A stretch of DNA of 59,596 bases, the filler included, from Sphacelaria rigidula (taxonomy: Eukaryota), in the NCBI GenBank assembly GCA_964200075.2. It is 8 parts of 8 records of this genome, joined end to end, with 100 filler letters (N's around TTAATTAATTAA, not from the genome) between each part and the next. Parts side by side here need not be neighbours in the genome. Positions count along the whole stretch, not along the records: positions 7,464 to 14,826 come from CAXNAA020015248.1; 7 more parts are not named here. One strand, given 5' to 3'. The position numbers and the translations under genes were made by a program. Positions 1 through 59,596 of this stretch are shown in pieces. Every line of letters begins with the position of its first letter. The stretch's first letter is position 1. Under the pieces are notes generated by a model. That model ran no database searches. It was not told where the DNA came from and saw nothing but the letters and a program-made list of their open reading frames with translations.

Positions 1-989
1 CCAGTCGGCCCTGGGGTCGTGGGGCAACGGCTGAGGGCGCGAGGACGGGGAGGGAAGAGGAGACAACACCGCACTGTACTATACAGCATTGTGCTGCATG
101 GTACCGCTACACTGTGAGTCTGAGTTCGCCGTGTCTTTCTATGAGTACAGTAGAGTTAATCGGCGTTGGGCTACACTATAACAGTAGTTGATACTCCTTG
201 ATTTGAGCGTGAACAACGAGACTCGTATCTTCAAACCCATGTGCTCCCAGCGTGAGCAGAACGCGTTTTTGTCGAAATCAGCGCCACAGGCACTGATTTC
301 AGGTCTACCAACGCCACACATTGCCTCGAGAACCCTATGCACCTTCCTCGCCCGAGGGTTCTCGGTATACCTTGGGTTGGGGCTAGGGTTGGGGTTAGTG
401 ATAGTTGTAAAATGTGTCAATCATGGATATAATGTGGATCAAGTCCGCTTAACCCACCTCCAGCAGTCACCCCCAGAGTGGGTCATCTCTGTATCTGTAT
501 TGGAATACGTTCGGCTCAAAACATGGACGGTGATCAGACAGTACGGCCGTGAGCAGTGCCGCAGGGCGGTTCGTGTGTCATGCGCGCTGTAAGCCTTCTG
601 AGGCTTTGTCCAACGGGCCAACCGGATCGTTCGCGTCTCACTAGCTTTTTACATCAGAAAGATCCCACACACATTTCGACAGAAAAATCGTGCATGTTCG
701 GGGCCCGATTAGCATCTCCAACTGTTGACAGGGGCGCATGCAAAGGCTTGCCACACAACGTAACAAATCAGAGGATAAGCTAAACAACGTAATGCCCCCG
801 CAAACCAAAAACGCATTGTCGTAGCTGCTCATCAGCTGAGCACATTGTGCGTGACCTTGTTCACATCGGTTGGGAAATCACTGAGAAGCGATTACTTGTG
901 TGGGACGCGCGCACAGCACACGCGCTCAAACGGCCAGGAGCGACACGTTTTCAGTTCAAATTTGAAACACAAGCCTTTCATCCAATACT

Positions 990-1468
990 AGTGTATCTTC
1001 ATGCCCACTCTTCTCGTCAATTAGTATGGGATGAATCTGTGGGTGCACCAGCCGCGTGGGCTGGTGTGTCCACTTCCGCGTGTGGAGACTCAACCCGAGT
1101 GTTTTCTCTCCCGGTGTCAATAATTCTCGGGTCTCTCTCACGTGGAAAGGAAGAGTTTGCAAGAAGATACATCATTATTCAGTGTCTGTCTCTGCATAAC
1201 TGTGTTTGGGTGGGCGGGTTGTGTCTCAAATCGGTTCCTGCTTTCCGTGCTGTTTCTCGTTGATCAGGGATCGATGATCAATAAAAAGCTGGTTTCGTGT
1301 GGGGCTCGTATATCACTCTTACTTGACAGTCCCGTGTCATAACGCCTGCGGCTATATGTAGAACTTTTTGTCAAATGATCCCAGTGTATCTTCATGCCCA
1401 CTCTTCTTGTCAATTAGTATAGGATGGATCTGTGGGTGCACCATCCGCGGCTGGTGTATCCCCTCCGC
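990..1468. repeat. Direct repeat pair (990-1079 and 1383-1468), consistent with B1/B2 split direct repeats of a PAT/Ngaro-type element
   Basis: Both copies read agtgtatcttcatgcccactcttct(c/t)gtcaattagtat(g/a)ggatg(a/g)atctgtgggtgcacca...ctggtgt.tcc and lie immediately 3' of the YR. Confidence 0.8.
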
Positions 1469-1595
1469 CTGTACTGGTCTGAGTTGACCATACGGATTTT
1501 CGTTACTCTTGCTAGCTCAATCATTTGGTGACTCAGTTCATCCCTTACTCTCTCGGGTACGGCCCTCTATGTTCTTATCGCACCTGCTGGTCTCT

Positions 1596-2040
1596 CTACG
1601 TGTACATGGGTTGTTTCCCGAAGGCGGACCAAGACTTACTCTGTTCCTGTGATGGGAACTCGTTAATTTCACTGTACTGAGCTTCTGAGACGCCTTCGAT
1701 CATTCGGTTTCCGACTGTTCCGGGATCTACCAATTCCATCAATCTCATATATCTCCACGCCGTGCTCGGTCTTTTCCAGAAAGCCTTCTGCATTATCGTT
1801 TACAAATCGTCGCCTGCCAGGGCAATGGAGACGGCGCCTCCCAAGCGAAACGAATGCATAGAGAACGGGCACTTTACTCCAGCATCCTTTCCTCGTTGTC
1901 CGAGGATTGCCGTCATCTGAGCGGCCGGCATAGGTGTCGAACCGCGTTTCGGGGTTGTTGTCGACGTGTACATCTGGGGAAAGAGATAGCCTTGGGTCAA
2001 ATTCCAAGGCACTCTTGCTCGCGAGGCGGAGACTCGAGCC
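1596..2040 (-). pseudogene. C-terminal part of tyrosine recombinase (YR) of the DIRS/PAT-like element
   Basis: GYLFP...HSFRLGGAVSIALAGDDL*TIMQKAFWKRPSTAWRYMRL gives HxxR, W and catalytic Y of the phage-integrase fold. There is one in-frame stop at 1800-1802, and the N-terminal half appears deleted. Confidence 0.8.
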
Positions 2041-2291
2041 ATACTCGAGCTGTGGCTGGGCGGGTTGCGCTTGTGGCCTAGGTGGGCGAGCATCGTTGTT
2101 ATCCGTACTAGTAACGGTTGCACCAAAGCGAGGAGCATTAGGAGCGCCTGGATGTGTTGAAATGGTCGCGCGAACAGAGCTTTCGTTAGGTGGTTCTCGG
2201 GTACTTCACGTGTGGTAATTGTCGTCTTAGAGAGCAGAGCATCTCTTGTGAAACTTTGCAATAAAGGGTCATGCCGAATATCTTTCATTCA

Positions 2292-4464
2292 TCAGGCTTG
2301 GAAATCTACTTCAACTGCGTGCATGTCCCATTCATGAAGTACGAACGCCTCCGGTCCTCGTTGATGGTCGGTACGAAAGAACTGCCTATTCTCCCCTTTT
2401 CTAAATACAAGCTTGGTACGTACGGCTGCTTCTGTGAGCATAGGGTACCACGACGCCGGTCTCGCTGGAACCACTATCACCGCACGGGCGTGGCAATCTG
2501 CGATGTGCTGAAGCACTACTCCGATCATCACCGGGAGGGGGGGAAACAAAACCCGAAGCATTGCTGCGTCCGACATGATGAGCGGCTAACGTCACAGCTA
2601 AAAACGTCTACCCCGTGTGATCCTGCTGTATGATATCTCGAGTAAAAGGGCAGAGCTGTTCCTCCACCCGGTGCATTCATTAGTCTTCTGGGCTGATGCT
2701 GTCGATGCCATGAGGTCCATGTCGAACCCGCCCCACTCGAACCATAACTGGTCAAAATATTCTGCCCTCAGTCGCACGTGCTCGTCGGCCCCTGATCTTG
2801 AGCGGCTGTCTGCCTCTGAGTTCGTCTTTGAGTCTACCCATCGTAACGTGAGTGTGAAGTCTGGTCTGACTTTGCATCCAGAAGAGCTGTTGGATGAGTG
2901 TGTGCATGCGTTCATCCGTGGCTTTACTTTTCTTGAAGGCGTGGTACATGGTTTCGTTGTCGACATCTATTGACGGACTAGTCCCCGCCACTTCATCAGC
3001 TTGCTCTATGCAGAACAGTCCAAGGACCTCGTGCAGTGCGAACGTTTCCTCGAGATTGATGTGTGCTGTCACCCATTCGGCGGGAAAATCGGCGGCCGCT
3101 GTAAAGGCGACGCCAGAGGGGCCTCGAACAAGGCCCCCCCATGCAAGTGATGAGGCATCTGTGGCGCCGTTTATGGCGATGATGTGGTGACTAGGGCTGT
3201 ACCAGGCCGCCCCATTCATGTTGTCTCGGAGTTTCCGCCATGTAGCTATCTCGTTTCGAAGACCACCTTTGACAGAGAGCGCTACCGTTGCTGTGACATG
3301 TTTTCCTTCCGTCTTTCTGTATATCGCGATCTGTTCGTACATGTGAAGCGTGTACAAGCTGGCTGCTGGCACTGCAACCGACATGCTTGTGCACTTTCCC
3401 GCCAGCTTCTCAAGCATATTGAACGTGATGTTTCCGGTAGCAAGGGCGTCGTCTAAGATATGCTCTAACTTGACGAGCTTATCTTCGGGGACTTCGAACC
3501 GGCAGTTGTCTGTGTCGTACAAAATTCCCAAGAACACAATTTTCGTAGTGGGTTCTAGCTGGCATTTCGAGATGGGCATGAAGTATGCACAGTGATAGAA
3601 GACTGACAGCGCCAGGAGGGCTGCTGAGCTTGCTGCCTGTTTGTGCGTATTAGGTGGATCATGTTTTGTCGAGCGGGCTCCCGTCAGCCGGGAATCGTCG
3701 ATCCACGCCAGTACTGGTACATGTCGGGATCGCAGGTATTGTGCCACCGCCTCGCTCAGGGTGTGGTGGATGTAGGGGAAACTGCACCAACCAAAACAGA
3801 GGACAGTCCAGACGTAATATTCGCCCTTCCACTGAAAACCGAAGTATTCCCATGATGTGGGGTCGAGGGGCACATGGTGAAAACCTGATTTGTGGTCCAT
3901 CGTACCCTGGTGAGCACCTTGCCACGAGCATTGGGCCATTTTTCTTACTCCTTTCATCTTGAACGGCATATCCTTGCAAACGAGGTTCAGCCAACGGCCG
4001 TCCCAGATCAATCATGGTTTCGACGGTTCTACTCCGAGCGGGAGAGACATGCGTGGCTTGGGTTGTGCGTGAACGTCTGCTATCTCCGCCCATCGCACCA
4101 CGCAGCCTTTATCGACACGTTTTCTGATCTCGCAGTCGATAAACAGTTCGTGTTCTGGATTCACGTGGTTGGGTAACTCCACACCCATGAGGTCGGCGCC
4201 GTGAAAGGGGCTTCCTTGGAAACTTCCTGTCGTTCATTTGTCGACGAATGTGTGTATCTCTACACCGTAAATCCACGACAATGACAAGTCGGGTTGCATG
4301 TGGTCCTTCAGAATGACATATTTCCAGAACGGGACTGCCGTGCTCAGGTGTCCTGGAACAAAGTCTTTCTCGTTGTATACGGGGGTTGTCGTGGGGCTTG
4401 GGGCGGTTCTCCTGATTCCCAGCCTTCCTGGATCTGGTTCGCAGAGGGATCCTGGATCATACAC
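2292..4464 (-). pseudogene. DIRS-type pol: reverse transcriptase + RNase H + Dam-like methyltransferase domain, disrupted
   Basis: RT: KP*LIWDGRWLN, DHKSGFHHV, LCFGWCSFP, AWIDD, FLGI. RH: ATDASSLAWGG, HINLEE, DVDN, WVDSKTNSEADSRSR. MT: DMDLMAS, FYSRY..GVDVFS, FPP..MIGVVLQH..VIVVP..WYPML. In-frame TGA at 4234-4236 and 4012-4014, plus frameshifts near 2880, 2680 and 2545. Confidence 0.9.
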
Positions 4465-5859
4465 TCGCTATGGGCTGAAGCTCGATTTCCTTGTATATCC
4501 GTCTAGTCCGTACGAAAATATGTATGCATCGCGTTCGTACGTCTGGATCTTTCTGCCAGAAAAGCTATCAGGTCTGGTTGGTCCTGTAGACGCGTATAGT
4601 ATACAATCAAAATACGAAACCGTCGGACGGATGTGTCGTGGATGTATAGATATTTTGGACCCAACAGAAATTTCACTTTTTTTTTTCCCCCCAAAGCGAG
4701 CGCTTCCACGTATCCCACTGCGCACCAGAGTCCAGGCCACGAGTGAAAGCGAGGTCAAAAGGGTTGCAGGCGGGGCATTGGAGCTGCGTTATGTCGGATG
4801 ATGACATTTTCAGATCATCCGGCACTCATTTCATCTTGAGGGCGAACATGACACTTTGGGGTCAACTGTAGTGGACTGGGTTACAGCGGCTTAGTATTAT
4901 TTCCAGTACACATTTAGGATACAGAGGGCATAAGAAAGCTGCGCGGGGTGTGGTGTTTCGAGAGGAGAGTGTGCAATGTTCGTGTGTTGCGTGGAAAGGT
5001 AAAACTCCCGCTCGGGTATTCTGCAATACAGCGGTGGGTCCGGCCTGTCGCCGAACCGGGCTCCATCATATGTCGCGTGGTACAAATAACCCGAGGCGGA
5101 CTCGCCATCGGGGCAACAGAGCAGCAAACAGTATTCGATTCATGTTTATTCCATCTCTTGAAAACGGTACGCAAGATTTGTCTCGCCTATTAACTTATGA
5201 AACAGGACAGCGTAGCCAATGAAGCACAACCGCCGCCCCCTACTGTCTCACAATTTACCAGTACCGCACACAGTGTAACACGAAACGAGTGTCGACCGGT
5301 GAACCACTTGGGGTCTCCTTTGGGGAATAAAGGACAAGACACCATGCGGTATTCTCCGTTATCGCTCTCATTTATCACTCGAAAGTGCACTGCTATAACG
5401 AAGGGGGAGCCGGGCAAATGTGGTGCAAGACGTGCGTTATGAATCTGTGCTTGGTTCCTGCTTAACCGCCGGGGTCGTGGATATGACGTATCCAGAAAAC
5501 AACCCGCACGTCTTTGGCGATCATGCTATTGTCAGCGTACTTCCATGTAAACCGCGTAATATGGCGTTTTCAACGTGGAAAAATCGCCGTCTCTCACACG
5601 TATTCGTATAGGGCCTATCTGAGGACTCTGGCGTCAAACAGATTACGCACAACATGCGAAGGTGAGTGCTTATTCCAATCCACCGCCATGGCCGAAGGTT
5701 AAAACCCAAGCCCCTTCCCACGGCCAAGAGAACTGACACACAAAATCCCCTCGGGTTTTAGCTGCTCACGCACAGGCAAACCCTGGGTGGCAAAGACGTT
5801 CTTCAATTGCGTATACAGGTTGGTTCACGCTCATCATCCAAGAACACTCATATGAAAAA

Positions 5860-6480
5860 AACTCACGCCGTTTTAAGGAGATGTATCTTGAAATTCTGCA
5901 CAGATGTTCCATGGGGCATTACGCAACTTTCGAAGGTCAATTGTTTTTCTACTATTCTAGTTTTTCACCGTTTTTCAGGGGGCTCAGTTTTTTCGGGGGA
6001 ACATCGATCCCATCGGACCCCCGTCAAACGGTAAAAAACATCAACTCGAAAACTCTCGCTCATCCACAGTTGCATTACGACCCATAGCACCGTTGTGCAA
6101 AATTTTAGGGTTCAACTCCTTGAAACGGCGTGACGTTTTTCGCTTTTGTGCGATCAACTTCGCCGTGCCGCGGTGAAACCTCAAACCACTTGATTTTAGA
6201 ACAGAAACGGCGTGAAAATTCAGTCATCAGCTGATCGAAGTAGGCGACGACAGCTCGTCCGCGAAAAAGGTGAAGATCAGTGCCGGTTCTCCGGGGTCCC
6301 AGAATGGGGACTACTGCGAAAAACGCCTTGGATCCCGTCGGACCCCCGAAAAACGGTGAAACACTCAAAAAGCATGAAAACCTTGTTCATAGAACGTCGC
6401 GTAATGACACATAGCACATTTGTGCAAAGTTTCAGGGTCTCACTACTAGTAACGGTGTGAACGTTTCGCGTTTGTGGAGG
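5860..6480. repeat. Degenerate internal repeat array (one inverted plus two direct copies of an ~70-bp tgtgcaaa.ttt.aggg..aacgg.gtga unit), typical of a non-autonomous DNA element
   Basis: Units at ~5862-5928 (inverted), ~6070-6140 and ~6398-6470. The motif gatccc.tcggacccccg is also duplicated at ~6006 and ~6330. Confidence 0.5.
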
Positions 6481-7363
6481 ACGTGGGCTTGAAACGTGCA
6501 CCTCCTAACTACTTGATTCTAATATGGAAACGTCTTTACTGGTGAATTTCACGTCAAGGCAAGAACAACTGTTATGGGGGTGATTGGGGCCAATTTTTGG
6601 GCACTATATACCTGGAAAATGGACCGACCAACTGCACAGTCAGTTGAATGCAGAAGAAATGAAACCTAAATGAGCCAATCAGTATCAACCACAAGTACAC
6701 GCGTCACCCGAAACGACGACGGCGCTCATACAAAATGTACTATTGCTATAGTACATTCTACAACACACCTGTGACTGACGTTGCTGTACACCTGAACAAA
6801 GGGTTGCAACAACAGGAGGATAGAAGCTGCTGCTCGTGTCGTTGTTGTGCCCCTCTTGTTGCAGTATGTTGTTGTGCTCATCTTTCAACTCTATTCTCTC
6901 GGCAAGGAAGCAGAGGATTGGACTGCGGTTTGATGCATGCGCTTCCCACACACCAGAACTACCAAGTGTTGCACGCAGGTTTCCGTAACACGTGCCACGG
7001 CGGCCGCAGCACTCTGCAAACGGCTGAATCAAACATGAAATGTACTGTAAACGCGTCTCCTGCAACGTTCTGGGGCTTTTCGGATCCGCTGTGGCGAATT
7101 GAGCAACTCCACCGCCACACTGAATAGATCTAGTGTGTGTACGGGGGTCTGTGTAGTGCCACAGGTCGCTTTGCTTTCTGTCTCGAGAAGTGCATGATGA
7201 AAAAGTTACAGCTGTCGCACACTTTTTTTTTTCTTCTCATACTTTTAACCCCTCCACTTCCTCGGGCTGAGTCCGTGCTCCTCAAGGGATCAACCCATCT
7301 CTCCCCCGGTACGCGACTTTCATTTTGGTCTCGCGGATTGAGTCAGCACTTCCGCACCGCGTC

Positions 7364-7463
7364 NNNNNNNNNNNNNNNNNNNNNNNNNNNNNNNNNNNNN
7401 NNNNNNNTTAATTAATTAANNNNNNNNNNNNNNNNNNNNNNNNNNNNNNNNNNNNNNNNNNNN
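7364..7463. other. Artificial contig-joining spacer (N44-TTAATTAATTAA-N44); identical spacers at 14827-14926, 22289-22388, 29751-29850, 37213-37312, 44675-44774, 52136-52235
   Basis: Seven identical 100-bp spacers carrying a six-frame-stop 12-mer. The intervening segments are 7363, 7363, 7362, 7362, 7362, 7362, 7361 and 7361 bp, i.e. length-sorted contigs. Confidence 0.98.
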
Positions 7464-7557
7464 CCGGGTTCTCATCCTCAATGAAAAGCATCATCCTCAA
7501 TATAGATGATCGGCTGTTTGGTGAGCTTTGCGGGGTGTGTGTCTGCTTCTGCTCCTT

Positions 7558-7558
<1 letters not shown>

Positions 7559-7595
<37 letters not shown>
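7559..7595. repeat. (AT)n microsatellite
   Basis: Perfect ATAT run. Confidence 0.95.
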
Positions 7596-7596
<1 letters not shown>

Positions 7597-7769
7597 TTAC
7601 ATAAACTATATCATATGATGATCATATATTATACAGCATATATATCAATATATAATTATACAAAATAGTATATACTGCTGCATAATAATAAATAAATAAT
7701 ATGAATATAATTATATTAGACTATATGGATATATTGTGTATTATATTATATTAAATGTAGTACATTTTT

Positions 7770-8064
7770 AGGAGAAGGAGCATATGTATAATATAGTCTA
7801 TACATGGACCTATATTATGTGATGGATGATACATGAAATATAGTACATTGGATATGATATATGAAACACATTATAAGATATATACTTCATGATGTATAAT
7901 ATACAAGAATCTCTACTGTCCATGGCAGCTGACTGCATCCGCCACAGCTTCGGTGAAAAACCAGGGGACACACGGCTAGGTGTTCCCCCCCGCCCCCCCC
8001 TCGAAAACTCGAATTTTCGATCTTGGGGCCTGCGTGTCCGGCATCTCATTTTCGCTGCTCCCTG
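7770..8064 (-). mobile_element. End of a non-autonomous DNA transposon (CAGGG terminus, hAT-like); second copy at 40329-40686
   Basis: About 300 bp shared with 40329-40686 (ggagaag.agcata...ctactgtc..ggcagctgac...tcgaaaactcgaatttt..atcttgggg...ttttcgctgc.ccctg). Homology stops at CCCTG in both copies. Confidence 0.65.
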
Positions 8065-8246
8065 TCGAACACGCAAACGGAAGCCAAACGTCTCATTTTC
8101 CTCAAAGGCGTATGTAGGGTACCGTACACTGTCCACGCCTCTCCTTCTCGTCGAACCCGCGTGTGCTCGCGTACCCTATACCACCCCCTGATAACCCGGC
8201 CATCCCTCCTACTCTTGTGTACAACGTGCGTGTCTGCATTATACAG

Positions 8247-11200
8247 AGTTTGGCCCTGCCGACGGAGGCCCTCACTATTGGGACGAAGCCTGGGCATTCT
8301 ACTCCGGCTCTCTCGAGGGAGAGGAGGGCAACGCCGACGGTGATGTGAGTCTAGTCTATACGGGCGGTCTCCTGCACTCTCTTTGTTTCGTTTCACACCA
8401 GCTGTTGTCAATCGTCGTCAATCGCATCTGGCACGGATGGACTCCCACTACGTCACCCATGATTTTTTGTGGACAGGGAGCTCCCACTGATTGGCTGACC
8501 GTCTACTCGACCCGATCGACCCACATGTATGTCCTGATTGCGGACGGATTCACCCCGTTCGAATGGGTGCATCGACATACTGCTGTCTCTCAGCTTGTTT
8601 CAAGACTGAACAGGGTATCGCAACACCTCTTCGCTGCTCAAGCTCAAAACCAGGCTGCACTGTGTGGTTGATGAAGCAAAGGAGTGAGTCAGAGTTCACC
8701 AGATTGGTACAATAGTTGCACACGGGACGATTCAGAGACTATGCCCCGCGTGTGTTCTTCGTGCAGGGTAGAATGCTGTACGCCGTAGCGCAGAAGCGTT
8801 GCGGAAACTTCGGGACGTGCGGCGGCGCGGACGGCATCACCGGGACGGCCGCCGTCAACGACGCCGTTCTGGATCTGATTATGGCTGGCTCGGACCATCT
8901 CCTGAGCGGCAAGTGCACCGAAGCGGAGGACGCGAAGGAGAGGATCGTAGACCTGATGACGGTCCCGCTGCTCCAGGCCGTCCTCAGGTGTGCGTGCCGA
9001 ATAGACTGAGTTCAATCGGCTACGGCGAAGACTTTCTATCCAGAGCGCGAGGCTGTAGTACCATTTCTGTAGTGTACAAGAAGTCATGTACATGTACATG
9101 TACCAGTACTATGTTCTCCACCAGAGTTGGTATCACATTTCCGTCTCACGAGGTTGCCACCGAGTGTTGGATGGTCACGGCCTGCGGGAGGCGTCGTTGG
9201 AAGTACGAAGGAACCCCTGAGCACGACGAGCACTCACCGAGTTTGTACCACCAGCAGGCGTGTTTTCTTGAATGTGGTGTTGATCCAGAAGTTTACTGCT
9301 TTGTTTGTACGGTGGTGCCGGTCAACGCCTTATCACCACCCATTCTGTTCTCTCCCACCGACGTCGCCAACCACATGCATCACCGCCGCCGCAGGTACCT
9401 CTACCGGGCCGATCCAGCCAGCGACTACGACGGCGACGCCAAGCATGCCGCCGAGCTCTGGGCTTTCGCCGCGGCCATCCTGCCACGCGTCAATGAGTGC
9501 TCGGCGGACGTGGCTGAAACCCTCAGGGCCAACTCGGACATTGACAGCGAGTTCGCCCCGGTGTCGGCGGGCTTTGTCGCCGTGAAAGAAGAGCTTGAGC
9601 GCATCTACGCCTGCTTGGGCATGACGTGTGACCAGGTTAGGCTACAAACAACAACGATCTTGGGTGGCTATTCTCGCAGTCGTAACTGGTCGTGGCATGT
9701 ACGACGAGGTATTCTCTGCGTGCTCGAATTGTTGCATCGAGCAAGGTCATTCATGCTTTGAGGATGATCCCGACAAAGTACAGTCGTTACGAACTGCCGT
9801 GCAGGTCGGTGGTCTCTTGGCCGACGACAGTGCGACGGACTATGTTCCAGGTCTCGAGCCGTGCGGCATCGAGGAAGCTGTGGACTTGGGGTGCTTCCGG
9901 GATTCCAGGAGAGACCGCCTTTTAGCGCGGGGGCTGCTGAACAACCGCCACATGACACCAGACGTGAGTCGCAGTTTCCCCGTTCGATTTTTTCGGCAAC
10001 AACCAACACCCTTCAACATGAGAGTCCAAATTCTGGACACCCCTTCTCAACAAGCAGGATGGACGATATTCGCAATGTGCACCCCAGGGGTGGATGACTT
10101 TTATGCCCGTGGATAAGGTCCCTGAAGGCTGACGTTTACGGTTTTGCACCACCATCCCCCGGGGGGTGTCATGACCAGCGTTATCAGGAAGAATACGAAG
10201 TATGCCGCTATAGATTTCATGCTGTCAAGATCTAAGCGTAATAATGCCGTTGTAGGATCGGTGCCTTTCATTCGCGTCGCGACGTGCCCGCCGTCCTTGC
10301 CACTCACTCTGGACGGTAACGGCACCCCCTGTTTACTATTTTCTTCACAGCTATGCAAGGAGCACTGCGTCGGCAAATACGCGTCGTTCTACGCCGTCCA
10401 GTTCGGCGAAGAGTGAGTTTGCTTCCGTTATTGGCGTGTAGGGTATTGTCTAGTAAATGTGTGCACCCATTGGAGACGTGTGGGAATAACGAAGGATAGG
10501 CTGATTGAAAATGGTTGGTGAATGGTTGAAAACCTTGTTGGCGGCGGTGGCCTTTGAACCCAATGTAGCTACGAAGATGTTCGTCTTGCCCGTCTTGATG
10601 GCGTCCGTGTTCACCATCATGACGAAATATCTAGTATAAGTTCATTCATTCGTTTGTCCACGAAGTTCACGTTTCCCGTGGCAGTTTTTAGCCGTTTCAC
10701 AGCACGCGTGTAAGAAACAAAGTTGCTTGCGACTTTTGCTTCTTGCCTCTCACCTGCGTGCCCGCCGGCCTTATTCTCGTTCCCCAAAATGTGTCCACAG
10801 GTGTTGGTGTGGAGATGAATCCGCCGACTACGCCAAGCTTGGTGCGTTGAACATGACGGAATGCGCATCGCCCTGCACGGGAGACTCTGATTTGTTCTGC
10901 GGTGGCGTCGATGCCTTCCAGATATTCTCAGTGCCGGCAGACACATCTCTAGGGCACCTCGGTTGCTACGCCGACATGACAGGCGATCGCCTGTTCAAGG
11001 CCGGCAAAATCGACCTTGAGCATAACAGCGTGGAGGTAGGTCCGATGGTATCTGGACAGACTTCACGATGGACATCGTATTGCTTTCTTGACTCGGTCTA
11101 TTGCTTGTCGCATGTCAAAAAGATGACCGCTGCATTTTTTCGTCAAGACAACACTCTATCGTCACAACCAACTTGATGATTTGCAAGGCTTTGTTATGAA

Positions 11201-11506
11201 CAAGGTTTTAATGATGGCACCTGCTGCATCTGGTGTACAATTATTTTCGCTATTAGCATATCTGGCGTGTTGCAACTCTTCTATTTTCCTATCGTCATGA
11301 TATCTTTTTTTGGTATCGCGCCGGGCAGGCCTGCCGGACCACCTGCAGCGGCTTTCCGCGCTTCGGCCTGCAGTGGGGGAGCGAGTGCTGGTGCGGCGCA
11401 GAAGACGAGGACTACACGAAGCATGGCGCTTCCACCGACTGCGATTCCCCCTGCAACGGCAACACTCTCTACACGTGCGGCGGATACAAGGCCATGAACA
11501 TTTTCG
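8247..11506 (+). CDS. Partial multi-exon gene: FEA1/ISIP2a (phytotransferrin-like, low-iron-inducible) domain followed by two WSC domains
   Basis: GT-AG exons 8247-8344, 8767-8987, 9395-9635, 9805-9963, 10351-10412, 10801-11035 and 11329-11506 splice in frame. Product: HYWDEAWAFYSGSLEG..GRMLYAVAQKRCGNFGTC..LMTVPLLQAVLRYLY..AELWAFAAAILPRVNECS..VKEELERIYACLGMTCDQVGG..YVPGLEPC, then LGCFRD..MTPDLCKEHC..AVQFGEECWCG..CASPCTGD..FCGG and LGCYAD..NSVEACRTTC..GLQWGSECWCG..CDSPCNGN..TCGG. Start and stop codons were not located. Confidence 0.88.
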
Positions 11507-14500
11507 GTGAGCACAGCTACATATTTCATTTCCCTTCAACTAGGTCGAGTCTTCATTGGCCCTCATGAACAGGGCAGTGAGTAGGTCAATTTTACAAGTC
11601 GCACACCCTCTATTTATTCGGATTGGAGGCATCGGAACTACAGAATCATACTTCGGATTATTATCATACCAGGTATTTACTCTACGCTTCGACGCGCGCT
11701 CTCACGCCACCGAGCTACCCAGTATACTGCATATATATTGAGTATCGTTTTGGTGTGAGTTGGTAAAATTCATTTGGCGAATCTTGATTGCAACGCGATA
11801 TATCCTTTCTCTGGTTTTCGCTAGCTTTTTCCCGTGAACGGCAACCGTGACCTTGGTGCTTGTTTCATCGTTTCGGCAGTCGACGCCCGCCTGATGCCCA
11901 CTCCGGCCCACCGCAAACGCCCCCCCTCAACCCACGGGAAACTTCCGCTACATGCGTGTACTTACGGTTTCCTTGTCTCTATCAGAAACCTGAACGGGTG
12001 TCCGAGATGTTGACGCTGGCAATAAGCAGCTTTCGCCATCGGAGCCTAGAAGGGCGGACACACAGCTTGTTCATGTAGGCAAGCCTACTACCTGTTGAGA
12101 CTTTTTGAAGGTGGCACTTATGTTGCCAAGGGACAGTGGAAGGAAGCGGAGGAGGGTTGGGGCGCGCACCATGCTTTGCTTACCTTCTGGCAGTGTGTCG
12201 ATAAACCTGCTTGCTCCGGCGTACGGGGCGTAGGGTATCTATCATCTATCGATTCTCTATTCGTTTATTGTATCGCTTCTTTTCTTTAATAGTATGTCAA
12301 AGTACCAATTCAACTTCTTTGTTGGTTTTGTTCATTTTTCCCTGCTGGCACAGCGTTTTTGCTCGTTATCTTGTCTGGGGCATCTCAAGAGGAGTCGGCG
12401 GTACATTTTCAGCCGTGTAGGGGGTTCATCTGACAACCGTGGTGGGAGTTGTGGCCACCGAAAGCCGCCGAAACTGGCTCTATTTTGCGGGGTACAGATT
12501 CCAGGAAAACTGGAACAGGCGAGACCATTTGGTTTTTTCTATGGGTTTTTCTTATAGTGTTTTCCCATTCTTCTAATTTTTCCCCAGTAACGAACAGCGG
12601 CAATAATGTCTGATGTGAACACATGTGCTACAAAGTTTGTTATTAGTGTTCGGCCTTCACAAGTGTCTATCCCATTCGGCTTGCGTCGCCCCCGGGAGGC
12701 ATGTGCATACCTCGCGTAGGGAAGCCTTGTATACTATATTTCCTTCCTCCTGGGGCGTGAGGAACACTGGAAACATTGGGTCCGTCTCGCTGATTATATT
12801 GTTTGGCACTCACGAGGCATCCTACAATAAGGGGGGGGGGGTATTTTTGGGCCATTTCTTGCACGAAATTCCGAGTCAACTCGTGGTTGAAAGCAGGAAC
12901 GGTTGCTCGAACGAGCTTCTTATGGATAAATAACGCTCATTCATACCGATAGACGCAGTTGTGAACCAAATGCAAGCGCACGGCGAGTGCGGCAGGTCGT
13001 CTGACACATTAATGGGGCTCTTTTTTCATGCAACCAAATACCCCTATCGTAGGATGACTCTCACTACGGCTGTGTCCAACACAGGGCTGAGGCACACATC
13101 ATAGCAGCACCACATCCTTGGTTCTGCTTGTTGCGGGATGCTGTAGTCGATGTGACATCGTCGGGGTGTGGTTCGATAAGACTCCTGGAGTTTTATCAGG
13201 TATTGAAACTGGTTTGGGTTTAATGAGAAATGTATGAACGATGTTGTTTTGTTATGTTTGTAGCATTTTTTTACTAGCTCTCTACCCTGAAACATCCATG
13301 CGGACCCGTGGTCTCAAAACCAGGGCACATTCGACGCCGTATGATGGTTTGACTGGAGTTCAGTTGGTCTTCTTGAGAACAGCGGTTAGCTTAATTAGTT
13401 GAGGCTACCTGAGTCTGTCGCCGAGCTAAATAGCGGTTGAGACATACTTCGAAGTACGTATGACACTGAATATACCAGTAGGTATGTAGGAGATAATGGT
13501 TATAAGTTCAGAGAAGAGTTTTTCATTTGACAGGGTTGCGTGGTGGTAACATCCACTCCTTCGTTCCCGTGTGAGTATCCCTGCTGGCCTGGCTCGCCGC
13601 TTGGACGGCCGAATACACACATTTGCTTCGGCTCGAGAATTCTCGTATTATGTGTCGTTCCGTTTTTACGTGCGGCAGTGTTCTACTAGTGTCACCACAA
13701 AATGAAATGCCCGCAACCAAAACAAATCGAACTCAATGCGGTATGCACTCGGTGCATTTTTGTCCCCATCAACTCATCAACCACTATATACTATGATCAG
13801 GCTAACCCACAAATCGACGCTGACGATCATGTTATTGCTATCCCCTGCGGAGCTATCCACCTCTCCCCCTCCTGTTACGGTATTACCACTTGGCACGGTC
13901 ACCTATCCACATTTTGCAGCTTGGTTCCACCCTTTCTTGAGCGACGGGGCGGCGGGTGGGAAAGCCCATCGATCCTCTGCGAAGCGTGCTAGTTCTTGCC
14001 TACTTGTTACCTACTCGCGCTGCTTAGACCAGTAGGTCGCTGCAAAATGAAGGCCACTCGTTGCTGGTGACAGTATCACTCGTGCGTGCGGCAACCTAGG
14101 TACGATGGCCAACTTTTCTACTGGCAGCGGCACTGCAGATGATGAACAAGGACAGACGACGTACAGCATATATAAGCACACATATTGTTTCCGTACATAC
14201 GTCCCACATCGTCAGAACTCGTACACACCTCCGCAAACACCGCTGTCATAATGAACGCTACATCTTCGATCGCGGACGTTATTGACTGTTGAGACTCAAA
14301 CCATCGGGCACTGAACGACATTCTACGATGTTGGTACCGAGGGAAAACATCAAGGAAACATCTTTTGTGTCTCTCTGAACCAATCATGGTTGTACAGACG
14401 TATGTCTGTAGGGTCACGTGCGGGTACCCCATCTAGGAGCATCTCGATGTTATATTGTGTGATTTGTAACCGCAGGTGAAACCCAGTTCGTGTGGAATAC

Positions 14501-16459
14501 AGTATAACGACAGAGGGACACGTTCGCTCAAAAAAACGGACAGGCCCGACGAGAACGAGCTAGGTTCCCCAGTTGCGTACGCAAGCTCCCCTGATCTGGG
14601 CAGTATTCTGTACCAACCCTCGTGCACTATCGCATAGTGGTTACCCAGCCGGCAACGTACTCGTATCGTTGTTATTATTATCGTTATTGTTACAAGCTGG
14701 GCAAGCAGTAAGCAACAGTGCATCCTAGAAAATGAGGGTGATGAAAAATATGGGGTTGAAGTAGCATTTAACAGCCGATTTTATATTTTGGGGTTCATAC
14801 AAAATATGGGGCTGAAGTGGCATATCNNNNNNNNNNNNNNNNNNNNNNNNNNNNNNNNNNNNNNNNNNNNTTAATTAATTAANNNNNNNNNNNNNNNNNN
14901 NNNNNNNNNNNNNNNNNNNNNNNNNNGGGGGGGGGGGGGGGGGGGGAGGGGGGGGCGGGGGGGGGCGGGGGGGCGGGTGGGGGGGGGGGGGCGGGGGCAA
15001 ACATCAACTCACGGTAGGTGCAGCACACGTGCCTTGAACCCCGTTCATAAGTAAATCTAGGGCACACAGCGAACTCTTTTACCACGGATCCCGACGAATG
15101 CCCACACAGACAACCACCAACCTTCCAAAATGATAAATGACGTGTTGATGACGGTACCCAGAAGCTACGCTAACTCCCAATGCTGCTGCACACGTTTCAG
15201 ACATTCGATGAACTCCTTCGTGTGGAGTGTTTTGTAATACAATATATAAATATAAAACACACACCCTTTGCTGCCGGGAAGAACCCACCCTATTACTTTT
15301 GTTCTAATATTATGATGATTATTATAAATCTGATGATCATAATTATGATCATCATCCTTACTTCCGCACATTTGCCCAATCGTGAACGGATTTAAAAAAA
15401 TCCAAAAACGTAAGTACATGCCCAATACTGTAGGATGATGACTCGGACAGGTTAACTTGCATTGCATACCGTACCCGAAGAAAGCATTGTTTCCGACTTG
15501 ACTTGCTTGTTGTATGCACTATCCCTGTGGTTCGTGTAAAATTCCTATATCATACTTCTTATGTTCCATAAGTAAAGGTCCTTATGATTACACAGATCCT
15601 TAACGGTGTCTGACGCCATAGTCGGTAATTTTTTTATAATCTCTGGCGTTTTTTTAGTTGGAATCCATATATATATATATATATATAGATGTACATGTAT
15701 CATTTCGCATTCCCCACCACTTTTGCATAGTTTTCTCTGGCGGCAAGGCATTCTTTCCCGAGCTTTCTTTTGGGATTCATCTGATACCTGTGGCGCGTGT
15801 TCTGGCCACCTAAAGTCGCTCATACTGGCTTTTTTCGCGGGGTGTCGATCCCGGACCACAAAAGCCTCTTCAAGAGCATGGAAAACTTGAAACAGGAACA
15901 CCGGACCACAAAAGCCTGTTGATGATCATGGAAATATTCGAACAGGACTACTTTTGGCGGGGTGCTTTCCACCCGCATTTCACTTTGTCGCGTTCTCGTT
16001 CATTTGGGAGCACGAACACACCGGTTGTGCCGCCAATGTCACCAAAACGTGAGAGCAAAGCAGTTGAAAACCATTAAACATCGCCTTGACCTTAGTCAGG
16101 AGCAAACACAAGACCGTGCAATGGGCCGTTGGCGAGATCAACAAGGCACGCCAGCACGGCAGAAAAGGAATGCTTTGCTGCAAAAAACAATCACTCTGTT
16201 GAAAAAAAAGCCCCCGTGATGTGGAAGCCACAGTAATCGCATTCCAGTTTTTCGGGAAGTGCCTCCGGCTGTCATTTCTTTGTGCCACGAGAGCTACTTC
16301 GCACTCTGGCACCTCGGGTATAACACACATGTCCTACGCCGGCGGTTCCGCCGTCGGCCTCCGTCCGAATCCTCATATTTCCGGACGACATCCGATCTTT
16401 TGTACAGCCACGATCACTACTGTACACTGAGATATAACAGCCTCTCTTAACCATATATT

Positions 16460-16512
16460 CTCGACTCGCGTCACCCCCGGGAGGCCCGTACAAACCTCCC
16501 GAAGGAACCTTG
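16460..16512 (+). mobile_element. Helitron/helentron-like terminus (hairpin plus CTTG|T); second copy at 40243-40295
   Basis: gcgtcacccc-CGGGAGG-cccgtacaaa-CCTCCCG-aaggaaCCTTG|T. The near-identical copy at 40243-40295 also ends CTTG|T, and the sequences diverge after it. Confidence 0.5.
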
Positions 16513-16543
<31 letters not shown>

Positions 16544-17583
16544 GCACGCACCACCCTGCATGTATGGACGGCCGAAAAATAAGTAGTCGGCCCAAAAGAG
16601 GCCGTATTTCGCTTCCTTTCCAGGTGCAAAAAGTGTCGAAAAAAACACAAAAATACTTTCGTGAATCGTCCTCGCCGTCATTGGGGCTTGATGCTAGGAT
16701 AGTCCCCAGACCTTGGTGAAGGCCCCCTAATCATATTTCACCACCTTTTATAGCTTTGCACTTGGGCCAATATTTTTTTAGTAGCCAGCACCAATACCGT
16801 AACGCTCCGCCATGAGGGCTAGAGCGCCCTTGGGCACCCTTCATTCGCCTGGTGGAATGGCCAACGCTATCTCCACCGCCATGGCGTAACGGCGGCCCAA
16901 CGATATTTCGGCGCCTCGTTTACGTTTTTTATTTTTATTTTTCTTTTTCTTTTCTTTTTTTTTTTTTTTGGGGGGGGGGGGTATCCATCGTGATTGTGGG
17001 ATGCGGTGGGCCTCCAAACGTCGTGGATAGTATAAATTATCGAAAGTATTCTAAACCAATTCCCAAAAAACCTGCCAAATTTCCCACTTTTTGACCCACA
17101 AGTGTTCAGTAAGTCCGAGTTGGATATACGTATATATACGTATATATATATTTTATGAGCATCACCGTATCAACAGCTTTTTTTCAGCAAACCTAACTTT
17201 AGCATCGTAGGCAACTCCATTGGCGAGATTCGATCTGCCCCCGTGAAGACTGTTACTTATGGGACAGAGAAAGTATATACTTTTTGCTACATGTGTACTG
17301 ATTCAACTCATGAAGTGTATGCCTATACGGTTCCGCGCTCATGAAAGATCAACAATCAATCGCTGCTATGTTCGGTATTATTACCGGTAACAACCATTCC
17401 TGCTCAGCACCGACTGATTCTTAGGCTATCCTACTCCTGCGCGCATGCGCCATCATCTCAAAAAACAATACCAACTCGTAGGTCAAGAAGACGTCGCTTG
17501 TATTCAATCGTCATTCGAATCTCACCCGCTCCCACAAAACACACATTTCCGCTCCGCTGGTTAGACTACAAATATTTCAAGGG

Positions 17584-17920
17584 CCGGTCGCCCCGGTGGC
17601 TCAGTTGGAAACCTCGAATCCCTCTGACGGTTGGGTCGGGCGTTCAAATCTCGGAGCGATTTGGGATTTCTGCTCACACAATGCCCAACAGTGAAGAGCG
17701 ACTATGTCGTGGGTGCACAAAATCCGTCTGAACGGTCGACAAGAGAAAAGAACTGCTGAGCCCCTCTCGCGAAAAAAGAAAAAAAGGCAAGCACCGCAGA
17801 AGGAAGATGGAGAACTAAAACAAACAAAAAAGGAGAGACTCCTGTCCTTCCTCCTGAGGTATCCCGGCTGGTGCACGCCCACATGTACCGAGAGGTGTAG
17901 ACCGACGTACAGAATAATAG
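17584..17920 (+). mobile_element. tRNA-derived SINE (near full length)
   Basis: A box TGGCTCAGTTGG at 17597 and B box GTTCAAATC at 17642. The body atgcccaacagtg.agagcgactatgtcgtggg is shared with 22167-22288, 59524-59596 and (minus strand) 29731-29750. Confidence 0.8.
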
Positions 17921-18312
17921 ATGGGATGACAAGACATTTCAAGGGTGTGCTGGATAATTTGAAAAATCGTACTCCAAGTACCCAAAACTCGAGTAGAGTG
18001 CTAAGATCGTACTCAACAATTACAAGATATGGCGTACAGTAATGCGATCATACCCAGCTCTACCCAATATTCGGGGTAGAAATTGGAGATCGGACCGTCG
18101 CAATACAAAATTTGGGAGAGTAAATACGCGGATATTTACCGTACACAACAACATACCCTTGAGAACATTTTGCACTTCATGCCGCTCGGGGCGGCGACCA
18201 TGGCCAAACCGGCACGGCATGGGAGAGGCAACACGCTTCCCCCACCCCGCGCGAGATGTTTTACGTACCGCGCTCTGTGCTATCCATCGGCGGTCCACAC
18301 TCCAATAATAAC

Positions 18313-18594
18313 CTGTTCAATCCTCCTCACCTCCTGCATTATGGTTGACTCCTGTATATCTTCCCACACTTCATCGCAGTGTGTGTCAATCTCCTCGACA
18401 TTGGCACCTCTATCATCTTCACCTCCATAATCAAAACCGTAGTCGCCATCTTTCTCCTCGCCCTCTCGTGAATCGCCAACATCATAGGCCGATACCCGTT
18501 TGCTGCCCGCTGCCGCCGCAGGAAAAGGCCCGTGCCCACTGCTCTCCACCTCAATTTCAACTTCGGGGGAGTTTTGGCACGACGGAGGTGCCGC
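18313..18594 (-). CDS. Probable isolated internal exon of an unidentified acidic/low-complexity protein
   Basis: ttttcacAG acceptor, 282-nt (94-codon) open phase-0 exon AAPPSCQ...EVRRIEQ, then a GT donor. No recognisable domain. Confidence 0.45.
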
Positions 18595-18879
18595 CTGTGA
18601 AAAAATCCATGAGGAACGAAACAGAACACGCACCGAATGTATGAGAATAAAGTTATTTGAACTGGCAATAGCTGAGAAGCATACCGCAGTGATACTTGAA
18701 AAAAAAATGATATGCTACGGCCAACTTACCTACAGCCATATCAAAGGTGTCTGTGTCTACCTTTCTTGACCCGAGTCATCACCACCTTCCCCTTGTGGGG
18801 TGGTAGCAAGGGGGCAGGGTGGGGGGAGGGGGGGCTCGAGTCATAACCGTTTTTTTTGTGAATCGAGAGTGGGGGGAGT

Positions 18880-19175
18880 GAGGTTGTACCCATGATCATG
18901 GATGCCGTAGTCACAAGGTCATTGACCTCGCATACCTACAGAGCCGGGACGGAGCACGCCGGGTATTTCGCCCGACCAGGCTCGCTCTCAATCACCAAGC
19001 GCAAAGCGCCGTGATATGTTCGGCGACTCGCATGAAGGGTGAGTTACATCCTGCTTAGATTGTTCGGCTCGAAGCGTACCAATTATATTGCATATATGGC
19101 TGACAGCCTCCAATGAGTTGCTTCATGCTTCATTTTCTGGGAATTCCACTTTCAGAGGCAGTCCACGGATTAACA
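18880..19175 (-). mobile_element. Non-LTR retroelement family B, diverged 5'-truncated copy
   Basis: Aligns by eye to 19497-19790 and 49332-49640, with a G-rich tract at its 3' junction. Confidence 0.75.
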
Positions 19176-19304
19176 CTGCCCCACGTCTGTGACCGCGGGT
19201 TCGATAAATTGGACCAATGTGCAGAAATAATGATGGGTGCCTCGCCATCCAAATGAACACCACGGAGGACGCGCGGGGGAAGGGGTGAAGGGTGGACGGT
19301 AGAC

Positions 19305-19491
19305 GGGCGTACTCATTTTTTGCTTGTCTTAGTTGTTCGACTATTGATCATGCATTCCTCTCGAGGCGGAGCACCGTTCCTACTCCTGATACAGACACCT
19401 CTACAATTTGTCGCTCACTACGTTTCTTCCATACACCATACAAAAACCTTTCCCATATCGTATCTCCTTCCTGTTTCGCCGTCTGTGGCCA
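19305..19491 (-). mobile_element. LINE family A 3' fragment, abutting the C-tract of the family-B copy
   Basis: Reverse strand encodes WPQTAKQEGDTIWERFLYGVWKKRSER...NKNEY-like text ending aatgagtacgccc. Homologous to 29918-30100. Confidence 0.8.
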
Positions 19492-19496
19492 GGGGG

Positions 19497-20015
19497 AGGG
19501 GGGGTGTACTCATGATCTTGCATGCCATAGTCATACGACCATTGACCTTGTATCGATCCCTACAAAGCCGGGCGGAGCACGCCAGGATTTCATCGGACCA
19601 GGCTCGCAATGAATCACCACGCGCGAAGCGACGTGATGCGTGAGGCGACTCGCATATAGGGTTAGCTGCATCCTGCCGAAATTATTCGCCCAAAGCGTAC
19701 TGATTATCTTGCATTTGGATATCAGCCTCGACTGAGTCGCTTCATTTTCTGGTGTCGCCACTTCCAGAGACAGCCACGACTTGTACACTGCCTCATGGGT
19801 GTCTCACCATTTACACACTACGTAGAACGATCATCCCCTTTGCGCGAAGTTGAGGTTCTCCCACGCCGCACAATATGGTCTAGCTCGACAACCATCATGG
19901 TTACCGCAAAACTAACGCAGCGCGAGAAAAAAACCCAGTAACCAAGTGGCCTAGCTTACTCAGTGAGTGGTGTGTTTTACAGCGCTATCGCCACCCGACA
20001 CCAACCTCATAGGGG
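19497..20015 (-). mobile_element. Non-LTR retroelement family B (~520 bp; SINE-like or truncated LINE), longest copy; matching copy at 49332-49865
   Basis: Colinear with 49332-49865 over its whole length with a similar 5' boundary. The 3' end is gtcaatggtcgtatgactatggcatgcaagatcatgagtacacccccc. Confidence 0.8.
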
Positions 20016-20048
20016 GTTGGTCCACCAGGGGGGGGGGGGGGGGGGGGG

Positions 20049-20097
20049 GCGGACTCATTTGTTACTTGCCTCAGTCATTTGACCAATGACTACGCCA
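20049..20097 (-). mobile_element. ~50-bp 3' tip of LINE family A between two G/C tracts
   Basis: Reverse strand gcgtagtcattggtcaaatgactgaggcaagtaacaaatgagtccg. Flanked by G runs at ~20028-20049 and 20098-20104. Confidence 0.75.
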
Positions 20098-20109
20098 GGG
20101 GGGAGTCGA

Positions 20110-20517
20110 AAGATCTCCGGGCTTACATTCACGTACTGAGTGATACACCCATGCTGCAAGTTGATGATGCATGGACGGGGGTGTTTCGCTACTGCCAAAC
20201 TTGGATACACGAGGCAGGGGGCAGCGAGGGTCACCAGGTTCGCTTGTTGGCCTCATCACCCCGTGTACTCTATATAACCGTTACCCGAGCGCTGGAAAAG
20301 ACGCGCCTTCTTGCGGCTATCTGGGGATGCGGGTGCGGAAAGCGGTCGCGCCGCCGATGGTGCGGACCCAGACAATGCCCGCCGCGCAGTGCTATTGCTT
20401 TCACGACCGCCGTTGGTCTTCGTCGCGTAGCCCGGAAGGAAACGCTTGAATCGCGCTGCGAGCTCGTGATCGGACCTGTGTTTTGATCGGTTCATTCATT
20501 CATTCATTCATTCATTT
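20110..20517 (+). mobile_element. Probable retroelement 3' end with (TTCA)n tail
   Basis: Non-coding GC-rich stretch ending gatcgg followed by about six TTCA units (20491-20517). Confidence 0.4.
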
Positions 20518-20841
20518 GTGCATGCAAGAAATCGTAATGCCCATCACACCGTACTGTCAATGACGATGCGCAATCAGTCAAAATGGTGATGATTATATGG
20601 CAACTCATGACGGCATAACGATGACGATGACGATGACGATGGTAAATCACGACGACCATCACCAAACGTGTAAATTACCTCGCTTCGGCCCTGCCCCGTC
20701 TTCTTTGAGAATGAGAATAAGAGTGACGAACAAACAGCCCGCTCGTGGGAATCGTTTGGCGTCCCCTTGCGCATTTCGTTTCTTATCGGATTGTTCCTCC
20801 GCTCTCACAAATGTTACTTTCAAAATGATTCCTCTTGATGA

Positions 20842-21028
20842 GAGCCTGTCTTAGCACATGAGTTTTCGATCGAAAGAGTGCGGTGGAAAACAAAAATCCT
20901 GATCTGATCGGTCATGATTTCAACCATCTTCAAAAGTTACGATGGTTGAAATCACGACCTATCAGATCAGGATTTTTGTTTTCCACCGCACTCTTTCGAT
21001 CGAAAGCTCATGTGCCAAGACAGGGCTC
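20842..21028. repeat. Near-perfect foldback (arms ~87 bp, 12-nt loop at 20929-20940)
   Basis: The left arm gcacatgagttttcgatcgaaagagtgcggtggaaaacaaaaatcctgatctgatcggtcatgatttcaaccatc is the reverse complement of 20941-21015 with 3 mismatches, and pairing extends ~12 bp further. Confidence 0.95.
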
Positions 21029-22166
21029 GAGAAAGATAATGAGAGCGTGAACTGTTTTTTGCCGTGGGCTACAGTGATCGTCATGGCCATCCTCGTTTTT
21101 TTCTTCTCTCGATGCAACGGGACTTGAAATACGACAACATAACACAACATGTACGCCGTGTACATGGCGCGGGGGTGGACGGACGCGTGTACTACATACA
21201 TGGAAACAAACAAAAAACAAGAGCCGACAAATCGAGTACGGGTGCACCAAGCATACCAAGTCACGCCCGTCAAGTGAGTATACGGGTATTGTTGACGGCT
21301 CAGGTGCCTGCCGACATGCAGTTAGACGTCAGTTGGCTGGGCTCCTGGGAGGAGTGCTACGGAAAACCACAGTGATTATTTCGTTGAGAAACGACGCCCA
21401 CCTAGCTAGAAACAGGTAGTTTGAGCCCGAGGGGGTAGTGCTAGGTATTTGATGTCTGTCATACTTGTTCGTGCTCGAGCCACGATCACATACATTGATC
21501 CTGACACGTGGAGATGAATTCACAGCGCGAGAAGCTGTGCCAACAGCACAGTACAACACCACAGGCAGTCCTGTACGTACTGTACGACGATTCAACAAGC
21601 CGTGCATCAGCGTAACTGAGCATCGTATACACAGAGGAGTAGAACGCTCAAGCGCTTACCCACACAAGTCATGCCAAAAACATGCTGGGCGTCCATCATG
21701 TGCCTTTAAATTGTGCTGATTTCGAGCAAATCTGACTAACAAATGAGCCCATGCATCGTATGTGGCGTCTATCCACAGCTTTCTCTTCTTCACTTTTTCT
21801 TCATTTTTTCATGTTTTAGTCTACTATGTCGTTCTGTTCGACTTTTTCTGTTCCTTCTTTTTCCTTCAGCGAGTGTTTAGTGTTACGTCCATCATGTTAC
21901 CACGGCTGAATACTCGGGGAGTCTGTCAAAGTGCGACAATCAATCGATCAGTCAATCAAACGATACCAAATTAAATCCACGCCTGCAGCGACATCCTTCA
22001 AAAACTTGCACGAATCGGAAAAAATGACAATCGACGCCCATTGACCCCCGGGGTGGCATATCTGTTGAAAATCAGCATCATCTTCACTGGAACAATCTAG
22101 ATCTAAAACCCAGATGACCCACCCTGACGATAGGGGGGTTGTTCATGGGAATATACTTTTGTACAA

Positions 22167-22288
22167 CCAGTCGTCCCGGTGGCTAAGTTGGTAACCTCGT
22201 AACCTTCTGATGGTTGAGTTGTGGGGTTCAATTCCCGGAGCGATCTGGATTTTTTCTTACACCATGCCCAACAGTGGAGAGCGACTAT
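22167..22288 (+). mobile_element. tRNA-derived SINE, cut by contig end
   Basis: A box TGGCTAAGTTGG and B box GGTTCAATTCC. Homologous to 17584-17705. Confidence 0.8.
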
Positions 22289-22388
22289 NNNNNNNNNNNN
22301 NNNNNNNNNNNNNNNNNNNNNNNNNNNNNNNNTTAATTAATTAANNNNNNNNNNNNNNNNNNNNNNNNNNNNNNNNNNNNNNNNNNNN

Positions 22389-24359
22389 CACGTGCGCTTG
22401 CTACATCAGGGTTATCTACATGATCATCTGGAGGAGCCCGTCTCTGGTGACGCGTGTAGCGCACGAAAGGATCGGCGGCTCCAGGAGCTATTGAAATGAG
22501 TTCTTGGACAGTCGAGCCTAGGTCACGCTCTCGGCGCACCACCTGAGTCGCTGTCACTTGGGGTTCCATTCCAACCCGCTGAACGACGGAAAGCATGGGT
22601 TCTTTGCGGTTGCGACCCTTCAAAGAATGATGACGCTCATCAAATAAAAGGGAATCGGGTACCGTAGTTTTTGCGGAACTCGGTAGGGTGGTTAGCCGGG
22701 GACTTGAGCAGTTGGGGAATGCTCGAGTGTGAGGCTTCAAATTTTGTGTCCTCCGATGAACGGTCGGAGCAGCAGTATATATCGTACCAGAAGATATTTC
22801 GGCTCCTGATGCGTGAGAAACTGCACTACATGACTTCCTCTTCTTTGAAGGGAGGGGATTCGATTGAATAGGATTAGTGCCTGATAAATGTAAAACTGGG
22901 TGATCAAATTCAAGGTTAAAACGTGGGGGTTGGTCACCGCTCAAATGATAGCCATGCAACGGTGCACGGGCTTCGACTGTCTTGGAACCCTTCAAGGCAG
23001 TGTCAGCATATCCAGGGAATCCACACCACATGGTTGAAACCGCGGTGGCCGCCGTTGATTCGTGCGTGCGATGTGTGTGACCTGGCCGAGCGAAAACAAG
23101 TTGTTGACATGAAATTGTTTGATACTTCTGCAGTGAATTACCGGTCATTGTTCATTTCTAATTGTGGGATTGTACCAACTAAATGAGACGTGACTTACAG
23201 AAGTAGAAAATAAATAGGCAGGGGGCGGGGCTTAGCTTTTGGGCTAAGCAACGCGTCCTGGGTTACCCCACTGTATGCTATTTGGAATCTCCGTAACTTG
23301 TAGAACGTTCCCACAAGGTTGTCAAGTTGTGAGGTGAGCATCAATGCTGTGTGGGTACCGCCCTGGCGGGTTCAGCCGCGGCACTAGGTCCACTCAAGTA
23401 TAAACGTCTACCGTTTTGTGAGTGGGCCGGTGCATGTGATTGAAAGTGTGCCAGGTCAGGTGGGTCAGGCGGTGAATCAGTTGTCGCCTTGGGGGCGGAG
23501 CAGGCGACCGTACGAGCGCAGTTGTGATTTCCAGACTTGCCAACATAGTCCAAAATGATGCGAACCTTCCAAGTGTATTCTTGTCAACAGCTTATATTCT
23601 TGCTCCGCAATTTCCAGAGCCTTTGTGGATGTGCGTATCGCACGTTGTAGTTCGTTCTGTTCTGTTGGCTTTTTTTCGGGGTGGAAATCTACATTATGGT
23701 AGGCCTGAGCGGACTCCTGGACCCTTAAAGATACCTGTAGGCGGGAAAATTCCAACTCTCTGCGCTCGAGTTCCATGTGGTGTGCTAGATCGTTTCTGCG
23801 GATCTGATCCCAGCACGCTGTCTGTTCAGCCTCTGAGAAGTTTTACCAATGGCGCGGTGGAATGAAGGCCGGACGCTTTTGCCGAAGCCGGTCGTTTGTT
23901 TCGTCATTCGTGGGCAAGTATTGTTTCAATCTGGGCGACGGATCAAACGCCAGAGTGGGGCGATCAGAGGATTCAGCACCGGTTTGGGTGCGGAGGTTAT
24001 CGCCAGGGAAGGTTTTCGTAGCATCAGGGCTCACGTGAAGAGATGCCATCTGAGAATGAAAAGTGGGAACAGCGTCAGCGTTTTGGGTGGCTGCTTGGTG
24101 TGTAGTGGTATGTTCAGAGGGAGGGGGGGTGAGCATGGGGAGAACTACGGTCCTCATCAAAATCTTCAGCCACATCTCTGAAAATATGTCCTGCAAGAAT
24201 GCTATTATCGTCGAAACAGTTCGATTTGGTGTTGTCAACCGTCTCACTACGCATGGTTTGGGTTGACTTGTACGGTTGTTCACCAGTGTCTGTAGGGATC
24301 ACACCGTTCTTCGTGACATCGTGCTCCGATGAAGTCGAAGGGCGGTTGATATCAGACAT
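22389..24359 (-). pseudogene. Decayed ~2-kb intronless ORF (possibly TE gag/ORF1), unidentified
   Basis: Overlapping minus-strand ORFs 24114-24359, 23843-24283, 23477-23776 (same frame as the previous one, separated by one stop), 23341-23553 and 22389-23148. Contains a coiled-coil-like segment but no diagnostic motif. Confidence 0.35.
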
Positions 24360-24627
24360 TGCTTGTACACCTGCGCAATTTGCGCCAAACCGGTAACGTA
24401 GAGATGCAGAGGTTGAAAAGTGAACGTTTCGAAGTGGAATGGAGCATCGTTGTTGAGGGCTGAGGCGGCGTGAACAAAAATTTAAAGGAACAGAGTGGCA
24501 GGGTACTGTCGACAGTCGGTCGACATGTAGTTCCGTGCACTCCGCAAATGCATGAGGTCTACCACCTTATCAATCAGGTGCAGACAAGAGAGAAAGAAAA
24601 AAAAAGTCGAAGGCACACAACAAACCG

Positions 24628-24630
<3 letters not shown>

Positions 24631-24663
<33 letters not shown>
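24631..24663. repeat. (GT)n microsatellite
   Basis: Perfect GTGT run. Confidence 0.95.
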
Positions 24664-24665
<2 letters not shown>

Positions 24666-27009
24666 GGAATAACTTGTAACAGCAAGAGACAATAAAACGA
24701 AGGTTGTCACAAGCAACAGACATACAGTGTCTGTCACCAGCGCAACAGCGCATTAACAAACCTGCATGCCACGAAGGGATGTACGTATGGAACGCATCGA
24801 ACAGCAACATTAAACCACTCGGTTCTGTGTTGAGAACATGTTGAGGTTGAGAAAAAAAAAACAATTGTCGGATGCCGTATGTCCAGAGGCAATATCAGCG
24901 CGGCTGGCGATACTTACTCCAGTACCGCGTAGTTCGCTGGAAATAGCCGAGCCGGGGGATCGGTCACGTATCATCGTGCAGGTACACAGTGAATAAATGT
25001 ACAAACGCAACCGTAATACGAATATATAGTGAAGTACAAACACAGCCTACAAAGCCCCAGACAGCAAAATGCTGTGTGGCACAGTACAGTACAGTACGGT
25101 ATCGATTTGGACGCATCCCATGAAGAAAACCCGACACAACGCTATACCCGCGCCGTGTACGATCATATCGAGGTTGCAATAGAGATAGCTTTGTTCAAGT
25201 AGGGGAGCAGTACCACGCATGATGCAGCACGGCACCTCACCGTCCGCAAATAATTGCTCGCCGAGACCACTTGCAATTCAAACGGCACTGTACTCTGGAC
25301 AGTACGTCAATTCGGAACAATAGTTAAGCGCAGGAGGTACGCGGCGATCTGAGCGGTTGGTACGCACTGTAGTGGTTGTGTCGGTGGGGAGACAATCAAA
25401 CTGTAATGTACACTGGTGCCGTTTCAAAGTAACAAAAGTACAGAGTCGGGCGCTTGTGTACAAGTAACATGAGCCTCGCGCCTCGCCGCGTTCCATCAAG
25501 CTCGTGTACAGACAACATTCTCATCCTGGTTTATCATGCCGTGTCGATATAATTTGGTACGCATGGTGGCTCAGCGTTCCGTGTTTGGGCAAGAAAAGTC
25601 GTATGTACAGCGGGCGGCGATTGAAACAGCCCGCGAACTCGCTACCTGCAAGCATGAATCAGCGCGTGTTTAGAGACATGTCGGTCGATTCGGTTGATGC
25701 AGAATCGACGGACTGTGAGCAGGGGCTCTTGCGGGGGCAGGTGGTCGGGAGGGCGGTGAAAAAGCCACGGACCTTTGAGGGGCGTATCTAAACAAGGAAC
25801 GTGTGAGCGGCTTTACTATCCGAGAACCGCCCGTGGGTTAAAAAGGACACGGCACCTCAGATCAAGTGTGCATGAAAACGCTATGCGTTCTATGTGCGGT
25901 GTATGACGTTACCAGAGAGAGCGTATCCGCCAAAGTGGGTCGGCTTGTGCCGTCGATGTGACCTGCAGGTTGAGGGGAATATGCTTGTGCAGCAAAAGAG
26001 GGCTTGCGTGTGCGCTCATACCTGAAGCGCTTCATGGTTCGGTCACGGTTGCCTGAAAGCAACGTGGGGACTGTGTGACACATCGCAGACCTGCAGCTAA
26101 CTCGAGTCGGAATGTCTATCAAACTCCGAGTAAATGAGAGAACAGGTTGATGAGCTGTCTAATTACCTTGGTGTATTACACCGCTAGATCGTGTACACAA
26201 AATATCAAGTGAAAACGAGGGCCGAAATTATAGGGTTTTGGAGAGAAGGCCGTGAGCTGGTGGTTGGTTGTTTGAAAACAGTGACAGCGGCCGACTGAGA
26301 AAGAAAAACCGTACAGCTGAATGAAACAAGCTACCTCTGAAGCCCCGCAATGTGATGGTATCGTCAACTACCGCAAGCAGTAAAACCGTATACGCCGAAC
26401 GCAAGCAAGCCACACCCTTGGCAGATGTGAGCATGCGATCCTGGATTGACTCGTCACACTCAATCCGTTGATTCGCCCTCTCAATACAAAACAATAGCCC
26501 AGCTGTCAGAAGGGGAGACGGTCCCAGAGCCAGCAAACAAGTAACAATTGTGAATGAGGGCAGAAATACAGTACACTGCTAAGACTCACGTCAGAGCTGT
26601 GGACTCGCGACACTGAAAACAGGAGATCGGTGGGTAGATGATGAGTAAAAACTCTTCTTTATCCAAGGAGGCCTGATGACTGTAGTCGGGGTTTTCGAGT
26701 GCGACAGGGGGGTAGATAGAGCAGCGGCCCATGCGTCCGTCTGCCCCGCTTACAATCTCGTCATGATACAAAATCACCGTGACGCGCCGTACCTTTAGGT
26801 AATCAAGGCTGTAGTAGCAGCAGGTACACGCAGCTAATCGGGTACAATCCATCTACCTTCAACCCGCTGCGTCAACAATACAAGGATCGAATCCTGTCTC
26901 ATACAAACACACACATTCGACTAGAATCTTCCCATACCAGCTTGTCATTTCTAGGAACCATCTGCATATCCCGAAGACCTAGTTTTAATTCAGGCACTCA
27001 GTCATTTAC

Positions 27010-27384
27010 CATCACAAGGGATTATTGTCGGAATGCGGGCTATGGCGGATTGGGCCTCCTCCAAGAGACTTGCTATATTTTCCACGAAGATTCCAGCGCG
27101 CTTGTCCGATCTTTCGTTCGCCTAGGTTTACTTCTCGCCAAATTCTGGGTTTTTTTCAGTCGCACCCAAAAACTTCGAGTTTTCGGGGAAAAGTGTACGT
27201 TTACGTTTTCCCCGATAATTGGACGATTTGGGGGCCGACTGAAAAAATTCAGAATCAGGTCAAAAATTAAACTAGGCGTACAAACAATCGGACAGGTGCG
27301 CTACAATCCTGGTGAAAAATGGAGCAAATATTTCCGAAGCGGCCAAATCCGCCAAGGCCCGTATTCCGCCAACAATCTGTGATG
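27010..27384. repeat. Imperfect foldback element (~185-bp arms)
   Basis: catcac..gatt.ttg.cggaat.cggg..tggcggatt.ggcc...tgtccgat...cgcctag...ttttttcagtcg..cccaaa...tcggggaaaa is mirrored around ~27198. Confidence 0.8.
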
Positions 27385-28390
27385 AATGGTTCAAAAGGGC
27401 AGTTCTCAGAGATAATTTCTTTCAGTCTATGAGAAACGGCCTCACACGATATTCGTATCATCTACGCGTGTAGTTCCCGGGTTCAGGCGGATATTGGCCC
27501 CACGTTCCCCATTTATCTGCCCAATTCTTTGCACCACTTTCCACAACCACCGTGCGACCTCTCAAACGCTATGGGTTGCCCACATCATCGTTGCTGCTTT
27601 TTTCCCGAATTTTTTCGACCCCCGCTGCGCGAAAAAAGCATCCCAACGATCTTAATATCAATCGACATACCCTCAACAAATTTTACTTTCGTTGATGCTA
27701 CCGGCGTTGTGTTCTGCTTCTGTCTCTGGGCGCACTCGAGAACACCCCAAATTCGATCCCTTTTGAACAGAGCGAGTCTTGATTGAATCTCTCAGACTTG
27801 ACTGTCGCAACTTCAAAGGAGGCACTTTTGGAGATTTCAGGCGTCACACGCAGCAACCGGCTCTCCGAATAACTTTAGACGCCCTCAAGAAGGTTCAACT
27901 TCATTGCTCCTTTCTTCGTCGTCTTCGCTTGTGCGTGCCTACGCCGCCGTGGCTGAGGTGGGGGGGGGGGGTGTTAGAGTACGTCATCGACTTCCCGGTG
28001 CATTCACTCGTGAAGCTTTGCGTAGGGATGGAGAAGAGAGCAACCACAAACCGTGATCGACTTCCCGGTTCATCAACTCGTGGAGCTATTTATAGGGATA
28101 GAGGAGAGAGCAAGCACGAACTGGTCATGAAATCGATGCCAACCTATATATTACGGGGAGTCCGCCGGTTAGACGGTGTAAAGCTACAGACTTTGCCGAC
28201 AACATCGCTGCCGAATGCGAGCTTTTTTGTGTGCAGAGTATGTGTACTTTTATTGTTGTACTTTCTGTAGTGCGTTTGAAAAGTACAGGAACCTACTGTG
28301 TTCGCGAGTACAGCCCGTATTTGCAACCTTGCACTACTGAACTGTCTGTGCTTGCAGAGCTGCGCTTTGCACGGCGCTTCGCACGAGGGG

Positions 28391-28636
28391 CTACTGCCGA
28401 GATAGCCCCCCCCTCAAATCGGCCAAAGACGTGCACCGAGGCGATGATCATAACTGCCGTTAAAGCTGATTTCGTGCTGGACGACGCGACTGATCTGGGC
28501 GTTATAGCTGATTTCGGAGTGCTACACGCCTTTCATGTGAGCGAAGTTGCTGCAAACGAGCCCAGTAGTGGGGTCGCAGCCGGCTCGTTGAATGGTCTCC
28601 GGTGCACTTTTTGTGGGGGGGCTATCTCGGCATTAG
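28391..28636 (+). mobile_element. MITE (~245 bp) with TIR cta.tgccgagatagcccccc; inverted copy at 29485-29728
   Basis: TIRs ctactgccgagatagcccccc / gggggctatctcggcattag. The internal sequence matches the reverse complement of 29485-29728. Confidence 0.9.
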
Positions 28637-28879
28637 TCGAGGTGTAACAAGCGGATGGGAAGTATTGACGCCGTACCCTGGTGCGATGTTCATATTTTAT
28701 GCTGCACTGCGCTACTGTCTGTGTGTATCATAACATACGGTACTGTTGTACTATCCTACCCTCTGCTGTCGCTGTACTTGAAGGGCGATGAAAGGCACTG
28801 CACTCGTGAACTCTTGTCGCATGCTGTGCACTGTTCTCGCTATACTGACTGTATCGTCATGTATTACCACACGGCAGTA

Positions 28880-29077
28880 GAGACTTTCGGAAACCAATTT
28901 GTTTGTCATTCCCGAGTGCAGATATCTCAGCGTCAGAGTGCAGAAAAAAAAAACACCCCATTGCCAAAACGTCAAGGGGATACCACATTTGATGGAGGGG
29001 AAATGTTTTTTACGTTACGCTCTAACCCTGAGATATTTGCACTCTGAAATGACGAAAAAACGTTTTCCGAAACTCTC
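28880..29077. mobile_element. Palindromic MITE (~200 bp, ~60-bp TIRs); second copy at 34721-34929
   Basis: gagactttcggaaa...gtcatt..gagtgcagatatctcag / ctgagatatttgcactctgaaatgac...ttccgaaactctc. Confidence 0.8.
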
Positions 29078-29484
29078 TAATACCGTGTACTGTGGTTGTG
29101 GATTGTACTGCACTGCACTAGACTCCAGGATACCACAGTACGACGCCGCTCTTGAAAGATGATTCACTGCCTGCCTGTTCTTTGGCTTCTTTAGCTGCCG
29201 TAGAAGTTGGTCTGACGCCTCAGATTTGGAACACGTGGGCTCCCGAATAAAGAAATACTCGCGCGATCGGTCATAACAAGGAGATGTGGGTGGAATTCTT
29301 ATTTCCCCCTACATGGGTGAACATACTTTTTCCGCACAGAGGAAGGCCAACACAGTGGTTTTTAATATTACTTCGAGAACTCCACCTTCCTTTTTACGGT
29401 GCTCACCGTTCTTTTTACAAAGAGAAGGATTCAGCGGTCCCTCCCCTCGTCGACCGTGAAGTCGAACTTTGTGTACGCACGAGG

Positions 29485-29728
29485 CTAATGCCGAGATAGC
29501 CCCCCCGCAAAAAGTCCACCGGCAACATCCAAAGAACCGGCTGCGATCCCACTATTGGGCTCGTTTGCAGCAATTTTGCCCACATGAGAGGCGTGTAGCA
29601 GTCGGAAATCAGCGATAACGTCCAAATCAGTCGCGTCGTGCAGCACTAAACCAGCTTTAACGGCAGTTATGATCATCGCCTCCGTGCACGTTTTTGGCCG
29701 GTTTGGGGGGGGGCTATCTCGGCAGCAG
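29485..29728 (-). mobile_element. MITE, second copy of the 28391-28636 family
   Basis: Same TIRs and body, opposite orientation. Confidence 0.9.
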
Positions 29729-29917
29729 TCACGACGTAGTCGCTCTCCACNNNNNNNNNNNNNNNNNNNNNNNNNNNNNNNNNNNNNNNNNNNNTTAATT
29801 AATTAANNNNNNNNNNNNNNNNNNNNNNNNNNNNNNNNNNNNNNNNNNNNTGCGATAAGGAGACCAAAACCCCCGGGATGCACAGGCAAACCCAGGAAAA
29901 CCCCCCCCCGCCCCCCC

Positions 29918-30100
29918 GGCGAAACAGGACGGGGATAAGATATGCAACATGTTTTCGTGTAATGTATGGAAGAAACGTTGTGAGCGCCGGAATGTTGGAG
30001 GTGTCTCTATTGAGAGTAGGAACGGTCCTCCGTCTCGAAAGGGATGCCTGGTCAATGGTCAAACGACGAAGACGAGCAACAAATGAGTACGCCTCCCCCT
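29918..30100 (+). mobile_element. LINE family A 3' fragment flanked by C tracts
   Basis: Encodes AKQDGDKICNMFSCNVWKKRCERRNVGGVSIESRNGPPSRKGCLVNGQTTKTSNK* followed by gtacgcctccccc. Preceded by a C tract at 29901-29917. Confidence 0.8.
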
Positions 30101-31180
30101 GATTGCACAGTGTCGCGACGCATATCACGCCGTTTCTTACCATTATTGCTTGCATTACTGAGATGATGACCACGGACCGCCGTGTTGCGTATGATGAAGT
30201 GCCCCCCACCAACGATTTCTCTCTAACCTTCATCGCGAGCGGGGGTCATTCCTTCTTAGCACCTTGCCGTCCATCGTCAAGATCATCTGTAAATATCGCA
30301 TGACTGTCGTGGTTGTTCGCGGTATATTGGTAATCTAAGTAGCAAGTAAGTTTTCCTTGAAAAATATCATAAGATTCATGTCTTTCGGCCCGTGACAGTT
30401 GTTCCGGTGGCCCCTGTGTGCGACGATCGAGTACGTGAACTTCGCGTGTCCTTTGCCTTTTCTGCTCTCTGCTTCCCTTTCGTTCTTCTTCTTCGTGTCT
30501 GGGTTGGGACAGATTTGCCACGCCAGAGCTAGGACAACGAGCGATTGCAGAGATGCAGAGTTACCAGATCGATAGCAGGGCCATCCAAGTGAGCGAGAAC
30601 GCAGCCACTAAACAGCACAGTAGGATGTATTTACATGGTGTAACACTTGCATCCGCGCGTGTTCATTACGGTCCCAAAATGGGTTTGTCGAGCAAAGATG
30701 CACACCATCATCGTGTTTGTCTTCGTTTGCCGGTGGGATCGAATGCAGTCCCCAACCATGGAATATGACAAAATGTCGATGGCAAGTGCTTTGATTACCG
30801 TGCCTTTTTCCCGCAGTGTGTTGCAGTCGCTGGCTTGGCCTACAGGCGTCGGCTCCACGATAGAGGGACCCGAATGCCGAATTGATGGCACGATCCCGCC
30901 TCTTCGCATGTACAAGTGTCCGCGTATTGGGTACCCGCACCGGGAAATTCCAGACAAGATGCGGTACATTTTTTTCAACCTCTCCATCGTTCAAGTTCGC
31001 AAATCGATTGTAGCGCTGTATACGATTGACGTTCCTGCTACAGTGTGTGTATATGACATACAGTAGCGCGTGGTGATAATTATTAGGTGACAAAAAGTAA
31101 GAGTTTGCATTCACTCACGAAATATCTTGTTTTATTTTTATTTGTCACTATACTGTATATATATTTCTAATCGCACAAAG

Positions 31181-33249
31181 GTTCGCGAGGATCGCGAGGT
31201 TGGCGGACCAGGAGGCGAAGGAGGCGGACGTGGACAGGTAAATATATCCGCAGAGCTATGTCCGTACGAACGACACGTGATGTTGTGTTGTCGGTGTCTC
31301 GGTGTGCGCGCGCGTATGTGTATCCATGTGCGCAGTTATATGTTTAGAACAGTTACAGCGTTGCTGTCCCGGCGGGAGTGCACAGATGGTGGGAGCGTCC
31401 ATATATGCATTCTTAATGGACGTTCCGTCAAACCTAGTGGCCATGAGTCTGATCATTGGATGATGATGAAAATTAATCCCGCTGCCTACTTGCGCACGAT
31501 GCTTTTTTCAACATTACGTAGCATATGTGTTCCTTTGTTCTAGATGTTTTCTTTTTTTTTTTGTACCACCCTCCAGTCTCCTATGTGATGTATACGGCAC
31601 TGTTCTGAATCGCGTGGAGGTGTGAGTGTATGTGACGTTGTCCGTATGAGTATGCGTATGCGTATGCGTATGCATAGATGTCTGTAAGTTCCTTTCTCGT
31701 CTCTTCCTAGCTCCGACGCCTCTTCCTATTTAAACCACCCGCTCTCGTCCCCGCAGGGTACTGGCAAGCGCCCAAGAAAGCCCAGAAAGGTGAGCCCCCC
31801 CCCCCCCCCCCCCCCCCCCCCTCCATCCACACCTACCCCCACCATTTCCCCCGCACCTCCGTCTCGTCAACCGCGCGCGCTGCTGTGGCGAGCTGCGTGG
31901 GCGATGGTAGCGGGCGGAACAGTGCATGTGTGGGGACCTCTGTTGTGTTGCGTCTTGGCTGTTGCAGGTGGTACGATCACCGCAAGCGTACTACTGTGCC
32001 GTGCCGTGCTGCACTTTTCATCTGAGAAGGGCGGCGTAAATGATGCGGTGGCCGCGGTGGTGGTGGTGTCCTGTACTACGTTAGTATCCCGAACGAACGA
32101 CGGCCGACGGGGGAGACTGACAGATCAGAAAGAGAGTTCGGGCGCGCGTCCTCGTGGGGTGTGCTGTGCTTGCCGCAAGTGTCAGTGTGTTTGGCGCGCG
32201 ATGAATCGTGTTTCATGCGTCTCTCTCTCTGTCTGGACCTAGCTGCATTTTGTAAGGTTACTGGCGATATCATTAGCATCGGAGCACACGCCAGTATCGA
32301 CCGTGTCCGCTACCGAAACCATCCACTCGAACAGTGTGAGGATAACATAGCAAATATATGGCCGATGAGGTAATGGCAGATATTCAGAGGTCAAGTTGGG
32401 GTGAAATGCTGCTCGAGTCAGGCGTTCACGTTTTGGGGGCAGTTTTCTGCTTTTATTCATTCATCATACAACCAAAGTGCATACATGCATATATATGTTC
32501 TCTTGTATGTGTCGTGTGTGATGTGACAGTGCTGTCGTGTTCGGCACCTGCTCAGAAATGTAGTACTCCTACTGTTTTTTCGTGTAGGCTTGCTTCTCGG
32601 GACTTTTTTTTTATTTTTCCTTTGATTCTGAGGGGGGGTGTACTCATGATCATGCGTGCCATAGTCATCAGACCATTGACCTCGGAAGGGGGGGGGGAGG
32701 AAGAAGGGGGAGGAGCCGATGTCGTTTCAACTCTTGGGGGCGGCGGGTTGGGCATCCTCATGATTTTGCATGCCGTAGTCATGGAAGCATTGACCTCGCA
32801 TCCCTACAGGGCCGGGACAGAGTAGCGGGTTTTCATCGGACCGGGGTGTGGGGGGTGGTATCCTGCTGTTACCTTTATTCTTGATGTTCCATGTATTACT
32901 GCATTTTTTGGTAGTTACGGTTGTGTGTGTGGCAACGTTAAATAGCCATATCCCTGCGTTGCTCTGCTGACGTGTTACTGCATGAACCAATTTTTTCTTG
33001 TCAAAAGTGTTCTTGTTAGCAAGTGTATGCGTTTTTTTGTCTTTTTTCTTTCTCGCTCGCTTGCTCGCCTGCTCGCTCGCTCGCTCGCTCGCTTGCTTGC
33101 TGTCGTGGCAGGGAAGCAGTGGCGGCGGTGGAATGGGAAGCGGCGGGGGAGGAATGGCAGGCAGCAGGAGCGGCGGGGACGCCTGCACTGTCTTTGTGGG
33201 CAACCTTGCCTGGGGTACAACAGATGAGGACCTGCTCGCCACATTCCAG
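31181..33249 (+). CDS. Partial multi-exon RNA-recognition-motif protein (GBP2/HRB1/hnRNP-M-like)
   Basis: Phase-0 exons 31181-31237 (VREDREVGGPGGEGGGRGQ), 31757-31789 (GTGKRPRKPRK) and 33112-33249 (GSSGGGG...CTVFVGNLAWGTTDEDLLATFQ). VREDRE is a typical RRM end in this family, and VFVGNL is RNP2. Confidence 0.8.
32632..32845 (-). mobile_element. Two short intronic 3' tips of retroelement family B (32632-32687 and ~32750-32845), each bounded by G tracts
   Basis: gggggggtgtactcatgatcatgcgtgccatagtcatcagaccattgacctcg followed by G10. The second tip reads ctcatgattttgcatgccgtagtcatggaagcattgacctcgcatccctacag. Confidence 0.8.
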
Positions 33250-34720
33250 GTGCAGTACGAGCGCTGAGACATTGTGCGTCAACACCTCTCGTCACCAGTA
33301 TAAGCCCCACATCGGAAGCGGACTTTTTTCAAGTGCGGAGGGTCCAGTATGATTTTAGCTTGAAGGGTAACCGATGGGGGGGAGGGGGGGTCTGTTTCGG
33401 TTTTTTGGTTCATTCAGGTAGTTTTTTTTCTCCGCTAACTTGTGTTTCCCCCGAAGAAATGGATCCGTCGTGGTGTCGAGTAGTCTCGTCCCATCTTTTC
33501 CCCCCTGGTGATGGACGGCTTACCCTCGCCATCATTCATTTTTGACTCACGTGTATAATCAACACTGCTGCAGCCCGTCATATTCTTCGTCGTTTTCGTT
33601 TTCCGTTAGTTTTTGTTTTGGTTCTCGTGTACTCATTCACACTCTGAATAATGACCAATGGATTTTATTGTAAAAGTGTACTGTGTACAGTATGGAATCT
33701 ATTGTCTGCTGCAATAGGCGCAATAGCCGATACTTTACACAGTATACTTTCTGACGGTATATTCTACTGTCTAGGGTGCGTACTCGTTCATGTTCTCGTG
33801 CACTCGGACGACGGCTACTGCATGAGAAGACCATAAATCCTCACGTATCATTATCGTCGGAAATCCGAACCCAACGAAATCTGCCCGAGCTGGTACGCCG
33901 AACCAACCACAATTCAAGTTATAATCTCTTGGAACGCGGCGGGTTTTGAAGCCGTGCTTCTTGGTGTGCCATGTAGGTCTGAGCGATCACCCACGCTCTC
34001 GACAGTGTTTTCGTTTGGTTCTGTAAAAGCGTGGCGCCTAGATGTCGTCCGGTCTATAAATGGAATCGCTTCGGCGACACCACCAACGCCGCCTTTGTTC
34101 ATCATGACTGGTCCCGCAATGGTCTTGACGGAGCTCGGCAAGGGTGAAAACCGTGGTTTTGAATATTTTGGGCGATCTGTACGACTGCTGCTGCTGGTCT
34201 GGGGATGGTATCCCAAGAGTGGTCATAGAGCACTGACTAAACGTGCACTACTGCACAGAGCATTTGCTTCTTGTACCGTACTGGTGGGTTGGAAAACAGT
34301 CATCCACTCGTGTTGCCCGTGCCCACTCGAGCGTCGAGGAGACTTCGTCGTCGTCAGCATGCCGTTTCATGCCGAGCTCTCACCCTCTCGCACATCTAAA
34401 GTCATGGCGTATACTACGATCCCCGTCTTCAGGGGCGTTGCTTTAGACCGATCTAATCGGTCATCATGAATTCTGACGCTTCAATGGGAGACGGGGAGGG
34501 GGGGGAGGGGGGTAGAAGAGTTACATACTCTGCCTCCTCCTCCTCGGTGCGAGCCCTCAAAGTCAAGGGGATCAACCCCGATCTCTTCTGCAGTGTCCGT
34601 TTTCCACTTGAACGTTGGGCATTATTGCGTGAGCATTTTTACACTCTGGACAATATATGGTCAGCAGGTGCAGTAGGCCTACACTTGACCCAGTCCAATG
34701 TTCGTCCGTTGCATCGATTC

Positions 34721-34929
34721 GAGAGTTTCGGAAAACGCTTTTCTGTTATTCCAGGAAGCAAATATCTCAGTATCAGAGCGCAGGATAATAAGAAACAACA
34801 TTTCATGAATGTTTTTTAGAGGATATCACATTTGACAGAGGTGCAAATAATTTTGCGTTACACTCTGATCCTGAGATTTTTGCACCCTGAAATGACCACA
34901 CGAGAACAAGAGCGTCTTCTGAAAGTCTC
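34721..34929. mobile_element. Palindromic MITE, second copy of the 28880-29077 family
   Basis: gagagtttcggaaaacg..gcaaatatctcag / ctgagatttttgcaccctgaaatgac..gaaagtctc. Confidence 0.75.
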
Positions 34930-35131
34930 TGCTCGCATTGATCACATGTAGTCCTGGGTGTGTTTGAAGCATTCCCGCCTCCGGTCGACTTTCAAACAAT
35001 CATTTTTCGTTGAGTCGAACTCGAGTGCGAGAGTGTTTTGTGCTGTGTGGTTGGCGATGTCTATATCCTCCCGGCGAGTGAGAATGTATGCATGCACACG
35101 TCGGACAGATCATGATCCGTCTGAAAATCAC

Positions 35132-36510
35132 CAGGGCTTTGTGAGGTATACGTCGCACATACGTTACGTGTCACAAACGTTGACAATGATGTGACGCAAC
35201 GTAACGTACGTTTTTCGGATACGTCATAAATGTGACGTGCCGTATTTTTTATGCACGTGATATGAACGCATTTTAAAATATTACTGTAACGTGTAACGTA
35301 TTTCCATGTTACACGTCACATTATACGTTCGTGACGTCGGAATGAACGTCACAGTCATCACACGCTCAACTTGTACCGCAAATAGTGTGAGATTAGTATT
35401 TGTGATACTCGCATGACATGATACGTGGGTTCAACAAGGGTGTGCATACGTCATCATAATACGCACGCGACGTGAGCGCAATTTCAGCGCCACGGCAGCA
35501 TGCACCGCTACACCACGCCCAACCAATAAACGGAAAACAATCGAATATCGGAATCCGAAAGCACGAGGTTCGAATTTCCTAATTTCACATTTCCAACTTC
35601 GATAGCACAGACGGGACGGGAGCGACGTGTAACGTAACGATTAGCGCGGCCCAGGATACTGAACGATGACGCATCATGTGTTCCTCTACCGTCATGATGT
35701 CCGCCCTGCGGACGCGGCTGAAATCGTACCTGATCATCAGTTTTTGTGTATTACATATATGAAGAAAACAGATCTTCTGCACTCACACCCTGCTGAGTGA
35801 ACAACTAATTATAACAATACATAATCGGATTGCCATGTGCTGGGTGTCCTACGAAATGCCAACCGACTACCAGGTATCACCAACGTATGACCTGTACATA
35901 CTTGCGTTTGTATGGTATATCATGACCTGCGCGCATCTTGGTGTTTCACCAGCTGAGTATCGAACATCAATAACGTACTTCTCATGCATTTCTTTCAAAT
36001 TGTAACGTGTGAGTCAGCGACGCATGAGCGATACACTGGTTGAGGCGCATTATTACATGTCAAAAGATGACCAGAACGCGCCTCATGCTCGAACAATGCA
36101 GTCACCGTGAACCTCCCGTACCAAGTGACGGTGCATGAAACATTACAACGTCGTACGTTGCGTTCATTTGCCGTCGACACGGTCGAACCCTAACGTTTCA
36201 TTTTACGTTACACGTCACAACAACGTTCTAAAATATGTAACACGTCACAAACGTCACGTATAGTATTCATTACACGTCACAAAAAACGTTTCAAAATACC
36301 TCACACGTCACTAGCGTAACGCATATTATCCGTCACACGTCAAAATAAACGTTTCAACATACGTTACAGTGACGTAACGTAACGTATAAGTTTTAAAGAC
36401 GTCACAAGTGTGACGTAACGTGAAGTACAGCTGAAAAGATGTGACGTGACGTAACGCATAATTTTTCATACGTTACAAGTGTGGCGTCACGTGTAACGTA
36501 AAGAGCCCCG
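35132..36510. mobile_element. Non-autonomous hAT-type DNA transposon with 8-bp target-site duplication
   Basis: Termini CAGGGCTTT / AAGAGCCCCG. Identical AAAATCAC at 35124-35131 and 36511-36518. Dense subterminal TGACGT/GTAACGT/ACGTCAC repeats at both ends, and no transposase ORF. Confidence 0.9.
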
Positions 36511-37000
36511 AAAATCACTTCTTCTCAGTATACTGATCTGGATCGTGGTCCGGATCAATCTCACCATACTTTTCCATGTTCGTTCCTTTGCGCGCCGGAC
36601 GTCGAATAGCGCAAAAGGTTGTGCCTCGGTTTTTCTGACTCCGCGGTCACACATTTTCAATTTTTGGACCAACGGATTCGAGACTCTTCAGTTGTTTCAG
36701 ACAGATCATGACGTGTCCCACGTGTACATGCATACATGCGTGCACGAGCAGACAGATCCCCGTCAGCTTTTTTCGTGTAGCAAGAATCCGCCACGGCGGT
36801 CACTACCATCATACCTCTTCGGTGGAACTTCAAACCGATGCTCGTTGGAAATGACCGCAAAATATTTTGCTCAAAAGGAGTTGCCGTGCGTTGTTTCTTC
36901 TTTGTGTTTTTTTGGGCCTGTTCCTTCTTGAGGGGGTGTCCATCTTTTTTTCCCGCTATGGTTGTTGGGGCACGGGGGACGGAAAGGGAGGGGCACGTTA

Positions 37001-37212
37001 GTACCGTAAATGACACAATATAAGACACCCCGGTGATAACATTTTGAAGTTTGAAAATATTATCACCGGGTGTGTTTTACTGTGAGGGGTGTGATATATT
37101 GTGTACCCCCGGTGATAAAGTGCAGCTCGCATCGGTCCCAAGGGGGTGTGATAAATAAGGGGGTGTGATAGCGCGTCCGAACACCCACAGCGTGTGTTTG
37201 GGGGTGTGATAA
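37001..37212 (+). mobile_element. Probable Tc1/mariner-pogo-type element end with subterminal ggtgtgata repeats, cut by contig end
   Basis: ta-ccgtaaatgacacaatataagac terminus followed by at least 6 copies of (g)gtg(tg)ataa. Confidence 0.5.
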
Positions 37213-37312
37213 NNNNNNNNNNNNNNNNNNNNNNNNNNNNNNNNNNNNNNNNNNNNTTAATTAATTAANNNNNNNNNNNNNNNNNNNNNNNNNNNNNNNN
37301 NNNNNNNNNNNN

Positions 37313-38868
37313 GTCGTGTTCTCGTCGCAAATGTGGCAGCGGAACAGCTGCCCAGTCGCCGGTTTGCCGTCCGACGATGCCGACCCAGAGCTACTTGAAC
37401 TCTGGCTCCCGTCGTTTTTCTGACCAGAGCCCTGGGGTTTTTCCGATTTTCCCTTGCGGTGCGCACCGCTCGGTTTCCCGGTCCCACCCCTGACGAGAAG
37501 AGCCTGGTCGCCCGGGGATGACTTCCTTCCCCGGGCAAGTTCCTGCTTCAAAGATGATGATTCGAAGCGCTTTCGGATCGAAGTCAACACAACCTCCCGT
37601 GTTAGCGGGCCCTCTCGATCCTCGAGCAATTGCCTCTGAATGTAATACTCGAAGGGCAACGCGTTGAGGAATTTCCAGAGAATATGGTTTTTGCTTAGTC
37701 GTTCATGCCCCTCGTATGAATTCAGGTTACGTGCAAGTTCCTCCATCTCGAGCAGCTTCTGCTCTGGATCATCACGGAAAACAATCGTAACTCCATCGAA
37801 CTTTTCCAACAAAGCGGTTCTCGCCCCATTTGTTTTGGGGCGAAAGACATCCTCGAGTTTTCTCCAGACCGCAGCAGATGAGTGGATTCCAAGCAAAATA
37901 GCTTGCTCCCTCCTTCCTTCTAAACTAGCTACAAGCATTCGTCTGGCCCTTACGTTGGCTGCCACTGTGTCCTTCCCATGTCTGCTCTCTGGATACCTCA
38001 TTTTTATTCAGGATTACCGACGTCTACATCGTAAGACCTATCGCCGGCCATGGTGAACACCCAGCCAATTCCTTCGCCCCTTGCGAAGTTTACCAGTTCG
38101 TGCCTGTACCGAGCATAATCAGCGCTCTTCCCTGAAAATTTTGGGACGTTCTGTCGAAAAGCGGGAACCCCTGACACATTTCCACTTGTATCGTTTATTT
38201 GGATTGACTCACGTGCGGGGACAAAGCCCCTAGCTTCGTCATTGGTGGCCTCGTTGTCCATTGCGTCGCGCGCTCCGTCCTCTGGAACAGCTTGACTTTC
38301 GATGTACCGTCGCTCCCTTCGAAGTCCAGCACCACGTCGCTCCGCTGTTCTATTTGTGTTGAATTCCCCCTGTTGACTATGGAAACCTTCACTATCGAGG
38401 ACGCCGTTGTTTTCTGCGCCCCCGGCCTCTCTTTCTAACCTCATATTGTCCATGTTACTCTGTTATGTAGCTTGGCTTAGCTGCATATCACGCATGAGCT
38501 GAGCCGAAGAACTGATCTGACTACGTACTTCTCGCAACTCCTCACTAACACCCTGCTCACGCCTAACTGTAGCAGGCCTATCACCTTGTTCCGCCATTCT
38601 GCCCAACCGGTTGTAACACTAGTGTATTCCGTGGTCCGTGGCGAAGGATAGATAGTTTTATCTTTTGTATTATTGGAGAGTGCCTAGACCGAGTCGACTC
38701 TATGACTAAGGGATTAGATGTTGAGTGAGCTCAGCAGACAGAGTCGTAGCTGCTGTGAGCGGGGTACTGTAGTCACAACACACTCGACTACCAGTACCCG
38801 CACGTCCGCATTAATCTATCCGCACATGTACATGTTCACTCAGTGTATCTGTTCACATGAACACGACA
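37313..38868 (-). mobile_element. 5' end of a Ty1/Copia LTR retrotransposon (putative LTR ~38609-38868, frameshifted gag 38453-37313)
   Basis: gag-like PKFSGKSADYARYR..., SAAVWRKLEDVFRPK..LLEKF..KFLNALPFEY..LTREVVLTSIRKRF, and a zinc-knuckle start CHIC at the contig end. Frameshift at ~38002. The LTR-like segment begins TGTCGTG and is followed by ggttgggcag (degenerate GGTTATGGGCCCAG-like PBS). Confidence 0.8.
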
Positions 38869-39737
38869 TCCCGGTACAGACAGTCCCATTACTGCCGGGA
38901 CGGCCGTGCAAACAGGCCGGCAGCCAAAACGGCCGTTGCACTGGTGTTCTTCTGGCGTTATCAACTCGGAGTACGGCCGCACAGGCTTTGAACGCGAATA
39001 TTTCGGTGATTACCTCACTTCCACTTGGGCCATGTGCTGTGGATTATTTCACGATCTCACCGCCTGATATGTATGGAAATGTATTACACCCTAGACAAGA
39101 GCTTTCTACAGTCAGTATACAATTTATAAGCATGTACTGTGCACAGTATGGAAGCTATTGCCTTCTGCAACGTGCAGAGTACTCGTACAAAAGTGGGAAC
39201 TGCGCGCAGTATGACTTCAAGACAGTGTAGAAATTTCCACGCGGTATGAATTGTTACAGCCGGCTTGCGCCCCATAGCGGCTGTGCTACCATACAGCTCG
39301 GCTCAAGATATAGGCAGGAATTATAGCGGCAGAGGCGACCTATTACTCTCGCGTGCGACACCTAGGGCGAATGCACACTTAGCTTCAACACCGACCGCTG
39401 TACTAGATGTGGCAGAGCAAAGGGTGGTACACCACGTACATACAGACAGCGAGCAGTATCATACATTTATACTGTACTGCATACAAGCGTGATTTGAAAT
39501 CCGTGCGCGCGGGGTCGGGTCGGCATTTAGATAACCGTGCACAAGTTCGCCGTGTACTACCGGGACGCGACCTTATTTCAGTAGCAATCACTTGCGATGT
39601 GTGCTGTGACGGGTCTCGTGCGTGATGATGTTTTTCCCACCTCCGCACACCGCCCGTGAAGCGAGCTCTTCATGCTGGAAGTGTCCACCGCTTTTCTCGC
39701 CACTCTTGGTCTGAGACAATTAAAACTGCGGAATGTG

Positions 39738-40176
39738 ACAGTATCTAACAGTGGATTCTCGAAAACAGGGTTGAAAAACAAATGAGGTTCAACTCAAAAG
39801 TCGTGCTTTCCTTGACCAAAATTTATGACAAATGACTTTCATATCGACCACCCCATCCCTCCCGACCTCCCCAAAACCATATCGGGGGATTACTAGCCTT
39901 CCATTCCCTCAAAGTGTATGTGCGAAAGTACACTTATGCCTCGATTTCGGGGTGAGAAAAGGACGTTTCTTGTCCCCAAAATCGTGCGTTCTCACATACC
40001 CTTTGGGAGAACGGAAGGCTAGAAATCCCTCACAACAGTTTTAGGGAGGTCGGGAGGGATGGGGTGGTCCATACAAAAGCTATTTGTCATGAATTTAGGC
40101 CAAGGAAAGCACGGCTTTTGAATTGAACCTCTCTTTTTTTTCAGCCCCAATTTCGAGAATCCATTGTTATCTACTG
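39738..40176. repeat. Imperfect foldback element (~215-bp arms)
   Basis: taac.atggattctcgaaa..gaggttcaa.tcaaaag.cgtgctttcctt..atgacaaat..gaccaccccatccctcccgacctccc..ctagccttcc..gtatgtg is mirrored around ~39962. Confidence 0.85.
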
Positions 40177-40328
40177 GAAGGTACACATTCTCCCACACAA
40201 TTGCCTCCATAATATAAAAAAGGAATAACACCGCTTTATTTTCTACTTGCGTCACCCCCGGAAGGCCAGTACCAACCTCCCGAAGGGGAACCTTGTATTT
40301 CATTAATATATAGTACAGTATATGTTAA

Positions 40329-40686
40329 GGAGAAGAAGCATAGATATTATATGGATCTATAATGTAGACCTCTATTATGTGATATATAGTATATGAAATA
40401 CACTACATGAAATAAAATATACTTCGAAGTATGAAAAATAATATATGGAATATAATGTATGATATATCATATATCATATATCATATATCGTATATCATAA
40501 ATAATACCATGTATAATATATATAAGGATTTCTACTGTCTACGGCAGCTGACCACATCCACCAACGCTTCGGCAAAAAAACAGGGGATACACGGCTGGGT
40601 GCCCCCCCCCCCCCTCCCCGTCGAAAACTCGAATTTTTTAATCTTGGGGCTTACGCGTCCTGAATTTCTATTTTCGCTGCCCCCTG
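40329..40686 (-). mobile_element. End of non-autonomous DNA transposon, same family as 7770-8064
   Basis: Shared sequence ending ttttcgctgccccctg. Confidence 0.65.
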
Positions 40687-41226
40687 GGTAGAAAATAGTT
40701 TTCCAATATCCAATCAGTCAGCATGACCACGGAAATCATTCCTTCTCTTCCGTAGTTTAACAATCGATCAACTATTTCGTCTGCCCTCGCTGCCTTTCTG
40801 TGCTTGAGTTACACTCCTTGACTTCGTACGAGTTGGGAAGGTACAGCCACTTCCTAACTTTTGGGGGGCGTCTGCTGGTGTTGGCTCTATGTCCGTAACT
40901 AAAACGTTAAAACTATTGATCGCGGACTCCTTACTCCCACGCAAACAATCAAAAGGTTCATCGTTTCTTTTTTCGTTTACACGTGAAGCTCATACGCCCG
41001 ATGGGTTGCCACAGATTGCCCCATCATAGTCGGGGATGATTCGTCTCGCCTTCGCTGCTTCTTCGTCCAGTTGCAAATGGATATATTGAGAGTGTAAAGC
41101 GTCCTGCAGCTGCAACAGTGCTGTGCTACTTGTGCTTTGTAGACTGAGTAGCCTACCGCGGAGGATTACAGTCGGGCCACGGTTTGATCCCTCAGAGAAT
41201 TTGACTGGAAAAATTAACGTGTTCAT

Positions 41227-41753
41227 TATTGACCGACTCCCGAAGTTAAGTTTTCGCTCATGGTGATGCAGAAGAGAAGTAGTAGAGGAGTGATCAGGTG
41301 GGCGAGCATCAAGTGTGCGAGCCTATCGATCAGCTAATGAACTTCCAGAACTTCCACACGTCTAGAACACTCGCGGGATATTACAACCGATAACTCCCGA
41401 TCAATCCCCCGAGAACTTATTCTGGAAACATAATGTACCGCAGAATATGCCGCAGACTATTTCTGGAACACTCAAATGGTTTCTCACTTGTTTACGATAA
41501 CTTACGACAGATAGCAGTTGTTACCAATGACTGACATTGAATATTCCAACACTTCCCCACATACACAGAATCCAGAATCATCTAGATCTACGAAGAACGT
41601 TCTGGAAGTGTTTCCAGAAGAATTCAGCATACTTACAGCAAGTTCTACGGAGATAGAGCAACCCGTGTACTAGTCAGATCCTTCTCTTGGTTGCACCTGT
41701 ACTGCTACTGCTGTTACTGCCCAGACTGAGACTAGTTGCTGCAATCGTCAACA
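41227..41753. mobile_element. Candidate solo LTR containing heat-shock-element-like motifs
   Basis: Termini TATTGAC...GTCAACA (one mismatch from TGTTGAC), with multiple TTCnnGAA units. No 5-bp TSD is visible. Confidence 0.5.
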
Positions 41754-44700
41754 AAGAAAAATCTCTGTCTGATTGCTTGCATTCATACATACCATTTCCC
41801 TGACATATCTCTCACCCCAGCTAAACGATCTGGTGTGCGTCTTTGCAGGTACATGACAAAGCAAACGCTCGTGGACCTGTTCAAGCACCGTGTGATCCAC
41901 GGCGACCTCCCTTGTGTTCCTTGTGCAGGCCAAGGCGGACTTCATCGCTCAGGAGCTAGGAAGCGCCGATGAACGCATGAAGGCCAAAGCAGGTGTGGAC
42001 ATAGCAGAGAGAGGTCTTCTCCTTCTAGTCCATTCAATGTACCGGGAAACGAGCACAGTCGCCCCCGTTTTCCCGCCCCGAGTGTCGTACTGCCGTGTAA
42101 AAAACATGTGCTCCCTCTTTCCCGTTTTGCCTTCATTATCTGGCGTTTTTTTAGTTGAAAACTATCCATTTACTTTAACACTGTCCATTTCTCCCATGCA
42201 GTCGACCGGTCAACATATATTGCTGGCCCCCAAAATGGCCGTATTTCGTCCCTATTCCGGGGGCATAAGATAGAGGAAAGCCCAGTGATGAAACATACAA
42301 AAGGTGGTCGAAGTTGATTGCTTTCACGTAACATTATGCGCAGAGGGTAGCTGCATCTGCTCCTGGGCCAAAAACCACTTCGTGTAGTTGTGACTCGTTC
42401 AGTTGTGACTTCTGTTCGACACCAAAATGGCACAAGGCGACCGGCTATGGCAAAAATGGGTTCCAACTGGCCAAATTTGTCCACAATTCGGTCGATTTCA
42501 ATCCGAATATTTGTGCGGTATACGTTGAGTGCTTTTTTATTCTTTTATCCGAGAATGATATATATTTTCATCCCTCGGATGATGCTAACTATACTGTCAG
42601 AATATCCTCCGTTCGGGAGATGCCATATGCGCCCATGTTGGTTTTAACTTGAGGGACACACGAATTATATGAGGTACTATCCGGGTACGTAAAAGCGCCC
42701 GCTCCGTTCTATCACCATACAAATATTTTCTACCGCTGAGTTTGCTGTATGCTTTCATCATACCATTTGCGCAGTGCAGATTCTATGTGGTGGGGCGGGA
42801 TCTGGGATCCCGATCCATGCTGTGAACTGTTTGCAGCTCGCTCTATCCGGCTGCAATCCTGTAGGAAGCGCCTGTGAGGAGGGACTGGTTCAAGGCTACA
42901 GTCTTCCGTTCAATATCAAGCCGCCTGCAGACACCCGCGTTCGCAAACCTCATCCGCTTCTCGGAAAGGTGGCCAGAATGCACCTATCCATGATGGATCG
43001 CACGAAACGAACCACGTTCCGCAGTGTCAAGCTTCGTTTAGTGGGCTCGAGACATGTGACGAGTCAGCCGGCGTCAATCTGAACCCATACGACCAGAATC
43101 ACGCGAAGAAACAAAACTTTGCGTCCTCTGAACGTCTTAGGTTGTAATTCCTTTGCTCTTATGGCGACTGTCGTCAATGAGCTCGAGAACTAGACCATCA
43201 ACCGCAGACCGGTGGATCGCCTCGTAGGCACCCCAAACAGCATCAAATGAGGTGAAAAATAAAAACGCGGAGTTGCCGGCGGTACATCTGCTCGAAGCCC
43301 ATGCAATCTTTCAACCGGCTCGGGAGAATTGCCGTGACTTTTCGAAGTGGAGACTTGGTGTTGTGCGGCTTACAAGCGATGGTTCTGCTCATGGCTTAAG
43401 ACTATGATCGGCGGTTCAGGAAAAACCCTGCTCGGCGCTTACGACTGGGAAGTTCGGTGGTACCGTACTAGTACTGGTACATCATAACAGTGTGGCGTCC
43501 GGGCATTTATGTTGGATTATCGTATTTTATGTGGTCAGGTGCGCACGTGCGCGACGTGGGAGTAGCAGTCCGTTCATTGCTCGTACGCAAAGCTTGATTT
43601 TAGTGGTTAGGAGCTGATGTTTTACGGGATGAAACCATCGATGAAGGAAAATGAGGTACGGAATCCTGGAGCAATTTCTGAAACCTGAGAAGAAGAAAAG
43701 TATCATTTTATGAAATTTCGCGTAAAAAAATCGAAATGTTCGTGACCGCGGGGGACATCCTCTTCTCGCCATTGATTGAAAAGAACCTTCTGCACGGCAT
43801 CTTTCTGTCTGTAACATCCTCGTCGCTATTTTGAGATTACTTCCTTGAAGTGAGCCGTCCATTTCATTCCTGTCTTCAAGTCGGTCATTCATCGCTGCTA
43901 CGACTGACTCGCGTAGGTCAACGGGATTCACAGCTACATCAGCCAAACGCCATTTCTTTGCTTCACAACCTGTGCACAGCTGAATCTGAGAGATGGCTAC
44001 CTGGAAGTTTCACAGAAGGTATATCGTCAATCTGCGGAAGGTGGCTGAAGATTCGCAGAAGAAAGCCGTATCCAGCAAGTTGGATCGAACGACAAGCTTG
44101 AAACGTTGGAGCGAATCGAAAAGGCGACAACATTGGAGACTAATCGCAAATCCTGAACAACTTGAAATATATGATCACGCAATCCACACAAGGGTCCGTG
44201 TATCGAGTCCAAAAATGTGGGAACGCGACGTGATGGTGATGGTGATTGCGGCGGTTGGGAATTCTTTTTTCACAATTCCGATTGGTTGTGATTCGATGCC
44301 ACATTCTGACCTCTCCCAAAATCACTTCCACGAAAATCAATCTTCTGGGAATGAATTTTTGTGAGAGCGGATGAACATTTGCGTGACAATGCGAAGAGCA
44401 ACGTCACATCAAAGCCGAATCCAAATTCCGGGGTTGAACACTGTAATAGTGTGGCGGTGTTGCAGTATGATAGCAAGCCGAACCCCAGAGGAAGGGATGA
44501 TAGCAAGCTTGTTCTGAAGCCAGATCGTAAAACACGCTGAAGGCTCCTTGCTCAAGCATACAGTAGCAACAGCTGTTCGGAGATCACGAACCACGCCTCA
44601 TATAATTACGACCCAAAAGGGAAGACAGGTACGAAGGGTTATGATACACACAGCTTCCACAACTCACGTTGGTCNNNNNNNNNNNNNNNNNNNNNNNNNN

Positions 44701-44774
44701 NNNNNNNNNNNNNNNNNNTTAATTAATTAANNNNNNNNNNNNNNNNNNNNNNNNNNNNNNNNNNNNNNNNNNNN

Positions 44775-45010
44775 CAGAGTTTTCGTGAATATGTAACGTG
44801 TCACGTGTCATGTTAAAAATGCACAAAAACAGCCTTTTTTTACATCTGGAAAACACCAAGAGACACTGCTTCAAGGTCCACATGTCACGTCACGTTACGT
44901 TGCATTCGTCCCGTCCGAAAAATCAAACCTTGCGTCGTTAAATGGCCCAAGATTACGTTTTTTTTCCGTTTTTTTTCAAATGTGTCAAGTGTGTCACGTA
45001 TCCCTCCCTG
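44775..45010 (-). mobile_element. hAT-like terminus (CAGGGAGGG..., GTCAC/GTAACG subterminal repeats) truncating the adjacent LINE
   Basis: LINE homology stops at ccctg (45010). Repeat motifs resemble those of 35132-36510. Confidence 0.5.
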
Positions 45011-45930
45011 CAATTATGTACATCACCTTCCTCCTCCACCTGACTACTGGTATATCTTTCTCTCCTTCCTCGCGGGTCCAGGTCCCCCACCCGAAATCGC
45101 AGTTTCAATCAATTTGCGGAGTGCGTTGGGCCATGCAGATATGCTGTCATTCCTATCCCTTCTCCCAACCAACCGTATATCTTCAGGTGCCGTTCCTCGT
45201 CTACTCTCCATTCAAGGGTTTGTTCCCCCTTACTTCCATCATATATCTTACTTCTATCTTGTACTCTTCGCATCCATCTATGGACATTATGTCGTTTTAC
45301 TTTCCTCGTATGTCCTTCTACACTTTCTCGACTACTCTATCTCACCTTATTCCAGCCTACCCTTTCGCCACTTTCTTCCACACAGCCTTATCAACGATGA
45401 AAAACAATCAATTTCCTTGCATATCTTCAATGGTTTATTTTCGTTTTAATTTCCATTGGTCTCTGTTTGTTTCAAGTAGGTGCATTCCCAAATTTTCTCC
45501 CAATGCTGTATTACTCTTCGTTTGGGCATCCAAGTGTTTTTTTAGCTGCTGTCATCTGTACCGTTTCTAACTCCTTCAGCTTGCGTTCCCCTCCCATACA
45601 AGTACTTCTCCTGCATATTCCAGCTATAGTACAATCAAATTCATCAGCATACACATCTTAGTTTCTAGGTGCGAGTCACTTACGATCACGCCCATCTTGC
45701 CTATCTATGCCCTACCCTCTTCTACTTCTTTACTTATGTGTACATCCGAAGAATACTTATTTATACTGTGTTCCCTTTTTTCCGGAAACTAATAATTGAA
45801 CCCCAACACAATATTGTGCTCCTCTTTTCCAAAAAATAATAATTGAACCCCAACCAACAACCCCAGCCCAATATTTTAAAAAAATAGATATGAAAAGTAT
45901 CATTGCTTGTGGTCATCTGTATCGCCACCT

Positions 45931-45974
<44 letters not shown>

Positions 45975-46195
45975 TGGTCTACGATCGGCAATTTCTCTTC
46001 TTTTCACTTACATTTGAACTCTTCCGGGTTCTTCTTATCCCCGTTACATAAAACTACCCCGCATGTGTTTGCGTTCGCTGTCACTCTCCATTTCCTAGTG
46101 TATTCTAGTGCCTTCTCTATTTGCTTCCGCGATCCTTCTTATATTTCCAATATCCTCAAGAAATCATCCCCGAATATCACTCCTGATACGGTATT
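45011..46195 (-). pseudogene. Degenerate non-LTR (LINE) reverse-transcriptase C-terminal region, interrupted by an (AT)n tract and an ~170-bp insert
   Basis: Reverse strand: TVSGVIFGDD (FADD-like)..KQIEKALEYTRKWRVTAN..LPIVDQY | ..DSHLET..LEYAGE..ELETVQMTAAKKTLGC..AVWKKVAKG..HLKIYG..YLHGP..LKLRFRVGDLD..RYTSS. Many stops and frameshifts, with an insertion at ~45760-45972. Confidence 0.85.
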
Positions 46196-46199
46196 GAGT

Positions 46200-46500
46200 T
46201 GATTGATTGATTATCTCGCATTAGCTGATTGCAGCAATCCAGCCCGTGGTGAGGAGCAGCGAGAAAAATAAGAAGAAGAAAGAAAAAAGGGAATAAACAG
46301 AGAAAGACAGAAGCAACAGTCACACAAAAGGAAAGAAGGAAGGAAGCAGCGACAACAACGATCTGCTCGTGCTTGCGCCTCTTTTTCCGAGCGGCGTGTG
46401 TTTTCTTCTCTTCTGTCCCTGTACATGCAAGTGTATATCTCCGCTCTGAAATGCATTGCTCCGTGCGTGCTTGTTATCAGACATGGTTTCGGGGGCAGCA
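46200..46500 (-). mobile_element. Retroelement (RTE-like) 3' end with (CAAT)n tail; related plus-strand tail at ~21780-21960
   Basis: Reverse strand ends with a pyrimidine-rich tract, then accacgggctggatt...gcgagataatcaatcaatca. 21895-21960 reads gttaccacggctg...gcgacaatcaatcgatcagtcaatcaa. Confidence 0.5.
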
Positions 46501-49036
46501 GTCCCGACATGCCTCGACGAGTCCCACCACCGCATCGTTTCTTGTGCTTACACACGTGTAAAAACCTAGCAGCTCTACTCTCTTTGCTACGTATCCCACG
46601 CTTTCGGCGACGGTTACCTTGTGCCGCTGCCGCGGGCTGTGTAGCCGCGGAAAAGTTTGCCGTTGGGAAAACTCCGTGGGGTAATATTCCGCCGCATCAG
46701 GATGGAGCGGCGTCATCATCGTCGAGCGTAAGCAGCGGGTGAGGAAGCAAGAGGGTTACTACCGGATCACTGCTGTTGCTCTTGTTACTGCTGTCGACGA
46801 TGATACCTCTTCTCTACACTTCAGGTGTGTGCGTGCAGGGTCGCGGTTCACACACACACACAACCCAGGCCGGGCAGCCCGGGGACGGGTATCTTGACAC
46901 CTTACTTTGCTCTTTTCAGGTCATTAGTAAATACCCTGAATAAAATGGGGAATCAAGTATATGCTTGTGCAAACTCCTTGCAATATATCGAAATACCTCG
47001 ACAGTTCTGAATCTAGCATTGTAGCACTTTTCGCACGTTCTGTCATGTTTTTCACCATTCTCCACATTGGCCGTCTTATTCCAGTTTCACACATATTTGG
47101 CCCATCTTTCCATAATGTGTCATGGGCCTCCTACACGTGTCACGTAGTGGGACGGGGGGGGGGGGAGGGTGTTCCTGCACTTCAGGCACGAATTCTCGTT
47201 ATCGTTTGGCAAAACCCGTTGAAGTCGCGCCTACCGTACGCACGCGCACCCCCAGCAGATAAATATGCACCGCCGTTCAGCCGTTCAGCTGCAAAACAAG
47301 CTGACCACATACATGAACAATCGTTGGCACGATAAGTTTACTGATGTGCTGATACGGCGAAGAGCTTCTCGTCGTTACTTCTGCACAAATACCTGTGGCG
47401 CGGTGAATATATTTTACCTACTCCGGAGTACATGTGTGTATGTTCGCCAACGACCTCTTTTCATGTATGCATTATGTCTCTAACAAATCCACTGCTGTAT
47501 TCGAAATCGTCCGCAAAAAGAAGGCTGTCCGTCTAGCGTCCAACTAAGGACAACGATTTCAAGGGGTTAACAGGTATTGCACACTCCTCTACGAGAACCA
47601 ACGTGTATACGGCAACTGTATCGAGATGAGGCCCAGTGTTTCATCGCCCACACTGATAATATTATAAATATAACGCCTCGAATGGAATGGTGTCCGAAGG
47701 CATATCCACAGCTCCCTGAATGACTTGACATTTTTCTCACAATGATAGCTTGGAGAGAATATATAAATTCGTCAACACCTGGATGCTTTGTCATGCTTCC
47801 TATATATTTTCACGGGCATCTTCAGGTATGTTCGTAAACACGCTAAATCATCAATATTCATTTGTACCGCTGACGAAAGCAGGTACAGGCCCCCAACCCG
47901 GCTGGTTAATTGAAAGCAACAATACGTGCAGCACACGCGCACGTTAGGTCTCTCTGTTCTAGCCCTGAAAAAAGTCGTCAAATTGCGAACACGATCGTGA
48001 AACAGTACATGTGCTCTTGTACTACCGTTGTATGTGTGTGCGTGTTGCCTGCGTGCGTCCATGCGTGCGTGAGCGTGTGAGTGTGTCCGTGCGTCGAGTC
48101 GAGGCATACGGTCAGTTGACGGCCCTCCGGCGTGTATAGTCTGCAACCGCGTCTCTCTACAAGCATGCTGAGGGTCTGTGTTGAGAATTCTTGACCACGT
48201 AGTTCAGAAATCTCGTCAACGTAGCAGCAGTTGTAGAAAAGATCGAGGCTGAGATTTCGAAAGTTGTAGGAACGTCTCCAGGCTGGGCACTGCCTTGGAC
48301 TCAGAAAGTTGACACCTCCCTCTGGCAGTCCTGGCCACAGACATGAAGATCGCCCGCATAGGAGAAGGATGTCATGATGAGCCTGTATTCTCGTTTCTTG
48401 TCAGGGGGTCTGATAAGCATCGTATACCGCTGAACTTTGTGTGTGTGCCTCTACAATCAGTTCTTCGATGGCACATGCCTGCTATTGTATCATTTCGCAG
48501 GTCTGGCAGTGTTCTGGGCAGTCTTGTTTTCATCTGCCATGCTTTTCTGACGGTTCTGCTGTCCAGAGGGTGTCTAGGTTAAATTGTGCTACCCGACAAA
48601 CGTCATCATATTCTGAAAAAGCAGGAATTCAATCTTGACCTATTCACTCAACACGATAAGAAGACATGCACTTTTTCGGATAAAGCCAAACAATCCGAAT
48701 TTTCCAATATTTCGTCTGAAAGATACAAATCGTCAATAACGACTCTTACCGGGAAAAGAGCACGCCGTGCTGGCCTCGATGTTGGCTTCTATATTGCTGT
48801 GCTGTACGACTGCCATACGGGGCGGCGGGGCCACTTTTGTTTAAAAACTCTCATTCTGAGTGATATTTTGTGCAGGTAGGGTGTAGAGTTGCGCCTCCAT
48901 TTTGGCGATGTCACGCTACACCCTTCCCCAACATGTGTGTTGGGGTTTCTAGGTTTTAAACAGGGGGATTCGTTATACGCCAACCCTTAAACCTAGCCAT
49001 ATGTCTCATCCCCAAGCTCACTCCCCCTCCCCCCCC

Positions 49037-49086
49037 TCAATGGTCTTATGACTATGGCATGCATGATCATGAGTACACCCCCCCCA
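49037..49086 (+). mobile_element. ~45-bp 3' tip of retroelement family B between two C tracts
   Basis: ccccctcccccccc-tcaatggtcttatgactatggcatgcatgatcatgagtaca-ccccccccc. Confidence 0.85.
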
Positions 49087-49331
49087 AGTTAAAGACTAGA
49101 CAAAGCTAGTCGTCTAAATGATGTCGTGTGCACATGATTTGACGCAGAGAACTTGAGATATCGGTCACTAGCAACACGTTTATGGTGAGCCAAGAATACC
49201 TGTACATGCGGCGGGGCAATCCTTACAGATGGGTAGCATATTTGGTATGCACGGTTGTTCGAGAAGGTAAGCGAGAGATAGAAGCTCATGCATGCATAGT
49301 AACAAGAGTGGAACAGGAATACACGACTGCA

Positions 49332-49865
49332 GGGGGGATGGTGTACTCATGGTTTCGCGTACCGCAGTCCTAAGATCGTTGACCTCGCACCCCTACAAAA
49401 CCAGAACGAAGCACGTCGGGATGGAGGACGCCGGTTTTCGCCGGACCAGGCTCTCAATCAATCACCGAGCGCGAAGCGCTGTGATGTGTTCGGCGAATCG
49501 CATGAAGGGCAAGAGTGCACTCTGCTAAGAATTTTTGGCCTCGCGCGCACTGATTATCTTGCATTTGGATCACAACCTGCAATGAGTTGCTTCATTTTCT
49601 GATATCGCCACTCCCAGAGACAGCCACGGGTTCCACACTGCCTCCTGGATGTCTCACCATTTAAACGCTGCACAGCACGTCACCTCTTTGCGCGGAGTTG
49701 AGACTATCACGCCCGCACAATATGTTCTGACTCGACCACTATTCATGGTTACCGCAAAAAAACATCCCATTAAAGCAAGGTAAGAAAGGGTAACCCCGGT
49801 TCTAGCTTACGCCGTGAGTGTCGTGGTTTACAGCGACCTCGCCAACTGAAGCCAACCCTCAAAGA
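49332..49865 (-). mobile_element. Non-LTR retroelement family B, long copy
   Basis: Colinear with 19497-20015, with a G tract at the 3' junction. Confidence 0.8.
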
Positions 49866-51071
49866 GAGGAGGACGTGAGAGAGATGGACGAAACCAAACC
49901 AATGAGGGGCACTTCTCATGAGAACTACAGGGGCTTTCGCAGCGTCCTCCCGCGTGTATGGTGCGATGCAGTAATGGAGAGATTACAGACCTACGAATGC
50001 CCACGCATACACACACCTGATCGAAAAGTGTCACCACTCCGTTGTACGAGTTCACCACGGCCCCCCAAGCCGTGAGCATGAGGTCTGCGCAATATCGGCA
50101 AAAACAAAGGTGAATGAGCGAGGTACGTTGGCGGATGGCGTGCGGGTGAGTCGAGAATTCCTTCGTCGGTCTGCTCCTTTTCCAATCGAATATGTCCGCA
50201 CGTCACAGCCCTTTCCCTCACAATTCCTGAGTAGCCTGTTACCGTTTTTTTCTGTAGAAAAAAGCAGCGGTTGCTGCCATCAGCAGTTGTCAAAGATACA
50301 TCACGGCATGACCCCCTAGTACGGCGTGACCCTCTACTACGAGGAGAGGCGTATCATGATTGCTGCCGCTGAAACCACAATGTGCGAAAAATATTTTTCT
50401 CCTGTCTGTTTACGTTCATTGCGTCTCTTCAATATCTGATCTACCCCTGCTTCTGTCTCCGTCCCGTGTCTGAGTGTGCCGTCGTGCCTGTGCGTTCTCT
50501 TGTGCACGTCTCTGAGCTCGCCCACCTGTATCTCTCCATATCCCTTTCTCATTCGTATCAATTCGGTACATGCCGTACAAATTACGATTTCCCTGGTGAG
50601 TTCCCCTGTACGATAGTTTTCCGGCAAGACTCCCCATTGATGGTGCGAAGAAGATGCACACGCACGACGGATGGTTCTAGTCTTCTTGAACACGATCCAA
50701 CTGATACCACTCCGCCACAAACGAATGACAACGGTGTTCGTGGAACTCTGGCAGTCGCTACCCCCCACACACTAACATGAAAACATGACAAAAACATGAC
50801 ATCGACAGGCAGTGCGGAGGGCAACAATAGCCGTCCTCACACGACAACTGAGTAACGCAACAATCAACGAACCCACCAAGGTGTTGCACATAGTGCAACA
50901 CCCATGTGGGATGTCCACATCTTTGGTGGACATCCATCTCGGATATCCTTGTAAGATCTGGAATCCAGCCGGGATGTTTATCCGTCTGGGATACGGGCAT
51001 CCCGGATGAACGTTCTAGATTAAACGATGTCCCAGGTGGAGACTCCCGTGACAGAGGTTTGGCGCTCATTT

Positions 51072-51375
51072 CGCGCTGGTCAGTCTAACTCGTACCTCTC
51101 AACACCGGTTCCGGCGGAGATGCGGGTTTGAATCCTCAGCGTGTACCGGTTTTTTGCGGGAATGTCTGACTTTCATCGCGGCAGTAACGTGAGGACATGA
51201 GTAGCTGAAAGAAAAGATTGAATGTCAGCGAGGGGCGGGATGGCTGGTCCAAGCCATGACACGCAAATGTCAAGCACGTATGTACCAGAGGAGAGATGGA
51301 TTGATCCTTTGAGCCTTCGGGCTCGTCCTGCGGAAAGAAGGAGGTCACACGGGGGGGGGTATATGTACATATACA
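51072..51375 (+). mobile_element. Possible second tRNA-derived SINE family
   Basis: B-box-like GGTTTGAATCC at ~51125 and a simple-repeat tail (tatatgtacatatac). The A box is poor and only one copy is present. Confidence 0.3.
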
Positions 51376-51823
51376 AATTATGTGAAACCCATAACGACAA
51401 GAACTGGTACAGCAGTGACGCGAGTTAACTTCTGACGCGTATATGTGTGTGAAGGTCGAGCACGACGGAAGCATTCCAAGTACCCGCATGCCGTTTTGAA
51501 TTTGATTAACTAATATTGTCAGCATGCCCACCATTCAGTTGACGTTGTTCTTACGGACGAGTGTACGCGGTCAGCGGGCTTGCCATTAGTGGCGTGTGTC
51601 TTTCCAGACACGCATTTGTATCGATGGATTGATTGCTGCACTTTTATTGATTCCTCAAGGAGCCAGCCGTGATCACATGGAATACGTCTCCGCGACGAAA
51701 CAACACTGAAACACTCGTGGAAGAAAAGTAAAGCGGACAGAAAAAGGAAGAACATACAGTGTAGACTAAGATAAGAAGAGGAAGCAAGGGCGCAAAAAAA
51801 GTTGTCGTATAACGTGATACGCT

Positions 51824-52072
51824 GTGACACTTTCTACGCTAGCCCCCCCCCAAAAAAACCAGCTAAACGTGTCACGAAACAAATGGGCATGCAGCGCCTG
51901 ATGTTCGGGTTCATGCTACATGAAGCGCCTTATATTGGCGACATTGGCTAATATGAACCCAAGCGTGGGAATTTCCAGCTTCTCGTTTTGCTCGGCTTTT
52001 TCCATTTCAATTTACGTGAAGAGTTTGCCTCCCAAAACCATGCACTTGTTGGGGGGGGGGGGGGGGGGGGCT
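51824..52072 (-). mobile_element. MITE, diverged copy of the 58937-59201 family (one TIR truncated)
   Basis: gtgacactttctacgctagccccccc terminus. The body matches the reverse complement of 58937-59201. Confidence 0.8.
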
Positions 52073-53903
52073 CAATTTTTTGTTCATTGTGTTTGCCTCT
52101 TGAGCGCCGAGCGCAACTCTTTTGTGTCGGCAGACNNNNNNNNNNNNNNNNNNNNNNNNNNNNNNNNNNNNNNNNNNNNTTAATTAATTAANNNNNNNNN
52201 NNNNNNNNNNNNNNNNNNNNNNNNNNNNNNNNNNNCCCCCCCCCGCCCCGTCCCCGCCCATGACCCTCGTTTAAACTCCCGCCGCCGCCCCCCCCCGTTC
52301 TGCCCCCCCCCCCCCACCCCCCATAACCCCACGGTCATGCCCTTCTTCGGGTACTCTGGGGCAGTTGCACACAAGACGCTTCGTGGGATGGAGTGATGCC
52401 TGGTCCAGCACCGTGCTCCTTGCACATAGCCATGACTGTACGCCACCGCCTCCCCTTTCGCCGCCGCTCCTATCGCGACCGCCTCTGCCACCTCCGCCGA
52501 TAAACCGTCTGATCGGCCGCACTCCCTCCATGCCTACCCCCTCCTCCTCCCCGATGTAAGAAGCTGCATGTCTGGTTCGATGTCTTGCCCTAACTCCGAT
52601 GCAGTAGTGTCGCGTGGAATGCCCCTAACGTCCAGTGCCGGTTCAGAACAACCAAATCCAATTGCGACCAATATGGTAGCCTGGCAGAAGACACGGGGTC
52701 GTATTGTACATTGTACAGAGCGTACTGCCGGACGATGAGTGCTATAGCCCGCGTGTTGAGCGTCGACCGGAAAAAACAGGTCGAAGGCATCCCGTCCACT
52801 TCCTCGGCAATAAGCCCGCCTCCTCCTTGGAGAACGGAGTTTCCGTTTTCGCCGTAGTTCAGGCCGGTATGATTTCCCGCCAGTACATGTGGTACTCGGA
52901 AGCGTGCGCATGTAGCCAGACTACTGTATGCATCAAGTGAGGTCTTCTTCTCCAAGCTGGTACACTGCAGCGACTTGGCACGTCGAGGCGCAGCACGAAT
53001 GCTGCACAATAACCTTGTATGTATGTGTTTGTGTTCGAGGGTACGTGCGTGTCATTGACTGGGCGTGTGTGCGTCGGGTGTGTGTGCTATGTGCTCGCTC
53101 TTGCTGAGAACGGCGCAATTAGTTCGGGACTGTCACGAACGAGGTGACAGTAGTTGGTGACGAAGAACAACAGATGTCGCGAGAGGTATTGTTCCAAACA
53201 TGAGGCTCATGTGCGAAAAGAACAATGACGATGATCAGCACCCGCACAACCCATAATTTTCTTCAGAACTTTCTTCAACCGCCAAAGTGGTAAAATAACC
53301 TCGCTCGACGTCATCTTTTTCGCGGATGATCTTTGAGTTTTTCCATTTCAATCATTTACTTGATGAAAGTGACCAGTGGGCACCCTCCCCAACCAAGTAG
53401 GGCATGTTCTGTGGACGCATAATACGTCGATCAACCGGGGGTCACAATCGATATGACACTCGACAACTTTGTTCGGGGATGATGGTGATGTCATGAAGAT
53501 AATTGCCGCGGTACGACGTAGCGAGTTCATGTTATTTATCAAAACTTTCTGGCCTACTTGCTTGCTTGCTGAGCAGTTAGCTCCTTGACTCATGGCATGA
53601 AGCCAACCAGTGCCCATGTGCGAAGCACACACTAAGGACCGTATTGTCTGAAGTAGGATCATTGACAAGATTCGGCAGGCGCTTTGTATACTTATTACCT
53701 GATGATAGATAGTTTGGGTTGTTAGTCTCATGTGTTGTTGGGGCCTACTCCTCTCAAGGTACACCGGAAATAATGTATCTGTAATTAATTGGCGACTGCG
53801 AGATTAGTCTTTCTGGATCATGCATAATTTTTTTTCACTTGAAATTGATGCCGATTCAACAGAAGACTAACCTCGCGATCCAAGGGTCAAATTCCCGTTT
53901 CTA

Positions 53904-53907
<4 letters not shown>

Positions 53908-53945
<38 letters not shown>
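53908..53945. repeat. (CTG)n microsatellite
   Basis: About 12 perfect CTG units. Confidence 0.95.
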
Positions 53946-53947
<2 letters not shown>

Positions 53948-54817
53948 CACATGCACTGTTATGAATACTACACTGTACCGCGCCCTGTGGTATTTTCTGA
54001 ACTTCTGAGGGGTGTTCCGATGTGGGATCGAGTTTTAACCGCCGACCTTGGTATGTCATGTTCGGGAAACCATTTAAATTTGCATCAGGTATCAACAGTC
54101 GCCCACCCAGGCAAAATCACGACGAATCAATATTAAATACTGTTGACGATGGAAACAGATTATTGTGCTGATGCCACAGTCGATATAATGGCACTGGCAT
54201 CCTCTCATTTCGAATTTTCAACCATTTTAATGCGCCCGTGTGCAGAATGCGGGCACATTCTTATTCTGTGTCGAGTCTCCTCCGCGTCTAAGACCAAAGG
54301 TCAGGGACACGGATTGTTCGACTAGTGTTGTCATTGATGTCCAATTCAAAGGAAAATGACAAGAGTACGGAGGCAATGCCTTTGCTGACTCCCTTCGAGG
54401 TGGTATACTATACTAAAATTGTATAGTGCTCCGAGCTTATTTCAGCTTGTCGAGGGGTGTTTGGAGATGCAGAACGGTGGAAGAGAAGTGAAAAAAGAAG
54501 GTGCCAGTTTTGTGGGACACCCAGAGTAAAGCAGTACAACAGTAATCATGCCGAGAAAAGTGAACGGACCGGTTATGATTGAAGTTACGATTCAACGAAA
54601 CACATTTGCTTGACGAAATATATCCGTTGGATTGGAAGATTCGTGTGAACAATAAATTCTTATAAAGTTGACCACACAGGAATGTGTACAAAGAACAAGA
54701 CGGTTTGATCCAAGTGGTGACTCCTTACCTACGTCACCGCCACCCCCCCTGCCCCACACACTCTCACCAACATCACATCCTGTCCCCACATAGCTCTACT
54801 TCTTGACAACAACAACG

Positions 54818-56020
54818 ATGAAGTTCTCGACAATGATATTGGCCAGCCTGATCGCCGCCGCTTTGCTGCTTCCATCGGTTACGCCGAAGAAGAAGTCGCT
54901 CTCCAAATCCTGTAGGAAGAAAACCAAGAAGAAGACTTTCAAGGGAGACGGCACGTATTACGGAGATATTCCCGTTTCCGCTGGCAACTGCGCCATGCGC
55001 GGCGACCTCTCAGTGGTGAGTAGTTTCGCATTTGGGACGGGTTTCATGATGGAGAGTGTCATGTGTCCGCGCATGGGCAAGATGGGTCTGGGGGATGAGA
55101 GGAGGGGTGCGGGGGCGAGGAGGGAGGTAACGGTCAGAAAAGTGTCCGTACGGCACCGACTTATATGTAATACTAAAGTAGTAGTGGTACGATGGGACCC
55201 ATATCTATTGACGACAGCCTGGACCGCGTCTGGTGCGGGGAAGTCCGGAGGGGTATGGCTGTGGAGGTACAGGTGAGCGCGGGGTAGGGGGGAAGGGAGA
55301 AAGAGGGCGATGAGGGGTTTGGTCAAGCTGGAGGATCAGTTTCTCTCGTCACTTGTTTGTGCATTTCGAAAGTTCGACATATTTTTCGGCGGCATTGTGC
55401 AGGCGGCATACAAGTTGCACGCAGCATTGATCAATCCGTTTTGAGGGGGAAACGACCAACACGATCGTTGTGGATCATTTCTGTCGCCTCACTTCCTTCC
55501 CTTCAAAAATGATGTACGAAACTGATGATGTAACTGGCAACCAGGCTAGCCCACAAACCCAGCTTGAGATAGTCTGAATGAAGAAAAATGAATTATGCAA
55601 CCATCACAAAATGGCAACGAACATTGATTGCAACCCGGGAGGCGGGGGGGGGGAAGTTGTGTGACAAGACAATGCACGCTGAACGCCGTATGAAAATGGT
55701 GGTGTATGTTGACGACAGCACCGCATACAAAATGTACTTGATGGTCTTGTCGAAGAATGGCACGCGTGTCTCACACCCTCGAAAAGCTGCCCGTGGGCAA
55801 CTTTTTTTTCACGATTCTCTCAATCGCTATTTTGGTGTGCACTGTTGAACAGTATGACGGGATGATTCCTGTAGCCATCAATGCAAAGCAGTACGGCGGC
55901 TCGGACGCGTGCGGTGCCTGCATCGAAGGTGTCGGGACAGGCAAGGGCTCTGGCAGTGACCCGATCAAGGGTAAATTCAAGGCCTACGTCATCGACCAGT
56001 GCCCGGAATGCGAACACGGG
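54818..56020 (+). CDS. Secreted expansin-like / RlpA-like double-psi beta-barrel protein (first two exons; 3' exons not found)
   Basis: Exon 54818-55015: signal peptide MKFSTMILASLIAAALLLPSVTP, Lys-rich linker, FKGDGTYYG...GNCA. Exon 55853-56020: VAINAKQYGGSDACGACIE..YVIDQCPECEHG. Phase-0 GT-AG splice. GxxTYY, CGxC and DxCPxC are expansin domain-1 motifs. Confidence 0.85.
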
Positions 56021-56048
56021 GTGAGTGTCTTGCGATGGGGAAGTTGAA

Positions 56049-57005
56049 GTTTTTCACGTCAACGGACGAGGATGGACGAGCACCATCTCCGTATGTACCC
56101 ACGGTAACACAGCTCATCCAGTTGAGGTAGCATCACAATCACGTACGAGTGTGCCGTCCGAACGTGAACACGTCATGCCGAAAAACCTACTGCACGTGTA
56201 TTGCGTATCGAAAACTCAAAGTCGTGTGCAATACTTGCTTTTTTTGTCGCGCGGATATTTCTAATGGGCGTGTGAGGCTACCGCCAATATTTTTCCTCTC
56301 GCTTCTTTCGTGAGTTCTTGTCCTCGACACTATCATGTTTTACTGCGCGCTTGGCAAATGATACCCCTGGCTTTACCCGGTAATCCTCGAGTCTACCTTT
56401 GATGACGGGCCGGGTTGAAAACCTGTCATGGGACCCGACAAATTATTCAACAATGTACGCTTGACAAGTCGTTTCTTGGGGATTGGACTTCACCAGTCGG
56501 CCACCATGTATGTGCTGTACTTTTGAGTACATCGGTTTTTCACGTCAACGGACGAGGATGGACGAGCACCATCTCCGTATGTACCCAAGGCAACACAGCT
56601 CATCCCGTTAAGGTAGCATCACAATCACGAACAAGTGTGCCATCCGAACGTGAACACGTCATGCCGAAAAACCTACTGCACGCATACTGCGTATCGAAAA
56701 CTCAAATTCGTGTGCAATACTTGCTTTTTCTGTCCCGCGGATATTTTCAATGGGCATGTGAGGCTACCGCCAATTTTTTTCCTCTCGCTTCTTTCGTGAG
56801 TTCTTGTCCTCGACACGATCATGTTTTACTGCGCGCTTGGCAAATGATACCCCTGGCTTTACCCGGTTATCCTCAAGTCTGCCTTTGATGACGGTTTGAA
56901 AACCTGTCACAAATTATTCAACAATGTACGCTTGACAAGTCGTTTCTTGGGGATTGGACTCCACCAGTTAGCCACCATGTATGTGCTGTACTTTAAAAGT
57001 ACAGC
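56049..57005. repeat. Tandem duplication of a ~485-bp intronic segment (56049-56534 and 56536-57005)
   Basis: Both copies start gtttttcacgtcaacggacgaggatggacgagcacc and end ccaccatgtatgtgctgtacttt, with scattered substitutions and small indels. Confidence 0.95.
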
Positions 57006-58936
57006 GGCTGTGAATCAGGAACTGTCGATCCCCGGGTGGTTGTTGTGCAAATTATTTTTCACACCCATAAAGACAGCAGACCTCCAGTTGCGCACAGGCT
57101 TCGCGGTACAGTTCGCCAGATCGCACAGCATGTCCGTTCCCCCGAGCCGAACTGTTACAAAACCGGCCGCCTCCCTTGGCTCTGGCTCCCCGCTCTTCGA
57201 CCACGAGGGCAGGTCACCTGCTGAATCAGCATCAATTTCACTAGGAAGAAATACCCATGATTCAGATAGACTGTCCGCATCGTGGTCTACCGATGGTCGA
57301 CTGAGGCGTGATATCTGTGAACGCTGTAAATTGTGCACTAAACGTGAACCTTTGCGCACATGGTGTGGAACACATGCACAAATCCATTGCCGTGTGCGAA
57401 ATTTGGAGATCCAATTAGGAATAATGTATGCTAATATGCGCATGTATCCTGGTCGTTGTGACCCGCGGATTTGCCACGGTATGAGGGGTGGAGTGGAGGG
57501 GGTATTTTTTTCCAGGTGAGGGAATAGTGGAGAGGAGGGTTCATGTGTGTCGAACGACCAAGCACACTCGCGGTGCGCCTATTCCTGAGTGTAAGCGGTG
57601 TCAAGCAGTATTAAATAGCGCTCTGTAGCGGTAACAATTGCGTGTGAACTATCGTTGCTGCTTACAACGGCGATATGGAGTGGAATTTCGCGGAAGGAAA
57701 TAGCGTTGATGGTACTCTCGCCATACCGCCGCATGACTCCAAGATCGGCGTTTTCTTGGTGCAGATCGTTGTGAGACAAACAGTGTATTCGGTCCGCACT
57801 CCGATTAAATCAGTATGTGAACAGTAATCCGAAGTGGATTCAGCATGACGCTTACCGTCGGAGATCCGGACCTGCAAGAAGTTGCTCTCGATTACTTTGA
57901 TGTGATCGTGTCGAACACACGATCGCCGCGCAAGAACAAACAAACGGTTACACCTGAAGAACAAGCCGATGGTGTCACAACCGCCGTGTTCGATGTCTGG
58001 TGTTCGATTAGTGCGTATGCTATCATCGGCAAGGGGTGAAGACGTCATTACTTCATCGGTGGCTTTGAAATGTGTCGACGATTCCGGGCCACCCCCTCTT
58101 CACTCCCCAGTTTCCCCCCTCTTGCACCTTCGGTTCTTTGTGCAGATCGCACTCGTCGGTAATAGTATTACTTGTAACCTCGATTATTGCGTTGCCACTG
58201 GGGCAATTGTGTCCATCTACTTCCTCCTCCACTCGACCACGAGCTGGGCCAGCCTGAAAACGTATTCAAGCTCTAAAAGCAATATCTCGTCGAGACAAAG
58301 GAGTTGGGCCGTGATCCGCATATCGTGAAAGATCGTCTAACCAAGGGGAAGGTACCCATCTGCTTGAAAGTTTGGGCCCATATTTTCTCGTTGATCGAAC
58401 CCCATGTTGTCTAGTAATTCCTACACCTAACGAAGATGGCGCTCATATATACTAAAATCTACTTGCACCCCCGATCGATGCATTCAGCGGATGACGACGA
58501 ATTTCGGTGTGACATTCTCTAAAAGGGGAGACTAAAGATACCTTCACCTTCACCTAGTTCGACACCTCTCCCGAGATATGGCGCACACAAGTTTCTATAA
58601 TCACTACAAGATATTACGAGCAGGGGCACTAGATTCCCTAAATCTGGACATCGCGTTTCAAGGTTTCAAGAGTTATTAAAAAAAATTGGGTGTTGAATCG
58701 CTAGTGCATAGTGAGAGAAAATGGAAGCAGCCTGTCACCTTGTTTCACTTTTTCGCTTTTCCTCATTTTAGTCATGTTCGAGAGGAGTTTTGATGATGAA
58801 TGAACGTTGCTCTGAGGCCCTATCTCGACGTTTTGGCTCAAATTTTAGAATTGTGATTTGAAAGCAGCATGAAGAACCACAAAAGTGTGTCGAGAAAAAA
58901 GAAAAGTTGGCATTTTTTTCGTACAGGTCAGTCAGA

Positions 58937-59201
58937 GCGATACTTTTTACGATAGCCCCCCCCCCCCCAAAAAAAAAAAAAAAGTACATGCTTTTGGGGG
59001 GCAGAATCTTCACGTAAATCGAAATGAGAAAAGCCGTGCACAACGAGAAGCTGGGAGTTCCCACGCTTGGGTTCGTTCTAGCCGATGTCACCGATGTGAG
59101 GCGCTTCATGTAGCCTTAACCCGTACATCAGGCGCTGTATGGCCATTTTTTTCGCACACTTTCAGCTGGTTTTTGGGGGGGGCTATCGTAAAAAGTGTCG
59201 C
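58937..59201 (+). mobile_element. MITE (~265 bp) with ~26-bp TIRs
   Basis: gcgatactttttacgatagccccccc / gggggggctatcgtaaaaagtgtcgc. Second copy at 51824-52072. Confidence 0.9.
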
Positions 59202-59523
59202 GCGTTATTGTGGAATAATGGCCTTCACTATACTAAACGCCCTCAACCAGTGAAAAAAAAGAATGAAAAACTCACCCACTGAGTTTTTTTCAACTACCTG
59301 ACGAGGGCCTACAGAAGATTTCACTACACGAAACCCAAACGTGGGCCGGTCAGAGGCATGCGAAATACTGTTCCGAATTCCTACCGACCCGGTTTTCGAA
59401 AGGCGCATACGCCGGCCAATATTTAGAATTGGAACGTCAAACTTGGCAAGGACAATGCATGAGGCAGGGAAAAATTGGAAAGAAGCACTAAAGGTTTTTT
59501 TTCCGTGAATTACGGGCAATAAT

Positions 59524-59596
59524 CATGCCCAACAGTGGAGAGCGACTATGTCGTGGGTACACAATCCGACTCAACGGCCGACGAGGGAAAGGGACT
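59524..59596 (+). mobile_element. Fragment of the tRNA-derived SINE body at window/contig end
   Basis: catgcccaacagtggagagcgactatgtcgtgggtacacaatccg matches 17680-17745. Confidence 0.8.

What the first reader, a model, noticed from the sequence alone, without database searches (positions are those of the whole stretch)
8247..11506. Phytotransferrin-like (FEA1/ISIP2a) domain fused to tandem WSC domains: candidate cell-wall-tethered iron-capture protein
Seen: seven GT-AG exons, largely invisible in the ORF track, splice into one open frame. The N-terminal part carries WDEAWAFYSGSLEG, LYAVAQKRC..F.TC, LMTVPLLQAVLRY, AFAAAILPRVNEC and YACLGMTCDQVGG, directly followed by two complete Cys-rich WSC domains. 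Established: this motif series is what I recall for algal low-iron-induced FEA1/ISIP2a ferric-binding proteins. WSC domains are carbohydrate-binding modules expanded in brown algae, and the characterised FEA1/ISIP2a proteins are soluble or membrane-anchored. Inference: the fusion could anchor an Fe(III)-binding domain in the polysaccharide wall, giving a wall-based iron scavenging or hand-off system. I do not know of a description of this architecture but cannot confirm novelty.
Basis: partly seen in the sequence, partly recalled or inferred. Interest (0 to 1): 0.78.

Follow-up and report, generated by a model that had tools for sequence, protein, structure and literature searches.

The report
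Wall-anchored iron-binding protein gene fragment
A brown-alga gene, cut short by the end of its contig, joins an iron-capture domain known from microalgae to two sugar-binding WSC modules in place of the usual membrane anchor; the combination sits unnamed in databases and suggests, but does not prove, iron capture in the cell wall.

Summary
Seven GT-AG exons (8247-11506, + strand) splice into a 397-codon open frame. It contains, letter for letter, an NCBI protein called 'unnamed protein product, partial [Sphacelaria rigidula]'.

Pfam finds Fea1 (PF07692, 35 bits) followed by two WSC domains (112.8 bits). Only the C-terminal half of the Fea1 domain is present (profile 153-345 of 359). The window is eight separate contigs glued together, and the gene's contig starts 783 bp upstream of exon 1.

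Ectocarpus orthologues (78% identical) show the whole protein: leader, two Fea1 units, two WSC domains, and an end two residues later. Exon 4 alone encodes the Fea1-to-WSC junction. Two probable RNA runs carry the 9635/9805 splice.

All other brown-algal Fea1 proteins I examined end in a transmembrane helix and tail; the WSC forms have none. The fusion appeared only in Ectocarpus species and Sphacelaria. The papers I could search hold no description of it, although the Ectocarpus siliculosus orthologue is on record in NCBI and UniProt.

The predicted Fea1 fold is all-helical with no clear solved relative, so a transferrin-like fold got no support.

Iron binding and wall tethering remain inference. 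WSC is a very promiscuous module in brown algae (444 proteins in one Ectocarpus genome). Verdict: a real gene and a new variant of a known kind, of moderate interest.

The parts
8247..8344 (+). Exon 1 of the fragment (an internal exon of the gene). It starts with 2 bases of a split codon and encodes the WDEAWAFY..GS helix of the Fea1 domain.
   Evidence: CAG acceptor at 8244-8246 and GTGAGT donor at 8345. Alone it hits Pfam Fea1 at 25.4 bits, profile 153-179.
8767..8987 (+). Exon 2: Fea1 domain (the LYAVAQKRC..TC stretch through LMTVPLLQAVL).
   Evidence: Splice sites. 76% identical to Ectocarpus P0003 by tblastn.
9395..9635 (+). Exon 3: Fea1 domain (AELWAFAAAILP..NEC, a KEELE motif, CLGMTCDQ).
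   Evidence: 84% identical to P0003. RNA?-contigs of X1 and X6 cover 9431-9632.
9805..9963 (+). Exon 4: end of the Fea1 domain, a short linker and the start of WSC1. This is the fusion point, inside one exon.
   Evidence: P0001 residues 186-238; Pfam Fea1 runs to 195 and WSC starts at 213. A spliced join 9632->9802 (GT..AG, cut +3) is seen in X1 and X6, and the X6 contig runs on to 9909.
10351..10412 (+). Exon 5: middle of WSC1.
10801..11035 (+). Exon 6: end of WSC1, inter-domain stretch and start of WSC2.
   Evidence: Pfam WSC 26.1 bits for the exon alone. 71% identical to P0003.
11329..11506 (+). Exon 7: rest of WSC2. It ends in phase 1 at G|GTGAGC.
   Evidence: Pfam WSC 41.5 bits for the exon alone.
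11986..11993 (+). Candidate start of a last exon: two bases completing a Glu codon, a Thr codon and TGA. Inferred only.
   Evidence: Of 18 pyrimidine-rich [CT]AG acceptors in 11521-13200, this one shares the best pyrimidine tract (0.87, tied with 12588) and alone gives a tail of two residues beginning with Glu, like the two-residue tail (E-A-stop) of the E. siliculosus orthologue. No RNA contig covers it.
7364..7463 (.). Artificial spacer between contigs: the real 5' limit of the sequence available for this gene.
   Evidence: 44 N + TTAATTAATTAA + 44 N, repeated seven times at a period of about 7462. P0001's contig is 7363 bp long.
7561..8064 (.). Repeats in the 783 bp upstream of exon 1: an (AT)n array at 7561-7654 and a dispersed repeat at 7741-8064.
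   Evidence: TRF. 77-82% match to window 40293-40686. DNA depth 33747 against a 67.5 baseline at 7956-8201.

Best explanation
This is the 3' two-thirds of a real, spliced brown-algal gene.

Shown. It encodes the C-terminal half of a Fea1 (FEA1/ISIP2a, 'phytotransferrin') domain joined by a short linker to two WSC domains, and it ends almost at once after the second WSC. It is the orthologue of Ectocarpus proteins built as leader, Fea1, Fea1, WSC, WSC. It belongs to a distinct paralogue lineage in which the WSC pair replaces the C-terminal transmembrane helix and cytosolic tail of the other brown-algal family members.

Inferred. The protein is secreted. Its Fea1 unit(s) bind Fe(III) outside the cell, as shown experimentally for diatom ISIP2a and Ostreococcus Ot-Fea1. 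The WSC pair keeps it at the surface by binding a wall polysaccharide rather than a membrane. It would then act as an immobilised extracellular iron binder, the brown-algal counterpart of periplasmic Chlamydomonas FEA1. It would raise local iron concentration for membrane transporters or for the membrane-anchored paralogues. Lacking a tail, it cannot itself be endocytosed the way ISIP2a is.
For: Gene and splicing. Six GT-AG introns, a 397-codon open frame, and identity to an independent NCBI model. The 9635/9805 splice is in two probable RNA runs and absent from the DNA run.

Domains. Pfam Fea1 35 bits, WSC 112.8 bits in two stretches. NCBIfam 'FEA1-related lipoprotein' gives 83.8 bits, E 1e-23, below its 250-bit cut-off. 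Of 91 family columns that are at least 80% conserved, 47 lie in the part present here and 43 of those 47 match the consensus, including all 7 conserved Cys.

Orthology and constraint. P0001 is 78% identical (313 of 400) to Ectocarpus sp. 8 P0085 over Fea1 and both WSC domains. By region this is 84.9% in Fea1, 72.0% in WSC1 and 75.3% in WSC2. Against the membrane-anchored paralogue P0011 it is 52%, and that alignment loses conserved residues just after the EPCG motif, where P0011's membrane helix lies. In the tree, the WSC forms are one clade (100/99) with Sphacelaria sister to the Ectocarpus forms (92/84), inside a brown-algal clade (81/84).

Anchor swap. Of 10 complete or C-terminally complete Fea1 proteins without WSC that I checked, 9 have a C-terminal hydrophobic helix (P0011, P0005, P0009, P0013, P0015, P0017, P0021, P0008 reach the threshold; P0010 ends in a hydrophobic stretch below it). 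Of the 4 WSC forms, 0 have one.

Iron role of the family.
- The B. natans protein P0017 in my set, 42% identical to P0085, is the Fea1b shown to fall 8.7- to 10.8-fold after iron resupply (PMC7883536, passages).
- Ot-Fea1 is loaded with iron in cells (PMC4855317, passages).
- ISIP2a coordinates ferric iron (PMC7966952 and PMC7972479, passages).
- Three Aureococcus hits fuse Fea1 to the FTR1 iron permease family PF03239.
- In 38 of 64 prokaryotic Fea1 loci, a gene matching both the Transferrin and Phosphonate-bd families lies within 4 kb; an ABC ATPase does so in 35 of 64.

Wall context. Ectocarpus binds Fe(III) at its surface with an effective constant comparable to EDTA (PMC3904714, Discussion read).
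Against: - No test of iron binding, sugar binding, secretion, location or iron regulation was possible for this protein or its orthologue.
- The metal ligands of Fea1 domains are not defined in any paper I could read, and no relative is in the PDB (0 hits at E<=10). 'Ligands kept' therefore rests on general conservation only.
- Half of the domain, the leader and the 5' end are missing from the window, so intactness in Sphacelaria is unproven.
- RNA support is thin: one contig per run at depth 2 and 3.3, and the runs' RNA nature is the tool's guess.
- The WSC ligand is unknown in brown algae. The solved WSC relatives found by sequence are Kremen-1 and entry 7pz2, whose molecule name in the table is only a code. 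From memory, Kremen's WSC also makes protein contacts.
- WSC is attached to very many unrelated domains: 444 WSC proteins in Ectocarpus sp. (preprint 10.1101/307165, passages), and GSDH, Agd3 deacetylase, LRR and VWD partners. The fusion may therefore be one of many shuffling products.
- Miller et al. attribute the surface iron to hydroxo-carboxylato ligation by polysaccharides and favour uptake from solution, not directly from the surface.
- No WSC form appeared among the named proteins of Undaria, Scytosiphon, Hapterophycus, Ascophyllum or Nemacystus in my searches; only membrane-type or partial forms did. Given fragmented annotations, this is weak evidence.
Confidence: 0.6

Rival explanations
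1. The protein is an extracellular iron binder, but the WSC pair is not a wall tether. It docks the protein onto another protein (a permease, a reductase or the membrane-anchored Fea1 paralogue), or it is a generic brown-algal extracellular module without specific retention. The protein would then work as a soluble apoplastic carrier like Chlamydomonas FEA1.
For: The closest solved WSC sequences are Kremen-1 (E 5e-07) and entry 7pz2 (E 1.4e-07). From memory, Kremen's WSC takes part in protein contacts. The closest WSC relatives carry very different partner domains: GSDH, Agd3_CE, LRR, LVIVD/beta-propeller. FEA1 is described as a secreted periplasmic protein without an anchor (PMC8098128, first part of the text).
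Against: WSC is annotated as a putative carbohydrate-binding domain in the brown-algal literature I read (PMC12879055, passages). Some of the closest WSC pairs sit on a polysaccharide deacetylase domain, which fits a glycan target. Both WSC domains are kept at 72-75% identity between two orders, with all 16 Cys.
Confidence: 0.2
2. The Fea1 part does not serve iron here. It binds another metal or anion, or it is part of a CO2/carbonate response. The family's first members were found as high-CO2-induced proteins, and the Ectocarpus paralogue is named accordingly.
For: P0011 is named 'probable high CO2 inducible periplasmic protein'. FEA1/HCR1 are induced by high CO2 as well as by iron deficiency, and FEA1's mechanism is called unknown (PMC8098128). 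Ot-Fea1 levels also respond to zinc (PMC4855317).
Against: Every functional result I could read for family members concerns iron. Genomic partners of prokaryotic and Aureococcus relatives are iron-uptake genes. 43 of the 47 conserved columns are kept.
Confidence: 0.1
3. In Sphacelaria this copy is a dead or truncated remnant. Its 5' half was lost next to repeats, even though the Ectocarpus orthologue is functional.
For: No upstream Fea1 exon anywhere in the window. An (AT)n array and a dispersed high-copy repeat fill the 783 bp upstream. The NCBI model is 'partial' at both ends.
Against: The contig simply ends there, and exon 1 has a good acceptor and starts in mid-codon. There is no stop or frameshift in 397 codons, and identity to Ectocarpus is 78% with conserved residues kept. 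A spliced transcript piece exists.
Confidence: 0.07

Closest known systems
Ectocarpus siliculosus CBN74008.1 / UniProt D8LDE3 ('conserved unknown protein', 'WSC domain-containing protein', 934 aa), with cluster members from Ectocarpus sp. 6, 8, 12, 13 and E. fasciculatus
   Same: Orthologue. It has the same Fea1-linker-WSC-WSC order. Ectocarpus sp. 8 P0085 is 78% identical over 400 residues. The E. siliculosus protein ends two residues after WSC2.
   Different: The Ectocarpus proteins are complete at the 5' end, with a hydrophobic leader and two nearly identical Fea1 units. The window holds only half of one unit. None of them is characterised, and neither accession occurs in the searched papers.
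Brown-algal membrane-anchored Fea1 proteins (E. siliculosus 'probable high CO2 inducible periplasmic protein' P0011, Undaria P0013, Scytosiphon P0015, Nemacystus P0150)
   Same: Same Fea1 domain, 52% identity, and the sister clade in the tree.
   Different: They end in a transmembrane helix plus a short tail. The window's protein has two WSC domains at that place and no hydrophobic segment.
Diatom ISIP2a / phytotransferrin (Phaeodactylum tricornutum)
   Same: It carries the PF07692 domain and is a cell-surface Fe(III) binder (PMC7966952 and PMC7972479, passages).
   Different: ISIP2a is membrane-bound, carries a C-terminal endocytosis motif and is internalised; this protein has neither anchor nor tail. 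I did not align ISIP2a itself, because it was not among my hits.
Chlamydomonas reinhardtii FEA1/FEA2
   Same: Secreted, anchorless Fea1-domain proteins proposed to concentrate iron outside the plasma membrane (PMC8098128).
   Different: No WSC or other retention module. Their mechanism is unknown, and only an apo crystal is reported; my PDB copy holds no sequence relative of the Fea1 profile.
Ostreococcus tauri Ot-Fea1 and Bigelowiella natans Fea1b (P0017)
   Same: Fea1-domain proteins with experimental links to iron. Ot-Fea1 has duplicated Fea1 domains, as the Ectocarpus orthologue has.
   Different: Both have a C-terminal transmembrane helix and no WSC.
Other brown-algal WSC fusions (PR-1/CAP-WSC, Agd3-type deacetylase-WSC, GSDH-WSC, LRR-WSC)
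   Same: Same module, used as an appendage on extracellular domains. The closest WSC pairs are 47-53% identical.
   Different: The partner domain is different. No iron-related partner is described in the papers searched.
Prokaryotic 'FEA1-related lipoprotein' (NCBIfam NF038033), mostly in marine group II archaeal MAGs
   Same: Homologous domain: P0092 scores 276.8 bits, above the 250-bit cut-off, and P0001 scores 83.8 bits.
   Different: These proteins start with a leader ending in AGC, which I read as a lipobox, so they are tethered by a lipid. They are encoded beside transferrin/PhnD-like and ABC transporter genes.

Membership tests
Fea1 / ISIP2a family (Pfam PF07692) | Match to the family profile above Pfam's gathering score | tested here: met
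   P0001 scores 35.0 bits against a cut-off of 25, E 1.1e-08. Exon 1 alone scores 25.4 bits. 55 of the 57 aligned relatives match the same family.
Fea1 / ISIP2a family (Pfam PF07692) | Whole domain present (profile about 1-359, including the N-terminal half with the conserved W-M-Y-V-x-H-E-x-E helix) | tested here: inconclusive
   Only profile 153-345 is encoded. 44 of the 91 conserved columns fall in the missing part. The contig ends 783 bp upstream and no other piece of the window holds the missing part. Orthologues have it.
Fea1 / ISIP2a family (Pfam PF07692) | Conserved family residues, including the cysteines of an extracellular disulfide-bonded domain | tested here: met
   43 of the 47 conserved columns that are covered match the consensus. 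All 7 conserved Cys are present (positions 43, 49, 81, 140, 178, 183, 205 of P0001).
Fea1 / ISIP2a family (Pfam PF07692) | Secretory leader peptide | tested here: inconclusive
   The 5' exons are absent from the window. The orthologues P0092 and P0089 start with a short hydrophobic leader followed by the conserved mature N-terminus. No signal-peptide predictor was run.
Fea1 / ISIP2a family (Pfam PF07692) | Binds Fe(III) and is induced by iron limitation | not testable with these tools
   This needs recombinant protein and iron-limited cultures. No brown-algal iron-limitation expression study was found.
Phytotransferrin sensu ISIP2a (membrane-bound, endocytosed) | C-terminal transmembrane helix and cytosolic tail with an endocytosis motif | tested here: not met
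   No hydrophobic 19-residue window of 1.6 or more in P0001, P0085, P0089 or P0092, whereas the paralogues have one. The alignment to P0011 loses conserved residues just after EPCG, where P0011's membrane helix lies. The feature is as described in PMC7972479.
Transferrin / periplasmic-binding-protein superfamily | Sequence match to Pfam Transferrin (PF00405) or Phosphonate-bd (PF12974) | tested here: not met
   Neither family is among the 25 families listed (of 43 matched) when the 57 aligned Fea1 proteins are scanned at E<=10; P0085 itself matches only WSC, Fea1 and Toxin_35. P0001 and P0092 show no such hit at E<=0.01.
Transferrin / periplasmic-binding-protein superfamily | Alpha/beta two-lobed fold | tested here: inconclusive
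   The AlphaFold2 model of orthologue P0085 has an all-helical Fea1 domain (residues 1-345, pLDDT mostly above 90) with only isolated bridge residues. Foldseek gives no PDB match at E<=0.001. VIA-align's best Z is 6.7, to generic four-helix bundles. A family that is not listed is not thereby excluded.
WSC domain (Pfam PF01822) | Match to the family profile above the gathering score, twice | tested here: met
   112.8 bits against a cut-off of 27.8, in two stretches. PDB sequence matches are to the WSC of Kremen-1 and to entry 7pz2.
WSC domain (Pfam PF01822) | Eight conserved cysteines per domain | tested here: met
   Cys at 215, 240, 244, 260, 262, 280, 284, 292 in WSC1 and at 314, 339, 343, 357, 359, 375, 379, 387 in WSC2. 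[quoted passage not shown]
WSC domain (Pfam PF01822) | Binds a carbohydrate (here, a wall polysaccharide) | not testable with these tools
   No ligand is known for any brown-algal WSC in the papers read.
Imelysin / peptidase M75 (EfeO/EfeM-like) iron-binding proteins | Shared two-bundle helical fold with an HxxE metal site | tested here: inconclusive
   This was my own lead, from the H-E-x-E motif in the family's N-terminal half. The top Foldseek row is an imelysin (3n8u_A), but at E 0.25, probability 0.10 and TM 0.11-0.13. It is not in the VIA list, and there is no Pfam M75 hit.

The most novel reading that the evidence does not exclude
Brown algae run a two-tier phytotransferrin relay. A wall-immobilised Fea1-WSC protein captures Fe(III), or strips it from the alginate/fucan-bound pool, inside the apoplast and passes it to the membrane-anchored Fea1 paralogues, which are internalised. 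This protein would then account for part of the unusually strong, EDTA-competitive surface iron binding measured in Ectocarpus. It would be a third way, besides a membrane helix and a lipid, of keeping this iron-binding family at the cell surface.
Probability: 0.2. Interest if true: 0.7.

Novelty: new variant of a known kind. Interest (0 to 1): 0.45.

Why it matters
How large brown seaweeds obtain iron is poorly known. The one detailed study I could read shows very strong iron binding at the Ectocarpus surface. It leaves open whether that pool is biologically used, and by what (PMC3904714).

This gene is a concrete candidate. It is a member of the only algal protein family shown to bind Fe(III) at the cell surface, rebuilt so that a carbohydrate-type module replaces the membrane anchor. 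It has been kept under constraint between two brown-algal orders.

It can be tested directly in Ectocarpus by iron-limitation expression, tagging, knock-out and recombinant binding assays. If the WSC pair binds a defined wall polymer, that would also give the first ligand for a domain present in hundreds of brown-algal proteins.

If it does not hold up, the finding is simply one more product of the heavy domain shuffling known in this lineage.

Tried and rejected
- Whole genome: none is held for this window.
- Earlier scan notes: none by place, sequence or words.
- Upstream exons: tblastn of the Ectocarpus protein against the whole window found nothing for residues 1-131.
- RNA runs: no listed holder is on record as RNA. 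X5, whose word share of 0.38 equals the exon share, turned out to be low-coverage DNA that crosses intron borders. Five of the six junctions, the 3' end and the 5' end have no RNA contig.
- PDB by sequence: nothing for the Fea1 part, with single proteins or with a 57-sequence profile at E<=10.
- Internal repeat: hhalign of the N-half against the C-half of the Fea1 alignment gave probability 0.14%, so no detectable internal duplication.
- Weak Pfam links of Fea1 to the M75, transferrin or PBP families: none.
- Fold search: Foldseek gave 0 matches at E<=0.001, and the top row (an imelysin) is not significant. VIA-align gave no Z of 8 or more, only generic helix bundles over model residues about 100-240. 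The WSC part of the model is unreliable (pLDDT below 50) because only 3 of the 57 aligned rows carry it.
- ESM Atlas: no usable hit.
- Metagenome scan with P0001: one weak locus at 31% identity over residues 2-48.
- Rest of the contig: no further Pfam domain in ORFs of 110 aa or more, no tRNA, no Rfam family.
- Papers not held: Bottger 2012, McQuaid 2018, Allen 2007. What I say of them is recalled, or taken from papers that cite them.
- REXXE-type motifs, proposed for Ot-Fea1 in PMC4855317: one (KEELE) in the spliced protein. This is too weak to use.


Full report
WHAT THE WINDOW IS. The 59,596-base window is not one stretch of genome. Seven spacers of 44 N, TTAATTAATTAA and 44 N recur at a period of about 7462 bases. 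They cut the window into eight pieces of 7361-7363 bases. The finding lies on the second piece, window 7464-14826. The protein database lists a 7363-bp contig for the identical protein. Nothing to the left of 7464 is therefore known to be linked to the gene.

THE OBSERVATION. I re-derived the exons from the sequence and checked them by script. They are 8247-8344, 8767-8987, 9395-9635, 9805-9963, 10351-10412, 10801-11035 and 11329-11506. All six introns start with GT and end with CAG. The 1194 spliced bases read as 397 codons without a stop, which has a chance of about 7e-7 at the window's stop-codon frequency of 0.035. The translation contains, letter for letter, a 396-residue NCBI protein named 'unnamed protein product, partial [Sphacelaria rigidula]' (P0001, CAM9814742.1).

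DOMAINS. Pfam gives Fea1 (PF07692) at 35.0 bits (cut-off 25) and WSC (PF01822) at 112.8 bits in two stretches. NCBIfam's 'FEA1-related lipoprotein' model gives 83.8 bits (E 1e-23), below its equivalog cut-off of 250. Each WSC domain has its eight cysteines.

WHAT IS MISSING. The Fea1 match covers only profile positions 153-345 of 359, and exon 1 begins in the middle of a codon. tblastn with the Ectocarpus orthologue finds no trace of its first 131 residues anywhere in the window. The 783 bases between the contig start and exon 1 hold an (AT)n array and a dispersed repeat. That repeat matches window 40293-40686 at 77-82% and is very deep in the DNA run (33,747 against a 67.5 baseline). The simplest reading is that the assembly broke in a repeat-filled intron.

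At the other end, exon 7 stops in phase 1 at a GTGAGC donor. I listed 18 pyrimidine-rich acceptors in the next 1.7 kb. The one at 11983-11985 shares the best tract (0.87, tied with the site at 12588) and alone adds a two-residue tail beginning with Glu, then TGA. The Ectocarpus siliculosus orthologue likewise ends two residues (E-A) after the same WSC domain. This is inference. Read-through of the donor would instead add 20 residues up to a stop at 11566-11568.

TRANSCRIPT EVIDENCE. No run is on record as RNA. Two runs that the tool guesses to be RNA (X1, X6) each have one contig that joins 9632 to 9802 with GT..AG ends (cut +3). The X6 contig continues to 9909, past the first WSC cysteine. 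DNA run X2 has an unbroken contig over 8010-12874 and no such join. Depths are low (2 and 3.3), and the other junctions are not covered.

THE FUSION IS NOT A GENE-MODEL ARTEFACT. Exon 4 (P0001 residues 186-238) encodes three things in one open stretch of DNA: the last conserved Fea1 features (G187, and C205 in the EPCG motif), a linker of about seven residues, and the start of WSC1 (Pfam from 213, first Cys at 215).

THE WHOLE PROTEIN, FROM ORTHOLOGUES. The 90%-identity cluster of the best hit holds 13 sequences from Ectocarpus siliculosus, E. fasciculatus and Ectocarpus sp. 6, 8, 12 and 13. The E. siliculosus member (CBN74008.1, UniProt D8LDE3, 934 aa, 'conserved unknown protein' / 'WSC domain-containing protein') and the sp. 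6 member (932 aa) share one plan. It is a short hydrophobic leader, two almost identical Fea1 units, two WSC domains, and the end.

P0001 is 78% identical (313 of 400) to the sp. 8 protein across all three domains, with one four-residue gap in the linker. By region the identity is 84.9% in Fea1, 72.0% in WSC1 and 75.3% in WSC2. In a 57-sequence family alignment, 91 columns are at least 80% conserved. Of these, 47 fall in the part present here and 43 of the 47 match the consensus, including all seven cysteines. The other 44 fall in the missing half.

WHAT DISTINGUISHES THIS LINEAGE. The other brown-algal Fea1 proteins end in a hydrophobic helix and a short charged tail. These are E. siliculosus 'probable high CO2 inducible periplasmic protein', Undaria, Scytosiphon, an unnamed Logan protein and a two-unit Ectocarpus form; more distant relatives such as Bigelowiella and Amorphochlora do the same. 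The four WSC forms have no such segment. The pairwise alignment with the membrane-anchored paralogue is 52% identical. It loses conserved residues just after EPCG, where that protein's membrane helix lies and this one enters WSC1.

A maximum-likelihood tree of the region homologous to the window's Fea1 part used 83 domain rows, all from the hits plus three cluster members. Domains covering fewer than 150 query residues were left out. The tree puts the WSC forms in one clade (ultrafast bootstrap 100, SH-aLRT 99) with Sphacelaria sister to the Ectocarpus forms (92/84). This clade sits inside a brown-algal clade (81/84), beside the membrane-anchored forms (86/73). The root is at the midpoint only. 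The anchor swap is thus older than the split of these two orders and has been kept since.

HOW WIDESPREAD. I ran three searches.
- With the 529-aa Ectocarpus protein: 80 hits at E<=0.001, of which 2 clusters (Ectocarpus, Sphacelaria) carry both Pfam families.
- With the C-terminal 375 residues of the 934-aa protein, against proteins of 513-1635 aa: 31 hits at E<=1e-10, of which 1 cluster carries both.
- With P0001 by HMMER against 1.84 billion representatives: 5965 hits at E<=0.001, the top 150 returned.

I then searched all 265 proteins fetched up to that point with the Fea1 part and the WSC part separately. 171 matched Fea1 only, 88 matched WSC only, and 5 matched both. All five are the Ectocarpus and Sphacelaria proteins already known.

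Caveats: representatives hide members at over 50% identity, only 150 were returned, and brown-algal annotations are fragmentary. Named proteins from Undaria, Scytosiphon, Hapterophycus, Ascophyllum and Nemacystus in my hits are membrane-type or partial forms. A few unnamed Logan fragments at 73-95% identity to single exons show that close relatives of the gene exist elsewhere.

WHY IRON. None of this was tested on this protein. For the family, the papers I could read say the following.
- ISIP2a is a cell-surface protein that coordinates ferric iron with carbonate and is endocytosed through a C-terminal motif (PMC7972479 and PMC7966952, passages).
- Ot-Fea1 has duplicated Fea1 domains and a C-terminal helix, and is found loaded with iron (PMC4855317, passages).
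- B. natans Fea1b falls 8.7- to 10.8-fold after iron resupply (PMC7883536, passages). It is protein P0017 of my own hit list and is 42% identical to the Ectocarpus orthologue.
- Chlamydomonas FEA1 is the major protein secreted by iron-deficient cells, of unknown mechanism (PMC8098128, first part of the text).

Two kinds of context point the same way. Three Aureococcus hits fuse Fea1 to the FTR1 iron-permease family. Among 64 prokaryotic loci found with the family alignment, most titled as marine group II archaeal MAGs, a gene matching both Pfam Transferrin and Phosphonate-bd lies within 4 kb in 38 loci. An ABC ATPase does so in 35, a flavodoxin in 10 and a ferritin-like gene in 3.

FOLD. AlphaFold2 on the Ectocarpus sp. 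8 orthologue with the 57-row alignment gives a confident, all-helical Fea1 domain (residues 1-345, pLDDT mostly above 90). The WSC part is unreliable (pLDDT below 50), since only three rows carry it. Foldseek finds no PDB match at E<=0.001; its top row, an imelysin, has E 0.25 and probability 0.10. VIA-align against 48,161 chains finds no Z of 8 or more. The best are Z 6.7, to PsbQ-type four-helix bundles over about 110 residues, which the tool itself rates as a common arrangement. By sequence the PDB holds no relative of the Fea1 profile. So 'phytotransferrin' is a functional name: nothing here supports a transferrin-like fold.

MECHANISM. The family seems to need to be held at the cell surface, and it achieves this in different ways:
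- a membrane helix in diatoms, green picoalgae, chlorarachniophytes and most brown-algal copies;
- a probable lipid anchor in prokaryotes (the NCBIfam name, and leaders ending in AGC);
- fusion to a permease in Aureococcus;
- confinement in the periplasm in Chlamydomonas.

In the lineage found here the anchor position is occupied by two WSC domains. I think the most likely reading (0.6) is retention in the wall or apoplast by binding a polysaccharide. That would make the protein an immobilised extracellular Fe(III) binder that cannot itself be endocytosed. This fits the strong surface iron binding measured in Ectocarpus.

That study, however, assigns the binding to polysaccharide carboxylates and favours uptake from solution (PMC3904714, Discussion). 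WSC ligands in brown algae are also unknown. WSC is attached to hundreds of unrelated proteins: 444 in Ectocarpus sp. and 320 in E. subulatus (preprint 10.1101/307165, passages), with PR-1, deacetylase, dehydrogenase and LRR partners. The rivals are protein docking instead of wall binding (0.2), a role other than iron (0.1), and a dead copy in Sphacelaria (0.07).

NOVELTY. The gene and its orthologues are already in public databases, unnamed, and the protein collection holds precomputed Pfam hits to both families for them. In the searchable library I found:
- no paper holding WSC together with FEA1, apart from an unrelated spider paper;
- none of the 25 papers listed (of 49 holding two terms) combining 'WSC domain' with phytotransferrin or ISIP2a;
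- none holding the two accessions;
- none holding 'WSC domain', Ectocarpus and iron together;
- nothing relevant.

Subscription papers and supplements were not searchable. I rate it a new variant of a known kind. The domain family, the module and the habit of shuffling WSC are all known. The specific replacement of the membrane anchor of a phytotransferrin-type protein by a carbohydrate-type module is undescribed, conserved and testable. Interest: 0.45.

Noticed in passing
window 7364-7463, 14827-14926, 22289-22388, 29751-29850, 37213-37312, 44675-44774, 52136-52235: The window is eight separate contigs of 7361-7363 bp joined by artificial spacers (44 N + TTAATTAATTAA + 44 N). Features on different pieces are not known to be neighbours.
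   Followed up: yes
loci L002-L065 (e.g. L022:3794-8218, L012:1702-5687, L027:3648-8094): Prokaryotic Fea1 relatives, mostly in marine group II (Poseidoniales) archaeal MAGs, sit beside a roughly 700-aa protein that matches both Pfam Transferrin and Phosphonate-bd (38 of 64 loci) and an ABC ATPase (35 of 64). A flavodoxin (10 of 64) or a ferritin-like gene (3 of 64) is sometimes nearby. This looks like a conserved iron-uptake gene cluster. The one paper search I made ('Marine Group II' + transferrin) listed nothing that describes it.
   Followed up: partly
window 12136-12383 (+ strand coordinates): The probable RNA runs X1 and X6 cover this stretch at depth 2.7-3.7. A 255-letter loose end before 12135 matches nothing on the contig, and a CAG acceptor lies at 12134-12136. 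This is another transcript, a repeat or a misjoin. It does not continue exon 7.
   Followed up: partly
window 2755-4011, minus strand: A 419-codon open frame with a sub-threshold reverse-transcriptase match (RVT_1, 27.9 bits against a cut-off of 29.6). It is probably a retroelement remnant, on a different contig from the gene. It was the only Pfam hit among the 94 ORFs of 110 aa or more outside the gene.
   Followed up: no
window 7741-8064 and 40293-40686; also 12630-13121, 13614-14351, 14598-14826: A dispersed repeat is shared by two contigs (77-82% identity). Several stretches of the gene's contig have DNA depth 50 to 10,000 times the baseline. High-copy elements flank the gene and probably caused the contig breaks.
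   Followed up: partly
protein P0003 (Ectocarpus sp. 12), residues about 474-529, compared with window 11327-11494: The C-terminus of this Ectocarpus model matches the window's second WSC exon read in the wrong frame (66% identity to the alternative frame). That model therefore carries a frame error or a frameshift in WSC2. The sp. 6, sp. 8 and E. siliculosus models read it correctly.
   Followed up: partly
proteins P0066, P0077, P0080 (Aureococcus anophagefferens): Fea1 is fused to the FTR1 iron-permease family (PF03239 + PF07692, precomputed Pfam). This is another way of tying the domain to the membrane.
   Followed up: no
protein P0092 (E. siliculosus), residues about 25-385 and 386-745: The two Fea1 units of the Ectocarpus orthologue are almost identical (tree branch lengths 0-0.005), and the same holds in the independently assembled sp. 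6 protein. The unit duplication is recent or homogenised, so Sphacelaria may have one or two units.
   Followed up: partly
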